From Dehalococcoidia bacterium (GTDB taxonomy: Bacteria > Chloroflexota > Dehalococcoidia > DSTF01 > WHTK01): a stretch of DNA of 64,000 nucleotides. Positions 1-64,000 of the stretch are shown here, in pieces. The stretch's first letter is position 1. Every line of letters starts with the position of its first letter. Both the position numbers and the translations under genes were made by a program. The notes under the pieces are model-generated. The model was not told the DNA's origin. It made no database searches and saw nothing but the letters and a program-made list of their open reading frames with translations. The DNA lies in assembly GCA_035574915.1 (NCBI GenBank), contig DATLYJ010000078.1, positions 6,460 through 70,459 on the forward strand. Reading direction: 5' to 3'.

Positions 1-138
1 CCGCGGGATGACGTATGCGGGTTCCCGGCGGGAGCGGCGTTCCGGCAGCCGGGCAGTCTGGTATACTGCGACTGGCCCTCGCCCCGCGAGGGTCATTCTG
101 GTGACAAGGGGTGCCCCCGCACCTGGCGGGGGTTGCTT

Positions 139-1434
139 ATGCCCGCGATAGTAGTCATCGGTGGTCAGTGGGGCGACGAGGGCAAGGGCCGCATCGTCGA
201 CCTCATGGCCCGCCACGCCAGCGTCGTCGCCCGCTATTCCGCGGGGAACAATGCCGGCCACACCATCATCAACGACATGGGGCTGTTCGCCCTGCACCTG
301 GTGCCGGCCGGCGTCTTCTACCCGGACAAGACCTGCCTCCTAGGCAACGGCATGGCCATCGACCCCGCGGAGCTGATCCGCGAACTCGAGATGCTCGAAA
401 GCCGCGGTGTCGACACCGAGCGCGTGTTCGTCAGCGACCGGGCCCACGTCGTCATGCCCTATCACCCGATCATCGACCGCGAGGACGAGAAGCTGCGCGG
501 CGCCGCCGCCGTCGGCACCACCGGCCGGGGCATCGGCCCCACCTTCGTCGACAAGGTCGGGCGCATCGGTATCCGCATGGGCGACCTTGTCGACCCCAAG
601 TCCTTCCGCGAGCGGCTCAGTTTCGTCTTGCCTTACAAGAACGCCGTGCTCACGAAGCTGTACGGCGCCGAGCCGCTTTCCTTTGACGCCATCTACGAGG
701 AGTACAGCGCCTACGCCGAGCGCCTCGCTGCCCGCGTCTGCGACACCGCCATGATCGCCCGCAAGGCCCTCGAGCGGGGCGAGACCCTGCTCCTCGAGGG
801 CGCCCAGGGCGCCCTGCTCGACCTGGACAGCGGCACCTACGACTTCGTGACCTCGTCCGTGCCCTCATCGACCTCCGCGGGGGCGGCAACGGGCATCGGC
901 ATCGGCCCCTTCGACATCAAGCGCGTGGTGGGCGTCTACAAGGCCTACATGACACGCGTCGGCAATGGCCCCATGCCAACGGAGCTCCTGGACGAGACCG
1001 GCAACATCCTCCGCATCCAGGGGCCGCGCCCGGAAGTCGGGACGACCACAGGCCGAGCGCGCCGCACCGGGTGGTTCGACGCCGTCGCCTCGCGCTACAG
1101 CGCCACCATGAACAGCGTCACCGGCGTGGCGATCACTCGCCTCGACGTCCTCGACCCATTCCCGTCGATCCAGGTCTGCACCGCCTATCGCATCGATGGG
1201 GAGGTCGTCGACACGCCGCCCGCGAGCATCTCCGCCTTCAATCGCGCCGTCCCGATCTACGAGGAACTGCCCGGCTGGAACACGGACTGCACCAGCGCCC
1301 GCCGCTTCGAGGACCTGCCGCCGAACGCCCAGGCCTACGTGCGGCGCCTGGGTCAGTTGATCGGCAAGCCTGTCGAGATAATCTCCGTCGGGCCGGAGCG
1401 CGAGCAGGTGATCATCGTCGACCGGCCTATCTAG
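139..1434 (+). CDS. purA: adenylosuccinate synthetase
   Basis: N-terminus MPAIVVIGGQWGDEGKGR is the canonical PurA GTP-binding P-loop. Length is about 431 aa. The ORF tracker began at TTG 133, but ATG 139 fits the family N-terminus. Confidence 0.92.
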   Translation: MPAIVVIGGQWGDEGKGRIVDLMARHASVVARYSAGNNAGHTIINDMGLFALHLVPAGVFYPDKTCLLGNGMAIDPAELIRELEMLESRGVDTERVFVSDRAHVVMPYHPIIDREDEKLRGAAAVGTTGRGIGPTFVDKVGRIGIRMGDLVDPKSFRERLSFVLPYKNAVLTKLYGAEPLSFDAIYEEYSAYAERLAARVCDTAMIARKALERGETLLLEGAQGALLDLDSGTYDFVTSSVPSSTSAGAATGIGIGPFDIKRVVGVYKAYMTRVGNGPMPTELLDETGNILRIQGPRPEVGTTTGRARRTGWFDAVASRYSATMNSVTGVAITRLDVLDPFPSIQVCTAYRIDGEVVDTPPASISAFNRAVPIYEELPGWNTDCTSARRFEDLPPNAQAYVRRLGQLIGKPVEIISVGPEREQVIIVDRPI

Positions 1435-1503
1435 GTGGCAGACGCTCGCCCCCAACCGCGAACCGAGAACCCCCGAGCCGGGAGCGATCCGGCGCGAGAC
1501 CCG

Positions 1504-2067
1504 ATGAGGGCGCTGGCGGCGCAGGATGTCCCCGACCACCTCCAGGCCGGCCTCGACCTCGTGATCGTCGGCATCAATCCCGGGCGGCGTTCGGGCGCCA
1601 CCGGGCACCACTACGCCTGGCCCGGCAACCACTTCTGGCCGGTGCTGTATGAAGCCGGGATCATCCCGGAGCCCATCACTCACCTCGAGGACCACCGCGT
1701 CCTGGAGTGGGGCATCGGCCTCACGAACCTCTGCGACCGGACCACGCGTTCCGCCGACGAGCTGACGCGCGAAGAGCTGCGCCAGGGCGCGGCCCGGCTA
1801 CGGGAGAAGCTCTTGCGCTTCCGGCCGCGCGTTGTGTGCTTCAATGGCAAGGGCATCTACGAGGCCTTCAGCGGCCGCAAGGACGTCCGCTTCGGTCTCC
1901 AGCCCGAGGTCCTGGAGGGCATGCTCATGTTCGTCGTCCCCTCCTCCAGCGCCCGCGCGGCCGCCTACCAGCGCGACGCCAAGGTCGCCTACTTCCGGCA
2001 GCTCAGGCAGCTCATCGACTCCGTGCGGGTCGAGAAGCTGACATCGACGGCGCGGAGCGCCCGATGA
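1504..2067 (+). CDS. mug: G/U mismatch-specific DNA glycosylase (Mug/TDG, UDG family 2)
   Basis: Motifs VGINPG...GHHYAWPGNHFW match the Mug catalytic motif GINPG...N(R)FW. ATG 1504 gives a Mug-like length; an alternative GTG 1435 lies directly after the purA stop. Confidence 0.75.
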   Translation: MRALAAQDVPDHLQAGLDLVIVGINPGRRSGATGHHYAWPGNHFWPVLYEAGIIPEPITHLEDHRVLEWGIGLTNLCDRTTRSADELTREELRQGAARLREKLLRFRPRVVCFNGKGIYEAFSGRKDVRFGLQPEVLEGMLMFVVPSSSARAAAYQRDAKVAYFRQLRQLIDSVRVEKLTSTARSAR

Positions 2068-2597
2068 GCCTGGAACCGCGCAGCGTGCTTTCGCCCCGGC
2101 TAGAGACCTTCCTGACCCAGCTCAGGGAGGGCGAGACGCCGAATCACGGCCGGTTCTGCTCCTTCTGTTACAACCCCCTGCCCCCGGACTTCTCCCGCTG
2201 CGACCACTGCGGCCAGGACCTCAAGGAGCGCGCGCCGATAACCTCGGTGCCTGACGAGGTCGTCGACATGCACGCGCGGAAGTTGCGCCGCGAGAGCCTT
2301 ATCGTGAACTCCTTCGCCTACCTCGGCCTCGGCCTGGGGCTGGCGATCTTCCTGACTATGGTCGGGGTCAACGTCCTCTACCTGGACCGGGCCCTCTGGT
2401 TTTTCTTCATCGCCATCGGCGTTTTCCTCATCGGCAGCCGTGTCCTCGCGGCCATCCTCGGGGGCGTGATCGGCGATGAGATCGGCTATCGCTACGCGAA
2501 CAAGCGGCTCGCCGAAGACTGGGCGCGCCATGTGGCCGAGCGCGAAAATAAGCTGCATGGTGGCCCCAGGGGCGAGCTCGGCATGGAGTCCGGCTAG
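2064..2597 (+). CDS. hypothetical membrane protein with N-terminal Cys4 zinc-ribbon (CxxC...CxxC) and two predicted TM helices
   Basis: FCSFC...CDHC motif, then two long hydrophobic segments. The start ATG overlaps the mug stop (ATGA), implying translational coupling. The ORF tracker's 1707 start is upstream junk in the same frame. Confidence 0.5.
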   Translation: MSLEPRSVLSPRLETFLTQLREGETPNHGRFCSFCYNPLPPDFSRCDHCGQDLKERAPITSVPDEVVDMHARKLRRESLIVNSFAYLGLGLGLAIFLTMVGVNVLYLDRALWFFFIAIGVFLIGSRVLAAILGGVIGDEIGYRYANKRLAEDWARHVAERENKLHGGPRGELGMESG

Positions 2598-2653
2598 CAA
2601 GGCCCGACGCTGGCCAAAGGCTGCCCGGAGAGAGACAGCGGAGGTGACGAGCA

Positions 2654-3553
2654 ATGCCCCTGCCTGACCCCACCGACGAGCGCTTCTGGCCCCGCCGCAG
2701 CTTCGTTGCCCCTCCTTACCCCTACGGCGAGTACGACCGGGCTCGAGTCGTCATCCTCCCCGTGCCGTACGACTCCACCACCACGGCGCGAGCGGGCGCC
2801 CGCGATGGCCCGAATGCCATCATCGACAACTCCGAAGACATGGAGCTGTACGACGTCGGCATCGGCTACGAGGCCTACCTGCACGGCATCTACACTTCTC
2901 CCTCGGTCTCGGTGACGAACGAGACACCGGAGGCCATGATCAACCGCGTGACCGAGGCCGCCAGGCTGTACATCGACGACGGCAAGTTCGTCGCTACCTT
3001 CGGCGGCGAGCACACCATCGGTGTCGGCTCCTTCCGCGCGCACCTATCCCGCTACCCAAACCTCAGCGTGCTGGCCATCGACGCCCATGCCGACCTCCGC
3101 GACGAGTACCAGGGCACGCGCTACAACCACGCCTGCAGCCTCCGCCGGATGCTGGACGTGGTCCCCGTGACGCAGGTTGGTCTGCGCTCGGCCTCCGCCG
3201 AGGAGGCAGAGCTCATCCGCGACCGCAAGCTGCCTTTTTACTCGCCCCGCGCCTTTCGCGCCCTGCCAGACCTTTCGGCCATCGTGGACGGCCTCGATGA
3301 CCACGTCTACGTGACGATCGACCTGGACGGCATCGACTGTGGTGAGATGCCGGCTGTCGGCACGCCCGAGCCCGGCGGCCTCACCTGGGACGAGGTGAGC
3401 TCGATCCTCGAGGCGGTAGCGGCGAAGCGGCGCATCGTCGGGTTCGACATGACGGAACTTGCGCCCGACCTCGGGCCCAAGGCCTGCGCCTACTCGGCAG
3501 CGAAACTCGCCTACCGCCTCATCGGTCTGGCGCTTGGGCCACCGGAAGGCTAG
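2654..3553 (+). CDS. ureohydrolase of the arginase/agmatinase family (agmatinase-like)
   Basis: Arginase-fold Mn-binding motifs GGEHTI, DAHADL and DLDGID; about 299 aa. Confidence 0.8.
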   Translation: MPLPDPTDERFWPRRSFVAPPYPYGEYDRARVVILPVPYDSTTTARAGARDGPNAIIDNSEDMELYDVGIGYEAYLHGIYTSPSVSVTNETPEAMINRVTEAARLYIDDGKFVATFGGEHTIGVGSFRAHLSRYPNLSVLAIDAHADLRDEYQGTRYNHACSLRRMLDVVPVTQVGLRSASAEEAELIRDRKLPFYSPRAFRALPDLSAIVDGLDDHVYVTIDLDGIDCGEMPAVGTPEPGGLTWDEVSSILEAVAAKRRIVGFDMTELAPDLGPKACAYSAAKLAYRLIGLALGPPEG

Positions 3554-3599
3554 CTGACGCCCCGCGTCCCTGACCTCCCAGCCGGGCGGCGCGGCTTCG

Positions 3600-4637
3600 C
3601 TAGCGGGCTGCCAGGGCGGGCGCACGGGCCCTGGCGGCCCTCGGCACGTTGCGCAGGGTGCGGACCAGCTCCCGGTTCGTCTCGAGGAAGCCTGACTCCG
3701 TGTACGCGATGCCCAGCTCGCGGCAGGCAGCCTCGACGTGAGGCTTCAGGAGCTTGAGCTTGTTGCGCGGCGTGCTGGGGAACAGGTGGTGCTCGATCTG
3801 GTAATTCAGGCCGACCAGCAGGAGGTCGGTGAGGAACCCGCCGCGAACGTTCCGCGACGTCACGACCTGCTGCTCGAGGAATGACATCTTGCTGTCGCGG
3901 GCTACGCAAGGCATAGCCTTGTGGTTGGGCGCAAAGCAGTTGGCGAGGTAGATGCCCGTTGTCACGTGCACGAGCATGAACACCAGCGCTGCCTTTGCGA
4001 GAGGGAAGAGCAGGAAGGGCGAGACGAAGAGCACCAGGATTCCCGCCAGCCAGAGCGCTAGGCGCCAGGCATTGCCCCTGAGCGGCCGCCGCAAGAAGTA
4101 GGTGATGCTGCCAAGGCGGTTGCTGAAGCTGACGATCGCGCCAAGCGGATAGTAGTAGAAGGCCTGGAACTGGATCAGCGCCCGCTGAAGCCCGCCCTTG
4201 GCGGCGTAGAGCTCCTCGCTGGCGGCGATGAAGGGGATTTCCATGTCCGGGTCCAGGTCCTCCTGGTTCGGATGGGCATGGTGGGCGTTGTGGCGAGACT
4301 TCCAGTTGTCGAACACCATGCCCAGGAGCGCGGCGCAGACGTAGCCCAGGAGGTCGTTGTTGCGCACGTTGGCGAAGACGGCCCGGTGGCCGCAGTCGTG
4401 CATGAGCCCGCCGAGCTGGACGCTGAAGAACGAGAAGGACAGGCAGGCCAGCGCCAGCAATGGATAGCTGGTCAGGGCGAAGATGGCCCAGGCGCTGAGG
4501 AAAAAGCCGCCGAGACTGAAGGCGGCGAGGGCCGCATAAAAGCCGAGGGACCTCTCCAGGATGCCCTCGGCGACGATCGTGGCCTTGAGGCGGGCGTAGG
4601 CGGCGGCCCCGTCCGCTCTCTCTAGAGCAGACGGCAA
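3600..4637 (-). CDS. membrane fatty-acid desaturase
   Basis: Three histidine boxes (HDCGH, HNAHHAHPN, HHLFP) and multiple hydrophobic helices. Confidence 0.85.
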   Translation of the reverse strand: MPSALERADGAAAYARLKATIVAEGILERSLGFYAALAAFSLGGFFLSAWAIFALTSYPLLALACLSFSFFSVQLGGLMHDCGHRAVFANVRNNDLLGYVCAALLGMVFDNWKSRHNAHHAHPNQEDLDPDMEIPFIAASEELYAAKGGLQRALIQFQAFYYYPLGAIVSFSNRLGSITYFLRRPLRGNAWRLALWLAGILVLFVSPFLLFPLAKAALVFMLVHVTTGIYLANCFAPNHKAMPCVARDSKMSFLEQQVVTSRNVRGGFLTDLLLVGLNYQIEHHLFPSTPRNKLKLLKPHVEAACRELGIAYTESGFLETNRELVRTLRNVPRAARARAPALAAR

Positions 4638-4796
4638 GGGGCTCTCTTCATGCTGCCACTCTAGCGACGCCCTGCCCCGAGCACAAATCGCCGGCGGCGC
4701 TGGCCGTGCTCCCGTCGATCGCCCGCTAGGTCCCTTTTGAACTAGCCTGCCGGCCCACCAGACGAGGGCCAGCGAGCTAACCGATCTCCGCCTGCG

Positions 4797-5027
4797 CTAC
4801 GCGGCCTCGTCGGCCTTCGCCCGCTGGAGGATGATGTAGCTGGCCTCAGTCCGAACCAGGGGGTGAATCCCGCCGATCGCCCATCCTTCCGCGCCCTGCG
4901 CGTCCAGGTAGCGCTTGAGAAAGGCCGTGCGGTTTTCGCCGCTCTGCCGGACGAACTCGACGCCCTCGCAGGAGATGCGCCCGCGAGGGTCCACGTAAAC
5001 GACCCTGTACTCCCACTTCTGTGCCAT
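4797..5027 (-). CDS. small conserved hypothetical protein (DUF4177-like)
   Basis: 76-aa ORF with non-GC-biased composition (WEYRVVYVD...GGIHPL). Assignment is from memory of the family only. Confidence 0.4.
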   Translation of the reverse strand: MAQKWEYRVVYVDPRGRISCEGVEFVRQSGENRTAFLKRYLDAQGAEGWAIGGIHPLVRTEASYIILQRAKADEAA

Positions 5028-5327
5028 CGAAGCCTCCTTGATGGCGACGAACCGGGAGCACGAGCCAGACGCAAATCCAGCGTAGCACGCGCGCCACCGG
5101 GCGACGCTATGTGTGAGCTCCTTAACAGATAGTCCATGCCGCCTGTTAACTACGAACCAGACGCGGCGTTTACTAATTCGGACTCGCGGTCTACAGGAAG
5201 GGGATCTCGGGCGGGGTCCCCTTCTTGATGCCCATCGGCCAGCCCAAACCCGGCGACCGACGGACCGGCAAGTCCGGGGACCTCCGACCTGCAGACCGTG
5301 GTGTGTTGGTCCGCGGTCCGGCGGCCG

Positions 5328-6257
5328 TCACCACCAGAGGACGTCGTCGAGCGCGTCCTCGTCCGGGACCGGCGCCTCCGGGCGGAAAGCAGGAGTGCCC
5401 AGGTACTTCCACCCGCTATCGGCGAAGACGACGACGATGTTGCCGCGCTCCATGCGCTGCGCCCACTTGAGGGCCGCGTGCATCACGGCGCCGGACGAGA
5501 GCCCGACGAACAACCCTTCGCGCATCAGCACTTCCCGCGCCGCGCGGAAGGCGCTGGCGCTGCGCACCAGGATCTTGCCGTCCAGGGCCTTGAGGTCGAG
5601 TATCGGCGGCACGAAGCCATCGTCCAGGCTGCGCAGGCCCTGCAGCTGGTTCCCGGGGTGGGGTTCCGCCGCGATCAGCTGCACCTTTGGGTTCACCTCC
5701 CGCAGGCGGCGACCCACACCCATGATCGTGCCGCCCGTACCGAGTCCGCAGACGAAGGCGTCTACCTGCGGCGTCTCGCGCAGTATCTCGACGGCGGTCG
5801 TCTCATAGTGGGCGCGCGGGTTGTCCTGGTTGCAGAACTGGTCGAGCAGGTAGCAGCCCTCCCTGGCGGCGATTTCGCGCGCGACCTCGAGCGCGCTTTT
5901 GATGCCGAGCGCGGCAGGCACCCACTGGACCTCGGCGCCGTAGGCGTGCAGGGCCTGCACGACATCCGGAAACACCGTCTCCGGCACGATTGCGCGCACG
6001 CGGTGCCCGAGCCGCCGCCCTAGCATGGCGAGGGAGATGCCGGTGTTGCCCGTCGTCGCCTCGATGATGTCCTGCCCCGGCTTCAGGTCACCGCGTTCCC
6101 GCGCCCTGGCGAGCATGTAGGCGACGATGCGGTCCTTGATCGAGCCCGTCGGGTTCTGGCCTTCGAGCTTCGCGAAGACGCGCACGCCGGGCTTCGGCTC
6201 GCAGTTCTTGAGCTCGACGAGCGGCGTGTTACCGACGAGGTCCAGCACGGAGTCCAT
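5328..6257 (-). CDS. cysK: cysteine synthase (PLP-dependent, CysK/CysM type)
   Basis: PLP-lysine motif NPTGSIKDR and a glycine-rich loop GTGGT; 309 aa. Confidence 0.88.
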   Translation of the reverse strand: MDSVLDLVGNTPLVELKNCEPKPGVRVFAKLEGQNPTGSIKDRIVAYMLARARERGDLKPGQDIIEATTGNTGISLAMLGRRLGHRVRAIVPETVFPDVVQALHAYGAEVQWVPAALGIKSALEVAREIAAREGCYLLDQFCNQDNPRAHYETTAVEILRETPQVDAFVCGLGTGGTIMGVGRRLREVNPKVQLIAAEPHPGNQLQGLRSLDDGFVPPILDLKALDGKILVRSASAFRAAREVLMREGLFVGLSSGAVMHAALKWAQRMERGNIVVVFADSGWKYLGTPAFRPEAPVPDEDALDDVLWW

Positions 6258-6372
6258 GAGACCACTGTAGGGGTGCCCGGCAAGCCCGTCGAGTGGCCGA
6301 TGGAGCGCATCGGGCGCTGGTGCAGGATCGGACGCCCATGGGGTTGTAAGGGGCTGCCGCCCTGCGTGATAT

Positions 6373-7449
6373 TCAGGCGCGATTGGCCCTTGCTCGGAAC
6401 CGCAAGAGCGCGAGAGCGGTTATCGTAGCCGCCGTAGCAGCGACGACGCCTGCGACGATGACCGCAGCGCCGTTGTCGCGGTCCGCAGCCGTGTCCGTTG
6501 CCGGCGGCGACAACGCCGACAGGTCGGTAGACGGCGCGGCCGCACGCGCTTCAGCCGTCCGCAGCGCATCCTCGAAGCGGCGATCGAACTCCGGTGTCGA
6601 TGCCCAGACGCGTGGCAGGGTCCCGGCGCGGCCGCTCCCCATCCCCTCCCAGATCCGGCCGCCTCGTTCTGCCGTCGGCGGCGCATAGTACATGAACGCC
6701 GGCGCGTGCCAGCTCCCCATCGAGGTGGGCGCGCTCACGTTGAGGCCGTAAGCGAAGGTGGCGCCGTCGATCAGGGCGTCCTCCAGCGGCGGACTCCCGA
6801 TCGCGGCCGCGAACTCCTCCAGCGGGAACTCGCCCGGATTCAGACGGCGCGCGGGAGCGCCGTCGGGGCCGATGCGCGGATCGAGTCCGCGTCGGTAGAC
6901 CGCGAGGGGGATGTTGAGTGACACGGGCGCAACGACAAGCTCCGCGAACGTCCCGGAGAAGACGTCCCACCAAGCCAGATCGAAGCCGCGACCATTAAGC
7001 GAGGCCATTACGACGCCCTTCGGCAGGACATCGACATTCGAGCGGGCGGCGTCCAGCGCCTTCTTGACGCCCGACCAACGTTCCGCGCCCTGCCAGATGG
7101 TGTCGTCGAGCTGGAGCCACGCGCCCGAGGCCGGGTTATGCACGAGCCGTGTCGCCGGATAGAGGTAGGCCAGCGGTTCGCCGCTGGCTGCCTCCGCCGC
7201 TGCCGCGAAAGGCCATGTGTCGTACAGCAGATAGGCCACGCCAGGCCACGAATCGGGCGGAGCCACCTCGAGGACATGCGGCCCCGGCATCTCCAGGTAG
7301 TCGTCCGTGTAGAAGTGCAGGGCGTGGTCGCCAAGATCGCCGCCGGTGAGGATGTAGCCGGGCGTCTTCGCCCAGACCTGCTCGGCCGGGGCGCACAAGG
7401 CTGCTACGGCGATGAGGAAGCTCCCGACTAGGGCGAGCCTGGTGTTCAT
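6373..7449 (-). CDS. secreted hypothetical protein with signal peptide and a C-terminal hydrophobic anchor plus basic tail
   Basis: Likely start MNTRLALVGSFLIAVAALCAPA (signal peptide). C-terminus AAVIVAGVVAATAATITALALL-RFRARANRA. Only 2 nt separate it from the upstream LuxR/PD40 gene. Confidence 0.5.
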   Translation of the reverse strand: MNTRLALVGSFLIAVAALCAPAEQVWAKTPGYILTGGDLGDHALHFYTDDYLEMPGPHVLEVAPPDSWPGVAYLLYDTWPFAAAAEAASGEPLAYLYPATRLVHNPASGAWLQLDDTIWQGAERWSGVKKALDAARSNVDVLPKGVVMASLNGRGFDLAWWDVFSGTFAELVVAPVSLNIPLAVYRRGLDPRIGPDGAPARRLNPGEFPLEEFAAAIGSPPLEDALIDGATFAYGLNVSAPTSMGSWHAPAFMYYAPPTAERGGRIWEGMGSGRAGTLPRVWASTPEFDRRFEDALRTAEARAAAPSTDLSALSPPATDTAADRDNGAAVIVAGVVAATAATITALALLRFRARANRA

Positions 7450-7451
7450 CG

Positions 7452-8834
7452 TCACTTGCCTCCGGGCGAGATCACGGCCTTCGCGCTGTCCTCCGTCCAG
7501 TCGCACTGGCCGCCCTGGAGGCCGGTGATTTGCTCCAGCACCACGGCGCCGGACTCGAGGTCGACGACCCGCTGGCCATAGGGCCGGTCGGCGACACGGC
7601 CCGTGACGCCCTGGTACCAGTAGAGGCCGTAGCGCCCGTTGGGCGAAGTGCAGAGCAGGCCCTGCGGGTCCGGCCCGGGGATACGCGACCCATCGCGAAG
7701 GTCGACCAGCGTACTAGGTTGGAAGGGTATCTCCGTACCGGTAAGCAGGACGCGGTCGGGGCCGGCCCAGCGCAACGGCGACCAGCGGACCGGAGGCTCG
7801 ATGCGGTAAAGCACGGCGCCGGTGACGGCGTCGAGCACTACGACGGCGCGCGGCTCGTCGGACACGCGGGCGCCTTCGACCGTTCGGGTCGCGGTAGCGA
7901 CGATGAGGCGCCGGCCGTCCGGCGAGAACTCGAGCTGCTGCAGCCAAGCCCCTCCTTCCTCCTGCCATACGAGGCTTCGCCCGGAGCCGTCGAGGCCGAT
8001 CACCTCCACGCGCAGGCTGCCGTCGCGGACGTCGCCGACGGCGATGCGGCCGGCGCTGGCGCTCACATCGACCATGCGCGTCGAAGTAGCGCGCGGGAGG
8101 ACCGGCGGCGGGCCGAGGTCGAGCAGCAGGCGCTTCTCGCCCGACGCCGGGTCCCACTCCCACAGCGCCTGGTTGCTCTCGACTGCGAGCGCCTTGCCCG
8201 CCGACTGGTCGATGTACAGGGCGCCCTGAGGCCTCGTGCCGAGGGCGTCGGCGACCAGCGCGCCGGTGGGATCGACGAGCACCATCTTGGAGCCCGCGTT
8301 CGAAAGGAGGCGGCCCGGCCCCAGCCATTGCATCAGGGCCCCGAAGGGCTGCATTTCGGTGGCCGTGGCAGCTGCGAGGTCGAAGACCCAGGACAGCGAC
8401 GGCCGCGGCGTCGGGGAGGGCACGGCGGTCGACAGTGGCGTCGAAGCCAGCGCGCCCGGCGCCGGCTGGCTGGAGGCTCCATCAAGCCCGTCGCGGCTGA
8501 AGAGAGGACTCGACAGCAGCAGCCACACTCCGACGACGGCCGCCGGGGCGAGGAGCGCAGCGCGGGCGAGCAGGCCAGCGAGCGGCCAGAGGCCGCGCCG
8601 CGCCTCGACGCGCTCACGCTGTTCACGCCACCAAGCGGCGAGGGCGTGGCGGTCGTCGAGGCCGGTCTCGCCCATGAGTTGGCTGACGTGCCACTTCGCG
8701 CCGTCTTGCGAAATGCCCAGCTCGCCGGCGATCTCGGCGTTCGACTTGCCCTCGAGCAGGGCATCGAGCACGCGCTCCTGCTGCGGCGTCGGCCGCCAGC
8801 GTCTCAACCAGTGAAAGCCCTCGCGCTGCCTCAC
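7452..8834 (-). CDS. membrane-anchored LuxR-family HTH regulator with extracytoplasmic PD40/TolB-like beta-propeller domain
   Basis: N-terminal GerE/LuxR HTH (QQERVLDALLEGKSNAEIAGELGISQDGAKWHVSQL), then a hydrophobic TM segment (LLAPAAVVGVWLLLSSP), then about 330 aa with a PD40-like repeat (EFSPDGRRLIV). GTG start. Confidence 0.7.
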   Translation of the reverse strand: MRQREGFHWLRRWRPTPQQERVLDALLEGKSNAEIAGELGISQDGAKWHVSQLMGETGLDDRHALAAWWREQRERVEARRGLWPLAGLLARAALLAPAAVVGVWLLLSSPLFSRDGLDGASSQPAPGALASTPLSTAVPSPTPRPSLSWVFDLAAATATEMQPFGALMQWLGPGRLLSNAGSKMVLVDPTGALVADALGTRPQGALYIDQSAGKALAVESNQALWEWDPASGEKRLLLDLGPPPVLPRATSTRMVDVSASAGRIAVGDVRDGSLRVEVIGLDGSGRSLVWQEEGGAWLQQLEFSPDGRRLIVATATRTVEGARVSDEPRAVVVLDAVTGAVLYRIEPPVRWSPLRWAGPDRVLLTGTEIPFQPSTLVDLRDGSRIPGPDPQGLLCTSPNGRYGLYWYQGVTGRVADRPYGQRVVDLESGAVVLEQITGLQGGQCDWTEDSAKAVISPGGK

Positions 8835-8913
8835 GCCGCCCCGCTACCCGCCACCGGAACCTGGAACCTGAGGACCTGTGGACCTCCGAACATCCGACCC
8901 TCCAGCCGGGAGC

Positions 8914-10179
8914 CTACTTACCGAGGCCGCCGATGCCCCGTGGCGGCCCCTCGGCCAGCTTCAGCGCCGTGGCTTCGTCGGTGCCCCAGGAAGCGGGGGT
9001 CATCTTCAGCGCCGTAACCGGCCAACTGTATCCGTCGTCGACGCGGATCGCCGCCACGCCGAGGTCGTGCGGCTCGCGCTTGGCCACGACGAAGCGGCCG
9101 CCCGGGGACCAGAAAACGAGGCAGCCGTCGCCGAGGAAGCGCAACTCCTTCGACGAGAGCGACTCGAGCAAGTAGAGGTTGTGCTCCTTGCGGTTGAGGC
9201 TGTAAGTCGAGAGCACCATCTGCGAGCCGTCCGGCGACCACTTCATCTCCCCCGCGTACCCCTCCCGCAGATAGTACGTCAGCGGTTCGCCCGAGCCGTC
9301 CGAGAGCGCGATGTGCATCACAAAGGGCCACGCGACGGGACTGAAGGCGATGCGGCTTCCGTCCGGCGACCACGAGATCGCCAGGCTGCCCGGCGCCCGT
9401 TGCCCGGGCGGCGACGACAGCAGCCGCCCGGCGTTCGCGACCAGCTGGACAACGCCTGCCCCGTCCACCGTAAGGAGCTGCCAGCCGAGCGCGTCGTCCT
9501 GGGCGAACGCGAGCCGGCGTCCGTCGGGTGACGGCACGAAGCCGGTTAACACGGACGCGACCTTATAGATGCCGCGGACGCTGCCGTCGCGGGCGAGCCA
9601 GAGGAGCGGCGTATCCGTGGCGGCATCGAGTGTGGCGAAGACAAGGCCGCCGTCGGAGGTCCAGGCGAACGCCGTGGCTCCCGCGCCCAGCGTGGTCACG
9701 GATCGAGTGGACGGCTCGACCAACATGATGCCGCCGTCATCGTCGAGTGCGGCAAGGACTTCGCCGACGGGCGACCAGGCGGCGTCTCTTAACCCGGCGG
9801 CGAGCTCGACCGGTTGCGGCGTCTGACCTTCGGCCGGCAGCGTGGCGTCCCAGAACAAGAGCTGGCAGGGCGTGTTCCCGAGGCAGTGCCGGAAGGCCTG
9901 CCAGCGTCCGCTCGCAGAGGTGGCCGGGCGATAGGTGTTCTCCTGGGCCCTGCCCAGTTCGGCGCCGTCTGGCGTGAATCGGTACAGGAGGTTCGATGAT
10001 CTCAGGACGATAACACCGTCCGCTGAGGGGTCGGGCACCACCTCATCGGGTTCGATGACCGTTACAGCAGCGGGCGCCGCGGGGTCGGGAGCGTCTCGGC
10101 GCACCGCGACATACACGCTCGCCAGGATGGCTGCGAGCGATACCAGGCTGCTGGCAAGCAGGAAGACTCTCCAGCGCAT
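8914..10179 (-). CDS. membrane-anchored PD40/TolB-like beta-propeller protein
   Basis: N-terminal TM (VFLLASSLVSLAAILASVYVAV); repeats SWSPDGSRIAF and KWSPDGSQMV; strong RBS AAAGAGGAGGG upstream. Confidence 0.7.
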   Translation of the reverse strand: MRWRVFLLASSLVSLAAILASVYVAVRRDAPDPAAPAAVTVIEPDEVVPDPSADGVIVLRSSNLLYRFTPDGAELGRAQENTYRPATSASGRWQAFRHCLGNTPCQLLFWDATLPAEGQTPQPVELAAGLRDAAWSPVGEVLAALDDDGGIMLVEPSTRSVTTLGAGATAFAWTSDGGLVFATLDAATDTPLLWLARDGSVRGIYKVASVLTGFVPSPDGRRLAFAQDDALGWQLLTVDGAGVVQLVANAGRLLSSPPGQRAPGSLAISWSPDGSRIAFSPVAWPFVMHIALSDGSGEPLTYYLREGYAGEMKWSPDGSQMVLSTYSLNRKEHNLYLLESLSSKELRFLGDGCLVFWSPGGRFVVAKREPHDLGVAAIRVDDGYSWPVTALKMTPASWGTDEATALKLAEGPPRGIGGLGK

Positions 10180-10332
10180 GACGGCCCTCCTCTTTAACGA
10201 CGTATCGTCGTGACGGCCATTATCACAGCGCCACCGGAAATGTCACTACCCTCGGGCCGGCTGGTCTGCTGGCCGGCTGGCCGCCCAGCGCCCGCCGTTG
10301 CCTCGCTGTAGGCGCCCTTCGGAAAGGGCGCG

Positions 10333-11412
10333 TCAGACGCCGCCCGGCGGTGTCACCGACGGCGACGCGGGCCGGGACGCCAGCCAGGCTTCTACCTTGT
10401 CGAGCGGTACCTGCCAGTTCATGCGCGACAGGTAGGGCTTGAAGCCAAGCTCGTTGTTGATGCGGAGCATCGGGGCGTTGGACTGGGCGTTGCCCGTCCG
10501 GATGAAGCGGACCAGGGGCCGCTCGCGCAGGACCTTGTCGAGCATCGATGCCTTCAGCCACTTGCCCAGGCCGCGGTTGCGGAACTCGGGGAAGACGCCG
10601 GTGTCGCCCTGGTTGAGCTCGTAGGGCAGACCGGGCCGGTAGAGGACCTCGGTATAGCCGGCCAGGCGGCCGCTCTCTCGGTGGCGGACGTACATCGTCC
10701 AGCGCTCCCAGTTGGCGGCCCGCTCGTACGCCTCGAGTTCGCGCAGGCGCTCCGGCGTCATCGGCGAGTCCTCCATGGCGAGGTCGTCGCGTGGGGCGGT
10801 GTTCATCACCTCCATCAGGGCAACGATGGCTTCGAGCTGGTCCTCCGGCATGGCGCCTTCGACCAGCACCATCTCGAACTCCCTCTCGAGCGAGGAACCG
10901 AGCGCGAGCCAGTCCGCCAGCGCCTTCCAGTTGACCTCGTCGATGTTGAGCTGGTTGGTGTACACCGCCTGCGCGGGCGTCGCGCCCAGGGCCCGCATGA
11001 AGGCTTCGCCGCCGGGCGCGCGTGAGGTGGTCGAACCGAAGAGCATGGTCCGGCCGTCCGCCTTCGAGGCGTCGACGACCAGGCGCAGCAGGGCCGTGCC
11101 GAGCCCTCTGCGCCGCCAGGCGGGATCGACGCTGATGTACGCCCAGGCGGGCGTGGCGGTTGTACGGCGTGCGCTGCAGCGAGACGCCGCCGCTCGCCAC
11201 GATCGCGCCCTCTCGCCACACGAACCACGTGCGCTGGTCTACGTAGGAGGGCAACTCGCGGTAGTTGAGCTTCGTCTCCTCGAGGGGCGTCGGAGGGTCG
11301 TCGGGCCAGGACTCCGCTGCCGTGAGGTTGTCGAACGCGTTGATCGCGACGAAGTCGGCGTCAGTGGCGGCGCCCCGGTCGAATGGTCGGATGTCGAAGC
11401 CTGGGCCGGACA
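10333..11412 (-). pseudogene. GNAT-family N-acetyltransferase, apparently frameshifted near 11155-11175 (or sequencing error)
   Basis: C-terminal part (frame of ORF 10333..11046) continues upstream as ...PAWAYISVDPAWRRRGLGTALLRLVV (GNAT acetyl-CoA motif). A plausible N-terminal part (MSGPGFDIRPFDRGAATDADFVAINAFDN...WFVWREGAIVASGGVSLQRTPYN) lies in a different frame starting at 11412. The two frames join only with a 1-nt indel. Confidence 0.5.
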
Positions 11413-11662
11413 TGAGGCGCCTCGTGCCGAGATGTAACGAGAAGTGTAGCGGAAAGGACAAGCGACGAGGGTCGCGTAACCCGCGGCCGACTTGCCCGCC
11501 TCCGTCGGAGCCTACTCTGCACGACGGGACCGCAGGCGCAGCCGCCTCTAGCGAGAGTCGCATCTTCGGGCGCCGCCCGCTTCCCGCTCCGCTCTTCCTT
11601 GTCCCCTGTTCCGTGTTCTCTGATACTTCGACTCACGACACACCCGCTTAGGAGCACCGACC

Positions 11663-12832
11663 ATGGACTTCCAGCTCACAGAGCAGCAGAAGCTGATCCA
11701 GGAGACCGCCCGCCGCATCGCTCGGGAGAAGGTGGCGCCGCGCGCCGCCGAGATCGACGAGAAGGAAGAGTACCCGGAGGACATCTATCAGGCCTTCAAG
11801 GAGGTCGGCCTCCTGGGGCTCTCCATTCCGCAGGAGTACGGCGGCTCCGGCGCCGGCGTGCTCGCCCTCGCCCTGGCCGTGGAGGAGGTCGCGAAGTACT
11901 GCTGCTCCTCCGGCCTCATTCTCCTGCTCTCCATGCTCTCGACCCAGCCGATCATCATTGGCGGTACGGAGGAGCAGAAGAAGCGCTGGGCCGGGGCCGT
12001 CGCCCGCGGCGAAATGCGCGCCTCCTTCTGCCTCACCGAACCCTCGACGGGCTCCGACGCCGCCAACCTGCGCACCCGCGCCGTCCGCGACGGGGATGAC
12101 TACGTCCTCAATGGCGAGAAGTCCTACATCTCTGGCGGCACCGTCGCCGATTTCGTCACGCTGTTCGCGAAGACGGACCCCACCGCCGGCTCGCGCGGCA
12201 TCACCGGCTTCATCATCGACGCCAAGAACACGCCCGGCTTCTCGGTCGCCCGCACGGACCGCAAGATGGGAGTGAAGGCCGTCGCGACGGCACATTTCGC
12301 CATCCAGGACGCCCGCGTCCCGGCCGAGAACGTCATCGGCGGCAGCGAGGGGCGCGGATTCAATGCGGCGATGCTCGGCCTCAACACCTGCCGCCCCGTG
12401 GTCGGCGCCCGCGGGCTCGGCCTCGCCGAAGGCGCGCTCGCCTACGCGCTCGAGTACGCGCGCAAGCGCGAGGCCTTCGGCTCACCGATCGCAGACTTGC
12501 AGGCGATCCAGTTCATGCTCGCCGACATGGCTATCGCCATCGAGGCCTCACGACTCCTCGTCTACCAGGCCGCCTGGAACGTCGACCATGGCCTCTACCA
12601 GCGCGAGCACGCCCACTACCTCTCGATCGCGAAGGCGTTCGCGACCGAGACCGCGGTCAAGGTGTCCTCGGACGCGATCCAGATACTGGGCGCGCAGGGC
12701 TACATGATGGACCACCCGCTGGAGCGGCATTACCGCGACGCGCGTCAGCTGATGATCGTGGAGGGGACGAGCCAGATCCAGCGCGTCCTGATCTCGCGCG
12801 CCCTCCTCGACCGCAACCTTGTGTACGCGTGA
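11663..12832 (+). CDS. acyl-CoA dehydrogenase
   Basis: 389 aa with ACAD signatures (CLTEPSTGSDAANL, YISGG; C-terminal QILGAQGYMMDHPLERHYRDAR). Confidence 0.9.
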   Translation: MDFQLTEQQKLIQETARRIAREKVAPRAAEIDEKEEYPEDIYQAFKEVGLLGLSIPQEYGGSGAGVLALALAVEEVAKYCCSSGLILLLSMLSTQPIIIGGTEEQKKRWAGAVARGEMRASFCLTEPSTGSDAANLRTRAVRDGDDYVLNGEKSYISGGTVADFVTLFAKTDPTAGSRGITGFIIDAKNTPGFSVARTDRKMGVKAVATAHFAIQDARVPAENVIGGSEGRGFNAAMLGLNTCRPVVGARGLGLAEGALAYALEYARKREAFGSPIADLQAIQFMLADMAIAIEASRLLVYQAAWNVDHGLYQREHAHYLSIAKAFATETAVKVSSDAIQILGAQGYMMDHPLERHYRDARQLMIVEGTSQIQRVLISRALLDRNLVYA

Positions 12833-12867
12833 CGCCCTTCCCGGCGGGGCTGCCCTTCGAGCTCAGA

Positions 12868-12897
12868 GCAGAGGCCGGACCAGAGTCCGGCCTCTGC
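12868..12897. terminator. perfect 12-bp stem hairpin between convergent genes (bidirectional terminator candidate)
   Basis: GCAGAGGCCGGA-ccagag-TCCGGCCTCTGC; no U-tract on either strand. Confidence 0.4.
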
Positions 12898-12921
12898 CCC
12901 GCCACCGGGACTTCAAGGGTC

Positions 12922-14628
12922 CTAGCCCTTGGCGATCCAGGTCTTCCAGAGGTTCCAGTCCCCTCGCAGGTAGCCGTCCAGGCCCGTCACCTGCAGGTCC
13001 CGCACACGCCCTTTCACGACGATGAAGGTTTCGCGGTGGTACAGGGGTGCGATCGCTGCGTCCTCGAGCACGAGCCGGTGAACCTGAGCGTACAGGTCCA
13101 GATGCTTTCGCACATCGGTCTCTGACCTGGCCTTCTCCAGCAACTCGTCTACCCTGGGGTTGCTGTAGTGGTAGACGTTGAAGTTCCCGTTCGTGCCGAA
13201 GTGCTCCGGCAGCCAGTTGTCCGGGTAGGCCCAGTCCGCCGACCACCCGGACATGCTCATGTTGAAGTCGCCGCGAGTAAAGCGGGACTGGTATGTCGCC
13301 GCATCTACAAGCTCCACATTGACCTCAACGCCGAGGTTGCGGCGGAATTGCTCCTGCATGAACTGGGCGATGAGGCGGTTCGTGTCGTTCGTGCGGAGGA
13401 AGAGAGTGACCTTCGGCAGGCCTTCGCCGTTTGGATAGCCCGCAGCAGCGAGCAGCGCGCGGGCCTTCGCCGGGTCGAATTCGTATTGCTTGCCGGCCGC
13501 GGCCTCATAACCGGGCATGCCCGGCGGCAGCCAGCCGTTTGCGGCGACGCCGACGCCCTGAAGGACGCCCTCGATCAACGCGCGCCGGTCGACGGCGGTA
13601 GCGAAGGCCTGCCGCACTTTATGGTTGTCGAAGGGCTTGTCCTGGCTATTGAAAGCCAGGGCCGCCGTGCCAAGGTCGACCTGGCGCTTCAGGTCAGCAT
13701 TCAGAGGAGAACCGGAGGTCGCGACCTCGCGCCGGCTGGCCGGGGGCACCGGCGCTACGTCGATCTCGCCCGCCTGGTAGGCCGCGAAAGCAGCGACCTC
13801 ATCTTCGATGATGCTCAACGTGACCTTCGAGAGCAGGGCTCGGCCAAGGTGCCAGTTAGGGTTAGGTTCCAGCGCCAGGCGGGCGCCGTGTGTCCACTCC
13901 GTCAGCACGAAGGGGCCGTTACCCACGAGACTCCCGGCTTCGGTCCATGACGGCCCGCGCTCGATCACGTCCTTGCGGACCGGCGCCGAGGCCCAGAGCG
14001 CGAGCTGGTTCAGGAAGCTGGCGCTGGGCGCGGTCAGCGTGAACACCACCGTGCGCTCGTCCTTTGCGGTTACGCCCACGGCCTCGCGCAGGGCCGCAAG
14101 CTCCGCGTCCGAAGGTGCTTTCGGCGCCGACTTCGTGCCCAGCGCGGTGGAGTACTCGCGAGCGCCGGCGATGACACCGAAGTTGCCGGCGTAAGGTGAG
14201 GCCACCTTTGGGTCCAGCATGCGCTTCAGACCGAAAACCACGTCATCGGCAGTCAAGGGAGCGCCGTCGCTCCACTTGAGGTCGCGCCGCAGCCTCACGG
14301 TGTACGTCTTGCCGTCGCGGGAGATGCCGCCGTTCTCGGTCGTCGGCAGTTCGGCCGCCATGTCGGGCACGACATTGAGCCGCTCGTCGTAGCGGAAGAG
14401 GGAGCTGAAGAGCTGCTTGACCACTGAGATGTCGGTGGTGAAGTTGGCCTGGTGGGGGTCCAACGTCCTCGGCTCCGCGCCCAGGCGGAGGCGCAGGACC
14501 TGCTGGTCGGCCGGCGCCATCTCGCCGGTGCGCGCTGACTCATCGTCGCCGGTGCCGCAGGCAACGGCCAGGGTCGCCAGGGCGACGGCCGCAGCAAGCT
14601 GCCAGAAGTGGAAGCGGGCTGGCTTCAT
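12922..14628 (-). CDS. ABC transporter substrate-binding lipoprotein, peptide/nickel (family 5, DppA/OppA-like)
   Basis: Lipobox LAVACG after MKPARFHFWQLAAAVALAT; about 568 aa, typical SBP-5 length and composition. Confidence 0.8.
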   Translation of the reverse strand: MKPARFHFWQLAAAVALATLAVACGTGDDESARTGEMAPADQQVLRLRLGAEPRTLDPHQANFTTDISVVKQLFSSLFRYDERLNVVPDMAAELPTTENGGISRDGKTYTVRLRRDLKWSDGAPLTADDVVFGLKRMLDPKVASPYAGNFGVIAGAREYSTALGTKSAPKAPSDAELAALREAVGVTAKDERTVVFTLTAPSASFLNQLALWASAPVRKDVIERGPSWTEAGSLVGNGPFVLTEWTHGARLALEPNPNWHLGRALLSKVTLSIIEDEVAAFAAYQAGEIDVAPVPPASRREVATSGSPLNADLKRQVDLGTAALAFNSQDKPFDNHKVRQAFATAVDRRALIEGVLQGVGVAANGWLPPGMPGYEAAAGKQYEFDPAKARALLAAAGYPNGEGLPKVTLFLRTNDTNRLIAQFMQEQFRRNLGVEVNVELVDAATYQSRFTRGDFNMSMSGWSADWAYPDNWLPEHFGTNGNFNVYHYSNPRVDELLEKARSETDVRKHLDLYAQVHRLVLEDAAIAPLYHRETFIVVKGRVRDLQVTGLDGYLRGDWNLWKTWIAKG

Positions 14629-14832
14629 CTCGGTCTCCATCTACGGGGCCGGACGCCCTGAGGGTAAGATTCGAAGTCTTATCGGCAGGCGGCCCGACAA
14701 CGTTAGAGGCGGGCAGGCTCCGGCACAGCGATACGGGATCAGCGATCGTCATTAGCCTGCGGGCCCTTTGGCCCGGACGAGAGCGGCCATTCGACCGTAG
14801 GCGCGGCCGTTGCGCTCCCTTAGGCTTAGGTC

Positions 14833-15195
14833 ATGGATCGCGGACGTCGCTCGGTGGCTCTACTGGGTCGCGAGGATTCTCTGCGCCAGGTGCTGGCAAT
14901 CGCGCTGCGCAGCGAGGGCTTCGACGTGTTCGAATCAGACCCCTCCTGTCAGCCGCTGCCGGAGGCCGACCCCGACATCGTGCTCTACCAGTACCGGCAC
15001 CGTGATGGAGACTCCAGGGACACTGTGCGTGGCTGGCGTGAGGTCTATCCCCGCGCGGCGATCGTCGAGATCTCGTTCTACTCGGGTGGCACGTCCGGCG
15101 GCGAGGCAGACGTTGTCATCGAGGTGCCCCTTACTCTCGACACGCTGATGCGAGCCATTGAATCGGCGAGCTCGGGCCACGCCGTCTCCTCTTGA
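14833..15195 (+). CDS. stand-alone receiver-like (pseudo-receiver) domain protein
   Basis: CheY-like layout, but the phospho-acceptor Asp position reads DIVLYQY (Q/Y instead of D) and the conserved Lys position is IEVPL. Confidence 0.45.
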   Translation: MDRGRRSVALLGREDSLRQVLAIALRSEGFDVFESDPSCQPLPEADPDIVLYQYRHRDGDSRDTVRGWREVYPRAAIVEISFYSGGTSGGEADVVIEVPLTLDTLMRAIESASSGHAVSS

Positions 15196-15267
15196 CGGCA
15201 GGCAGTCCCGCGGCGGCTGCGACACGTCTGCCCTGGCGCTGAGACAGTCGGGCGCCTGCGGAGGCGC

Positions 15268-16707
15268 CTAGCCGAGGCGAGTGCCTCCGACAGTGATGCC
15301 GGACACGAGTACCGTCGGTATACCGACACCGACGGGGACGGACTGACCGTCCTTGCCGCAGGTCCAGCGGCCATCACTCAGGGCAAAGTCGTTGCCGACG
15401 GCCGCGACCTTCGTGAGCACGTCCGGGCCGTTGCCGATGAGGTTCACGTTGCGGATAGGCGCCGTTATGCGACCGTCCTCGATCATGTAGCCCTCGGTGA
15501 CGCTGAAGACGAAGTCGCCGTTGCTGATGTTTACCTGCCCGCCTGAGAAGGCCACGCAGTAGACTCCCTTGCGCACCGAGCGGACGATGTCCTCCGGAGT
15601 AGACTCGCCGGCGAGCATGTAAGTGTTAGTCATGCGCGGCATGGGGTAGTGCTTGAAGGACTGCCTCCGGCCGTTCCCCGATGGCCTGGTGCCCATCGCG
15701 CGGGCGCTGATCCGGTCCTGGAGGTAGGCCTGCAGGACGCCGTTCTCGATGAGCACGTTGTAGCCGGGGGGATTGCCCTCGTCGTCGACGTTGATCGAGC
15801 CGCGGCTGTCGCTGATCGTCCCGTCGTCGACGATCGTGCATAGCGGCGACGCCACCAGTTCTCCGATCCTGTCGGAGTAGTTACTGGTCTTCTTGCGATT
15901 GAAGTCCGCCTCCAGGCCATGGCCGATGGCCTCGTGGAGCAGGATGCCTGAGTCGCCAGCGGCGAGGACGACGGGGAAAGTGCCAGCCGGCGCTTCGATG
16001 GCGGACTGCAACAGCACCGCCTGCCGGGCAGCCTCCCGCGCCAGGTCCTCCGGAGAATGCTGGTCGAAATAGGCCATGCCCATGCGCCCGCCGCCGCCCC
16101 AGCGCGCGGTCTGGCGCTGGCCATCGCGCTCGGAGAGGCAGCTGACGTTGAAGCGGACGAGCGGCTGGATGTCGCCGGCCATGCGGCCATCGCTCGTGTA
16201 GATGGCGATTGTCTTCAATTCGTCGACGATCGCCATGTCGACGCGCGCGATCGAGCGGTCGAAGGCGCGCGCGGCCTCGTCCGCCCTGCGCAGCAGCGCG
16301 ACCTTGTCGGCGGGCGCGACATCGATGGTGCTGCCGGAGGGCGAGTAGTGGCTGGCCGTCTCGTAATGCACGACGTCGACCGGTTTCACTCGGTCGCCGC
16401 GGGAGGCGATCTTCGCCGCCGTCTCAGCGGCGCGCAGCATCGCAGCGCGGCTCAAGTCCTCCGTGTAGGCATATCCGACGGACTCGCCAAGGAGGACGCG
16501 GACGCCGAGGCCCTGGCTGATGCTGCGGTTCGCGCTCTTCACCGCCTGCTGCTCGAACTGGATGTTGCCGGCGTCCTTGTGCTCGAAGTAGAGCTCGGCG
16601 TATTCACCGCCGCGAGATAGCGCCGCGTCCAGAAGCGACAGCGCCACGGCCTCATCGATGCCGTAGCGCTCGCGCATGAAGGCCACACCGCCGCGTTCCT
16701 GAGCCAT
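15268..16707 (-). CDS. tldD: TldD-family metalloprotease
   Basis: About 480 aa with the HExxxH-like motif LHEAIGHGLEADFN and TldD-like N-terminus. Start is ambiguous (16677/16707/16773). Confidence 0.85.
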   Translation of the reverse strand: MAQERGGVAFMRERYGIDEAVALSLLDAALSRGGEYAELYFEHKDAGNIQFEQQAVKSANRSISQGLGVRVLLGESVGYAYTEDLSRAAMLRAAETAAKIASRGDRVKPVDVVHYETASHYSPSGSTIDVAPADKVALLRRADEAARAFDRSIARVDMAIVDELKTIAIYTSDGRMAGDIQPLVRFNVSCLSERDGQRQTARWGGGGRMGMAYFDQHSPEDLAREAARQAVLLQSAIEAPAGTFPVVLAAGDSGILLHEAIGHGLEADFNRKKTSNYSDRIGELVASPLCTIVDDGTISDSRGSINVDDEGNPPGYNVLIENGVLQAYLQDRISARAMGTRPSGNGRRQSFKHYPMPRMTNTYMLAGESTPEDIVRSVRKGVYCVAFSGGQVNISNGDFVFSVTEGYMIEDGRITAPIRNVNLIGNGPDVLTKVAAVGNDFALSDGRWTCGKDGQSVPVGVGIPTVLVSGITVGGTRLG

Positions 16708-16859
16708 GCCGGCCCCTCCCGTCTCTATTGCGCTGATCATAGCGGAGCGGGCAACACAGGAGCCGGTGCGCATGCGGCAGGGTCGTCAGGCAAGGTCCAA
16801 GCCAGCACTTCGTCCCGGGTGGCCTGTACTCTGTGCGCCGCAATGGCTAGCGTGAGTAC

Positions 16860-17798
16860 ATGCTGGAAACGATCGCCACCTCCGGCGCTCCGGGGTCCTG
16901 GACGGAGATCACGGCAGTGGTCCTGCCGGAGGGCCTCGAGCCGCTGTCTGACCTGCTCGCCGCCTTCACCGGCGGGGGAGTGGCGGTCGAGCCGCCCGTA
17001 CAGGCGCTGGGACCGGACGAGGGCTATACGCTCGACCCATCGGCGCCCTCCGTCCTGCGCGCCTACGCCTACGGGCCAGTCTCGCCCGCGCGACGCGCTC
17101 TCCTGCGCCGGCGGATCGCCGGCAGCGGGCTGAGACGCTGGCTTTCGCGCCCCCTGCGCTATCGGACGCTGAGCGAGCAGGACTGGGCCGAGGCCTGGAA
17201 AGCGCACTACGAGGTCGAGCACGTTGGGCGCATCGTCGTCCGTCCGGCCTGGATCGACTACGAGGCAGCACCGGGCGAGGTTGTACTCAGCCTCGACCCC
17301 GGGATGGCCTTTGGCACCGGCCAGCACCCGACAACTCGCATGTGCCTGCTGGCGATGCAGGAACTCCTGCCGCCGGAGGCCGACGTCCTCGACCTCGGCA
17401 CGGGCTCCGGCATCCTTGCCATCGCCACCGTCGCCCTGGGCGCGAGGGTTTGTATCGCGGCCGACATCGAGGAGCAGGCCGTGGCGGCCGCGCGCGCCAA
17501 CGCCGCGCTCAACCAGGTCGAGGACAGGGTGCGCGTGGTCCACGGGTCGCTGGAAGACCTGCCTCCGGGCGAGTTCGACTTCGTGTGCGCCAACATCAAC
17601 GCCGGCACGATAGTGCGCCTGGCGCCGCGGCTCAGGGAAAAGATGCGGCCCGGGGCGGTCTTGCTCGCCAGCGGCGTGATCGCCGAACGAGAGTCCGAGG
17701 TCCGGTCCGCGCTCGAGGCCGCCGGCTTCGAAATCAGGCAGGTGCTGTCCGACGGCGACTGGCGCACCTTCGTGGCGGTCGCGCCCGCGCAGCCCTGA
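16860..17798 (+). CDS. prmA: ribosomal protein L11 methyltransferase
   Basis: Motifs GMAFGTGQHPTT and DLGTGSGILAI are PrmA signatures. Confidence 0.88.
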   Translation: MLETIATSGAPGSWTEITAVVLPEGLEPLSDLLAAFTGGGVAVEPPVQALGPDEGYTLDPSAPSVLRAYAYGPVSPARRALLRRRIAGSGLRRWLSRPLRYRTLSEQDWAEAWKAHYEVEHVGRIVVRPAWIDYEAAPGEVVLSLDPGMAFGTGQHPTTRMCLLAMQELLPPEADVLDLGTGSGILAIATVALGARVCIAADIEEQAVAAARANAALNQVEDRVRVVHGSLEDLPPGEFDFVCANINAGTIVRLAPRLREKMRPGAVLLASGVIAERESEVRSALEAAGFEIRQVLSDGDWRTFVAVAPAQP

Positions 17799-17921
17799 CC
17801 GCCCCGAAGCCGGCTGACGGTCCGGCCCTGCAGCTGAAGCGGCCGACCCGCTACGGCGTTGCGGCGCCGCGGCAGCGAAGACGACGCGCGCCACTCCGCA
17901 ACTGGGTTCGGACGCGATGCC

Positions 17922-18911
17922 TTAGAGCCCGTACTCGCGGCCGTCGAGCCAGAGCTGGCCGTCGACCTCGACGCCGCGGACCACCACCTCCCAGTGCAGG
18001 TGGGGGCCGGTCACCAGGCCCGTCGCGCCCAGGGCGCCGACCTGCTGCCCGCGCGTCACCGCCTGCCCGTCCCCGACATCGATGCGGGAGAGGTGATGGT
18101 AAGCGCTGAAGACGCCGGCGCCGTGGTCGATGATCACCGAATTGCCGCGCACCCGCAGCTCGCCGGTAAAGGCGACCCGGCCGGCGGCGCTGGCGACCAC
18201 GGGCGTCCCTGGCTCCCCCACGAAGTCGTTGCCACGATGGTAGTCCGTGACCGGGCCGCGGTTGTAGCTGCGCGCTTCGCCGTAGACGCTGCTCAGGGGG
18301 CCCGCGTGCGGACGGACGAAGGGGCCGGACCAGAGGCGCTGCGCCGTGTAGCCGGCATAGATAGTGGCCCGCCGCGCGAGTTCCGCCTGCACGATGTCGG
18401 GGGCGAGGAGGCTCGAGGTCTGGGGGTCGAGGTCGATGTTCTCGACCGGGTAGTCCTTGTCGAGCACGGCCAGGCTTGCCACGAGGGTCGCGGCGCCGCC
18501 GCTGGGGAGCGTGTAGTTCACATTGACGGGATAAAGCTGAGGCTGGGCGAAGGCGCCCACGCCGAGGAGAGCCCAGGAGCGCTGGCCGCTTCGCAGCATA
18601 GGGTATTGCCTGCCCTGGAAGCTCGCCGTCGCGGAAGTAGCCGGCTCGTTGAGGACAACCATGGCGAAGCCGCCCTGCACGATCTGGGGTGGGACCAACT
18701 GGATGGGCTGCGGCGCCGTCGTCGGCGTGGGCGGCGGCGCCGTGGGCGTGGGCGGCAGCGGAGTCAGAGTCGGCAGGGGAGGCGTCGGGGTCAGCGCGGG
18801 CTCTGTAGCAACAGGCCCGGCGCCCTTGGCGGCGGAGCCGCAGGCAACGGCGGCGAGAGACGCCTTGAGCGCGAGGAAGAGCATTGCGCGGCGGGGGACG
18901 CGCGCGGCCAT
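17922..18911 (-). CDS. M23-family peptidoglycan metalloendopeptidase lipoprotein
   Basis: Lipobox AAVACGS, a Pro/Thr-rich linker, and a C-terminal LytM motif HRGNDF...GPHLHWEV. Confidence 0.8.
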   Translation of the reverse strand: MAARVPRRAMLFLALKASLAAVACGSAAKGAGPVATEPALTPTPPLPTLTPLPPTPTAPPPTPTTAPQPIQLVPPQIVQGGFAMVVLNEPATSATASFQGRQYPMLRSGQRSWALLGVGAFAQPQLYPVNVNYTLPSGGAATLVASLAVLDKDYPVENIDLDPQTSSLLAPDIVQAELARRATIYAGYTAQRLWSGPFVRPHAGPLSSVYGEARSYNRGPVTDYHRGNDFVGEPGTPVVASAAGRVAFTGELRVRGNSVIIDHGAGVFSAYHHLSRIDVGDGQAVTRGQQVGALGATGLVTGPHLHWEVVVRGVEVDGQLWLDGREYGL

Positions 18912-19130
18912 GGGGCTATTGTAGGTCAGGCGTCAGAGCAGCAAGCAGCGGTCAGGGAACGGCGGGGGCCAGACGCGGGCGGTCAGGGGCAGCCCGGGCG
19001 TCCGGCGGCCGGGTCTTGCCGCGCGGTCCGCGTCTCACCGGGTCTGGTGGGTCCTGCCTCGGCTTGATCGAGGACGACACGAGGCTAGCTTATCGGGCAG
19101 GAAAGGGCTCTAGGGGCCTCTGGCGCGGAG

Positions 19131-19631
19131 CTAGCGCGTGGGGTAGACAGCGCCGCCGTGCTCCTTCTCCAGGTGCTCTCTCAGTTCGGCGACGCCGGCA
19201 CGGTAGCGCTGGAGCTTTGCCTCGAGGTCAGCCTTCATCTCGATGAGCGCGTTCACCTTGGCGCCGATGATCTGGGACTGACGCTCCGTGACCTCGATGG
19301 CCTTCACCAGGCGCGCGATGCGGGCCTCGGCATCGAGGTCCGGGCGGTACGTGGCGCGCAGCTCGGTCTTGGTCTCCTCCGCCTCGACCATTTCCTTGAT
19401 CTCGGCCAGCGTGAGGCCGAGGAGGGACTGCAGGCGCTTTATCTGCTCGACGCGGCCGACGTCCTCTTCCGAGTAGAGGCGGAAACCGCCCTCCATCCGC
19501 GAAGGCGGCTTGAGCAGGCCGCGCTCCTCGTAGAAGCGCAGGGTACGCTGGGTCACGCCGGTACGGTCCGCGACCTCCCCGATCTGGAGGTACGGTTCGT
19601 TACGCGGCCGCTCCTTTTGCTCCGTAGCCAT
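19131..19631 (-). CDS. MerR-family transcriptional regulator
   Basis: HTH LQIGEVADRTGVTQRTLRFYEERGLL plus a long coiled-coil C-terminus. An alternative ATG lies at 19652. Confidence 0.8.
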   Translation of the reverse strand: MATEQKERPRNEPYLQIGEVADRTGVTQRTLRFYEERGLLKPPSRMEGGFRLYSEEDVGRVEQIKRLQSLLGLTLAEIKEMVEAEETKTELRATYRPDLDAEARIARLVKAIEVTERQSQIIGAKVNALIEMKADLEAKLQRYRAGVAELREHLEKEHGGAVYPTR

Positions 19632-19657
19632 CAAGTCGATGGTAAGCAACATTTACG

Positions 19658-19681
19658 CTAACGTCAATGTTCGCGGCCTCG
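19658..19681. promoter_or_regulatory. inverted repeat AACATT-N12-AATGTT (inner ACG-N4-CGT) in the MerR / carboxyltransferase divergent region; candidate MerR operator
   Basis: Read directly: gcAACATTtACGctaaCGTcAATGTTcg, immediately upstream of the MerR gene. Confidence 0.35.
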
Positions 19682-19802
19682 CGCGTGGGGACGACGGTCG
19701 ACCGATGGGCCGGGCCAAGTCGCTGCGCCCGCCTCGACGAGAGGCTATGCTGCGCGTGCAAGTGCCCGGGCGACCCCGCGCGCCCCGCGGAGGCTGGAAC
19801 CG

Positions 19803-21503
19803 ATGACGAACTGGGACCCTGAACTGGAAGAGCTGCGGCTCAAGCGCGCTTTGAGCCGGCGCATGGGCGGCCGCGAAGGCATCGAACGGCAGCACTCGCA
19901 GGGGCGGCTCACGGTGCGAGAACGCATGGACCTCCTGCTGGACCCGGGGACGTTCGAGGAGCTCTTCACGGCCTTCGGCGAAAGTCAGTACGACGAAGAA
20001 GGCCGCCTCACGGCGTTCCGGCCCGGCAACGTAATCGCCGGCTACGGCAAGATCGACGGCCGCAGCGTCGCCGTGCGCGGCGACGACTTCACGATCCGCG
20101 GTGGGGCGAGCGACAGTGCCGCCGCCGGGAAGCGCAGCATCGAACAGATGGCAGGCGGCCAGCGCATCCCGCTTGTCCTGCTCCTGGAAGGCGCCGGGGG
20201 TAGCATATCGACTGTCGCCCAGGACTACCGGGTGGAGGGGGCGCCAGAGCGCGCCGGGCCCCAGCTACACCGGGTGCAGGACCTCGAAGGAAACCTCGTG
20301 GCCCTTGGCCCGTCCGGCGTGCCCGGGTCGATCAACGTGCCCAGGGACTGGGACGGGTCCAACATCGTGCCGATGGCCGCGAAGAACGACATCGCGACCG
20401 TCCTGGCGCGGGGCAACCTGCTGGCCCAGGTGCCGGTAGTCGCCGCAGTGCTCGGGTCCTGCGCCGGCTGGATCGCCATCGCCGCGGTCGAGAGCCATTT
20501 CAGCGTGATGCTGAAGGACACCAGCGAGCTCTTCGTGGGCGGCCCGCCCTTGATCAAGCAAGCGATGGGCATTGACATCTCCAAGCAGGAACTCGGGAAC
20601 CACAAGGTCCATGCCCAGCTCACCGGCGTGGTCAACAACGTCGCCGAAAGCGAGGAGGACGCCTTCCAGCAGATACGACGCTTCCTGTCCTACCTGCCGT
20701 CGAATGTCTGGCAGTTGCCGCCCCGCCAGACACCCTCAGATGACCCTAACCGGCGCGAAGAGTCGCTGGCCACGGCCATACCGCGTGACCGCCGTCTGAC
20801 CTACGACATCCGCCGCATCATCCGCGCCGTGGTCGACAAGGACTCGGCGTTCGAGATCTCGCCCCTCTTCGGCAGGTCCCTGGTGACAATGTTCGCCCGG
20901 ATCGACGGCTTCCCGGTGGCGGTGATCGCGAACGACTGCAGGCAGGACGGCGGCGCGCAAACGGCGACGGCCTGCCAGAAGTTCGAGCGCTTCGTGGACC
21001 TGGCAGACACCTTCCACCTGCCCATCGTCTACCTCTGTGACGTACCGGGGTTCAACATCGGGCCGGAGTCGGAGAGAGAAGGCACGCTGCGCTGGGCGCT
21101 GCGGGCGAACATGGCCGTGCGCGAGGCGACGGTGCCGTACTGCACGGTGTTGCTGCGGCGCTTTTACGGCGTCGCCCAGGGCGGGTCCAAGCGCGGCGGC
21201 AACGGCTTCAACATCCGCTACGCCTGGCCCTCGGCCGAGTCCGGCTCCATCCCGGCCGCGGGCGGCGTGGCCGCGGCGTACCGCCGGCTCCTGCAGGAGG
21301 ACCCGGAGGCGGGAGAGAAGCTGCGGGTGCAGCTGGAGGAGCGCCTGAACCGCATGGCGTCCGTGATGCGGCGCACTAACCTGGCCGACGAGATCATCGA
21401 CCCGCGAGACACCCGGCCGGCGTTGGTGGACTTCGTCCGGCGCTCGCAAGCGGTCAACGCGACCCAGCTCGGCCCGAAGCTGCGCGTGGGCATGCGCCCT
21501 TAG
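19803..21503 (+). CDS. acyl-CoA carboxylase carboxyltransferase (beta) subunit family protein
   Basis: PccB/AccD5-like N- and C-terminal CT domains (VRERMDLLLDPGTFEEL..., ...IVYLCDVPGFNIGPE...). There is an extra segment of about 45 aa after the GGSIS motif relative to canonical PccB. Confidence 0.8.
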   Translation: MTNWDPELEELRLKRALSRRMGGREGIERQHSQGRLTVRERMDLLLDPGTFEELFTAFGESQYDEEGRLTAFRPGNVIAGYGKIDGRSVAVRGDDFTIRGGASDSAAAGKRSIEQMAGGQRIPLVLLLEGAGGSISTVAQDYRVEGAPERAGPQLHRVQDLEGNLVALGPSGVPGSINVPRDWDGSNIVPMAAKNDIATVLARGNLLAQVPVVAAVLGSCAGWIAIAAVESHFSVMLKDTSELFVGGPPLIKQAMGIDISKQELGNHKVHAQLTGVVNNVAESEEDAFQQIRRFLSYLPSNVWQLPPRQTPSDDPNRREESLATAIPRDRRLTYDIRRIIRAVVDKDSAFEISPLFGRSLVTMFARIDGFPVAVIANDCRQDGGAQTATACQKFERFVDLADTFHLPIVYLCDVPGFNIGPESEREGTLRWALRANMAVREATVPYCTVLLRRFYGVAQGGSKRGGNGFNIRYAWPSAESGSIPAAGGVAAAYRRLLQEDPEAGEKLRVQLEERLNRMASVMRRTNLADEIIDPRDTRPALVDFVRRSQAVNATQLGPKLRVGMRP

Positions 21504-21510
21504 CCCCAGG

Positions 21511-21532
21511 CCGCACGACCTCCCGTGCGGCG
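21511..21532 (+). terminator. 8-bp perfect hairpin after the carboxyltransferase gene
   Basis: GCCGCACG-acctcc-CGTGCGGC; no U-tract. Confidence 0.3.
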
Positions 21533-21634
21533 CCGCGATGCCCAGCGGCTCGGCCCGCTTAGCGTCACTCCTGATGCCTCAGGGCACTTCCACCGCCCTG
21601 CGATACGCCGGATCATGGCCAGAGGAGGCGGACC

Positions 21635-22747
21635 ATGACCTTCCTTGCACTCATCCTCAAGAACCTCTTCCGCCAGCGCATCCGCACGGGCCTTACGGTG
21701 CTGAGCATCAGTCTCGGTATCACGACGGTGGTGACCCTGGGCGTCGTTACGAACAGCCTGAAGAGCACGGCGGGCGAGATCATCCGCTTCGGCGGAGCAG
21801 ACTTCATGGTCGCGCAGGAGGGCGCCGCCGACCTCAGCTTCTCCGTGGTTGCCGAGGACGACGTCGCTGCGCTCGCTCGCGTGCCCGGCGTTGCCCGCGC
21901 CCAGCCGGCGCTCGTGCACATTACGCGGCTCGGGTCCAACCCCTTCTTCTTCATGGTCGGCCTGCGGCCCGAGGACGTGGCCGCCAGCCCGCCGGCCCTG
22001 CGCTCCGGTACGGTGCTCAGCGGCGCGCCGGACGAAGTGATGCTGGGGCACAGGGCGGCGCGAGACCTCGGCGTCGATGTCGGGGATAGCGTGACGATTG
22101 ACCAGAGGGAGCTCAGGGTTGTCGGCATCTATGTGACCGGTTCCCTGTACGAAGACGGTGGCGCTTACGCGCCGCTTGCCACCGTGCAGGACATAGCGGC
22201 GAAGACGGGCGTGGTCACCGCGGTCTTCGTCACGGCCGCGCCGGGCGCCGACCCGGCAGACCTGGCAGACGAGGTCGAAGAGCGCTTCCCGAACCTCGCC
22301 ACCATCGCCGACGTGTCCGAGTACGGGAAGGTGGACCAGGGCATCACCCTACTCGACGCAGCCAACCTGGCAATCTCGATCCTGGCAGTCGGTATCGGCG
22401 CCATCGGCGTCATGAACACGATGGTGATGTCCGTGTTCGAGCGGACGCGGGAGATAGGCATCCTGCGGGCGGTCGGCTGGAGCGGCAGCCGCATCCTGCG
22501 CATGGTCCTGAGCGAATCCGTCTTTCTCTGCCTGATCGCGGCGGCTGTGGGGTCGGCGGTAGCGGTCGCGGCGACCCAGGCGCTCCTCCTGGTCGATACC
22601 ATCCGCAACCTGCTCGAGCCGCAGTACACGCTCTCGGTGTTCCTGCGCGCCCTGGTCGTGGCCGTGGCCGTGGCGCTGGCCGGCGCCGCCTATCCAGCAT
22701 TCCGGGCGGTGCGTCTCACCCCGATGGAGGCGCTCCGCTATGAGTGA
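21635..22747 (+). CDS. ABC transporter permease (FtsX/MacB-like)
   Basis: N-terminal TM, large extracytoplasmic loop, three C-terminal TMs; overlaps the ATPase gene by 8 nt. Confidence 0.8.
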   Translation: MTFLALILKNLFRQRIRTGLTVLSISLGITTVVTLGVVTNSLKSTAGEIIRFGGADFMVAQEGAADLSFSVVAEDDVAALARVPGVARAQPALVHITRLGSNPFFFMVGLRPEDVAASPPALRSGTVLSGAPDEVMLGHRAARDLGVDVGDSVTIDQRELRVVGIYVTGSLYEDGGAYAPLATVQDIAAKTGVVTAVFVTAAPGADPADLADEVEERFPNLATIADVSEYGKVDQGITLLDAANLAISILAVGIGAIGVMNTMVMSVFERTREIGILRAVGWSGSRILRMVLSESVFLCLIAAAVGSAVAVAATQALLLVDTIRNLLEPQYTLSVFLRALVVAVAVALAGAAYPAFRAVRLTPMEALRYE

Positions 22748-23450
22748 TGCGCGAAGGATCGTGGAGATGCGAGGCGTGGTGAAGACGTTCGAGGACGGAC
22801 GCGTTCGCGCCCTGGACGGCGTCGACCTCGAAGTCTACGCCGGGGAGTGGGTGGCCGTGGTCGGGCCTTCCGGCTGCGGAAAGTCGACGCTGCTGCACCT
22901 GATCGCTGCCCTGGACCGCCCGGACTCGGGCACGATCATCGTCAATGGCGAGGACCTCGGTAAGGAGAGGGACCTTTCTCGTCACCGCGCCCGCGAAGTG
23001 GGGCTGGTGTTCCAGTTGGACAACCTGCTGCCCACGCTGACGGCGAGCGAGAACGTGCAGGTACCAATGTTCGAGGCGGGGATCAGCGCCAGCGAACGGC
23101 AGGCCCGCGCCCTGAACCTTCTTGACCTTGTCGGCCTGGCGGACAAGGCGCACAATCGGCCGAGCCAGCTGTCAGGCGGGGAACGTCAGCGCGTTGCGAT
23201 CGCCCGGGCGCTCGCGAACGAGCCTGGCATCCTCCTCGCCGACGAGCCGACGGGCCGCCTCGACTCCACAAGCGGCCGCCGCATCCTCGACCTCCTCGAC
23301 GACCTGCGCCGGAAACGCGGACTCACGATCATCCTCGTAACTCACGACCCCGCGGTGGCGGCGCGAAGCGACCGCGTCGTGCGCATGCTCGACGGGCGGG
23401 TGGTGGGAGAGGAACGGCTGCAGGCGGCGCCGGGCGCGGCGGCGTCCTGA
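22740..23450 (+). CDS. ABC transporter ATP-binding protein (LolD/MacB-type)
   Basis: Walker A GPSGCGKST, signature LSGGERQRVAIARAL, Walker B ILLADEPTG. Confidence 0.9.
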   Translation: MSDARRIVEMRGVVKTFEDGRVRALDGVDLEVYAGEWVAVVGPSGCGKSTLLHLIAALDRPDSGTIIVNGEDLGKERDLSRHRAREVGLVFQLDNLLPTLTASENVQVPMFEAGISASERQARALNLLDLVGLADKAHNRPSQLSGGERQRVAIARALANEPGILLADEPTGRLDSTSGRRILDLLDDLRRKRGLTIILVTHDPAVAARSDRVVRMLDGRVVGEERLQAAPGAAAS

Positions 23451-23465
23451 GGCGTGCGCCAGGCC

Positions 23466-24719
23466 TCAGCGCCGCGCTGGCCGCTCGCGGAACACGGCGT
23501 GGATTAACGGCAGGGGCGGCGGCCGTTCGGCCGCGGGCAACGCCTCGGCCTCCGCGGCCAGGCGGTCGCGGATGCGGTAGAGCACATCGCCGAAAACGGT
23601 CTCGTGATACAACCAGCGGTTCAGCCGCATGGCGCCTGGCAGGGCAGCGCCGCTGGGTTGGGCAGCGGCGGCCTCCAGGTAATACGCCTTCATGTCCTCC
23701 ACCAGCAAGCGCAGGGCCGCGCGCAGTGGCACATCGCCGCCGATGGGGGCTCCGGGCGTCTCGCCCGCGGCAACGGCTGCAAGGTACGATGCGGCCTCGC
23801 CGATGCGGGAGGCGGCGAGGCCGCTGGCGCCGAAGGTCGTGCGGCGAAGTCGGCGCACCGACTCCTCGTACCAGGGCATGAGGAGCCGGACCTCAGCCTC
23901 CAGCGCCTGCTTCAGCGAGGCGGCCGCGTCCGCGTGCGCCTGCAATGGAGGCAGGGGCAGGACGCAGCTCCAGCCGTCCTCCTGCGCCGTCGCATCGGTC
24001 GGGGAGTCGAACGGGTAGTCCTCCAGCACCGGCCCTGACGCGCATTCGAAGAGGCGCAGGAGGGCGCGCAGGACACCCAGTTGGAAGTCGCGCTGGTTCG
24101 GTGGTCCAAAGGGGCGCCCGAAGGGAAAGGAGACCCAGAGGGCGCGCGGCGGGTGGATGAACTCGGTGTGCTCACGCACGAGGCTGATCCCGGCAGTAGG
24201 GACGCCTTCGGCCTCGATGTAGTGTGCGAGCCCGCCGACGGCGCGCGTGCAGTTGGGTCAGACGGGTACGAGCACGGCGCCTGTGACGGCGTCGCGGCGC
24301 AACAATCCGCCTACCTGGCGGCCGGCGTCTTCCAGGCGCGTGGGGTCGGTCGCGCCCATGAAGGAGTAGTGCCAGGCGGCTACGGAGCCGATCTCGCCGC
24401 GCCGCGCAAGCTCCTTGAGGAGGTCGAGGGGAAAGACGACTTTGACGTCTTGCTGGAAGCCGGTGCGGTCGAAGTTGACGCTGCCGTGGCTCATGACGAG
24501 GCTGGCCGCATCGACCTCCCCGGGGATGATGCGGTAGTCTGTCGCGCCGCCGCTGAATCGGGCGTCCTCCTTCCGGTGCAGTCCGGCGGTGCTCACGATG
24601 GCGACGCGCATCTCACGCAAGGGCGGGGCAGGAGCCCAGGGCGTCGACTCGAAGGCGGGCAGCGGCAGGCGCCGGTAGGCGTCCGCAAGCTCGGGCGGCA
24701 GGTCGCTCAGCCTCACCAT
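23466..24719 (-). CDS. GrdB/PrdB-family (glycine/betaine/sarcosine/D-proline reductase protein B-like) putative selenoprotein with in-frame TGA at 24258..24260
   Basis: ORFs 24258..24719 and 23466..24179 are in the same frame, separated only by a TGA with no other stop. Read-through gives ...AVTGAVLVPV-U-PNCTRAVGGLAHYIEAEGVPTAGISLVREH..., matching my recollection of the GrdB Sec motif (...VITST-U-GTCTRCGATM...AGIPVVHV). Confidence 0.6.
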
Positions 24720-25186
24720 CGCAGCCCCGCTACTATAACGGCATTTCGGGCCAGGCCACCGCCTCGTTCAGGGGGATGCCAGTTGTCTAGTCCACCACGA
24801 AAGGAGGCAGGTGTCCGGCATCCGACGAACGAGTACAGAAAAATTGCTCCCTCTCAATCCCCTGTGCTATCCTGCGATGCGTGCCTATGACCTAGTGGTT
24901 CGGCGGAACGGTCCGCAGGCAGAAGTCGACAGGCACTAATCCAGGCCATCTGGTGGCTGCGGCGAGGCTCCAAGGGGAAAAGCGAGCCCGCCGGTTCCTT
25001 CGCAGGAAGGATGCCCCTCCTCCTCTCCCAGGACGGACGGGGAACGCTACTGGGGGCCTTTTATCGCGCCCATTTTCGGGCGTGTCCCTGAGGAGGGGGC
25101 AACCTTATCGGCAGGAGCCCGGCCGCAGACCAAGGCCAGGCCGGGCACAAGGTCGCCTGGGGCGGCAACAAGGAAAGGGGTGAGCT

Positions 25187-25621
25187 ATGCACTTGACTGT
25201 TGACGGCTTCGGTGGGGACCGGGAGCTGTTGAGCAACGAGTCGTTGGTGCGCTCGCTCCTCGACCGGCTCCCCGGCGAGATCAACATGACCAAGATCACC
25301 GAGCCTCACGTCTTTCGCTATGTGGGCGACAAGGCGGAGGACTGGGGCATCTCGGGTTTCGTCCTGATCGCCGAAAGTCACATCGCCGTCCACACGTTCC
25401 CGGAGCGGGGCCTGATCTGGGCCGACGTCTTTTCGTGCAAGGCCTTCGACGGCGACGGCGCCGTGATCAGCCTCGCCCAGGCATTCAAGCTGGACTCGGT
25501 CAGGGTCGAGACGCACGAGCGCGGCCTGGAGTATCCGCACAGCATCGCCGAGGCGAAGCCCGTGGCGATGTATGAGCGGCGGCTTGTGACCGGCGCGCTG
25601 GTCGGCGCCGACTCCCACTAG
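25187..25621 (+). CDS. speH: S-adenosylmethionine decarboxylase proenzyme (pyruvoyl-dependent, class 1 SpeH type)
   Basis: Self-cleavage/active-site motif FVLIAESHIAVHTFPE; about 144 aa. Confidence 0.85.
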   Translation: MHLTVDGFGGDRELLSNESLVRSLLDRLPGEINMTKITEPHVFRYVGDKAEDWGISGFVLIAESHIAVHTFPERGLIWADVFSCKAFDGDGAVISLAQAFKLDSVRVETHERGLEYPHSIAEAKPVAMYERRLVTGALVGADSH

Positions 25622-25696
25622 GACCAGACGCGGCCGGTCGCGCCCCGCGCATCCCCGGCCGCTCCGTCCCCGCAGCCGCACGTCCAGGAGTCTGAC

Positions 25697-26725
25697 ATGT
25701 CAGAGTTCTTGCACACTCACGTCCGTCCCTTCGAGGTCCGGCCGGGGCAGACACCTTCGCAGCTCATGCACGGGCTGCACGGCACTTCCTTCCAGGCCCG
25801 CAACCTCGGCACCGCCACGCGCATCTGGAAGCGCATGATGGAGGACGAGATCACCATCTTCCTCGGCATCGCCGGGGCGATGGTCCCCGCCGGCATGCGC
25901 AACGTGATCCGGTTCCTCATCGAGAACCGGATGGTCGACGTCATCGTGAGCACGGGCGCGAACATGTTCCACGATGTCTACGAGACTCTCGGCAAGCCTC
26001 ACTGGCAGACGGTGCCGGGAGGGCACGACATTGACCTCGGCAAGCACCGCATCAACCGCTTCTACGACGTCCTCGCGCCGGAGAGCGACTTCGCCGACGC
26101 CGAAGAGTTCGTCGTCGCCTTCGCGCAGACGCTGGAGGAGAACAAGCCGATCTCTACGCGCGAGTACTTCCGCCGTCTGGGCGAGGCCCTGATCCCGATG
26201 GCGAGCGAGGACGGCATCCTGACTGCCGCGGCAAAGCACGGCGTGCCGATCTACAGCCCTGCCCTCGGCGACAGCGTCCACGGCCTCGCCATCGCCACCG
26301 GGCGCGTGCGCAGCGGCCACCGCCTGGTGTTCGACATCATCGGCGACGTGCTCGAGACGTCGCACCTGGCGCTGACGGCGAAGGGTACGGGCGTGATTTA
26401 CATCGGCGGCGGGACGCCGAAGAACTTCATCCAGCAGGCAGAGGTGGCGGCCTACATCTACGCCCGCGAGCTTCCCGGCCACAAGTACGGCATCCAGGTG
26501 ACGATGGACCAGCCACAATGGGGCGGGCTCTCCGGCTGCACCTTCGAAGAAGCCCAGTCCTGGCGCAAGATCGCCCCGGATGCCGACTTCGTGACCGTGA
26601 ACGTCGAGGCCTCCGTCGCGGTGCCGCTGATCGTGAGCGCGCTGGCGGACGAACTGGGTGAGAAGCTGCGCGACCGCAAGCTCCCCGAGCTGGACTTTGG
26701 CAGCAGCACCCGCGGCGAACGGTAG
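25697..26725 (+). CDS. deoxyhypusine synthase-like protein (DHS family; possible homospermidine-synthase-like)
   Basis: 342 aa with DHS-family motifs (IFLGIAGAMVPAGMR, STGANMFHD, YIGGGTPKNF) and an NAD-binding fold. Confidence 0.8.
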   Translation: MSEFLHTHVRPFEVRPGQTPSQLMHGLHGTSFQARNLGTATRIWKRMMEDEITIFLGIAGAMVPAGMRNVIRFLIENRMVDVIVSTGANMFHDVYETLGKPHWQTVPGGHDIDLGKHRINRFYDVLAPESDFADAEEFVVAFAQTLEENKPISTREYFRRLGEALIPMASEDGILTAAAKHGVPIYSPALGDSVHGLAIATGRVRSGHRLVFDIIGDVLETSHLALTAKGTGVIYIGGGTPKNFIQQAEVAAYIYARELPGHKYGIQVTMDQPQWGGLSGCTFEEAQSWRKIAPDADFVTVNVEASVAVPLIVSALADELGEKLRDRKLPELDFGSSTRGER

Positions 26726-26792
26726 ACGTTATTATACTGTTGGCCGTAAAAGTATAGTAACTGCGAGAACTAATAAAGGGAGCTTTGGTAGC

Positions 26793-28001
26793 TTGAACCG
26801 TAAGGCCTTTGCGGCACCAGCGGGTCGTCTAGTCTGGACCCCTGGCGGTTACTGGGCGTTTGTGCCGGAGCGCTTGAGCCGGCAAACTTCGCTGGATCCC
26901 GACGTCATCTATCTCCTTTCGGAGGCTGATCGCCACCTGGGCGAACTTGCGGGAATGGCAAGGGTGCTGCCGAACCCGCAACTGCTGATTGCGCCGCTAA
27001 GCCAGCGCGAGGCCGTGCTGTCCTCCAGAATCGAAGGCACTCAGGCCTCGCTCTCAGACCTCGCTGTATTCGAAGCTGCCGGCCGCGCGATCCCGGGTCT
27101 GAGCTCGGACGTGGTGGAGGTGCTGAACTACAGGCGTGCAATGTCCTTCGGCCTGGAGCGTCTCGCGGAACTCCCACTTAGCCTGCGGCTCGTGAGAGAG
27201 CTGCATGCCCATCTGATGAGCGGCGTACGTGGACAGGAAAAGGCGCCGGGAGAGTTCCGGAGCTCACAGAATTGGATCGGGTCGCCCGGCAGCAGTCTGG
27301 AAGAAGCCACCTATGTACCGCCACCACACACGGAGATGCATGACTGCCTGGCTGACTGGGAGCGCTTCCTGCACGAGGAGACCGTTACTCCGCCGCTCAT
27401 TCGTTGTGCCCAGATGCACTATCAATTTGAAGCAATACACCCGTTCCTGGATGGAAACGGTAGAGTGGGCCGGCTGCTGATAACACTCTTCCTGTGCACC
27501 CTCGGCAGGCTCCCGAGCCCCGCCCTCTACCTCAGCCCGTACTTCGAGCGTCACCGCACCGAGTACTACGACCACCTGCAAGCAGTAAGCGAGCGCAGCG
27601 AGTGGCAGAACTGGTTCAGATTCTTCGCCAGGGGCGTCATAATACAGTCCCGTGACGCCCTTGCCCGCTTCGACCGATTACTCAAGCTCTACGAGGACTC
27701 GCGTCGCCAGTTGCTATCGTTTAGGGCCGCACCCTCGGTGCTTCGGTTACTGGAAGCTCTCTTCACCAGTCCCGCGGTTACCGTAGCATCCGCGGCTGCC
27801 ACGTTGGGCGTGACGCCGGTAAGCGCCACTCACGCCATCGACACCCTTATCGAGCGTGGGATCCTTCAGGAGATAACTGGGCGCCGAAGGGATCGCGTGT
27901 TCTTGGCGCGGACCATACTGCGAGCCATTGAAGATCCGACCGAGGTCGAACGAGAAGACGCTAATGGGCCTACGCTATTTAAGCCAGGAGCCTCCCCCTA
28001 A
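26793..28001 (+). CDS. Fic-family protein (class II: N-terminal inhibitory helix, C-terminal winged HTH)
   Basis: Fic motif HPFLDGNGRVGR; inhibitory motif SSRIEGT (S-x-x-x-E-G); C-terminal wHTH. TTG start with an AAAGGGA RBS. The gene sits in a local low-GC patch. Confidence 0.75.
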   Translation: MNRKAFAAPAGRLVWTPGGYWAFVPERLSRQTSLDPDVIYLLSEADRHLGELAGMARVLPNPQLLIAPLSQREAVLSSRIEGTQASLSDLAVFEAAGRAIPGLSSDVVEVLNYRRAMSFGLERLAELPLSLRLVRELHAHLMSGVRGQEKAPGEFRSSQNWIGSPGSSLEEATYVPPPHTEMHDCLADWERFLHEETVTPPLIRCAQMHYQFEAIHPFLDGNGRVGRLLITLFLCTLGRLPSPALYLSPYFERHRTEYYDHLQAVSERSEWQNWFRFFARGVIIQSRDALARFDRLLKLYEDSRRQLLSFRAAPSVLRLLEALFTSPAVTVASAAATLGVTPVSATHAIDTLIERGILQEITGRRRDRVFLARTILRAIEDPTEVEREDANGPTLFKPGASP

Positions 28002-28090
28002 AGGAGTGCGGCCCGGTATGAAGGCGCGGTTTATTTTCGTCGAACCTGACGCGCTAACCTGCTGACCCGCTAAAGTGCTGATCTGCTGAC

Positions 28091-28315
28091 ATGCCAATCC
28101 ACGCCTGCCGCACCACTCGCATCTACTGCCTCGAGGACTGCCCGCCGGGGCGGCGCACCAAGCCCGAGAACCGCCTCTCCTTCCCCTCACGCGCCGAGGC
28201 TGAGGCCGCGGGCTTTCGCGCCTGTCGAGTCTGCCGCCCGGACGTCTACGAGGGGACCTGGCAGCCGAAGGCATCGCGGGCTGCGGTCCAGGGCCCGGGC
28301 CACCTGGCGAAGTAG
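28091..28315 (+). CDS. small Ada-like zinc-binding domain protein
   Basis: 74 aa; YCLEDCPP...AGFRACRVCRP resembles the Cys4 Zn site of the Ada N-terminal domain. Confidence 0.5.
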   Translation: MPIHACRTTRIYCLEDCPPGRRTKPENRLSFPSRAEAEAAGFRACRVCRPDVYEGTWQPKASRAAVQGPGHLAK

Positions 28316-28516
28316 CCTCCCAGGCGAAGTGGCGATGGCCGAGCCAGCGCAATCCGCGCGCGCTCGTGACGGGCGGCAACCCAAGCCAAGCCACGTCTCC
28401 GGCGTTCTCGCACCACGGAGGTAGAAGGCCAGCTTCGCTTCTGGCAGGTGTCTACGCCGACCCCATGGCGCTCCTGACCTGTGGCCCCTTCAGTCGATAA
28501 TCGAATAAGAGAACGG

Positions 28517-29326
28517 ATGTACAGCAAGCCAGCACCTCACCTCGGGGGCCTCTTGCTCCTGGCCGTCTTGCTCTCGCTCGCGTGCGAGGGCACGAGTCCC
28601 GTTAGGACTTCATCGGACACTGGAACGCCTGCCGCTACCTCACCCGCACCGCCAGCGGTTGCGCCGGCACCGACGGCAACGACGACGCCCGGCCGGCAGC
28701 CCGCGCGCGTCCTCAGGGTCGTGGACGGCGACACGATCGACGTGCAGCTCGACGGCGCGACCGTGCGCGTGCGCTACATCGGCATTGACGCGCCCGAGAC
28801 GGTCGACCCCAGACGGCCGGTGGGCTGCTTCGGGGCGGAGGCATCGGCCCGCAACCGGGCGCTGGTCGAGGGCAGGCAGGTCGAGCTGGAGAAGGACGTG
28901 AGCGAGGCGGACAGCTTCGGCAGGCTGCTGCGCTACGTCTACGTCGACGGGGCCATGGTCAACGAGACGCTAGTGCGGGAAGGCTACGCCCAGGTCGCCA
29001 CCTTCCCGCCGGACGTGAAGTACGTGGACCGCTTCCTGGCGGCGCAGAGGGAGGCGCGGGAGGCGAACCGTGGCCTCTGGGGCGCCTGCGTGGCGGCCAC
29101 ACCCACCCTGGCGCCCGGCGGCAGCGCTTGCCCCCAGGGCTGTGCGGTGCCGCCGCGCGGCTGCGTCATCAAGGGCAACATCAGCCAGGGCACGGGCGAA
29201 AAGATCTACCACGTGCCCGGCGGCGAGTTCTACGACCAGACGGTCATCGACCCGGCCCGCGGCGAGCGCTGGTTCTGCACCGAGGCCGAGGCCGTTGCCA
29301 ATGGCTGGCGCAAGAGCCTGCGGTAG
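28517..29326 (+). CDS. thermonuclease (SNase-like) lipoprotein with C-terminal Cys-rich GNIS...GEKIYHVPG domain
   Basis: Signal and lipobox LLSLAC; SNase core (VVDGDTIDV...RYIGIDAPE...GRLLRYVYVDG); C-terminal KGNISQGTGEKIYHVPGGEFYDQT...WFCTEAEAVANGWR. Confidence 0.8.
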   Translation: MYSKPAPHLGGLLLLAVLLSLACEGTSPVRTSSDTGTPAATSPAPPAVAPAPTATTTPGRQPARVLRVVDGDTIDVQLDGATVRVRYIGIDAPETVDPRRPVGCFGAEASARNRALVEGRQVELEKDVSEADSFGRLLRYVYVDGAMVNETLVREGYAQVATFPPDVKYVDRFLAAQREAREANRGLWGACVAATPTLAPGGSACPQGCAVPPRGCVIKGNISQGTGEKIYHVPGGEFYDQTVIDPARGERWFCTEAEAVANGWRKSLR

Positions 29327-29329
29327 CGT

Positions 29330-30934
29330 TCAGCTTCCCTGCCACCAGGCGAAGTAGCGATCCCAGGGGATGTACCCATAGAAGCCAAACCAGAGCGCCG
29401 GGTCTTGAGCGGAGCGCGGCCACGAGAGGTCCGTGACTTTGACGGGAGTGCCGTCAGTGACGGGCAGCAGCCAGAGCGAAGCCACGTCCTCGGCGTTGTC
29501 GATGCGGGCGAAGAGCAGGCAGGAGCCATCGCGCGACCACAGGGGCCGCTCGTCGCGGTAGGCCGGGTCGTCCGTCAGCTGCCGCTTGTTGGCCCCGTCT
29601 GCGTCCATGACCCAGATGCGCCGCTGGCCCGCACCCTGCCTCGCGTCGTCGCCACCGCCGACTGGCCCTATGTCAGGCCCCGCGACGTAGGCCACCTGGC
29701 GCCCATCCGGTGACCACTCGGGCGAGAAGGCAGCGGTGTCGGTGCCCGTGAGAAAGGTCACAGCTCCGCTGGCCGTATCGACGACAGCGATGCGTTTGCG
29801 GGTCCATGTCTCGCGGCCAAACCCCTCTGTGAGGGCGAGTGCAGTCCTGGAGGCGAACTGACCTATCAGTTCGTCGCGGGTCAACGCCACGACGCCGAGC
29901 CTGCGTGGCGCACCACCGCCGACAGAAATGGCGTAAAGGGGCAGGCCATCAGCCGCGATGGACGCAGAGAACTGAGGATTCAATGAAGAGAGGATCGACG
30001 ACCCGTCCGGCGTCCAGCGGAGCACCCCGACCTGCCCGCTCTCGGGCCCGGCATAGGCATCGTTCGCGTACAGCAGCTGCGCATTCGTCCCGTCGGCGTT
30101 CGCCACCCACAGGCTCGATAGGCGGCTATACGGCTCCTGTGAGCGGTTCAACGGTCCGTCAGCCGCGTACGCCAGCTTGGCGCCGTCCGGGCTCCAGTAG
30201 GGGCCTCGGATCGTCGTGCCAGCGGCAGCGCCAGGGAGCAAGGCCCGGATGCTGATGGTGCGAAGCAAGGCGCCGGTCGGCGCCTCAAGCCTGAAGCCGC
30301 CGGCGGGGTCGACGCAGGCGAGCTCGTCGGCGACCGGCGACCAGGCGACGCAGCCCGGTGCGGCGCGCCGGCGGCCGCCGTCCGCTCTGACCACGGTTTC
30401 GCCAGCGAGTAGCCACTCCCCGGACGGCGACCAGCGCGGGTAGGACATCTGCCCGTTGGTCGTGAGACGCACGGGCCTTCCGCCCGGGAGAGACATGACC
30501 CAAAGGTCGCCGTTCCGGATATAGGCGAGCTTGCCGAGACTGCCAGGTTCGCCGGTCGGGCCTGACTCCTGTGGGCCAAGGTCCAGGAGCAGCGCCAGGG
30601 CGAGCAAGAGTGCCGCGCCAACTACAACCAGGGCGCCAGCACCGGCCGCCACCTTCGCCGCCGCGCCGGGCGTTGCCTTCCTGAAGAGCAGAGTCAAGGG
30701 CGCCAGCGCGCCGAGTCGACGAGCCTCTCGCTCTGGCGTCCAGGCGGCGGCTTGTTCCCGGCTCGAAACGCCGAGCTTCGTGATGATCTCTGACACGTGG
30801 TACTTGGCGCCGTCGAGCGTGAGGCCGAGGCGGCGGGCAATCTGCTCATTGGTCAGCCCCTGCCGCAGCAACTCCAGCACTTGCCACTGACGCGGCGTGA
30901 GGATGTCAGGGTGTCTTGGGCGCCCGCGTCTCAT
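29330..30934 (-). CDS. membrane-anchored LuxR-family HTH regulator with PD40/TolB-like beta-propeller domain (paralogue of 7452..8834)
   Basis: N-terminal HTH (LTPRQWQVLELLRQGLTNEQIARRLGLTLDGAKYHVSEI); TM (ALVVVGAALLLALALLL); PD40 repeats (PRWSPSGEWLL, YWSPDGAKLAY, RWTPDGSSIL, EWSPDGRQVAY). Confidence 0.7.
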   Translation of the reverse strand: MRRGRPRHPDILTPRQWQVLELLRQGLTNEQIARRLGLTLDGAKYHVSEIITKLGVSSREQAAAWTPEREARRLGALAPLTLLFRKATPGAAAKVAAGAGALVVVGAALLLALALLLDLGPQESGPTGEPGSLGKLAYIRNGDLWVMSLPGGRPVRLTTNGQMSYPRWSPSGEWLLAGETVVRADGGRRRAAPGCVAWSPVADELACVDPAGGFRLEAPTGALLRTISIRALLPGAAAGTTIRGPYWSPDGAKLAYAADGPLNRSQEPYSRLSSLWVANADGTNAQLLYANDAYAGPESGQVGVLRWTPDGSSILSSLNPQFSASIAADGLPLYAISVGGGAPRRLGVVALTRDELIGQFASRTALALTEGFGRETWTRKRIAVVDTASGAVTFLTGTDTAAFSPEWSPDGRQVAYVAGPDIGPVGGGDDARQGAGQRRIWVMDADGANKRQLTDDPAYRDERPLWSRDGSCLLFARIDNAEDVASLWLLPVTDGTPVKVTDLSWPRSAQDPALWFGFYGYIPWDRYFAWWQGS

Positions 30935-31043
30935 CGCGGATCAATGTACCCGCGTGGGCTGCGAATTACTCTACCCGGACTGGCTTACCACCTCCTGGTG
31001 CTAGGCAGGATCGCCGCGAGAGTGGCTGCCGGCGGCCTGCCGG

Positions 31044-31586
31044 CTACGGCGCCGGCGCCTCCGCCGCAGATCGGGCCCGGACGCCGATGGTGCGGGCGTC
31101 GCGCCACCACTCACCCTCTGCGATTACCTCCGGCCGCTGCTGCCGAGAGGCGAGGTCGCTCAGCGGCGTCCCTGTCTGGGGGTGAATCAACCGCGGGTCG
31201 AGGTCGAGGAGCGGGAAGAGCACGAACGCCCGCTCGCCGAGCCGCGGGTGCGGCACCGTCAGCGCCTCGCTCTCGAGCACTAGGTCGCCGTAGAGGGCGA
31301 TGTCGATGTCTATGGGCCGAGGGGCCCAGCGTGGAGCGGGGCGCCGGCCGATCATGTGCTCGACCCGCTTGGCGTGCGCCAGCAGGAGGTCCGCGCCCAG
31401 GCCGGTGACGACGCGGCAGGCAGCGTTGTAAAAGTCCGGCTGGTCGGAGCCGTCAGCCGGCGGCGATTGGTACAGCCGCGACACCGCCTCGACCCGCACG
31501 AGTGGACCCAGCATTCGCAGCGCCAGCGCGATGTTAGCCGCGCGGTTGCCGAGGTTGGAGCCGAGGGACAGGTAGATGCCGGCCAT
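31044..31586 (-). CDS. folK: 2-amino-4-hydroxy-6-hydroxymethyldihydropteridine pyrophosphokinase
   Basis: MAGIYLSLGSNLG...ALYGDLV...PHPRLGERAFVLFPL is the HPPK signature. Confidence 0.85.
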   Translation of the reverse strand: MAGIYLSLGSNLGNRAANIALALRMLGPLVRVEAVSRLYQSPPADGSDQPDFYNAACRVVTGLGADLLLAHAKRVEHMIGRRPAPRWAPRPIDIDIALYGDLVLESEALTVPHPRLGERAFVLFPLLDLDPRLIHPQTGTPLSDLASRQQRPEVIAEGEWWRDARTIGVRARSAAEAPAP

Positions 31587-31655
31587 GGTGCAGAGTGCAG
31601 AGTAACCATCGCGGCGTGCAGGCGGAAGCCGCCCTCGTCCGTGCGCCATGCGCGC

Positions 31656-32489
31656 CTACGCCCGCCAGCCTCGGACGATGGCGTCGGCCATGCGCGCGAC
31701 CTCCACCATCTCGGCGACATCGTGGACGCGCACGATGTCGGCGCCGTTGGCGATGGCAAGGGCAACGGTGGCTGCGGTCCCAAACAGGCGTCCCTCGACA
31801 GGCTTGTCGAGCACCGCGCCGATGGTGGACTTGCGGGACGTGCCCACGAGCAGGGGCAGACCGAGGTCGCGCAGCTCACCCAGACGCCGTAGCATCTCCA
31901 GGTTCTGTTCCGGACTCCAGCCGAAGCCGAACCCGGGGTCGGCGATCAATTTCTCGCGCGCCAACCCCGAACGCCCGGCGATGTGCAGGCTCTCCTTTAG
32001 CCCGCGGCGGATGTCACCGATCACGTCCTCGAACTCCCGCCCGCGCTGGTTATGCATCACCACCGCCGGCACCCCGCGCTGGGCGGCGAGCACTGCCAGC
32101 GCCGGGTCGTGGCGAAAACCCCAGATGTCGTTGAGCAGCGAGGCGCCGGCGTCGAGCGCCGCCTCCGCGACCTCGCGCCGGTAGGTGTCGATGCTGACAG
32201 GCAGGCCGACGCGCTTCACGATGCGCTCGATCGCCGGCACGACGCGCCGGATCTCCTGGGCGGCGCTGATCTCCTCGAACCCCGGGCGGGTGGACTGGCC
32301 GCCTACGTCCAGCAAGTCCGCCCCCTCTTCCGCGAAGCGCTCCGCCTGGCGCAGCGCATCCTCGGCGCGCGCCAGGCCATCGCCGGAAAAAGACTCGGGC
32401 GAGACGTTGATTATGCCCATGACGTACGTCCGCGCACCCCACACGAAGGTGCGGCCGCCAATCTCCAGGCTCCGGGGCGCGTCTGAGGT
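31656..32489 (-). CDS. folP: dihydropteroate synthase
   Basis: YVMGIINVSPESFSGDG...DVGGQSTRPG...SIDTY...LLNDIWG. The tracker's 380-aa ORF has about 100 aa of upstream Arg/Pro-rich junk; start assigned at MTSDAPRSL. Confidence 0.85.
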   Translation of the reverse strand, partial: TSDAPRSLEIGGRTFVWGARTYVMGIINVSPESFSGDGLARAEDALRQAERFAEEGADLLDVGGQSTRPGFEEISAAQEIRRVVPAIERIVKRVGLPVSIDTYRREVAEAALDAGASLLNDIWGFRHDPALAVLAAQRGVPAVVMHNQRGREFEDVIGDIRRGLKESLHIAGRSGLAREKLIADPGFGFGWSPEQNLEMLRRLGELRDLGLPLLVGTSRKSTIGAVLDKPVEGRLFGTAATVALAIANGADIVRVHDVAEMVEVARMADAIVRGWRA

Positions 32490-32539
32490 CATGGAAACAG
32501 GATAGAGAACAGGGAGCACTTCTCCGCTATCCTCAGGCC

Positions 32540-33532
32540 ATGGTCTTCGAACGAATGCCGGCCGACCCCGCCTTCGCGGGCATACCGACCTTCCTGAAGT
32601 TGCCACACGTGGCCAGCGCCGAGCAGCTCGCGGCGGAGAGGCCGGATGTCGTGGTCGTCGGTGCGCCCTTCGATATGGCAGTCGTGAACCGGCCAGGCGC
32701 CAGGTACGGGCCACGAGCGATCCGCCAGGCGTCAAACCTGGGCCGGGCCGTCTACCACCTCGAGCTCGAGGTGCAGCCGACTCGCGTCCTGCGTGCATTC
32801 GACTACGGCGATGCCGCCATCGTGCCTTCGAGCATAGAGCGCTCGCACGAGGCGATCCGTCAGAAGGTCGCGGAGGTGGCCGCGCTTGGCGCCGTGCCTG
32901 TCGTCCTCGGCGGCGACCACTCGATCACGCTGCCGGCCGCGACGGCCGTCGCGGACGCGGTCGGACGCGGGAAAGTCGGCATCGTCCACTTCGACGCCCA
33001 CGCTGACACGGCGAACGACAGTTGGGGCGTCCTGCTCGCCCACGGCACGCCGATGCGGCGGCTGATCGAGAGCGGCGCGGTGCCCGGGCCGAATTTCGTG
33101 CAGGTGGGCCTGCGCGGCTACTGGCCGCCGCCAGACGTGTTCGAGTGGATGCGGGCCCAGGGCATGCGCTGGCACTTCATGCACGAGATCGAAGCCCGCG
33201 GCTTCGACACCGTCCTCCAGGAGGCGATCGAACAGGCGCTGGACGGCCCGGAGGCGATCTACCTCTCGCTTGACATCGACGTCCTCGACCCCGCCTTCGC
33301 GCCGGGCACCGGCACGCCCGAGCCGGGCGGCCTGACGTCGGTGCAGCTGCTGCGCGCGGTGCGCCGGATCGTGGAGCGCGTGCGGCTGGTGGGCATGGAC
33401 GTGGTCGAGGTCGCGCCGGCATACGACGGGCCCGGACAGATTACGGCCGAGGTGGCGCACCGGCTGGTGCTGGAGGCGCTCAGCGCCCTGGCCAGGAAGG
33501 CTTCCCCGAAGCCGAGCGACGCGAGCCCGTAG
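32540..33532 (+). CDS. speB: agmatinase / arginase-family ureohydrolase (second paralogue)
   Basis: GGDHSIT, DAHADT and SLDIDVLDP motifs; 330 aa. Confidence 0.85.
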   Translation: MVFERMPADPAFAGIPTFLKLPHVASAEQLAAERPDVVVVGAPFDMAVVNRPGARYGPRAIRQASNLGRAVYHLELEVQPTRVLRAFDYGDAAIVPSSIERSHEAIRQKVAEVAALGAVPVVLGGDHSITLPAATAVADAVGRGKVGIVHFDAHADTANDSWGVLLAHGTPMRRLIESGAVPGPNFVQVGLRGYWPPPDVFEWMRAQGMRWHFMHEIEARGFDTVLQEAIEQALDGPEAIYLSLDIDVLDPAFAPGTGTPEPGGLTSVQLLRAVRRIVERVRLVGMDVVEVAPAYDGPGQITAEVAHRLVLEALSALARKASPKPSDASP

Positions 33533-33645
33533 GGTCGCGAAAGTCTGCTGACGCCCGCTGTCAGTGGACCCCTCTCCCCCGCTATCGGTGCCAGAATATA
33601 TGTGCTAGCCTGGGCCTCCCGCTAAAGAAGCAAAGGAGGTTCGAG

Positions 33646-34071
33646 ATGGTAAGGGCAAAACCGGACAACTATCACACGCTAACGCCCTTCTTCCAGCTAA
33701 GGGGCGCCGACAGGTTCCTCGACTTCGTGAAGGACAGCTTCGGCGCCGAAGTCACGGAGCTCGTGCGCGCGCCGGACGGCTCCGTAATGCACGCCGAGTT
33801 CCGCATCGGCGATTCCATGGCCATGCTGGGTGAAGGCGACCCGAAGCCCCTGGCCCTGTACGTCTACATCGACGATGTGGACGGCGTGTACCAGAAGGCG
33901 CTGGCCGCCGGCGGCAGGTCGTCCCAGGAGCCGCGGGACCAGTTCTGGGGCGACCGCCAGGCAGCGGTGCTCGACGCCTGGGACAACATGTGGTTCATCG
34001 CGACTCACACGGAGGACGTGTCGCCGGAGGAGCTACAGCGCCGCATGGCCGCCGCCGCGCCGGCCGGATAG
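33646..34071 (+). CDS. VOC-family (glyoxalase/bleomycin-resistance fold) protein
   Basis: 141 aa with PhnB-like composition (HAEFRIGDSMAMLGEG...). Confidence 0.65.
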   Translation: MVRAKPDNYHTLTPFFQLRGADRFLDFVKDSFGAEVTELVRAPDGSVMHAEFRIGDSMAMLGEGDPKPLALYVYIDDVDGVYQKALAAGGRSSQEPRDQFWGDRQAAVLDAWDNMWFIATHTEDVSPEELQRRMAAAAPAG

Positions 34072-34146
34072 GCCGCGGCAGGAGGACTCCGGCGGCGAGT
34101 GCGGGTGCTACACTGCGTAGCACCCGCACTTGTTTCGGGAGGACGC

Positions 34147-35100
34147 ATGCGCTACCGGATGCTCGGCCGCAGCCAGCTGATGACGTCGGAGGTCGGCTTC
34201 GGCGGCTGGGCGATCGGCGGCGGCTGGGGCCCGGTCGACGACGACACCTCCATCGCCGCGATACGCAAGGCAATCGACGCTGGCGTCAGCTTCATCGACA
34301 CGGCCGACGTTTACGGCGAGGGCCACGGCGAAGAAGTGATCGGCAAGGCCCTCGAGGGCAACGCCAGGCACCGCGCCGTCATCGCCACCAAGGCAGGCCT
34401 GAAGGCCCCTTCAGGCCACGACTTCAGCCCGGCGCACATCGAGAAGGCCCTGGAGGGGTCGCTGCGGCGCCTGGGCACCGACTGGGTCGATGTCCTGCAA
34501 CTGCACAACCCGACCCGGGCGGCGCTGGAGGACCCGGAGCTCTGGGAGACCCTGAAGCGCCTCAAAGCGGAGGGGAAGATCCGCGCCTATGGCGCCAGCG
34601 TCCGTTCGCCCCGCGAGGCCGTCCTTGCTATAGAGAACGGCGACGTGGACACCGTGCAGGTGGTCTTCAACGTGATCGACCAGGAGGCGCGCGAGCTCTT
34701 CGAGACGGCGCGCGCCCACAGGGTGGGCGTCATCGCTCGGGTGCCGCTCGCCTCCGGCTTCCTCACGGGGAAGTACTCCCACGACCACAAGTTCCACCGC
34801 ACCGACTGGCGCGCCCGCCTGGGGCCGGCCCGCCGCCGGCAGATGCTGCGCCGGGCCGAGGCGCTCGACCCTGTCGCCCGCGGCGTCGGGTCGAGCAAGG
34901 CGCAGGCGGCGCTGGCCTTCGTCCTCTCCTACCGCGACGTCGCCGTCACGATCCCTGGCGTGAAGACGCCGGAGCAAGCGGAAGAGAACGCCGCTTCGTC
35001 CGACGTCGCGCCGCTGCCGGCCGAACTCCTGCGCTACCTCGAGCAAGCTTACGAGGAGACCGAGGCGCCGACGCTCAGCGCCGCGGCAAGCGAGGCCTAG
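34147..35100 (+). CDS. aldo/keto reductase
   Basis: MRYRMLGRSQLMTSEVGFGGWAIGG...IDTADVYG...LHNP motifs. Confidence 0.85.
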   Translation: MRYRMLGRSQLMTSEVGFGGWAIGGGWGPVDDDTSIAAIRKAIDAGVSFIDTADVYGEGHGEEVIGKALEGNARHRAVIATKAGLKAPSGHDFSPAHIEKALEGSLRRLGTDWVDVLQLHNPTRAALEDPELWETLKRLKAEGKIRAYGASVRSPREAVLAIENGDVDTVQVVFNVIDQEARELFETARAHRVGVIARVPLASGFLTGKYSHDHKFHRTDWRARLGPARRRQMLRRAEALDPVARGVGSSKAQAALAFVLSYRDVAVTIPGVKTPEQAEENAASSDVAPLPAELLRYLEQAYEETEAPTLSAAASEA

Positions 35101-35103
35101 CGG

Positions 35104-35219
35104 TGGCCGAGATCAGCCTCGCCATCCTCGTGTTCGGCGTCCTCCTCGTCGCTGACCCAGAGCGCCTCCAGCAACTGCTGGACCGCGTGCGCGACGTCAT
35201 CAACTGGCTGGCCGAATAG
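35104..35219 (+). CDS. small hydrophobic ORF (38 aa, GTG start)
   Basis: VAEISLAILVFGVLLVADPERLQQLLDRVRDVINWLAE: one TM plus an amphipathic tail. No strong RBS; low support. Confidence 0.25.
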
Positions 35220-35370
35220 CGCCGCCTTCGCCGGTCACCACTGCATGATTCGGCGCCCGATGGGCGCGGGGCGCCGCCCGTAGCGCGCCCAGCAGCGTGA
35301 CAAGCCCCCGTCGAGGGAGAAGTCGCGGGCGCGGGCTTGGAAATTTCCTGCAATTTTGCAGTCCAGCTAC

Positions 35371-35398
35371 TTGACAACGCGAACGCCTGTTCTAGACA
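35371..35398 (+). promoter_or_regulatory. sigma-70-like promoter TTGACA-N16-TAGACA in a local AT-rich patch, preceded by palindrome CTGCA-N4-TGCAG
   Basis: Read directly. About 40 nt upstream of the small zinc-ribbon ORF. Confidence 0.35.
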
Positions 35399-35440
35399 AT
35401 GGCGCCACGGTTAGAACATGTGTACTTAGGAGCAAGGGAC

Positions 35441-35566
35441 ATGGCACAGCGACGCCGCCTCATCTACCGCCCAAGCGGACCCCGTTGCCCTGACTGCGGC
35501 GGCCCCGTCGTCCACGGCGAGGGTTGCTTCCGCTGCCCGATCTGTGGATTCACGCGCTGTAGCTAG
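35441..35566 (+). CDS. small Cys4 zinc-ribbon protein (41 aa)
   Basis: MAQRRRLIYRPSGPRCPDCGGPVVHGEGCFRCPICGFTRCS; RBS AGGAGCAAGGG 6 nt upstream; two CxxC pairs. Not in the supplied ORF track (below its size cut-off). Confidence 0.4.
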   Translation: MAQRRRLIYRPSGPRCPDCGGPVVHGEGCFRCPICGFTRCS

Positions 35567-35609
35567 CCCCGCATCGGGGTGGACCTAGCCCACCCACCCC
35601 GCCCTCCGG

Positions 35610-35665
35610 AGCGGTGGCCTGCCGGACGCGCCAGCGTTTGACAGGCCACCGCTTTCGCTTATGAT
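35610..35665 (+). promoter_or_regulatory. 12-bp perfect hairpin (terminator candidate for the zinc-ribbon ORF) overlapping promoter TTGACA-N16-TATGAT for mtaB
   Basis: AGCGGTGGCCTG-(20 nt)-CAGGCCACCGCT followed by TTTCGCTT. TTGACA lies in the loop with TATGAT 16 nt downstream. Confidence 0.35.
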
Positions 35666-35731
35666 CCCTTCGGTGCGACCTTTCCATAACGCTCGCCAGC
35701 CCTCGCCCCTGGGTCGCGCCGGCAACCCACG

Positions 35732-37072
35732 ATGACCCACCCCGCCACCTTAGAGGAGCCCGTTACGCCGGCAGCCAGCGACGCCGCGGACCGAGAGCGG
35801 CCGACCGTCGCCATCCTGACGCTGGGCTGCAAGCTGAACCTGGCTGACTCCGAGAGCATGGCGCGCCGCATGCGGGACGCCGGCTGGTCCGTGACCGAGA
35901 AGGCCCGGGGGGCAGATGCCGTGGTGGTGAACACCTGCTCCGTTACCCACGTGGCGGACGCCAAGGCGCGGCACCTCGTCCGCCTGGCGCGCCGCGAAGC
36001 CGCGCCTGGCGCTGCTATTGCCGTGACGGGCTGCATGCTCGAGACCGCTAGCCCCGAGGCCATCGGCGCCCTCGGCGCGGACCTGGCCTTCCGGCAACCT
36101 CAGCAGGAGGCACTGACGGCGGCGCTCGTCGCGACGCGGTCACCGACTATCGTCACGCCGGCCCCCACGCGCCCCTTCCGCACCCGCGCCTTCGTCTCCG
36201 CCCAGGAAGGCTGCAATGACGTCTGTGCCTTCTGCATCGTGCCCAAGACGCGTGGTCGCGAACGGGCGAAGAGCGCGACGGAGGTCGTCGCCCAGGTGCT
36301 CGCGCGTGAAGCCGAAGGCGTCCAGGAGGTCGTGATCACGGGGACGCAGCTCGGAGCCTGGGGACGGGGCCGGGCGGCGGCCGCGGGAGAAGCGGATCGT
36401 GGCCTCTATCCATTGCTGAAGGCGCTTCTCGAAGGGACTCGCGTGCCGCGGATCCGTTTGTCCTCCGTGCAACCTCAGGACCTTTCGCCCGAGACCATCG
36501 ACCTCTGGCGGGACCCGCGCTTGTGCCGGCACTTCCACCTGGCGCTGCAGAGCGGCAGCGACGCCGTGTTGCGCCGGATGCGACGGCGCTACACGGCAGC
36601 GCAGTACCGCGCGGCCGTCGAGTCCCTCCGCGCGGCTATCCCCGGCGTTGCCATCACGACCGACGTGATCGCCGGCTTTCCGGGCGAGACCGATGCCGAG
36701 TTCGAAGAGACGTACGAGTTTTGCCGCGAACTGGCCTTCGCCGGCATACACGTGTTCCCCTACTCCCCGCGCCTTGGTACGGTCGCAGCGAAGATGACTG
36801 ACCAGGTGCCCGAACCCGTGAAGAAGGAGCGAGTGCGCCGGCTCTTAGCGCTGGGGGAGGAGATGGCGGTGGCCTTTCGGTCTGCCTACGCCGGCAGGAG
36901 GGTTGAGGTGCTCTGGGAGTCCTCCCGGGAGACGGAAGCCGGCCGCACCTGGGAGGGCCTTACGGACACCTATGTGCGCGTATTCGCCGCCTCCGAAGCT
37001 GATCTGGAGAACCGGATCACGCCTGTCATGGTCACGCGCGTGGTCGAGGGCGGGGTGGAGGGACAGCTGTGA
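35732..37072 (+). CDS. mtaB: radical-SAM methylthiotransferase, MiaB/RimO/MtaB family (MtaB-like)
   Basis: MTTase N-domain (TLGCKLN), radical-SAM CxxxCxxC (CNDVCAFC), TRAM-like C-terminus. Confidence 0.85.
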   Translation: MTHPATLEEPVTPAASDAADRERPTVAILTLGCKLNLADSESMARRMRDAGWSVTEKARGADAVVVNTCSVTHVADAKARHLVRLARREAAPGAAIAVTGCMLETASPEAIGALGADLAFRQPQQEALTAALVATRSPTIVTPAPTRPFRTRAFVSAQEGCNDVCAFCIVPKTRGRERAKSATEVVAQVLAREAEGVQEVVITGTQLGAWGRGRAAAAGEADRGLYPLLKALLEGTRVPRIRLSSVQPQDLSPETIDLWRDPRLCRHFHLALQSGSDAVLRRMRRRYTAAQYRAAVESLRAAIPGVAITTDVIAGFPGETDAEFEETYEFCRELAFAGIHVFPYSPRLGTVAAKMTDQVPEPVKKERVRRLLALGEEMAVAFRSAYAGRRVEVLWESSRETEAGRTWEGLTDTYVRVFAASEADLENRITPVMVTRVVEGGVEGQL

Positions 37073-37743
37073 ATCTCGTCAACCGCATCGTCGTCACGCT
37101 CCTGCTGCTCGCCCTGATTGCCGGCGCGGTCGCCGTCGTCGTCCTGGCCTGGGCAATGCCCGAGGACTCGATCGCGGGGCTGAGGGACGCCGTCGACTGG
37201 CTGGAAGAGAACAATGAAGACCTGCAGAAGGCGCTGCTCACGACTATCGCCTCCCTCGTTGCCCTCCTGGCCTTCACGGCGCTGGTGTTCGAGTTCGTGC
37301 CTTCGTCCGGCCCGGGCGTGAAGGTAACCGACGTCCAGGCCGGCGAGGCCATCCTGACCACCGCCGCCATCGGCCAGCGCATCGAGGAAGAGGTACGCGG
37401 AGTGGCGAACGTCTCCGACGTGCGCGCCGCCGTCAAGCCAAAGCGCAAGGGCGTCGAGCTTGCCCTCGAACTCCACGTGGACCCGCACGCCAATCTGGCG
37501 CAGGTGACGAATGAGTCCCTCGCCGCTGCCCGGCGCGTGCTGAACGACAGGCTGCACGTGGCGCTCCTGGACCCGCCCCGAGTCCGCCTTCACTACCGCG
37601 AGCTGAGACTGCAACGGCCGGACATGCGACCGGATGCAGCGCCTCCGCCGGCACCGCCGCCACCGGCCGAGGTAACGTCATCGCCGGGACCCGCCGTTGC
37701 GGCGCCAGATGGCTCCGGCGACCCGAGGCCCGATAGCGGATGA
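37069..37743 (+). CDS. hypothetical membrane protein (possibly Asp23/AmaP-type anchor protein)
   Basis: Two N-terminal TMs and a Pro-rich C-terminal tail; overlaps the mtaB stop. Confidence 0.4.
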   Translation: MNLVNRIVVTLLLLALIAGAVAVVVLAWAMPEDSIAGLRDAVDWLEENNEDLQKALLTTIASLVALLAFTALVFEFVPSSGPGVKVTDVQAGEAILTTAAIGQRIEEEVRGVANVSDVRAAVKPKRKGVELALELHVDPHANLAQVTNESLAAARRVLNDRLHVALLDPPRVRLHYRELRLQRPDMRPDAAPPPAPPPPAEVTSSPGPAVAAPDGSGDPRPDSG

Positions 37744-38321
37744 AGCGCCTACCTCGCCTCGACCGCGATAGCCTTCCCCTGGTCCTCGAGGGCATCCTCT
37801 TCGTGGCTGACGCGCCCGTAGATACGGCCTCGCTGGCCAGGGTCCTGCGACGGCCTCGGGAGGACGTAGAGGCAGCGCTCGCGGACCTGGAGTCGCACTA
37901 CGAACGCCGCGGGCTCCGCCTGCAGCGCAGCAACGGCCTGGTACAGATGGTGTCGGCACCGGAAGCGGGACCGTACATAGAGCGCTTTTTGGGCGAGGAG
38001 AACAAGCAGCGCCTCTCGGGCGCCGCCCTGGAGTGCCTGGCGATTATCGCCTATCGTCAGCCGGTAACGAGGGCTGGGGTGGAGGCGGTGCGCGGCGTGA
38101 ACTCGGACGGCGCCATCGCCTCCCTGATAGCGCGCGGCCTCATCGAGGAGGTGGGCCGGGCGCCGGGTCCGGGGCGACCCGCGCTGCTGGGGACGACCAT
38201 GAAGTTCCTCGAGCACTTCGGCCTCAAGGATCCCTCGGACCTGCCGCCGCTGCCCGAGCAGCCATCACCGCCGAACGCGCAGCCGCGCCTGACGGACGCG
38301 CGAGGGTCCGGCCGGGCATGA
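37740..38321 (+). CDS. scpB: segregation and condensation protein B
   Basis: LEGILFVADAPV...LECLAIIAYRQPVTRAGVEAVRGVNSDGAIASLIARGLIEE is the ScpB winged-helix signature. Confidence 0.85.
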   Translation: MKRLPRLDRDSLPLVLEGILFVADAPVDTASLARVLRRPREDVEAALADLESHYERRGLRLQRSNGLVQMVSAPEAGPYIERFLGEENKQRLSGAALECLAIIAYRQPVTRAGVEAVRGVNSDGAIASLIARGLIEEVGRAPGPGRPALLGTTMKFLEHFGLKDPSDLPPLPEQPSPPNAQPRLTDARGSGRA

Positions 38322-38608
38322 CCATCGGCCTCTGCCGGCTAACGCTGCGCCTGCCGGAGAACGGCTCGCTCAAGGGCAAGCGCCAGGTAGTGAAGTCCCT
38401 GCAGCAGCGCCTGCATAACAAGTTCAACGTCAGCGTGGCCGAGGTCGAGCACAACGATGCCTGGCAACTGGCCGGGCTCGCCATTTGCTGCGTCTCCAAC
38501 AGCTCCGCCCACGCCAACGAGGTGCTATCGAAGGCGCTGGACTTCGTACACAGCCTGCGGCTGGACGCCGAGGTCATCGAAGAGGAGATCGAGCTGATCC
38601 AGGACTGA
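38318..38608 (+). CDS. DUF503 (YlxP-like) protein
   Basis: 96 aa (MTIGLCRLTLRLPENGSLKGKRQVVKSL...); ATGA overlap with the scpB stop. Confidence 0.65.
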   Translation: MTIGLCRLTLRLPENGSLKGKRQVVKSLQQRLHNKFNVSVAEVEHNDAWQLAGLAICCVSNSSAHANEVLSKALDFVHSLRLDAEVIEEEIELIQD

Positions 38609-38614
38609 GGCGGC

Positions 38615-39313
38615 CTATTCGGGGCCGCGGCTGACGCGCAAGGTGACCGAGAGGTCAGCGGTAGCCTTCGTATTGGCGGCCGGCGTCTGGGAGAGCACCA
38701 TTCCCCGCGGCGCCGTCTTGTCGGGCACGGCGATGACCACGTAGTCGATCTGCTGGTCGCGCAGCACGGCGAGGGCGCTGGCCTCGTCGGCGCCGACGAA
38801 GTTCGGCACCAGCCCGGCCTGGACGGAGATCGGCCGGCCCTGGAACTGTCCGGAAGCGGGTGTGGCAGCGAGGGGTGGCTGGATCACCTGGGGGTTGCTT
38901 ACGACCGTGCCCTGGGGCAGGCGCGGCGTGTTGTCGATGACGCCGGCATCGCTGCCGGTCGAAAACAGGAGCAGGCCCGCACCGATCAAAAAGATGCCCA
39001 CGAACGCCGCGATCACCCAGTTCATGCTGATGGAGTTGCCCACGGGCCGGCTGATCGCGGGCAGCGGCGTTATATCGACGGTGAGTTCCTGGTTGGGAAA
39101 GACGCGGATGAGTTCCTCCGGATTGAGGCCCAGGTAGCGGGAATAAGTGCGCAGAAAGCCGCGCGCGTACACGGGCGCCGGAAAGACGGAGAAGTCCTCG
39201 TTTTCCAGGGCCTGGAGGTAGCGCTTCGAAACGTGAGTGTCGCGCTCGGCGTCTTCGAGCGTTATCGCCCGCGCCCGCCGGGCGCGCGACAGGGTATTGC
39301 CGAGTTCAGCCAT
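38615..39313 (-). CDS. XRE-type HTH - TM - PASTA domain protein (RodZ-like architecture)
   Basis: N-terminal Cro/C1 HTH (LGNTLSRARRARAITLEDAERDTHVSKRYLQALE), TM (WVIAAFVGIFLIGAGLLLF), C-terminal PASTA-like segment (LVPNFVGADEASALAVLRDQQIDYVVIAVPD...). Confidence 0.55.
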   Translation of the reverse strand: MAELGNTLSRARRARAITLEDAERDTHVSKRYLQALENEDFSVFPAPVYARGFLRTYSRYLGLNPEELIRVFPNQELTVDITPLPAISRPVGNSISMNWVIAAFVGIFLIGAGLLLFSTGSDAGVIDNTPRLPQGTVVSNPQVIQPPLAATPASGQFQGRPISVQAGLVPNFVGADEASALAVLRDQQIDYVVIAVPDKTAPRGMVLSQTPAANTKATADLSVTLRVSRGPE

Positions 39314-39487
39314 ATGTTACGGCGGGGTGAACCCACTATAGGCAAGGCCTCGCAAGACCGTCAAACAGGATCGCCGTATCAGCTTTCGAGAGAAGCGGCC
39401 TGATGCCCCCGGGGCACGGGGGCAGCGCGCACGCCGCCCCTGCCTTGCTTGCGCCTTGGCGCGCGCCGTGTGACACTCTTTGTGCCC

Positions 39488-39535
39488 CGCGAAAATCTAC
39501 TCAAAGATATACACAGGTATAGATAGATTTTCGCG
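39488..39535. promoter_or_regulatory. nested palindrome: 11-bp perfect inverted repeat CGCGAAAATCT...AGATTTTCGCG enclosing TATAC-ACAG-GTATA, in an AT-rich leader of the iron/B12-type ABC operon
   Basis: Read directly from sequence. Candidate operator or large regulatory hairpin. Confidence 0.4.
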
Positions 39536-39563
39536 ATTTAATCATCTCCTCGGGAGCAGCAAG

Positions 39564-40520
39564 ATGCACCTCAGATGGCCTCTTTTGATCGCACTGCCCT
39601 TCGTCGGGCTGACCCTCGCCTGCGGCTCGGGCGGCGATGAAGAGCGGGCGACCTCCTCTCCCACCGCCGTGACCCGAAAAGTCGATGTGTCGAAGGACGA
39701 CCTCGGCCGTACCGTCGCCGTCCCGGCCTCGCCGCAGCGTATTGTCGCCATGAGCCCCTCCGTCGTCGAACTGCTCTTCGCCGTGGGCGTGACGCCGGTC
39801 GGGCGTCCGTCGTCGGCGGACTATCCGGAAGCCGCGAAGGCCGTGCCCCACTTTGGCACCAGCTACCAACCCAACTACGAAGAGATCGCCGCGATGAAGC
39901 CGGACCTCATCATCGCCGACGCGGTCATTCACAAGGACACGGTGGCCGACCTCGCTCGCCTTGGCGCGCCCGTCTGGGCCGTGCGCGTCAACTCCTTCGA
40001 TGACGTGACGGCTGGCCTGCGAAAGGTCGGCGCCCTCACGGGGCGCCAGGAGGCGGCCGAACGCGAGGCAAAGAAGCTGGAGGACCAGCTTGCCGGCATA
40101 CTGGCGAAGAAGCCCGCCACCTCGCCCTCTGTGATCGTCGTGGTCGCCGGCGGCCCGACGCAGCTCTTTGCCGGCCTCAATGACTCCTACGTCGGCGACA
40201 TCCTGAAGCGCCTCGGCGCGCGCAACGTCCTCTCGAACGAGCCCGAGACCTTCCGGCTGCCGGGGTTCAGCGACTACAGCATCGAGCGGATCGTCGAGAA
40301 GAACCCGGACGTGATAATCGCCATCAGTCCGGGCCGTCCGAACATCACCACTCAGGCAATGTCGGCCAGTCCCGTATACGGCAGCCTCAAAGCCGTGAAG
40401 GAGGGCCGCGTGCACGAGGTCGACCCGGTCATCTACCTGCAGGCAGCGGGTCCGCGAGTGAGCCTGATTCTCGATGAGCTTGCTAGAATCCTCTATCCAG
40501 ACGTTTTCAAGGCCAGCTGA
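39564..40520 (+). CDS. ABC transporter substrate-binding lipoprotein (iron-siderophore/cobalamin, FecB/BtuF family)
   Basis: Lipobox LTLACGS; SBP class III composition. The tracker's earlier ATG 39480 lies in the AT-rich leader. Confidence 0.8.
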   Translation: MHLRWPLLIALPFVGLTLACGSGGDEERATSSPTAVTRKVDVSKDDLGRTVAVPASPQRIVAMSPSVVELLFAVGVTPVGRPSSADYPEAAKAVPHFGTSYQPNYEEIAAMKPDLIIADAVIHKDTVADLARLGAPVWAVRVNSFDDVTAGLRKVGALTGRQEAAEREAKKLEDQLAGILAKKPATSPSVIVVVAGGPTQLFAGLNDSYVGDILKRLGARNVLSNEPETFRLPGFSDYSIERIVEKNPDVIIAISPGRPNITTQAMSASPVYGSLKAVKEGRVHEVDPVIYLQAAGPRVSLILDELARILYPDVFKAS

Positions 40521-41490
40521 CCGGCGCGTCTTCGTCCCCTTCGCCGCCCTGGTGGCGGTGATGGCGGCGATCGTTGTCGGTATCGCGGTGGGGCCGGTGT
40601 ACATTGGCCCCGGCACCGTCCTGAAGGCGCTCTTCGGTACGGCCTCGGCGACCACGGAGATCATCGTCGAAGACATCCGCCTGCCGCGGGTGCTGGTCGG
40701 CGCGATGGTTGGCGCCAATCTGGCAATGTCCGGCGCCATCCTCCAGGGCGTCACCCGCAACCCGCTGGCAGACCCTCACGTATTCGGGATCTCCTCCGGC
40801 GCCGGCGCTATCGCGGTGGCCGGCATCATTTTCTTTCCGGAAGTGCCCTTCTACCAGGTGCAGATGGTGTCCTTCTTTGGCGGCCTTGCCGCCGGAGGGC
40901 TGGCATACGCCATGGCCTGGCGGGGCGGCGTTTCGCCGGCGCGGCTCGCGCTCGCTGGCATCGCCGTCACTTCCATGCTGACGGCCGTCATCTCAGCCAT
41001 GCTCGTGACCTCCCAGCTCTCGGCCCAGATCGGCCTGCGATGGCTCATCGGCGGCCTCCTGGGGCGCAACTGGGAGGACTTCTGGCTCCTGCTGCCCTAT
41101 TTCGTGGGAGGAAGCGCCGTCGCGATGGCGATGGCCCGCCAGCTCAACGTCATCGCTCTCGGCGACGAGGTCGCGACGAGCCTGGGCCAGCACGTCGAGC
41201 GCACGCGCCTGGCCCTCACCGCGATAGCGGCGCTGCTGGCCAGCAGCGCCGTAAGCGTCGCGGGCCTGATCGGGTTCGTGGGCCTGATCATCCCTCACTG
41301 GGGCCGGCTGCTGCTCGGGAACGACTACCGCTTCCTCATCCCAACGTCGGCGCTCTTCGGCGCCTGTTTGCTCATCTTCGCCGACACCGCCGCGCGCACG
41401 GCCTTCGACCCGCGTGAGCTTCCGGTGGGCGTCCTCACGGCTGTGCTCGGAGGCCCCGTGTTCGTCTACCTCGTCCGGAGGCGAGCATGA
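40474..41490 (+). CDS. ABC transporter permease (FecCD/BtuC family)
   Basis: About 9 TMs with FecCD-like motifs. The start is uncertain: 40474 overlaps the SBP by 47 nt; in-frame GTG 40552 and ATG 40561 lie within the first TM. Confidence 0.75.
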   Translation: MSLLESSIQTFSRPADRRVFVPFAALVAVMAAIVVGIAVGPVYIGPGTVLKALFGTASATTEIIVEDIRLPRVLVGAMVGANLAMSGAILQGVTRNPLADPHVFGISSGAGAIAVAGIIFFPEVPFYQVQMVSFFGGLAAGGLAYAMAWRGGVSPARLALAGIAVTSMLTAVISAMLVTSQLSAQIGLRWLIGGLLGRNWEDFWLLLPYFVGGSAVAMAMARQLNVIALGDEVATSLGQHVERTRLALTAIAALLASSAVSVAGLIGFVGLIIPHWGRLLLGNDYRFLIPTSALFGACLLIFADTAARTAFDPRELPVGVLTAVLGGPVFVYLVRRRA

Positions 41491-42299
41491 AGCTGCGCGC
41501 CGACAGCATCGACGCCGGTTACGACGGAAGGCTGGTCCTGCGCGGCCTCGACATCGACATCGCCGAGGGCGAGATAGTGACCCTGGTGGGGCCGAACGGC
41601 TCCGGAAAGTCGACGATACTGCGCGCCCTCGCCCGGGTCCTCAAACCCAGGGCCGGCGCAGTCCTGCTCGATGGCAAAGCGATCTCCTCGCTTTCGACCC
41701 GCGAGGTGGCGCGCGAGTTGGCCCTGCTGCCCCAGGGCCCGACGCTCGCCAACGACATGACGGTCGAGGAACTGGTGTGGATGGGACGCAGCCCGCACCA
41801 GGGCCTCCTTGGCGTGCCCACGCGAAGTGACCGCGAAGCGGTGGCCTGGGCGATGAAGGAGACCGCGGTCATCGACCTGAGGCGCCGCGGCATGTCGACG
41901 CTCTCCGGCGGCGAAAAGCAGCGTGTCTGGATAGCGATGGCGCTGGCCCAGCAGCCGCGCGTCCTCCTTCTCGATGAACCCACGACGTTCCTCGACCTGA
42001 GCCACCAGATCGAGGTCCTGGACCTCGTGCGATACCTGAACAGGGAGCACGGGATTACGGTGGTGATGGTCCTGCACGACCTCAACCAGGCCGCGCGCTA
42101 CGCCGGCAGGGTGGTGGTCGTGAACGACGGGCATGTCGACTGTGAGGGGCCGCCGGGCGTCGTACTGACCTCGGACACCCTGCGCCGGGTCTTCGGAGTC
42201 GATGCAGAGGTGATCTCCGGGCCAGGCGGCATCGAGATGGTGATCGTCCCCCTCGGCCGCGTGGCGCCAGCGGCCCAGGCGCAAGTGGCTCCCCTCTAA
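41487..42299 (+). CDS. ABC transporter ATP-binding protein (FecE/FhuC-type)
   Basis: Walker A GPNGSGKST, signature LSGGEKQRVWIAMAL, Walker B LLLDEPTT. Confidence 0.9.
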   Translation: MKLRADSIDAGYDGRLVLRGLDIDIAEGEIVTLVGPNGSGKSTILRALARVLKPRAGAVLLDGKAISSLSTREVARELALLPQGPTLANDMTVEELVWMGRSPHQGLLGVPTRSDREAVAWAMKETAVIDLRRRGMSTLSGGEKQRVWIAMALAQQPRVLLLDEPTTFLDLSHQIEVLDLVRYLNREHGITVVMVLHDLNQAARYAGRVVVVNDGHVDCEGPPGVVLTSDTLRRVFGVDAEVISGPGGIEMVIVPLGRVAPAAQAQVAPL

Positions 42300-42372
42300 C
42301 CGGGGAACTCGCGCCGTCGCCACCCCGCCAATCAGCCGACCAACCGGCCGAGGTTGCCTGCGGTCCTGGCAT

Positions 42373-42777
42373 TTGTTAAGGTCGAAGCCGCTAAGAAGCG
42401 ACAAGGACGTGTTTACGAACGACTACCAGTCTGAACGGGTGAACGTCGAGCGCAGCGCGGTCCGTAGCGTTACGGCCGCGAACGCCCAGGTTGACCGCTC
42501 GATGGTCCAGCGCCTCACCTCGGACGCGCTCTCGGCGAACCAGAGCGTGATCGGCATCGCCAACGCGTCCACGATCGAGCTGAAAGGGAGCAGCGCCGGC
42601 GTTGCCGCGGCGGACTACGTCCGCATCGAAGACGGCCGTGTCTTCCTGCTGCTCGCGCCCCGCGTGAACGGTAACCTCCAGGCCGTGCTCACAATCCCGG
42701 CCGCCTTCGCTTTCGGCGCCGGGTATTACATAGCCCGAAGGCTGCTGGGCGCGGCCTTCAGCCGCAAAGACAGCTAA
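42373..42777 (+). CDS. hypothetical protein with C-terminal TM
   Basis: ORF only; no recognisable motif. Start uncertain. Confidence 0.3.
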   Translation: MLRSKPLRSDKDVFTNDYQSERVNVERSAVRSVTAANAQVDRSMVQRLTSDALSANQSVIGIANASTIELKGSSAGVAAADYVRIEDGRVFLLLAPRVNGNLQAVLTIPAAFAFGAGYYIARRLLGAAFSRKDS

Positions 42778-42800
42778 CCTAACTTTCGGAGAGGACTCTC

Positions 42801-43457
42801 ATGGCCCGTAAGGAGCTGACACTTGAACCGCGCACGGTGACCGGCAAGAAGGTCGCGCGGCTGCGCCGGGCCGGCATCTTGCCCGGGAACATCTTCGGGC
42901 GCCACCTGCAATCCGTCGCGGTCCAGGTCGAAACGTCGGCCCTCATCAAGCTATTGAGGGCGTCCACGAAAAATGAGGTCATCGACCTCAAGCTCGCGGG
43001 CGAGCGCACGCCGCGGCCAGCTATCGTCCAGCACCTGAGCCGCGACCCCCTGGACGGGAGTCCGCTACACGCCGACTTCTACCAGGTCTCGCTGCGGGAA
43101 AAGATGCGCGCGGACGTGCCACTGGTACTCGTGGGCAGCTCCGAGGCCGTTTCGACCTACAACGGCGTCCTCACCCAGCAGACGGACGTGCTGCACATCG
43201 AGGCGTTGCCGCTCGACATCCCCGCTCATATCGAGGTCGACATTTCGAAGCTGAAGGAGCTCGACAGTTCCATCCATGTTTCTGACCTCAATGTGCCACC
43301 GACCGTAACGGTCCTGACGCCACCGGATGTCGTGGTCGCTCAGGTGACAGCGCCGCGCGTCGAGGAAGTCGAGGAGGTCGAGGAGGCGCCAGAGGAGGCA
43401 CCGGAAGCCGTGGAAGAAGCAGCGCCGTCGGCGGAGGAGAAGCCCGGCGAGGAATAG
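42801..43457 (+). CDS. rplY: 50S ribosomal protein L25 / general stress protein Ctc
   Basis: KRxGxxPxxxYG-type N-terminus (GKKVARLRRAGILPGNIFG) and an acidic C-terminal tail. Confidence 0.88.
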   Translation: MARKELTLEPRTVTGKKVARLRRAGILPGNIFGRHLQSVAVQVETSALIKLLRASTKNEVIDLKLAGERTPRPAIVQHLSRDPLDGSPLHADFYQVSLREKMRADVPLVLVGSSEAVSTYNGVLTQQTDVLHIEALPLDIPAHIEVDISKLKELDSSIHVSDLNVPPTVTVLTPPDVVVAQVTAPRVEEVEEVEEAPEEAPEAVEEAAPSAEEKPGEE

Positions 43458-43479
43458 CCTTGAGCCTCGGCCACACAAC

Positions 43480-43514
43480 AGGGACCTGCCTTAGCGGCAG
43501 GTCCCTTGCATTTC
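43480..43514 (+). terminator. intrinsic terminator after rplY
   Basis: GGGACCTGCC-ttagc-GGCAGGTCCC followed by TTGCATTTCT. Confidence 0.6.
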
Positions 43515-43770
43515 TGGTGCGCAGACCCGGCCAAGGGCGGCCTCCGCACCGGCGGGGCGGCTGCAGCAGGCGCGCTGGCCGCGATGGGCCGCGCACCCGT
43601 CATAGTCATCATCGGCTCGTGGGCCTCGAGCTTTTGCTGTTCCCCGGACTTACGTGCTCGAACGGCCATAAATCCGTGTAAACACGCAGGCATTTGGTCG
43701 ACCGGGCAGTCAAAATCTGGCAGAGTCCAGGGCACGACCGCCTTGAGTACAAGTTCAGGAGGGGATCGAA

Positions 43771-44061
43771 ATGTACGGGACTGTTGCTAGATTCACGCTC
43801 AAACCCGGCATGGAGGCGAAGCTCACCGAGGAGATGAAGTCCTACGAGAGCCTGAACATCGACGGGCACATCTCGACGACCGTCTACCGGATGGACGACA
43901 ACCCGAACGAGTTCTACATGGCCGTGATCTTCCGCGACAAGGCGTCCTACCAGAAGAACGCGGACGACCCGGAGCAGGACAAGCGCTACCAGCGCCTCCG
44001 GGCCCTGCTCGCCGCGGACCCGGAGTGGCACGACGGCGAGATCATCTACAGCGGCAAGTAG
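43771..44061 (+). CDS. small ABM-like (antibiotic biosynthesis monooxygenase fold) protein
   Basis: 96 aa (MYGTVARFTLKPGMEAKLTEEM...EFYMAVIFRDKASYQKNADDPE). Assignment by fold-like pattern only. Confidence 0.4.
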   Translation: MYGTVARFTLKPGMEAKLTEEMKSYESLNIDGHISTTVYRMDDNPNEFYMAVIFRDKASYQKNADDPEQDKRYQRLRALLAADPEWHDGEIIYSGK

Positions 44062-44067
44062 TCGCGC

Positions 44068-46215
44068 CTAGGGACGCCGGTCGAGCAGGCGCGGCAGCGC
44101 CCGCCGGCGCAGCCGCAGCTCTGCCGGCGTCGGCGCCGGGTACTCGACCCGCGGGTGGTAAACGGCGCGCAGCGTCTCCTTGAAGGACTGCGCCAGGGTG
44201 CGGATGTCGCGCAGCGTGAGGTCGGATTCGTCCAGCTGGCCCTCGGCCAGGCGCTCGGCGAAGACCTCGTCTACCAGCTCGCTGATCCGCTCCGGCGTAT
44301 GTTGCGCGCTTGCCCGCACCACCGCCTCGCAGGAGTCGGCGAGCATCGTGATCGCTGTCTCGCGCGACTGGGGCCGTGGACCCGGATAGCGGAACTCGGC
44401 CGGCGAGACCATCGGGTCGGCTTCTGCCGCCTTGCGGTAGAAGTAGGAGACTAACCGCGTGCCGTGGTGCTCCGGTATGAACGCGGCAACGCGCGCCGGC
44501 AGGCCGTACTGGCGCGCCAGCGCAAGCCCGTCCGTGACGTGATCGATTATGATGCGGGCGCTGTCGGCCGGCTCGAGGGCGTCGTGCGGGTTGCCCTCAC
44601 CGAACTGGTTCTCGACGAAGAAACCCGGGCGCATGAGCTTGCCGATGTCGTGGTAGTAGCTGCCCACGCGCGCCAGCAGCGGATCGGCGCCGATAACGTA
44701 AGCGCCCTTCTCCGCCAGGTTCGCGACGATCACGCTGTGCTGGAAAGTAGCCGGAGCCTCCTCCTGCATCCTGCGCATGAGCGGCTGGCTGAGCTGCGAC
44801 ATCTCCAGGAGCTGCAGGCGGGTGGTGATGCCGAACACGGAGCCAAGGGTCACGAAGATACCCGCTGAGAGAAAAGCGCTGATGCCGCCATTCGCGAAGC
44901 TCGCGAGGATCATCCAGGCGAAGTCATTCGTCTCCCGGTTCGGGTCGATTAGCCAGGATGCGGCGAGCACGGACAAGGTGGCGATGCCGACGGAAAGCCC
45001 GCCCAGCAGGTAGTGACTGAAGCGCTCGGCGCTGCGGATCGCGAGCACGCCCGCGACGCCGCCGAACCCGAAAGCCAGGGCCAGCCGAGCGAGGTCGACG
45101 GTGCCAACCAACCCGACGACCGTCAGGTCCGAAAGGTACACGGCCGAAAAGCTGGCGAGCGAAGCGATGCCTATCGCCACCACGAGCGCGAGCTCGACAC
45201 CCACGGCCCCCGCGACAACCATTGGCGCCGCCGCGACCGGCAAGAGGAAGGCGAGGAAGTGGCGGCTGTCATCCGGCAGGATGAGGGGCAGATAGAACTT
45301 CATCGCGAACACGGGGCCGACGAGCGCCAGCCCGACAGCGAGCAGCTGGCGGTAGTTGAACAACACCCTGGGCCTCAGCGCCCTGATGGCAGCGACCGTC
45401 CCGACCGCCGAGAGGACCGACATCAGGGCAATCCCGCCGAGGAGGTCCGGGTCCCAACGCTGGCTCAGCAGCCCGGCCTGGAGCAGCGCCTCCCGCGCCT
45501 CGGCCGTAACGGGGGTGTCTTTCTCGACGATGGGCTGGTTCTTGGCGAAGGTGACCCGCACGGTCGCCACGCTCGCCCGGGCCGCCTGGCGTTGAGCCTC
45601 CGTCCGCGCCTGGTCGACCGCCAGGTTGGGCGCGATCAGCGGCCGCACGATCTCCGAAATGAGCGTCGCCTCCTCGCGGTCGAATCCCGGGTCTACGTAC
45701 GTGACCGCCCGCTCGCGCATGTCCGAGATCTGGGACGGCGGCAGCGACTGGTCGAGGATGGTGCCGAGCGTGCGCCGCGCCTCCCCCTGCACGCGCTGCC
45801 ACTCCTGAGGCGTCATGGTGAGCAGCAGCGTTGCGCTGCGCTGCGAGAGGCTCAGGTTCTCGATCCGGCTCAAGGCCGTAGCCTTGGCTGCCTGGTTTAG
45901 CTGCGCATCGTCCCTGACCGCCGAAATTCGGGCGAGGAGATTGCTCATCGCCGTCTGCTGGGTAACGGCAACCGAGGGGTCGTAGATCAGGGACTCCGGG
46001 ACGGCGGCCGCCGCCTCATCGCGTCGTTTTTCCGTGAGCGCCTGGCTGGCGAAAGAGATGTCCCGCGGCGCATGGACGGTCCGAAAGGCGATGTCACCTT
46101 CTTTCAGGTTCACGCTGCCGGCCGTCACGGGCAGGAGCGCGGCGAAGAGGGCCAGGGCCAGCAGCGTCGTCGCTACGAGGGTTATCGTGTTCGAAGGAGT
46201 GCGCTCGTTCGGCAT
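44068..46215 (-). CDS. pgpH: 7TM receptor with intracellular HD hydrolase domain (PgpH-type, candidate c-di-AMP phosphodiesterase)
   Basis: Signal/TM, large extracytoplasmic domain, 7 TM helices, HD domain (YYHDIGKLMRP...HHG). Confidence 0.75.
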   Translation of the reverse strand: MPNERTPSNTITLVATTLLALALFAALLPVTAGSVNLKEGDIAFRTVHAPRDISFASQALTEKRRDEAAAAVPESLIYDPSVAVTQQTAMSNLLARISAVRDDAQLNQAAKATALSRIENLSLSQRSATLLLTMTPQEWQRVQGEARRTLGTILDQSLPPSQISDMRERAVTYVDPGFDREEATLISEIVRPLIAPNLAVDQARTEAQRQAARASVATVRVTFAKNQPIVEKDTPVTAEAREALLQAGLLSQRWDPDLLGGIALMSVLSAVGTVAAIRALRPRVLFNYRQLLAVGLALVGPVFAMKFYLPLILPDDSRHFLAFLLPVAAAPMVVAGAVGVELALVVAIGIASLASFSAVYLSDLTVVGLVGTVDLARLALAFGFGGVAGVLAIRSAERFSHYLLGGLSVGIATLSVLAASWLIDPNRETNDFAWMILASFANGGISAFLSAGIFVTLGSVFGITTRLQLLEMSQLSQPLMRRMQEEAPATFQHSVIVANLAEKGAYVIGADPLLARVGSYYHDIGKLMRPGFFVENQFGEGNPHDALEPADSARIIIDHVTDGLALARQYGLPARVAAFIPEHHGTRLVSYFYRKAAEADPMVSPAEFRYPGPRPQSRETAITMLADSCEAVVRASAQHTPERISELVDEVFAERLAEGQLDESDLTLRDIRTLAQSFKETLRAVYHPRVEYPAPTPAELRLRRRALPRLLDRRP

Positions 46216-46373
46216 GGCGTAGCCGCCTACAGTCCATCATATCCGCTGCCGGGGCGGCCCGATGGCGGGGCCGCGCCCAGCCGATGCGCTGGACGTAGTC
46301 GTAACCCGGGTGCAGGTCCGGAATGCGGTGTTTTCGGGAGCTTTCTCGCGACCTCTTGGAAGTCCGCCGCCTT

Positions 46374-46823
46374 TCAGGCGCCGCCGAGGAGCTCTGTCAC
46401 CACCGCGTTGACCTCGGCTCCATCGGCCTTGCCACGGAGCTGGGCCATGAGGACCGGCATCACCTTGCCCTTGTCGCGCGGGCCGCTGGCACCTACCTGC
46501 TCGATGATCTTGCGCGCCTCGGCGACGATCTCCTCGCGCGAGAGTTGTTGGGGGAGGTAGCCCATGAGCACGTCGATCTCCGCCTGCTCCCTGTCGACGA
46601 GGTCCTGGCGGTTTCCCTTGCGGAACTCCTCGATGCTCTCCCGCCGCTGCTTGACCTCTCGCGCCAACACAGCCATGACGCCGGCGTCATCAAGTGGGCC
46701 GCCGGCGGCGATCTCGGCGTTGTGCACCGCGGAGAGGGCCATGCGGAGGGTGCTCTTGCGCGTCTCGTCGCGGGCGCGCAGGGCCTCACGGAGATCGCGG
46801 TTCATCGTCTCTTTGATGCTCAT
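46374..46823 (-). CDS. GatB/YqeY domain protein
   Basis: MSIKETMNRDLREALRARDETRKSTLRMALSAV... is a YqeY signature; 149 aa. Confidence 0.85.
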   Translation of the reverse strand: MSIKETMNRDLREALRARDETRKSTLRMALSAVHNAEIAAGGPLDDAGVMAVLAREVKQRRESIEEFRKGNRQDLVDREQAEIDVLMGYLPQQLSREEIVAEARKIIEQVGASGPRDKGKVMPVLMAQLRGKADGAEVNAVVTELLGGA

Positions 46824-46914
46824 ATCGCTTCGCCGCCTGCTCGCCAGCGGGGCGCGAGCACGACTTCAGGTGCAGCAGGGCTGCCTGTGTGGAATTCGGG
46901 CGGGGTCTTTGCGG

Positions 46915-47100
46915 TCAGGAGGAGGACTTGCGGCTCTTGCGGCGCTTGGCAGCGGCCTTCTTCTTCCTCTTTACGCTGGGCTTCTCGTAGTGTTCGCGGC
47001 GCCGCGCTTCAGCGAGTATCCCGTCTTGCTGGACCTTCTTGGTGAACCGCTTGAGCGCGGACTCGAAGGACTCATGTTCTCCAACGATTACTTCAGCCAA
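46915..47100 (-). CDS. rpsU: 30S ribosomal protein S21
   Basis: [42 protein letters not shown]... canonical S21. Confidence 0.9.
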
Positions 47101-47301
47101 TAACGCTTCCTCCTTCGCCCCGTGGGATCGGACTGAACCAGAAAAAGTGTAGGGTCAGCGCGCGAGAGGCGTCAAACGAAGACTGTGCGGGCATCGTGGG
47201 CCTGTCCCGCTGAAGTGGCCGGTGAATCTGTGCGGGCGGACCGCTCGGGTGATCCTGTCACAGAAGGCTTAACAGGCGCCGAGAACGACCAGGGCGCGCT
47301 C

Positions 47302-48342
47302 TCAAGGTGTCCGGACGGAAAACACTACTTCCGACTTCAACCCCTCATGCTCGAGGCGGGTTTCGTACGCCCTGGGCGCCTGGTCGATCGAGAACGTGTG
47401 CGACACGATCTGGCGAAGGTCAGGGAGCGAGGGCAGTAGCTCCAGCGTCCTCCGGTACTGGTCGATGGTGGCGTTCTGGGAGCCGGTCAGGACCAGCTCG
47501 TTGTAGTGGATGACGTTGGGGTCAAGGTTGACGATGGTCTGGGGCGGGAACCCGGCGAAGAGGCCGATGTAGCCCTGACGGCGTACGGCCCCGAGAGTGG
47601 AAGCGACCGCCGGCCCCACGCCAGCGGTCACGACCGCCACGTCGGCGCCCTTGCCGTCAGTCAGCTCCTTGACCCGCGCCCCGAGGTCCTGGGAGGCCGG
47701 GTCAATCGTGTCGACAGCGCCGAGCTTGCGAGCCCAGGCCCGGCGCCCTTCCTCCGGCTCGCTGGCGATGACCACGGCGCCGAGCCGGCGTGCCAGCACC
47801 AGGTGGAGCAGGCCCATGGGGCCGGCGCCGATGAGGAGCAGCGTGGTGCCTCCGCCCACGCCGAGCAGCTCGAGCGAGTTGAGGACGCAGGCCGCCGGCT
47901 CCAGCAAGGAGGCCTGCTCCAGGGGAAGGCCCGCGGGCAAGGGAAAGACGTGCCCCAGGCGCACGATCGGCGCCGGTACGAGGACGTACTCGGCGAGCCC
48001 GCCGTTTTCGTCATAGCCCAGGGTGACCCGCTGCGGACAGCGGTTTCTCTTGCCCACGCGACAGAACTCGCACACCCCGCAGGCGATGATGGGACAGAGC
48101 GCTACCGCCTGCCCGGCCTGGAGCCCCGTCACGCCCTGACCAATGGCAGCAATCGTGCCGGAGATCTCGTGCCCGGGAATGACGCCGGGACGGGCGTACT
48201 TTTCGCCCTTGAAGACACGGACGTCCGAGTGACAGAGGCCGGTAGCGCCGGTGCGCAGGAGGACCTCACCCGCTCCGGGCTCGGGGTCGGGGACATCGAG
48301 GACGGCTAGCTCACCCGGTCCCTTGAAGACGCAGGCCTTCAT
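47302..48342 (-). CDS. zinc-dependent alcohol dehydrogenase (MDR family; threonine/sorbitol dehydrogenase-like)
   Basis: GHEISG; structural Zn motif CGVCEFCRVGKRNRC; Rossmann motif GAGPMG. The tracker's 48477 start adds a 45-aa Arg/Pro junk extension. Confidence 0.85.
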   Translation of the reverse strand: MKACVFKGPGELAVLDVPDPEPGAGEVLLRTGATGLCHSDVRVFKGEKYARPGVIPGHEISGTIAAIGQGVTGLQAGQAVALCPIIACGVCEFCRVGKRNRCPQRVTLGYDENGGLAEYVLVPAPIVRLGHVFPLPAGLPLEQASLLEPAACVLNSLELLGVGGGTTLLLIGAGPMGLLHLVLARRLGAVVIASEPEEGRRAWARKLGAVDTIDPASQDLGARVKELTDGKGADVAVVTAGVGPAVASTLGAVRRQGYIGLFAGFPPQTIVNLDPNVIHYNELVLTGSQNATIDQYRRTLELLPSLPDLRQIVSHTFSIDQAPRAYETRLEHEGLKSEVVFSVRTP

Positions 48343-48349
48343 GCGCCGC

Positions 48350-48811
48350 CTAGCTGGTCTTCTTCGCCCGCGGAGTCCTGGTCTTGGTCTCGGCCTTAGG
48401 CTCGGCCTTGGGCCGTCGCGGCGGCGCCTTCTTCGCCGGGCTCTCCTCCGCCTTGGGAGCGGACGCGGTAGCGCCACGGCGCGGCGCCGGCTGCTCAGAG
48501 GCGGCGGCAGGCGATGTAGCCGCGGCGGCGACCGCGTTGGCTGTCGCGAGGTTGAAGCGCTTCAGCAGGCGCGACTTGCTGCGCGCGGCGGCGTTCGGGT
48601 GGAGCACGCCCTTTTGCGCTGCACGGTCAAGCCCGCTGATCGCCTGCCGGACGTAGCTTTCGGCGTTGGCGACATCGGCGGCAATGTACGCGATCGCCTT
48701 CCCTACGAGGGTCCTGGTCTTGCTCTTGATCGAGCGGTTTCTCTGTCGGCGCTTGAGCGACTGGCGCAGGCGCTTTCGGGCGGATATGCCTTTCCGGCTC
48801 GGCTTCGGCAA
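48350..48811 (-). CDS. rpsT: 30S ribosomal protein S20 with about 65-aa Ala/Pro/Lys-rich C-terminal extension
   Basis: S20 core ...KGISARKRLRQSLKRRQRNRSIKSKTRT...KGVLHPNAAARSKSRLLKRFN. TTG start 5 nt after RBS AAGGAGA. Tail ...SPAKKAPPRRPKAEPKAETKTRTPRAKKTS. Confidence 0.75.
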   Translation of the reverse strand: MPKPSRKGISARKRLRQSLKRRQRNRSIKSKTRTLVGKAIAYIAADVANAESYVRQAISGLDRAAQKGVLHPNAAARSKSRLLKRFNLATANAVAAAATSPAAASEQPAPRRGATASAPKAEESPAKKAPPRRPKAEPKAETKTRTPRAKKTS

Positions 48812-48972
48812 GGGGGTCTCCTTAAGGGGATGCCCGCTCGGGCGGACAGGGTATCTGGATCGTAACTGACCGGCCTCCGTCTGTCCACCGGATGACAGGC
48901 CGTCGCGGCGATTGTCCATGTGATTTTGCTCGAACGCCTATGCGGATGTCCTTAACCGCGACAAGCCGTATC

Positions 48973-49614
48973 ATGCCGGTAGTGGAGATCACATGGCTTG
49001 GACAGAACTGTTTCCGCCTGCGTGGGCGGGAGGCGGTCGCGCTGACGGACCCGTGCCCGCCGTCGACCGGTTTCAAGATCGGCAAGGTCGGCGCCGATGT
49101 CGTGACCATTAGTCACGACGGCGCCGAGTCCAACTACAGACAAGCAGTCCAGGGCGAGGCCAAGTTCGTCTCAGCCCCCGGCGAATACGAGATCGCCAGC
49201 ATCCTGATTACAGGCGTACGCACCCGCCGAGATAAGAAGGACGGCCAGGTACGGAACGTCGCCTTCGTCCTCGATATCGATGACATCCGCGTCTGTCACC
49301 TCGGGCTGGTCAGCCAGGTCCCACACGCCGACGATGTCGAACAGTTGGTCGGCTGCGATGTCCTCCTTGTTCCGGTGGGCGGCGGCGGCGCCCTCAACGC
49401 CCGCGCCGCCGCCGAAGCCGTAAGCCTGCTGGAGCCAAAGATCGTCATCCCCATGCGCTTCAAGACGGCGGGCGCCACCGGTGACCTGGAAGGAGTCGAC
49501 CGTTTCCTGAAGGAGATCGGCGCCGAATCCAGGGCGCCGGAAGCGCGCCTCAACGTCACAAAGAGCAGCCTCCCTGCAGACACCACTGTCGTGGTCCTGG
49601 AGCCTCGCGGCTAA
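48973..49614 (+). CDS. MBL-fold metallo-hydrolase (UPF0173-like)
   Basis: MPVVEITWLGQNCFRL...ISHDGAE... beta-lactamase-fold pattern. Confidence 0.65.
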   Translation: MPVVEITWLGQNCFRLRGREAVALTDPCPPSTGFKIGKVGADVVTISHDGAESNYRQAVQGEAKFVSAPGEYEIASILITGVRTRRDKKDGQVRNVAFVLDIDDIRVCHLGLVSQVPHADDVEQLVGCDVLLVPVGGGGALNARAAAEAVSLLEPKIVIPMRFKTAGATGDLEGVDRFLKEIGAESRAPEARLNVTKSSLPADTTVVVLEPRG

Positions 49615-49763
49615 GTACCACGTCATCGCCGCGCCGAGGATCCTCCCTGGAGTTGCGCCTGCGACCACCCATGCCGGGCATGACACTGGCTGCCCCTAAG
49701 GCAGCCTTCCTCCACGCCTCCGGCACCGGACTCCCGACGCCGGACATGTGGAACCGGGTAACT

Positions 49764-50053
49764 AGTTATTGACAACGCATTACGGTCGCCCTAGGCTTGA
49801 TACCTGAACTCAATAGCGCACGGCGTCGAAGGGTAGTAGTAGGGGATCGCCTCGGGCGATCAGCGAGCCGGGACGGTGGAAGCCGGCAGCCTTAGCGCCC
49901 CGAACTCGACCCGGAGCCCACCGGCTGAATCCGAGTAGGCCAGTGCGGGTAAGCCCGATACAGCGAACGAGGTGCCCTTTCGACAATCACGAAGGGGAAC
50001 CAGGGTGGTACCGTCCCGTCTCCCCGGGGTCCCTGGAGAGGCGGTTTTCTTTT
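49764..50053 (+). ncRNA. candidate T-box riboswitch leader (possible Leu CUC specifier) with promoter and intrinsic terminator, upstream of ilvB
   Basis: Promoter TTGACA-N17-TAGGCT at 49764. T-box consensus AGGGTGGTACCG at 50002..50013. Terminator hairpin plus TTTTCTTTT at about 50014..50053. Candidate specifier GAA-CUC-G at 49903..49905. Confidence 0.5.
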
Positions 50054-50342
50054 GATGCGGCCCGTTGGGCAAACTTAACGAGAGGCAACGTCAGGCAAGT
50101 GACGACGATGAGCCGAAACGCAGCGCTGGAGGCCGATAAGGTCTCGGTCGATGCTATGCAGCTTCGCCGAGACCGGGCGGTAATCGCTCGCGTGGTCGGC
50201 TCGGGCGCGGCCGGACCCAGGTCGCGGCTACTGAGCCTCCTCCTTACTTAGCCCCGTCCCCCGAAGCCCATCGGGGACCGCAACGGGGCGCACCTCAGAA
50301 TCTCAGTCAGTCGAAATCGGCTGTCCGTCCTAAGGAGGACGT

Positions 50343-52064
50343 ATGAAGCTCACTGGCGCGCAAATAGTCATGGAATGCCTCCAGCGCGAGGGCGTGGAGG
50401 TCGTCTTCGGCTATCCGGGCGGGGCCAACCTGCCCATGTACGACACCCTCAAGGACTATCCCAACATCCGCCACGTCCTCGTCCGGCACGAGCAGGCAGC
50501 GGCCCACGCCGCTGACGCTTACGCTCGCGTCACGGGCAAGGCCGGAGTCGCCTGGGCGACCTCAGGCCCCGGCGCCACGAACCTGGTGACCGGGATCGCT
50601 AACGCCTGGATGGACTCGGTGCCCCTGGTCTGCATTACCGGCTCCGTCGTCACCTGGCTCATCGGCCGGGACGGCTTCCAGGAGGCCGACATCACAGGGA
50701 TCACCATCCCCATCACCAAGCACAACACTCTCGTCCTCAATGTGGAGGACATCGCCCCGGCGATCCGTGAGGCCTTCTATATCGCCACGACAGGCCGCCC
50801 CGGTCCGGTGCTCGTCGACATCCCGCGCGACATCCAGCAACAGGTGTGCGAGTTCATCTACCCGGAGACGGTGGAATTGCGCGGCTACCAGCCCGTGACG
50901 AAGGGTAACGCCCGCCAGGTGAAGCGCGCTGCCCAGCTCATCGCGGAGGCGCAGCGGCCGCTGATCCTGGCCGGCCACGGCGTCAACATCGCCCGCGCCC
51001 ACGAAGAGCTGCGCGAGTTCGCCGAAAAGACGCAGATACCGGTGATCACCACTCTTCTCGGGCTCGGCGGCTTCCCCGGGACGCACGAGCTCTTCATGGG
51101 CATGCCGGGCATGCACGGCATGTACTGGAACAACATCGCCATCGGCGAAGCAGACCTCATTATCGGCATCGGCATGCGCTTCGACGACCGGGTCACGGGC
51201 AAGCTCACCGAGTTCGCACCGAACGCGAAGATCATCCACGTGGACATCGACCCGGCCGAGATCGGCAAGAACGTCCCCACCGCCGTGCCCATCGTCGGCG
51301 ACGTAAAGGAGGTGCTGGGCCAGCTCAACCGTGAGGTCTCCCCCGCCCGCCACGACGAGTGGATCGGTTGGTTCCGCCGCATGCAGAAGGAGCACCCTTC
51401 GATCCTGATCCCGGAGGTCGACAAGCTCCTCCCCCAGTACGTGATCAAGTCCATCTACGACGCATCCGGGGCCGACGCCTACTACGTCACCGGCGTGGGA
51501 CAACACCAGATGTGGGCGGCGCAGTACTTCTGGGTGGACAAGCCCAACGGCTTCATCACCTCCGGCGGGCTCGGGACCATGGGCTTCGAGGTGCCCGCGG
51601 CCATGGGCGTTCAGTTCGCCGCGCCGAAGGAGACTGTGTGGTCGATCTGCGGCGATGGCGGGTTCCAGATGACCTCTCAGGAGCTCGCGACAATCGTCGA
51701 GTACGAACTGCCGGTGAAGTTCGCGATCATCAACAACGGCTACCTGGGAATGGTGCGTCAGTGGCAGGAGATGTTCTACAAGAACAACCTCTCCGCGGTG
51801 CGCATGTACCAGCCGGACTTCGTCAAGCTGGCGGAGGCTTACGGCATGACGGCACTGCGAGTGACTGACAAAGCGCAGGTCCGGGGCGCCATCGACGCGG
51901 CGCTCAACCACCCCGGCCCGGTGCTGATCGACTTCCAGGTCGAAGAGTACGAAAACACCTACCCGATGGTGCCGCCGGCGACCGCGCTCAAGGACACGGT
52001 GGATTCACCCTACACCTACGAGGACATCCGGCCGCGAGAGCGCGAGCGGGCGGGCTCGCGATAG
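50343..52064 (+). CDS. ilvB: acetolactate synthase large subunit (biosynthetic)
   Basis: 573 aa with ThDP motif GDGGFQM...NN and an AHAS-typical N-terminus. Confidence 0.92.
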   Translation: MKLTGAQIVMECLQREGVEVVFGYPGGANLPMYDTLKDYPNIRHVLVRHEQAAAHAADAYARVTGKAGVAWATSGPGATNLVTGIANAWMDSVPLVCITGSVVTWLIGRDGFQEADITGITIPITKHNTLVLNVEDIAPAIREAFYIATTGRPGPVLVDIPRDIQQQVCEFIYPETVELRGYQPVTKGNARQVKRAAQLIAEAQRPLILAGHGVNIARAHEELREFAEKTQIPVITTLLGLGGFPGTHELFMGMPGMHGMYWNNIAIGEADLIIGIGMRFDDRVTGKLTEFAPNAKIIHVDIDPAEIGKNVPTAVPIVGDVKEVLGQLNREVSPARHDEWIGWFRRMQKEHPSILIPEVDKLLPQYVIKSIYDASGADAYYVTGVGQHQMWAAQYFWVDKPNGFITSGGLGTMGFEVPAAMGVQFAAPKETVWSICGDGGFQMTSQELATIVEYELPVKFAIINNGYLGMVRQWQEMFYKNNLSAVRMYQPDFVKLAEAYGMTALRVTDKAQVRGAIDAALNHPGPVLIDFQVEEYENTYPMVPPATALKDTVDSPYTYEDIRPRERERAGSR

Positions 52065-52088
52065 GCCTCGAGGGCAAGGAGAGAGCAC

Positions 52089-52679
52089 ATGCCGAAGTCT
52101 GAACACCACACAATCGTCGCCCTCGTCGAGGACAAGCCGGGCGTCCTGAACCGCATCGCCTCCAAGTGGCGGCAGCGCGGCTTCAACATCGAGTCCCTGG
52201 CCGTGGGCCATTCCGAGACCCCGGGGCTGTCGCGCATGACCTTCACCGTCGACGGCGCCCGCCACGACATCGAGCAGGTCACGAAGCAGCTCTACAAGGT
52301 GATCGAGGTCGTGAAAATCGCCGACATCACCTCAGAGGACATCGTCGCCCGTGAGTTGGCGCTGATCAAGGTCGCCGCCGGCCCGCAAAACCGCGGCGAG
52401 ATTATCGAGATCGCCACCCTGTTCCGGGCCAACATCGTCGATGTGTCGGCCGACTCGTTGATCGTCGAGGTGACCGGCACCGAGGACAAGATCGAGAAGA
52501 TCTGCGAGCTGCTGCAGCCGTACGGCATCAGAGAGCTCGTGCGCACGGGCCGGGTGGCCATGGGCCGCGGCGGCGGCTCCAGCGTCAGCGTCAACGGTTC
52601 CGGCCGCCTCTCCGCCGGCACGCACGGCCGCTATCGCAGCGCCGGCGAGGGCAAACCTCAGGTAGGGAGCCTGCTCTAG
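52089..52679 (+). CDS. ilvN: acetolactate synthase small (regulatory) subunit
   Basis: ACT domain HTIVALVEDKPGVLNRIASKWRQRGFNIESLAVG plus a C-terminal domain. Confidence 0.9.
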   Translation: MPKSEHHTIVALVEDKPGVLNRIASKWRQRGFNIESLAVGHSETPGLSRMTFTVDGARHDIEQVTKQLYKVIEVVKIADITSEDIVARELALIKVAAGPQNRGEIIEIATLFRANIVDVSADSLIVEVTGTEDKIEKICELLQPYGIRELVRTGRVAMGRGGGSSVSVNGSGRLSAGTHGRYRSAGEGKPQVGSLL

Positions 52680-52681
52680 CC

Positions 52682-53485
52682 GTGAGCGGTCAGGCGAACG
52701 TCGAGCCGAGGGTATACCGGGCAGGCCTGGCCCTCCGTGAGGGAAGCGTCGAGGCCGTTGTGTTCGACCTGCCGGGGTGTCAATGCGTGGCTTCGGACCG
52801 GGAGGAAGCGCTCAACTTGCTGCCCGTGGTCATTGCCGAGCACCTGGCCTGGCTAGACCAGCACGGTGACGTCACGCGCGACGCCTTCCCCTTTCAGCTC
52901 GACGTGGTGGAGGAGGTCGAAGTCGACGCGCTCACCGACATCGCCGACGGCGAGTTCTGCTTCGACGATGACAGGCGACCCACCACGCGCGAGGAGGTCG
53001 AGACGGCCCTGCGGCACATGTCCTACGCCCGCGCTGACCTCCTGGCCGCGGTACGCCACCTGCCCGATCTGGTGCTGGACTGGGTACCACCGACCGGCGC
53101 GGTCGAGGTGGACAGGTGGGCGCCGGCTGTGCGGAGCGTGCGCGGTATCCTCGACCACATCGCCGGCGCGGACGGGTACTACGTCCGGAACGTTGGCTCC
53201 GCGCCCTGGGCCGGGCCTGCAGGCCCGCAGCCCGGCGGCCTCTTCGAGATGAGAGAGCGCGTCGTCCAGCGGTTGCGCACGCTGAGCGAAGCAGACCTTG
53301 CTGCCGAGTACAGGAAGCGGCAGCCGTGGCAGGCTGCGGGCTTCGAGCACTGGACAGCGCGAAAGGCGCTGCGCCGGATCATCTCGCACGAGCGCTTCCA
53401 CACCAGGGAGATCGAACAGCGACTGGCCTGGTTGCTGATCGGTGCGCCGAAGCTTGCCCGGGTCGCCACCGGGAGCAGGGCATGA
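52682..53485 (+). CDS. hypothetical fusion protein: HicB-like N-terminal domain + DinB/YfiT-like (DUF664) C-terminal domain
   Basis: N-terminus VYRAGLALREGSVEAVVFDLPGCQCVASDREEALNLLPVVIAEHLAWL (HicB-like fold). C-terminus has His-rich DinB_2-like motifs (ILDHIAG...HERFHTREIEQ). GTG start 2 nt after the ilvN stop. Confidence 0.45.
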   Translation: MSGQANVEPRVYRAGLALREGSVEAVVFDLPGCQCVASDREEALNLLPVVIAEHLAWLDQHGDVTRDAFPFQLDVVEEVEVDALTDIADGEFCFDDDRRPTTREEVETALRHMSYARADLLAAVRHLPDLVLDWVPPTGAVEVDRWAPAVRSVRGILDHIAGADGYYVRNVGSAPWAGPAGPQPGGLFEMRERVVQRLRTLSEADLAAEYRKRQPWQAAGFEHWTARKALRRIISHERFHTREIEQRLAWLLIGAPKLARVATGSRA

Positions 53486-53600
53486 GGCAGCGAGAGTTCC
53501 ATACCCTCAGACTCCGACGGCCCTCGCCCCGAAGAGGGCGGAGGGCCTCCAGACGTGACTTCCACGCTATTGCCCGATTACGGGTGCCAGGAGGTGAGGG

Positions 53601-55148
53601 ATGGACAAGGTATTGATTTTCGACACATCGCTGCGCGACGGCGAGCAGTCGCCGGGCGTGGCGTTCAACGTGCGCGACAAGCTCGAGATCGCGCAGCAGC
53701 TCGAGCGCCTGGGGGTGGACATCATTGAGGCCGGCTTCCCCGCCAGTTCGCCCGGCGATATGGAAGCCGTGAAGGAAGTCGCGAAGGTCATCAAGACCTC
53801 GCGGCTGGCGGGGTTGGCCCGCGCGGTCAAGAACGACGTAGACGCCTGCTGGGAAGCCATCAAGGACGCGAAGTACCCGCGTATCCACGTCTTCCTCTCG
53901 TCGTCGGACATCCACTTGATGCACCAGCTCGTGAAGGACCGCGAGACCGTGCTCGAGATGGCCCGCACGATGGTGGCCAGGGCGAAAGGCTACACCGAGG
54001 ACGTGGAGTTTAGCCCCATGGACTCGACGCGCTCGGAGCGAGAGTACGTCTACCGGATGCTGGAGCAGTGCATCGATGCCGGCGCGACGACCGTGAACAT
54101 ACCCGATACTGTCGGCTACACGACGCCGGAGGAGTTCAAGGAGTTCATCGAGGGCATCCTGGCCAACGTGAAGAACATCCACCGGGCGACGATTTCGGTG
54201 CACTGCCACAACGACCTTGGCCTCGCGGTCGCGAACAGCCTCGCGGCGGTAAAAGCCGGCGCCCGCCAGGTCGAGACCTGCATGAACGGCATCGGCGAGC
54301 GCGCGGGAAACGCCGCCCTCGAGGAAGTCGTGATGGCTATCAAGACGCGCGCCGACTTCTTCAACGTCGAAACCAACGTCAATACACGCGAGCTGTACCG
54401 GACTTCGCGCCTGGTGTCAGACCTGACAGGGATGGTGGTGCAGCCAAACAAGGCCATCGTGGGCGCGAATGCTTTCCGGCACCAGTCCGGTATCCATCAG
54501 GACGGAATCCTGAAGATGCGCGAGACTTACGAGATCATGGATGCGCGGGAGATCGGCTGGCCGACCGGCGGCGGCGAGATCGTTCTGGGGAAGCTATCGG
54601 GCCGCCACGGCTTCAAGGCCCGCCTGGACGAGCTCGGCTATGAGCTGACGTCGGACGAGTTCGAGCGCGCCTTCGCCGCTTTCAAGGAGCTAGCCGACAA
54701 GAAGGCCGAGATCGATGACCGCGACATCGAAGCCATCGTAGGCGAGGAGCGGCGCGAAGAGGACAACGTCTTCAGGCTCGACCTGCTGCAGGTGAGCTGC
54801 GGAACCCAATTGGTTCCCACCGCCACCGTACGCCTGGCGACGCCTGACGGCAGGACGCTGGTCCAGACCGCAACCGGCACCGGGCCTGTAGACGCTACCT
54901 ATCGGGCGATTAACGCGCTCGCCGGGGTAGAGAACGAGCTCACGGAGTTCTCCGTCAAGAGCGTCACCGAAGGCATCGATGCTAACGGCGAGGTCTTCGT
55001 GCGCATCGAACGAGACGGCCGCTCGTACACGGGCCGGGGCGTGGACACGGACATCATCGTGGCGGCGGCCAAGGCAGTATTGCAGGCGATCAACCGCCTC
55101 CTTTACGTGCACGGACGCCAGGACTCCCAGGTAAGGACCAACCCCTGA
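53601..55148 (+). CDS. leuA: 2-isopropylmalate synthase
   Basis: [16 protein letters not shown]...[17 protein letters not shown]...; 515 aa (short LeuA form). Confidence 0.92.
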
Positions 55149-55258
55149 TGAAAGGCCGGAAGCCACGCCGAAGGACACCTGAGTACTTGCCAAGCGTTGC
55201 GGCTGATAGTAAAGTAGCTGAGGCCGCAGTAAAGTATGAGGTGGAGGAGGGACCGGCA

Positions 55259-55546
55259 GTGAGCACGATAAGCAGCAAAAACCAGATAACCCTGCCGGCG
55301 CACCTCCTGCGGGAGATGGGCCTGGGCCCGGGGGACCGCCTGGCCGTAGGCCGGGAGGGTAACCGCCTGGTCCTGCGGCCGCGTCCGCGGGACTGGGTCA
55401 GGCATTACGCCGGCAGCCTGAGCGGGCTGTATGGCGCCACCCGGCAGGAGGCGGATGCCTACATCAAGGGCCTGCGGACAGAAGACGCGCGCGCGGCGGA
55501 GATCGAGAGGGCCTGGGCTGGTAGGGAAGGAAGCGCTCGAGAATAG
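55259..55546 (+). CDS. AbrB/MazE/SpoVT-fold antitoxin (VapB-like)
   Basis: SpoVT/AbrB swapped-hairpin motif KNQITLPAHLLREMGLGPGDRLAV...GNRLVLRP. GTG start 9 nt after GGAGGAGGG. The tracker's upstream ATG 55148 lacks an RBS and overlaps the leuA stop. Confidence 0.6.
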   Translation: MSTISSKNQITLPAHLLREMGLGPGDRLAVGREGNRLVLRPRPRDWVRHYAGSLSGLYGATRQEADAYIKGLRTEDARAAEIERAWAGREGSARE

Positions 55547-55958
55547 CCGGCGCTTCTGCCTCGATACGAGCGCCGTCATCTACTACCTCCAGGGCATGCA
55601 GCCCTATCTGCGCGTCCTCCTGCCTCTCCTCGACCGCGTCCGGGATGACGAGGCCATCATGGTCCTCTCGGCGATCACCGAGGCGGAGCTGCTCGTCAAA
55701 CCGGAGCGGGACGGCAACCGCGAAGCGGTCGAGATGATCGAGGACTTCCTGTCCGAGGACGGGATTTACGTGGTAGAGATGAGCCGCAGCATTGCCCGGC
55801 GGGCGGCTCGCCTCCGCCCCGTGAACAGGATCAGCATTGCGGATGCCGTTATCATGGCCACAGCCATCGAAACTGGTTGCGACTTGCTGCTCGGCAACGA
55901 CACCGCCTGGACGAAGGTCGGCGGCCTGCCGTTCGTCCGTCTGGAAGACCTGAGGTAA
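55455..55958 (+). CDS. PIN-domain ribonuclease (VapC-like toxin)
   Basis: PIN acidic residues (FCLDTSAVIYYL...ITEAEL...ISIADAVIMATAIETGCDLLLGND). The true start is unclear: no ATG/GTG/TTG within 10 codons of the LDTS motif; 55455 would overlap the antitoxin by about 90 nt. Confidence 0.55.
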   Translation: MPTSRACGQKTRARRRSRGPGLVGKEALENSRRFCLDTSAVIYYLQGMQPYLRVLLPLLDRVRDDEAIMVLSAITEAELLVKPERDGNREAVEMIEDFLSEDGIYVVEMSRSIARRAARLRPVNRISIADAVIMATAIETGCDLLLGNDTAWTKVGGLPFVRLEDLR

Positions 55959-55964
55959 GACGAA

Positions 55965-57380
55965 ATGCCTGCTCCAAGGACCCTCTCCGAGAAAATCTGG
56001 GAAAGCCACGTGGTGGCGCGGGAGGAGGGCAAGCCCGACCTCCTGTACATCGACCTCCATCTCGTGCACGAAGTGACATCGCCACAGGCGTTCGAAGGAC
56101 TGCGGCTTAGCGGCCGCCGGGTGCGCCGGCCTGACCTGACGCTCGCCACTGTCGACCACAACGTGCCGACGGAGGACCGGAACCTCCTTTGGCCGGACCC
56201 GCTTTCGGTCCAGCAGGTGGAAGCTCTGCGCCGCAACACGGAAGAGTTCGGTATCCCTTACTTTGGCATCAACGACCCGCGGCAGGGCATCGTCCACATA
56301 ATCGGGCCGGAGCAGGGCCTTACGCAGCCAGGAATGACGATCGTCTGCGGCGACAGCCACACGTCGACGCACGGTGCTTTCGGCGCGCTTGCCATCGGCA
56401 TCGGGACCTCCGAAGTCGAGCACGTGCTTGCTACCCAGACGCTGCCGCAATCGAAGCCGAAGACCATGGCCGTGGAGGTGAACGGTTCCCTTCACGACGG
56501 CGTGACCGCGAAGGACGTCATCCTCGCCATAATCCGCCACATGGGCGTCTCCGGCGGCATCGGCCACATCATCGAATACCGTGGCGATGTCATCCGCGCC
56601 CTTTCGATGGAAGGCCGCATGACCGTCTGCAACATGTCCATCGAGGGCGGAGCGCGGGCGGGCATGGTGGCGCCGGACGACAAGACGTTCGCTTACATGG
56701 AGGGCCGCCCGCACGCACCGAAAGGCAAACGGTGGGAGCAGGCGCTGGATTACTGGCGCAGCCTGCCGACGGACGAGGGCGCTACCTTCGACAAGGTGGT
56801 GCAACTCCAGGGCGAGGACATCGAGCCCTGCGTGACCTGGGGCACCACGCCGGCCCAGAGCGTGCCCGTCACGGGACGCGTGCCCGACCCGGAAGCCATG
56901 GCCGATCCCGCTGCCCGGGAGCTGGCGCTGCGGTCGCTCAAGTACATGGACCTCCGGCCGGGCACGGCGATCGAGGACATCCACCTCGACAAGGTCTTCA
57001 TTGGCTCCTGTACCAACTCTCGCATCGAGGACCTGCGGGCCGCGGCGGCTATCGTGAAAGGTCATCGCGTCCACAAGAACCTGAAGGCCATGGTGGTGCC
57101 AGGCTCAGGCCTCGTGAAGGCCCAGGCGGAGCAGGAAGGCCTCGACAGGGTCTTTATCGAAGCCGGCTTCGAGTGGCGTGAGGCGGGCTGCTCGATGTGC
57201 CTGGGGATGAACCCGGACATTCTCCTCCCGGGGGAACGCTGCGCCTCTACCTCCAACCGCAACTTCGAGGGCCGCCAGGGTCCCGGAGGGCGCACTCACC
57301 TGGTGAGCCCGCAAATGGCCGCCGCCGCCGCTATTGCCGGCCACTTCGTCGACATCCGCAAGTGGGAGCGAAGAGACTGA
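55965..57380 (+). CDS. leuC: 3-isopropylmalate dehydratase large subunit
   Basis: Aconitase-family motifs [14 protein letters not shown]...[14 protein letters not shown]...CNMSIEGG. Confidence 0.92.
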
Positions 57381-57465
57381 CTTCCCCACGCGAGGACGTC
57401 CGGCATCTCTAGTCGAGATGCTCGGATGTCCAGCGCTGGGGACTCCGCATATTGGAAGGAGCGCC

Positions 57466-58062
57466 GTGGAACCGTTCAAGACCGTTAGAGGCAAGGCCGT
57501 CCCCCTGAACCGGGCCGACGTAGACACCGACCAGATCATTCCCGCCCAGTACATGAAGCGCATCGAGCGCACGGGCTACGGCCAGTTCCTCTTCGATGCC
57601 TGGCGCAAAGACCCAGACTTCGTCCTGAACGATCCCCACTACAAGGGGGCGCCGATCCTCCTCGCCGGGCGCAATTTCGGCTCCGGATCGTCTCGGGAAC
57701 ACGCCCCCTGGGCGCTCCAGGACTACGGCTTCAAGGTGATCATCGCGCCGTCCTTCGCGGACATTTTTCGCAACAACTGCGCGAAGATCGGGCTTCTGAC
57801 AGTCGTGCTGCCTCAGGAAGACGTCGATCACTTGATGGCGCGCGCGGAAGAGACGCCATCGATGGAGTTGGTGGTCGACCTCGAGGCGCAGACCGTGTCA
57901 CTCGCATCAGGCACCTGGTCGCGCAACTTCGACATCGACCCCTTCGTCAAGCACTGCCTGCTCAACGGCCTGGACGACATCAGCCTGACCCTGCAAAAAG
58001 CAGACGCGATCGCGAGCTACGAGGCCCAACGCCCGGACTTTCTGCCCGTGACGACCAGTTGA
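57466..58062 (+). CDS. leuD: 3-isopropylmalate dehydratase small subunit
   Basis: GTG start after GGAAGGAG; LeuD swivel-domain motif GRNFGSGSSREHAPWAL. Confidence 0.88.
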   Translation: MEPFKTVRGKAVPLNRADVDTDQIIPAQYMKRIERTGYGQFLFDAWRKDPDFVLNDPHYKGAPILLAGRNFGSGSSREHAPWALQDYGFKVIIAPSFADIFRNNCAKIGLLTVVLPQEDVDHLMARAEETPSMELVVDLEAQTVSLASGTWSRNFDIDPFVKHCLLNGLDDISLTLQKADAIASYEAQRPDFLPVTTS

Positions 58063-58066
58063 CACC

Positions 58067-58513
58067 TTGGCTGAGGTGGTGGCATCGATGGACATCGACG
58101 CGCCGCCGGCCCGCGTCCTGGCTCTGATCTCGGACCTCTCCATGCGGGCTCAGATCCTGCCGGACGGTTGGCGAGTGCTGCGCTTGCTGAGCGAGCAGCG
58201 CGGCGGCGTTGGGGCAGCGATCGAAGTCGAGGCGCGGATCGGCCCGCGGCCGACGACGCACGTCATCCAGATCCAGACCCTGCTCGACTCCGGCGGACAG
58301 CGGCAACTCATAGAATCGCCGCCGCCGGCGGACAATTACATTACGACCTGGACGGTGCGCGACAGGGACGGCGGCGCCGCCGTGCATCTACACACCGAAT
58401 TCGAATACGGCGGCTTCATCGGCGAGTTCCTGGCCCGCAGGCACCTGCGCCGTGCCCACGAGCAGATGCTCGCGCGCCTCAAGGCGCTGGCAGAGCGTCG
58501 CGACGACACCTAG
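58067..58513 (+). CDS. SRPBCC (START/Bet v1-like, polyketide-cyclase fold) protein
   Basis: 148 aa; N-terminal ...IDAPPARVLALISDLSMRAQILPDGW is typical of SRPBCC proteins. Confidence 0.5.
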   Translation: MAEVVASMDIDAPPARVLALISDLSMRAQILPDGWRVLRLLSEQRGGVGAAIEVEARIGPRPTTHVIQIQTLLDSGGQRQLIESPPPADNYITTWTVRDRDGGAAVHLHTEFEYGGFIGEFLARRHLRRAHEQMLARLKALAERRDDT

Positions 58514-58626
58514 GACCAGCGTCTGCCGCGCACACTTGATGACGGACTCACTCAGGAGACGGCCAGGGCCCTGAAGCCCGGACGCCAGGCGCCGGCTTCC
58601 AACTCAGCGCAGCAGAGATATCGGTG

Positions 58627-60069
58627 CTAGAAGAGTACGCTAGCCACGCCATCGGTGAGCTCGTAAAGCGGCGCAGGATAGAGGCCGACGACGAAGATGC
58701 CGACGGTCAGCACCGCGACCGCAGCTTTCATCACCAACGGCACGCTGAAGCGCTCCGTATTCGTCGCGGGGCTCACATACATCTCCCTGATGACGTACAG
58801 GTAGTAGTAGAGGCTTATCACGCTGGCCACGACGGCGACGCCGGCCAGCCAGAGATAGCCTTCCTCGGCGACGGACTGGAAGAAGATGAACTTCGTGAGG
58901 AAGCCGGCGAAGAGTGGCATCCCGGCCAGCGAGAACAGGGCGACAGCGATGACCGTGGCCAGTAGCGGCGAACGGTCGGAGGCGCCGCGGAAGTCGCTCA
59001 TCTCCTCGGCCCCGGTCTCGTTGTGGTAGGCGATGATCGCCGTGAAGGCAGCCATGTTGGTGATGATGTAGCCGGTCATGTGCAGGAGGAGCGCGCTCGT
59101 CACCTCAGGCGAGAGCGCGACGAGGCCCATAAGCATGTAGCCGACCTGCCCGATGCTGGAGTAGGCGAGCAGCCGCTTGATGTTGTGTTGCTGGAGCGCG
59201 ATCACGTTTCCGGCCACCATGGTCGCCGCCGAGATCGCCGCGACCATGAAGCGCCAATCGTCCACGACGGGCATGAGGGCGCTGCTGAACAGCCGTATGA
59301 GCAGCGCGAAGCCGGCCGCCTTCGAAGTAGCCGAGAGAAAAGCCGTGATCGGCAGCGGCGCGCCCTCGTAGGCGTCCGGCGTCCACATGTGGAAGGGCAC
59401 GGCCGCCACCTTGAATCCCAGGCCGGCGACGATCAGCGTCAGGCCGAGCAGGGTCGGCGCCGTGAAGCCACTGGTGCCATCCGAAAATGCTTCGGCGATA
59501 GCGTCATAGGAGGTCGACCCCGCGGTGCCGTAGATGAAGCTGATGCCGTAGAGCAGGATGGCCGAGGAGAAGGCGCCGAGGAGCATGTACTTCATCCCAC
59601 CCTCGTTCGAGCGGTTATCGCTCTTGGCGTACGAGACGAGGATGTAACTGCTGAAGCTCAGGACCTCCAGGGAGATGTAAGCGGTGAGCAATTCGCGCGA
59701 GGCGGCCATGTAGATAGCGCCCGCGGTCGCGACCAGAAGCAGGGCATAGTACTCGCCGGGATGACGGAGCCGCTGCTGCACGAACTGGGCGGATGCGACT
59801 ACCACGAAGAAGCCGATGGCCGTGAAGAAGCAGCGGAAAAAGGTCGTGTAGTCGTCGATGAAGATGAGGCCTGCGAAGTCGTCCTCGGTGTCCAGCCAGG
59901 CGAATGAGAGGGCAAAGACACCCGCGAGCGTAGCCGCAGCGATCCACGGCATCAGGCGCTTCGGGAAGCGCGGCGCCGCCAGGTCAAGCCCGACCAGGAC
60001 GGCGGCTACCAGTCCCAGGACGTATTCCGGGATGAGGAGCGAGTAGTCGAAGTTGAGTCCCTCTATCAT
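58627..60069 (-). CDS. nuoN: NADH-quinone oxidoreductase subunit N
   Basis: 480 aa polytopic antiporter-like subunit; last gene of the nuoJKLMN order. Confidence 0.88.
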   Translation of the reverse strand: MIEGLNFDYSLLIPEYVLGLVAAVLVGLDLAAPRFPKRLMPWIAAATLAGVFALSFAWLDTEDDFAGLIFIDDYTTFFRCFFTAIGFFVVVASAQFVQQRLRHPGEYYALLLVATAGAIYMAASRELLTAYISLEVLSFSSYILVSYAKSDNRSNEGGMKYMLLGAFSSAILLYGISFIYGTAGSTSYDAIAEAFSDGTSGFTAPTLLGLTLIVAGLGFKVAAVPFHMWTPDAYEGAPLPITAFLSATSKAAGFALLIRLFSSALMPVVDDWRFMVAAISAATMVAGNVIALQQHNIKRLLAYSSIGQVGYMLMGLVALSPEVTSALLLHMTGYIITNMAAFTAIIAYHNETGAEEMSDFRGASDRSPLLATVIAVALFSLAGMPLFAGFLTKFIFFQSVAEEGYLWLAGVAVVASVISLYYYLYVIREMYVSPATNTERFSVPLVMKAAVAVLTVGIFVVGLYPAPLYELTDGVASVLF

Positions 60070-61577
60070 CCGATCCCCGGCAGGTGGTTAACGACGGTGT
60101 CCGAGATGCGGTCCACGAACGGGTCAGGCCAGAGCCCCATGAAGAGGATGAAGACGATTAACAGGGCGCCGCCCACTGCCTCGTAGCGCGTCATGTCCTT
60201 GAGATCGCCCCAGCGCGCCTCGTTGAACTGCCCGAAGAAAGACAGCGCCAGCAGGCGGAAGATGTAGACTGCCGTAATCCCGGCGCCCAGGACCGCGAGA
60301 ACTCCGGCCCACCAGTACTCGCTGAAGGTGCCGACGAACACGTTGAACTCGGCCACGAAGCCCGAGAGCCCGGGCAGACCCACGGAGGTAAGCCCGGCGA
60401 TCGTGAAGTAGATGGCGAAGCGCGGCATCTTTCCCGCCAGGCCGCCGAACGCGGCCAACTCGCGCGTGTGCGCCTGGTCGTAGACCGCTCCCACCATGGC
60501 GAACATGAGGGCCGTCATCACGCCGTGCGAGAACATCTGAAGCGCGGCGCCGTTCAGCCCCACCGGGTCCAGCGTTGCCAGGCCCATCAGCACGTAGCCC
60601 ATGTGAGAGACGGAGGAGTAACCAATGACGTACTTGAAGTCCGTCTGCGCCAGGGCTGAGATTGCCCCGTAGACGACGTTGATCGTCGCCAGCACGATTA
60701 GCGCCGGCATCCAAAACTCGGCGCCCTCCGGCATGAGTTGGATGCCGAGGCGGAGTATGCCGAAAGCGCCCAGCTTCATCAGCACGCCGGCGTGCAACAT
60801 CGACACTGCCGTCGGGGCTGCCACGTGGCCGTCCGGCGACCAGGTGTGGAATGGCCACAAGCCGGCAAGACAGCCAGCGCCGACGGCGAACAGAGGGAAG
60901 ACCCACTTCTGGAAGTCCGTATCGAACTCCGCCCCGTACAGCGCCGTCAGGTCGAACGTGCCCACGTCCGCTTCCGCGAAAGTGGCGAAAATGGCGATGA
61001 AGATGAGGACGGAGAAGGCCACCAGCATCATCATGAGCTTGAGGCCGCTGTACTCCTTCGTCCGCAGGAACGTCGGGAAGCGGGTGCTCGAGCCCCAGAC
61101 CGCGATCAGGAGGTACATCGGCAGCACCGCGAGCTCGTAGAAGAAGAAGAAGGCGAACAGGTCCAGCGACGAGAACGTGCCGAAAACGCCCGCGACGAGC
61201 AGCCAGTAGAGGATGAAGAAGTCTTTGTTCTTGTTCTCGATCTTCCAGGAGATCAACACGCCCGCGAAGGCCACGACACCGTTGAGCAGGATCATGCTCG
61301 CGGCAATGCCGTCCACGCCCAGGTAAAGGCTGATGCCGTGTTCGCCGAGGATGCCAACGTTCTCGATCCAGTCGTAGCGCAGCAGGAAGTCGAACTGCTC
61401 TTCGCCACCCGGCTCATAAGCAACGAACACGTAGACGGAGATCACGAAGCACACGAGCCCGATCAGTGCCGACAGGTAGCGGACGAGGTCCTTGCGCTCA
61501 CCCGGCACCCAGAGCAGCGCGAAAGCGGCCGCGAGCGGCAGGACGATGAGCGCTAGCAGCGCGTGACCTTGCTCCAT
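60066..61577 (-). CDS. nuoM: NADH-quinone oxidoreductase subunit M
   Basis: 503 aa, Mrp-antiporter-like; sits between nuoL and nuoN. Confidence 0.88.
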   Translation of the reverse strand: MEQGHALLALIVLPLAAAFALLWVPGERKDLVRYLSALIGLVCFVISVYVFVAYEPGGEEQFDFLLRYDWIENVGILGEHGISLYLGVDGIAASMILLNGVVAFAGVLISWKIENKNKDFFILYWLLVAGVFGTFSSLDLFAFFFFYELAVLPMYLLIAVWGSSTRFPTFLRTKEYSGLKLMMMLVAFSVLIFIAIFATFAEADVGTFDLTALYGAEFDTDFQKWVFPLFAVGAGCLAGLWPFHTWSPDGHVAAPTAVSMLHAGVLMKLGAFGILRLGIQLMPEGAEFWMPALIVLATINVVYGAISALAQTDFKYVIGYSSVSHMGYVLMGLATLDPVGLNGAALQMFSHGVMTALMFAMVGAVYDQAHTRELAAFGGLAGKMPRFAIYFTIAGLTSVGLPGLSGFVAEFNVFVGTFSEYWWAGVLAVLGAGITAVYIFRLLALSFFGQFNEARWGDLKDMTRYEAVGGALLIVFILFMGLWPDPFVDRISDTVVNHLPGIG

Positions 61578-61578
61578 C

Positions 61579-63507
61579 TCACCCCCTCGCGGCGTAGCCG
61601 GCGATCGCCAACACGACGACGCCGGCGATGATCGCGAATGCGTAGTTAGGCAGCCTGCCGGTCTGGGCGTGCTTCAGCACCCAGCCCGTCGCCCCCGTGA
61701 ATTCCCCAGGGCCGTTCACTCCCGTGTCGTTGACCACCGCGCGGTCGAAGAAGGCGATGATCTTGGCGAACCCAAGGACGACCTGGTCGATCACCCACTG
61801 GTAGAAGGCATCGACGTAGAACTTGTTAGAGAAGAGCTGGTAGAGGAAAGGCGCCCGCGCGGCAGCTTCGCGCGCCATGGCGCGCTCGCCCGTCCAGGCG
61901 TCCCAGCCGACCACGAGCGCTCCTGCTACCAGGGCTGTCGACAGCACGAGGACCAGCCAGTCGATCTCGAAGTCATGCGCCTCGCCGAACACGTTCTCCA
62001 CCATCGCCAGGAAGCCTGAGCCGAAGCCGACCGCCTCCCCCACGGCGTCGAAGACCACGAAGCCGGACACCGCGGCGAGTACGGCCAGCACGATCAGGGG
62101 CAAGGACATCACGGGGGGCGACTCATGCGCGTGCTCGAAGGCATGGTGGTCGCGCGGCTCGCCCTGGAAGGTCAGCATGTAGACCCGGGCCATATAGAGT
62201 GCCGTCACGGGCAGACTCAGCAGGAGAAATAGCAGGACCACCGGGCTCTCGTCCCGGGCAATGGCGAGTATTTCGTCCTTCGCCCAGAAGCCGGAGAGCG
62301 GGATCATTCCCGCCATCGCCAGGGCACCGACCGCGAAGGTCCAGTGCGTGATCGGCATCTTTGCGGCCAGCCCGCCCAGGTGGTCGACCTCCTGGTGCTC
62401 CGTGGCGTGGATGACGGAGCCGGCGGCGAGGAAGAGCAGCGCCTTGAAGAAGGCGTGGGCGAAGAGATAGAGCATCGCCGGGGCCACTCCCGGCTCGCCG
62501 AGGCCGAGCGAGACCATCATTAGTCCGAGGCTGTTGAGGGTGGAGTAAGCGATCACCTGCTTGATGTCCGTCATCACGAGGCCCATGAACGCCGACATGA
62601 AGGTCGTGATCATGCCGACCACGATGACGAAGTAGAGCAACCATTCGTCCGAGGCCTCGAACAAAGGCATGGTGCGCGCAACGAGATAGATGCCGGCCAC
62701 TACCATCGTGGCGGCATGAATGAGGGCCGAAACGGGGGTCGGGCCCTGCATGGCGTCCGGCAACCACACGTGGAACGGGAACTGCGCTGACTTGCCCATC
62801 GCGCCGCCGAACAAGGCCAGGGTCGCGACCGTAAGGTAGGTCTGGCCAATCTCGCCTTCTTCCGCGGCGTGGAAGATGGCGCTCATGTCGAAGGTGCCCG
62901 TCTCGCGCCAGAGCATGATGATGCCGATGAGCATCGCCACGTCCCCTAGACGCGTGGTGATGAACGCTTTCTTGGCCGCCTCGGCAGCAGGTCTGCGCTC
63001 CCAGTAAAAGCCGATGAGCAGGAAGGAGCAGATGCCGACGCCCTCCCAGACCACGTACAGAAGAAGGAAGTTGTCGGCGAGGACCAGCGTGAGCATGCAG
63101 GCGACGAAGAGAGAGAGGACGGCGTAGAACCAGCCGTACCGCGGCTCTCCGCGCATGTAACCCAGCGAGTAGATCATCACCATGAGGCCGACGAAGCTCA
63201 CCACGATCAGCATCACGACCGTGATCTGGTCGACCAGGAAGCCCACCCGCAGGACGAAGTCGATCTCCTCGACCTTCACCCAGTCGAACCCTGAGGTGTT
63301 GTTCTGCAGGTCGGCCGCCAGCGCCGGCAACTGATCGAAGAGGTCCAGGGATACCAGGACCATGAGCACGAAGGAGGCGGCCATCGCGCCTATGGCGATG
63401 AAGTCGCCGCCGCGGGGGATGTAGCGGGAAAACAGGAAGTGCCCGAGGGCCAGGACCACGAAGGCCAGCGCGGGCAGCGCCGGCAGCAGCCAGGCCTGCT
63501 CCATCAT
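61579..63507 (-). CDS. nuoL: NADH-quinone oxidoreductase subunit L
   Basis: 642 aa with the long C-terminal amphipathic helix region typical of NuoL. Confidence 0.88.
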   Translation of the reverse strand: MMEQAWLLPALPALAFVVLALGHFLFSRYIPRGGDFIAIGAMAASFVLMVLVSLDLFDQLPALAADLQNNTSGFDWVKVEEIDFVLRVGFLVDQITVVMLIVVSFVGLMVMIYSLGYMRGEPRYGWFYAVLSLFVACMLTLVLADNFLLLYVVWEGVGICSFLLIGFYWERRPAAEAAKKAFITTRLGDVAMLIGIIMLWRETGTFDMSAIFHAAEEGEIGQTYLTVATLALFGGAMGKSAQFPFHVWLPDAMQGPTPVSALIHAATMVVAGIYLVARTMPLFEASDEWLLYFVIVVGMITTFMSAFMGLVMTDIKQVIAYSTLNSLGLMMVSLGLGEPGVAPAMLYLFAHAFFKALLFLAAGSVIHATEHQEVDHLGGLAAKMPITHWTFAVGALAMAGMIPLSGFWAKDEILAIARDESPVVLLFLLLSLPVTALYMARVYMLTFQGEPRDHHAFEHAHESPPVMSLPLIVLAVLAAVSGFVVFDAVGEAVGFGSGFLAMVENVFGEAHDFEIDWLVLVLSTALVAGALVVGWDAWTGERAMAREAAARAPFLYQLFSNKFYVDAFYQWVIDQVVLGFAKIIAFFDRAVVNDTGVNGPGEFTGATGWVLKHAQTGRLPNYAFAIIAGVVVLAIAGYAARG

Positions 63508-63538
63508 CGCGAGCGCTCCTCCATTGCCGTCATGACTG

Positions 63539-63865
63539 CTACCACTTCAGCTGGCTCACTTCGTCCACGTCGGCGGTCGCCCTGTTGCGGAACACGCGGA
63601 TGATGATGCCCAGTGCCAGGCCGACCTCGGCAGCGGCAATCGTAATCACGAAGATCGCGAAAATGAGGCCGCGGAACAGCTCTCCGTCGGTGTAGACGGC
63701 AAAGGCGACAAAGTTCACGGCTACGGCGTTCAGCATTAGCTCGACGGACATGAGGATCAGGACCGCGTTGCGCCTGGAAAGGACGCCGTAGACGCCGAGA
63801 GAAAAGAGGATGGCGGAGATGATGAGGAAGTGGTTGAGTGAGACCTGCTCCGCCGCGGTCTCCAC
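63539..63865 (-). CDS. nuoK: NADH-quinone oxidoreductase subunit K
   Basis: 108 aa, 3 TM; ...LNAVAVNFVAFAVY...ITIAAAEVGLALGI... Confidence 0.9.
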   Translation of the reverse strand: METAAEQVSLNHFLIISAILFSLGVYGVLSRRNAVLILMSVELMLNAVAVNFVAFAVYTDGELFRGLIFAIFVITIAAAEVGLALGIIIRVFRNRATADVDEVSQLKW

Positions 63866-64000
63866 TACGCCTCTCCTTCCTCTTGGCGCGATATGACGAT
63901 GGCGCCCACGAGCGCGATGAGCAGCACCACGGACACGATCTCGAAGGGCAGGAGCCAGGTCGTGAACAGCGCGTCGCCGATGGCGCGCGTGTCGACCAGC
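63864..64000 (-). CDS. nuoJ: NADH-quinone oxidoreductase subunit J (C-terminal fragment, runs off the window end)
   Basis: Translating the minus strand gives ...LLPFEIVSVVLLIALVGAIVISRQEEGEA*. The stop overlaps the nuoK GTG start. Confidence 0.6.

Follow-up and report, generated by a model that had tools for sequence, protein, structure and literature searches.

Why would an operon sense one amino acid twice? Textbooks present the T-box and the leader peptide as alternative ways of sensing aminoacyl-tRNA supply, and a large clade of soil and sediment Dehalococcoidia, most of it uncultured, appears to keep both in series. The question is raised by an ilv-leu operon in a 64-kb stretch of DNA (the window, meaning the whole stretch that was analysed), where the genes after the leader run ilvB-ilvN-(DinB)-leuA-(toxin-antitoxin pair)-leuC-leuD and IlvB is identified by its TPP_enzyme_N, _M and _C domains. 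The initial annotation had placed a leucine-sensing T-box riboswitch 5' of ilvBN-leuA; this is confirmed, and every sequence feature that it named was found. Its further proposal, that tRNA-Leu controls the ilv-leu genes, holds in so far as a CUC T-box with a competing antiterminator and terminator lies directly upstream of ilvB, and is incomplete in that the 290-nt gap between the T-box terminator and ilvB holds a second conserved, leucine-related module that had been missed. As a Leu T-box on an ilv-leu operon, the first element adds one more ordinary member to a known kind; the module between it and ilvB is conserved and previously undescribed, and comprises a translated short ORF ending in a run of leucine codons. 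The operon appears to read leucine twice in series, first by the T-box and then by the leader peptide, with the T-box probably controlling transcription and the leader peptide probably controlling translation. We assign a probability of roughly 60% to the full reading, a composite leader that senses leucine at two successive points and has a step linking the Leu tail to the Shine-Dalgarno (SD) sequence in ilvB translation. Possible reasons for such an arrangement include separate gates on transcription and translation, sensing of uncharged as opposed to charged tRNA, or a steeper response. All features below lie on the plus strand.

The leader begins behind a promoter read directly from the sequence, with a -35 element TTGACA at 49769-49774, a 17-nt spacer and a -10 element TAGGCT at 49792-49797, as the initial annotation had it. 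A consensus promoter scan returned no matches in the window, the -10 hexamer agreeing with TATAAT at only three of six positions. We nevertheless accept the promoter because the comparison across homologous T-boxes overrides the failed scan: 60 of the 61 related loci carry the pattern TTGACN-N17/18-TAnnnT no more than 90 nt upstream of their T-box, compared with 1.1% of background windows. In the window, 19 nt separate the end of the -10 hexamer from position 1 of the T-box model.

The T-box leader RNA itself occupies 49817-50037 and matches RF00230 along the whole model (positions 1-219 of 219) with 72.3 bits, the cmscan E-value being 1.3e-15 in a local search and 1.1e-13 over the whole window. 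A default Rfam scan of the window returned no match, and the T-box was recovered only in E-value mode, so that the cmscan search suggested earlier gives nothing at default settings and a significant full-length match otherwise. Because the score lies below the Rfam gathering score of 93, taking the lack of a significant hit as grounds for discarding the T-box would wrongly fail it at default settings. We attribute the low score to a GC-rich, divergent lineage and do not read it as non-membership (the GC content of the match is 0.67), and a practical lesson is that the gathering score misses T-boxes in GC-rich Chloroflexota. Comparative evidence for the fold is strong. Among 34 homologues from Dehalococcoidia (Chloroflexota), 90.4% of cells are paired, compared with 33-57% in slid controls; both partners vary in 29 of 46 pairs, and none of 500 shuffles was as good. 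The Stem I helices are 75-100% paired across the same homologues, with many changes on both sides. The minimum free energy (MFE) fold of the whole T-box leader was uninformative (z = -0.30), and single-sequence folding fails to recover the T-box architecture in this GC-rich RNA.

Within the match, the cmscan alignment places Stem I with a K-turn, a Stem II region, Stem III and the antiterminator. The AG bulge AGCGA (49862-49866) and the distal loop GGUG (about 49875-49878) align to the AGAGA and GGUG of the model, and both are conserved in alignment A2; the distal Stem I motifs that dock the tRNA elbow have been described as an AG bulge AGVGA and a distal loop GNUG (PMC5794164). The leucine specifier CUC lies at 49905-49907, between GAA (49902-49904) and the purine G (49908). 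Its location in the specifier loop, which the initial annotation had suggested verifying, is borne out by the cmscan alignment; the motif runs from 49902 to 49908, one to two nucleotides away from the 49901-49906 first given, and GAACUCG is unchanged in 31 of the 34 homologous leaders. The expected T-box consensus motif, AACCAGGGTGGTACCG, can be read directly at 49998-50013. In the cmscan structure the antiterminator (50002-50034) contains the conserved T-box sequence AGGGUGGUACCG at 50002-50013, including the UGGU bulge at 50006-50009, which pairs with the NCCA 3' end of the tRNA. UGGU predicts a discriminator A, which agrees with bacterial tRNA-Leu; no tRNA genes were found within the 64-kb window. 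GGUGG is invariant in 33 of the 34 homologues, and antiterminator helices 10 and 11 are 96-97% paired, with four pairs of helix 11 changed on both sides.

An intrinsic terminator follows, consisting of a hairpin at 50016-50044 (7 bp, a mismatch and 5 bp; -19.6 kcal/mol) and the U-run TTTTCTTTT at 50045-50053. A consensus terminator scan found no matches in the window, the stem being interrupted. Here too, conservation across homologues overrides the failed scan: 83% of cells retain the terminator pairs, a figure that drops to 46-69% if the 3' partners are shifted by 1-3 columns, and a U-rich tail follows the T-box terminator in all 34 homologues. The hairpin and U-run claimed after the T-box motif are thereby present, and the alternative pairing on which the proposal depended is borne out, since antiterminator and terminator share 50016-50034 and cannot form together. 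The possibility of a second, tandem T-box in the spacer was rejected, as cmscan finds only one T-box in 49600-50400.

By analogy with its family, this T-box can be expected to work as follows. Transcription starting a few nucleotides past the -10 element would give a class-typical T-box RNA, in which the anticodon of uncharged tRNA-Leu would pair with the CUC specifier and its 3' NCCA with the UGGU bulge. Binding would stabilise the antiterminator and so prevent the terminator (50016-50053), whereas charged tRNA would be unable to stabilise the antiterminator and transcription would end at the U-run. The closest known counterpart is the Leu T-box of Bacillus subtilis, which has the same CUC specifier. 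That T-box has been described on the ilv-leu operon (PMC5794164, PMC12452182), which is of the same kind (ilvB...leuA...), and shares the Stem I specifier loop, a UGGN bulge and the competition between antiterminator and intrinsic terminator. The present T-box differs in belonging to the class Dehalococcoidia of the Chloroflexota, in its GC-rich RNA that scores below the Rfam gathering score, and in the distance of its terminator from the first gene, which is 290 nt instead of a short gap and accommodates the second module. As a practical cue, a T-box terminator that ends hundreds of nucleotides short of the gene invites a search for a second element.

The second module contains a leader ORF of 47 codons, MSRNAALEADKVSVDAMQLRRDRAVIARVVGSGAAGPRSRLLSLLLT, at 50108-50251, with the stop codon UAG at 50249-50251 and a peptide ending in ...RLLSLLLT*. 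In 45 of 46 related leaders the ORF has an in-frame ATG 40-70 codons ahead of its stop, which lies 82-119 nt upstream of ilvB. When distinct indels were counted in codon-blind alignments, 47 of 51 inside the ORF were multiples of three, compared with 33 of 133 elsewhere in the same spacers (Fisher P = 1.6e-17). On this comparative evidence the reading frame is translated; its regulatory role is our interpretation. Leucine makes up 42.6% of the last 12 codons, compared with 10.3% of the earlier codons and 6-8% when the other two frames are read, and across loci it is encoded by a synonymous mix (CUC 36%, CUG 32%, CUU 18%, CUA 8%). The peptide is otherwise free to vary, as between loci L005 and L006. 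Only a weak SD-like sequence precedes the ATG of the ORF in the window. The peptide matches none of the NCBIfam leader-peptide families and no protein family, and the ORF and spacer region matches no Rfam family. An internal promoter for the ORF was rejected, the promoter pattern occurring between the T-box terminator and the ORF in 0 of 44 loci.

A strong hairpin begins 1-3 nt past the ORF stop in every subclade. In the window it starts at the last base of UAG, with an outer helix of 50251-50257 with 50283-50289 and an inner helix of 50259-50264 with 50271-50276, and its equivalent in alignment A3, P5, is 90.7% paired. This hairpin is never followed by a U-run, the longest stretch being 1-3 nt, except for five in L062, which lie inside a loop. 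The module has the short translated ORF with a codon run for the regulated amino acid (a conserved frame, a conserved ATG and a Leu-rich tail) and, in 45 leaders, a post-stop hairpin lacking the U-run of an intrinsic terminator. For lack of such a terminator we do not file the module under the classical leader-peptide attenuators, and classical transcription attenuation by the ORF was rejected.

The ORF is also part of a conserved RNA structure. Hairpin P2, inside the ORF, pairs GGUCUCGG (50140-50147) with CCGAGACC (50168-50175) around a loop whose length varies between relatives; it is kept in all 23 sequences of the window's own clade (99.5% paired), its distal pairs covary (columns 77:100 of A3 read CG, UA, GU and UG), and its nucleotides encode the recurring residues 'VS' and 'RDR'. 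Helix A pairs GGCUCGG (50198-50204) with CUGAGCC (50231-50237), the 3' strand lying in the Leu-rich tail and adjoining the Leu run. It shows the strongest covariation in the element, with four of six pairs changed on both sides (columns 132-137 with 194-199 of A3); pair 136:195 reads CG in 8 cases, GC in 6, UA in 5 and AU in 1. For the window, the register of helix A was taken from the sequence itself, since MAFFT misaligns it at a 3-nt insertion. Closer to ilvB, hairpin P6 (CAGUCG with CGGCUG, 50308-50323) is present in the window's MFE fold, and the corresponding columns of A3 (280-285 with 303-308) are 93.5% paired, with three of six pairs changed on both sides. Taken together, the structure of the second module is 94.4% paired, compared with 35-57% when slid. 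The ilvB ribosome binding site forms the hairpin CGUCCU-AAGG-AGGACG (50326-50341), with the SD AAGGAGGA at 50332-50339 and the ATG at 50343-50345.

The Leu run, CUC-CUC-CUU (50237-50245) followed by A at 50246, is the point at which ORF and ribosome binding site may meet. Within it, UCCUCCUUA (50238-50246) is complementary to the ilvB SD and identical to the 3' tail of 16S rRNA, so that the leucine codons of the window clade, CCUCCUUA, are presumably an anti-Shine-Dalgarno mimic. The run is nearly invariant at synonymous positions in the 23 window-clade leaders, and its 7-bp complementarity to the SD is found in all 23 (98.8% of cells). No covariation occurs in this helix among those 23 leaders, as both strands are invariant, each with an independent reason for conservation. 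The helix appears in the MFE of 11 of 13 relatives and not in that of the window, where the ilvB SD lies in a local hairpin and not on the Leu run; the Leu run is the best SD partner in 10 of 13 relatives. Masking the Leu run gave only a limited rise, from 0.62-0.70 to 0.85-1.0, in the probability that the GGA of the SD is unpaired, and left the final three bases of the SD paired. In the divergent subclades, the best complement of the SD often lies near codons 5-8 of the ORF rather than in the tail. Across 44 leaders, the tail paired with its own SD region at -18.7 kcal/mol, with foreign SD regions at -19.1 and a control ORF segment at -20.0 (permutation P = 0.78). A tail:SD base stem conserved across all subclades was dropped, the comparison of matched and mismatched duplex energies being negative.

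Read as a composite leader, these elements suggest a second step acting on the RNA that the T-box lets through. Read-through RNA would carry the leader ORF, which has no promoter of its own. When Leu-tRNA is scarce, ribosomes would slow or stall on the Leu-rich tail (L-L-S-L-L-L), which is at the same time part of the RNA structure, its 5' half forming the covarying helix A and its CUC-CUC-CUU-A able, as a predicted anti-Shine-Dalgarno mimic, to pair with the ilvB SD (50331-50339). A ribosome halted at the leucine codons would keep these strands single-stranded, leaving the SD accessible and ilvB translated, whereas a ribosome that reaches UAG and leaves would allow the inhibitory fold to form. 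Since no U-run follows the ORF, this second step would not be classical transcription attenuation; it would act on translation initiation, as in translational attenuation of the ermC type, or possibly on Rho. Tail-dependent access to the ilvB SD is the weakest step of the scheme. A sharper version, in which the T-box gates transcription, the leader peptide with its anti-SD-mimic leucine codons gates translation of the same transcript, and one tRNA-Leu(GAG) reads both, is a tentative proposal with the odds somewhat against it. If it is true, the leader would be an amino-acid-sensing translational attenuator in which a ribosome held up by a shortage of Leu-tRNA physically exposes the ribosome binding site of ilvB, and reading of both the CUC specifier and the invariant CUC, CUC and CUU of the window clade by tRNA-Leu(GAG) would give a two-step, steeper response.

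The two modules are separable across related loci. Background on T-box regulons of Chloroflexi was drawn from PMC2494555 and PMC3766115. Seven loci without a T-box still carry the ORF. Six of these were examined, and in all six the ORF lies about 25-35 nt behind a TTGACA-N17-TAnnnT promoter; a clear SD precedes its ATG in four of the six. Short T-box-less versions of 30 codons are without P2 and the whole 5' domain and keep the Leu-rich tail, and these 30-residue versions resemble a hydrophobic helix. Conversely, at six loci where ilvD stands ahead of ilvB, the T-box is present and the small ORF is absent. A pattern scan of metagenomes matched 120 stretches, among which 13 were complete leaders with a T-box match and ilvB, most of the others having neither.

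The leading alternative combines the T-box with Rho-dependent attenuation, in which a translated, leucine-sensing leader ORF acts on transcription through Rho, as in tnaC. After the ribosome departs, Rho would load on the C-rich, G-poor end of the ORF and terminate before or within ilvB, whereas a stalled ribosome would cover the site. An ORF without an intrinsic terminator after it fits such a mechanism, and Seliverstov et al. turned to Rho to explain leader peptides that have no terminator (PMC1262725). Base composition agrees: in all 23 window-clade leaders the 60-nt stretch with the greatest excess of C over G (about 28 C to 12 G) starts 56-0 nt upstream of the start of the Leu run, and the C/G ratio is 4.1 from the Leu run to the stop and 1.5 from the stop to the SD, compared with 0.96 in the ORF body. 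However, the C-rich stretch is short and largely paired in the predicted P5, P6 and helix A, while Rho prefers unstructured RNA, and the exact complementarity between Leu run and SD is left unexplained. We regard Rho as unlikely to be the route, though by no means negligible.

It is a good deal less probable that, beside the T-box, the helices form a protein- or ligand-binding structured RNA that is itself the sensor, the ORF being translated without sensing leucine. The conserved, covarying P2, helix A, P5 and P6 would suit such an RNA, as would the invariance of GGAGGCC and CCGAGACC, where the encoded amino acids change only together with the stem, and the authors of the actinobacterial LEU element favoured a protein regulator (PMC1262725). 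Yet the region matches no Rfam family, leucine enrichment is limited to one frame with mixed synonymous codons, and the 30-codon versions retain the tail without P2 and the 5' domain, so that the common denominator of all versions is the leucine codons and not an RNA fold.

Least credible of all is the T-box as sole regulator, with the ORF in the 290-nt spacer an incidental frame in GC-rich DNA or the gene of a small protein with its own function: about a third of frames would be open over 50 codons by chance at this GC (calculated from base composition), the window ORF's SD is weak and the 30-residue versions look like a hydrophobic helix, but the indel phase, the conserved ATG position and stop-to-ilvB distance, the loss of the ORF precisely where ilvB is not the first gene, the missing protein family match, and a peptide unconserved apart from its Leu tail and stem-encoded residues, which argues against a functional protein, all weigh against it.

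The composite leader has partial counterparts among known systems. In the LEU element of Actinobacteria (Seliverstov et al. 2005), a Leu-codon uORF is combined with a base stem that joins its Leu run to the leuA SD (PMC1262725); mutations of leucine codons in the leuA leader of Streptomyces are reported not to have had the effect that classical attenuation predicts (PMC1262725). As described, it resembles the present module in its uORF with a Leu codon run and no obvious terminator (PMC1262725), and differs in its phylum, in lying upstream of leuA, in its pseudoknot and in having no T-box, whereas the leaders described here precede ilvB, have a longer ORF (46-57 codons) with a hairpin-rich 5' domain, and carry a T-box directly upstream. 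They are also suited to studying how an amino-acid-sensing leader peptide works without an intrinsic terminator, a question dating from the LEU element in 2005. Translational attenuation at ermC and cat is alike in the proposed logic, by which a ribosome stalled in a leader ORF would block an SD-sequestering structure; since ermC and cat sense antibiotic-bound ribosomes through nascent-peptide arrest, not amino-acid supply, we infer a likeness of mechanism only. T-boxes and leader peptides have been described as alternatives that replace one another between lineages (PMC2965389). Two cis-regulatory sensors in series are found in the tandem leaders on branched-chain operons of Bacillota, but these combine a T-box with a T-box or with a guanidine riboswitch, and a T-box followed by a leader peptide is not among them (PMC12452182). 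The E. coli leuL and ivbL attenuators share a short ORF that is translated, abounds in codons for the regulated amino acid and overlaps RNA structure, and the Leu-rich attenuator peptide of S. aureus ilvD (PMC5794164) likewise lies upstream of branched-chain amino acid genes; in all three an intrinsic terminator with poly-U follows the peptide, whereas the ORF of the present leaders is without a U-run in any subclade. The same leaders do carry canonical U-run terminators for their T-boxes.

The only RNA family match in the 64 kb window is a T-box (RF00230) at 49817-50037, found by Rfam in E-value mode, with 72.3 bits over model positions 1-219 of 219 and E-values of 1.3e-15 (local search) and 1.1e-13 (window). 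This full-model match is significant but lies under the curated gathering score of 93, and under default settings Rfam returned no match anywhere in the window. The parts described in the initial annotation were recovered from the sequence: a promoter (TTGACA 49769-49774, a 17-nt spacer and TAGGCT 49792-49797) that a simple consensus scan did not accept, the T-box motif AACCAGGGTGGTACCG at 49998-50013, and a terminator hairpin at 50016-50044 (-19.6 kcal/mol) followed by TTTTCTTTT at 50045-50053. The proposed specifier GAA-CUC-G is also present, but at 49902-49908, 1-2 nt away from where it had been placed. The antiterminator (50002-50034 in the cmscan structure) and the terminator both use 50016-50034 and are mutually exclusive, in line with the suggested competition. 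The UGGU bulge predicts an A as the tRNA discriminator base, consistent with tRNA-Leu.

Single-sequence and profile searches identified a homologous T-box in 64 of 80 related loci. When the Rfam structure was projected onto an alignment of 34 T-box homologues, 90.4% of cells formed standard pairs, compared with 33-57% when partners were slid; 29 of 46 pairs had changed on both sides and none of 500 shuffles scored as well. GAACUCG is unaltered in 31 of the 34, the exceptions being GUC in L003 and CAACUCA in L024 and L036. A TTGACN-N17/18-TAnnnT promoter lies within 90 nt upstream of the T-box in 60 of 61 homologues (1.1% of background windows). The conserved promoter and the homologue comparison therefore support the earlier reading of a Leu T-box controlling the ilv-leu cluster, and the window T-box is very likely genuine. 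It is confirmed, adds one more member to an established family, and is ordinary if taken alone.

Some relatives depart from this pattern. L003 (314-539) carries the specifier GAA-GUC-G, which denotes Val rather than Leu, in an otherwise very similar T-box followed by the same Leu-tailed ORF. Five loci (L074, L076, L080, L055 and L045) have UGGC in place of UGGU in the bulge (columns 303-306 of the T-box alignment) and still CUC as specifier; UGGC predicts a G discriminator, unusual in tRNA-Leu. In two of these, where a T-box precedes ilvD, a further stretch about 20 nt past the first T-box (L076 2125-2191, L080 2126-2192) partly matches positions 174-233 of the T-box profile, its 3' third, and could be a duplicated antiterminator/terminator unit.

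The T-box terminator is separated from ilvB by 290 nt in the window and by 230-410 nt in nearly all relatives. In 45 of 46 leaders this spacer carries an ORF whose in-frame ATG stands 40-70 codons ahead of its stop, the stop lying 82-119 nt upstream of ilvB. In the window it occupies 50108-50251 (+ strand) and encodes MSRNAALEADKVSVDAMQLRRDRAVIARVVGSGAAGPRSRLLSLLLT; Leu-rich tails occur throughout the leaders, for example LLALLLS, LLPLLLT and GLLLLVLGILLR, each ending at the stop. In codon-blind MAFFT alignments, which need no choice of frame, distinct indels inside the ORF are multiples of three in 13/13 cases in the close group and 34/38 in the divergent group, against 11/40 and 22/93 in the spacer sequence outside it (Fisher P = 1.6e-17). 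Leu accounts for 42.6% of the last 12 codons and 10.3% of the rest of the ORF; read in the two alternative frames, the final 36 nt yield 6.4% and 8.0%. Since Leu is encoded by a mixture of CUC, CUG, CUU and CUA, the enrichment is in the amino acid and not in one nucleotide string. Little else in the peptide is conserved apart from stem-encoded residues: the recurring 'E-A/V-x-x-V-S' and 'RDRAV' correspond to the paired strands of an RNA hairpin, GGUCUCGG and CCGAGACC. We consider it about 80% probable that the leader ORF is translated and related to leucine.

An SD-like GGAGG(CC) within the ORF (window 50128-50134, approximately codons 7-9) is invariant in every subclade, with no conserved start codon after it. 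In L124, a metagenomic member of the window clade, the stop past the Leu run is missing (CTC-CTC-CTC-GCC...) and the frame enters the ilvB ribosome binding site, through natural variation or a fault in the assembly.

T-box and leader ORF are separable modules. In six loci with ilvD ahead of ilvB, the T-box directly precedes ilvD and the small ORF is absent. Conversely, seven loci in which neither profile search nor Rfam detected a T-box retain the Leu-tailed ORF, with its stop 92-140 nt upstream of ilvB. Six of the seven were examined, and in these the ORF lies ~25-35 nt behind TTGACA-N17-TAnnnT, with a clear SD in four (e.g. GGAGaagctATG). Among 44 tandem leaders, no promoter pattern was found between terminator and ORF, which is therefore reached only via T-box read-through.

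A scan of metagenomes contributed 12 further complete, unique leaders, and an alignment of 23 window-clade elements was then analysed by RNAalifold and pair counting. The resulting structure has 94.4% paired cells, compared with 35-57% when slid. It comprises an extended hairpin within the ORF (P2), helix A, two hairpins past the stop (P5 and P6), both with compensatory changes, and helix B, a 7-bp pairing of the Leu run UCCUCCU with the ilvB SD AGGAGGA. Helix A pairs GGCUCGG (50198-50204) with CUGAGCC (50231-50237) in the Leu-rich tail and shows the strongest covariation of the element (pair 136:195 is CG in 8, GC in 6, UA in 5 and AU in 1). In four T-box-less leaders (L011, L021, L028 and L032) the peptide is much shorter, at ~30 residues (e.g. 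MKAAIINRSASAQTLGLLGVGLLLLVLVLR), P2 is missing, and the UGA stop is followed by two strong hairpins, with an A/U-rich stretch and not a U-run behind the second.

For the second module, unmasking of the ilvB SD by a stalled ribosome is a tentative proposal, somewhat short of even odds, and its SD-sequestration step is not firm. Helix B, predicted in the window between UCCUCCUUA (50238-50246) and UAAGGAGGA (50331-50339), is 98.8% paired across the 23 window-clade leaders with both strands invariant, and shows no covariation among them. In favour of sequestration, 11 of 13 relatives have this helix in their MFE, and the Leu run is the best SD partner in 10 of the 13. CUC-CUC-CUU-A is frozen at synonymous sites in the 23 leaders while the peptides drift elsewhere, which points to a constraint beyond coding, for which RNA pairing and reliance on one isoacceptor are candidates; CUC and CUU are read by the same tRNA, the one implied by the T-box specifier. 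A matched-versus-mismatched test of tail and SD over 44 leaders was negative, the best SD complement in divergent subclades is often near ORF codons 5-8, a local hairpin (50326-50341) takes up the SD in the window MFE, and SD accessibility in the window changed only modestly when the Leu run was masked. That hairpin, 6 bp in the window (CGUCCU-AAGG-AGGACG), is stronger than in most relatives (CGUCC-CUAAGGA-GGACG) and competes with the proposed pairing; the best complement in divergent subclades, GCUUCUCC, lies just 5' of the SD-like GGAGG(CC). A Rho-dependent mechanism is unlikely, albeit compatible with a modest C-over-G bias centred on the ORF end. Classical attenuation by the leader ORF is excluded, since a U-run was never seen behind the post-stop hairpin in leaders whose T-boxes have canonical U-run terminators.

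The classic Leu T-box is that of the B. subtilis ilv-leu operon (PMC5794164, PMC12452182), and tandem T-boxes of Bacillota ilv/leu genes (PMC12452182) and Leu-rich attenuator peptides with terminators in ilv operons (PMC5794164) are known. T-box and leader peptide have been described as alternatives swapped between lineages (PMC2965389). Of the systems already described, the actinobacterial LEU element comes closest to the second module; predicted in 2005, it has a uORF whose Leu run pairs with the leuA SD in a base stem (PMC1262725). A leader in which a T-box precedes a leader peptide did not turn up in our incomplete literature search, which gives absence of evidence only. The composite leader, with its Leu T-box, translated Leu-tailed ORF in conserved RNA structure and ilvB, is a new variant.

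Downstream, ilvB (50343-52064) and ilvN (52089-52679) are separated from leuA (53601-55148) by a DinB_2 family gene (52682-53485), and leuA from leuC and leuD by a MazE-like antitoxin and PIN-domain (VapC-like) toxin pair (55148-55958). The biosynthetic cluster is thus broken up by unrelated genes, and contains neither ilvC nor leuB. Chloroflexi T-boxes are already on record (PMC2494555, PMC3766115), and the IlvB relatives, at 65-84% identity, are from Dehalococcoidia/Chloroflexota metagenome-assembled genomes.
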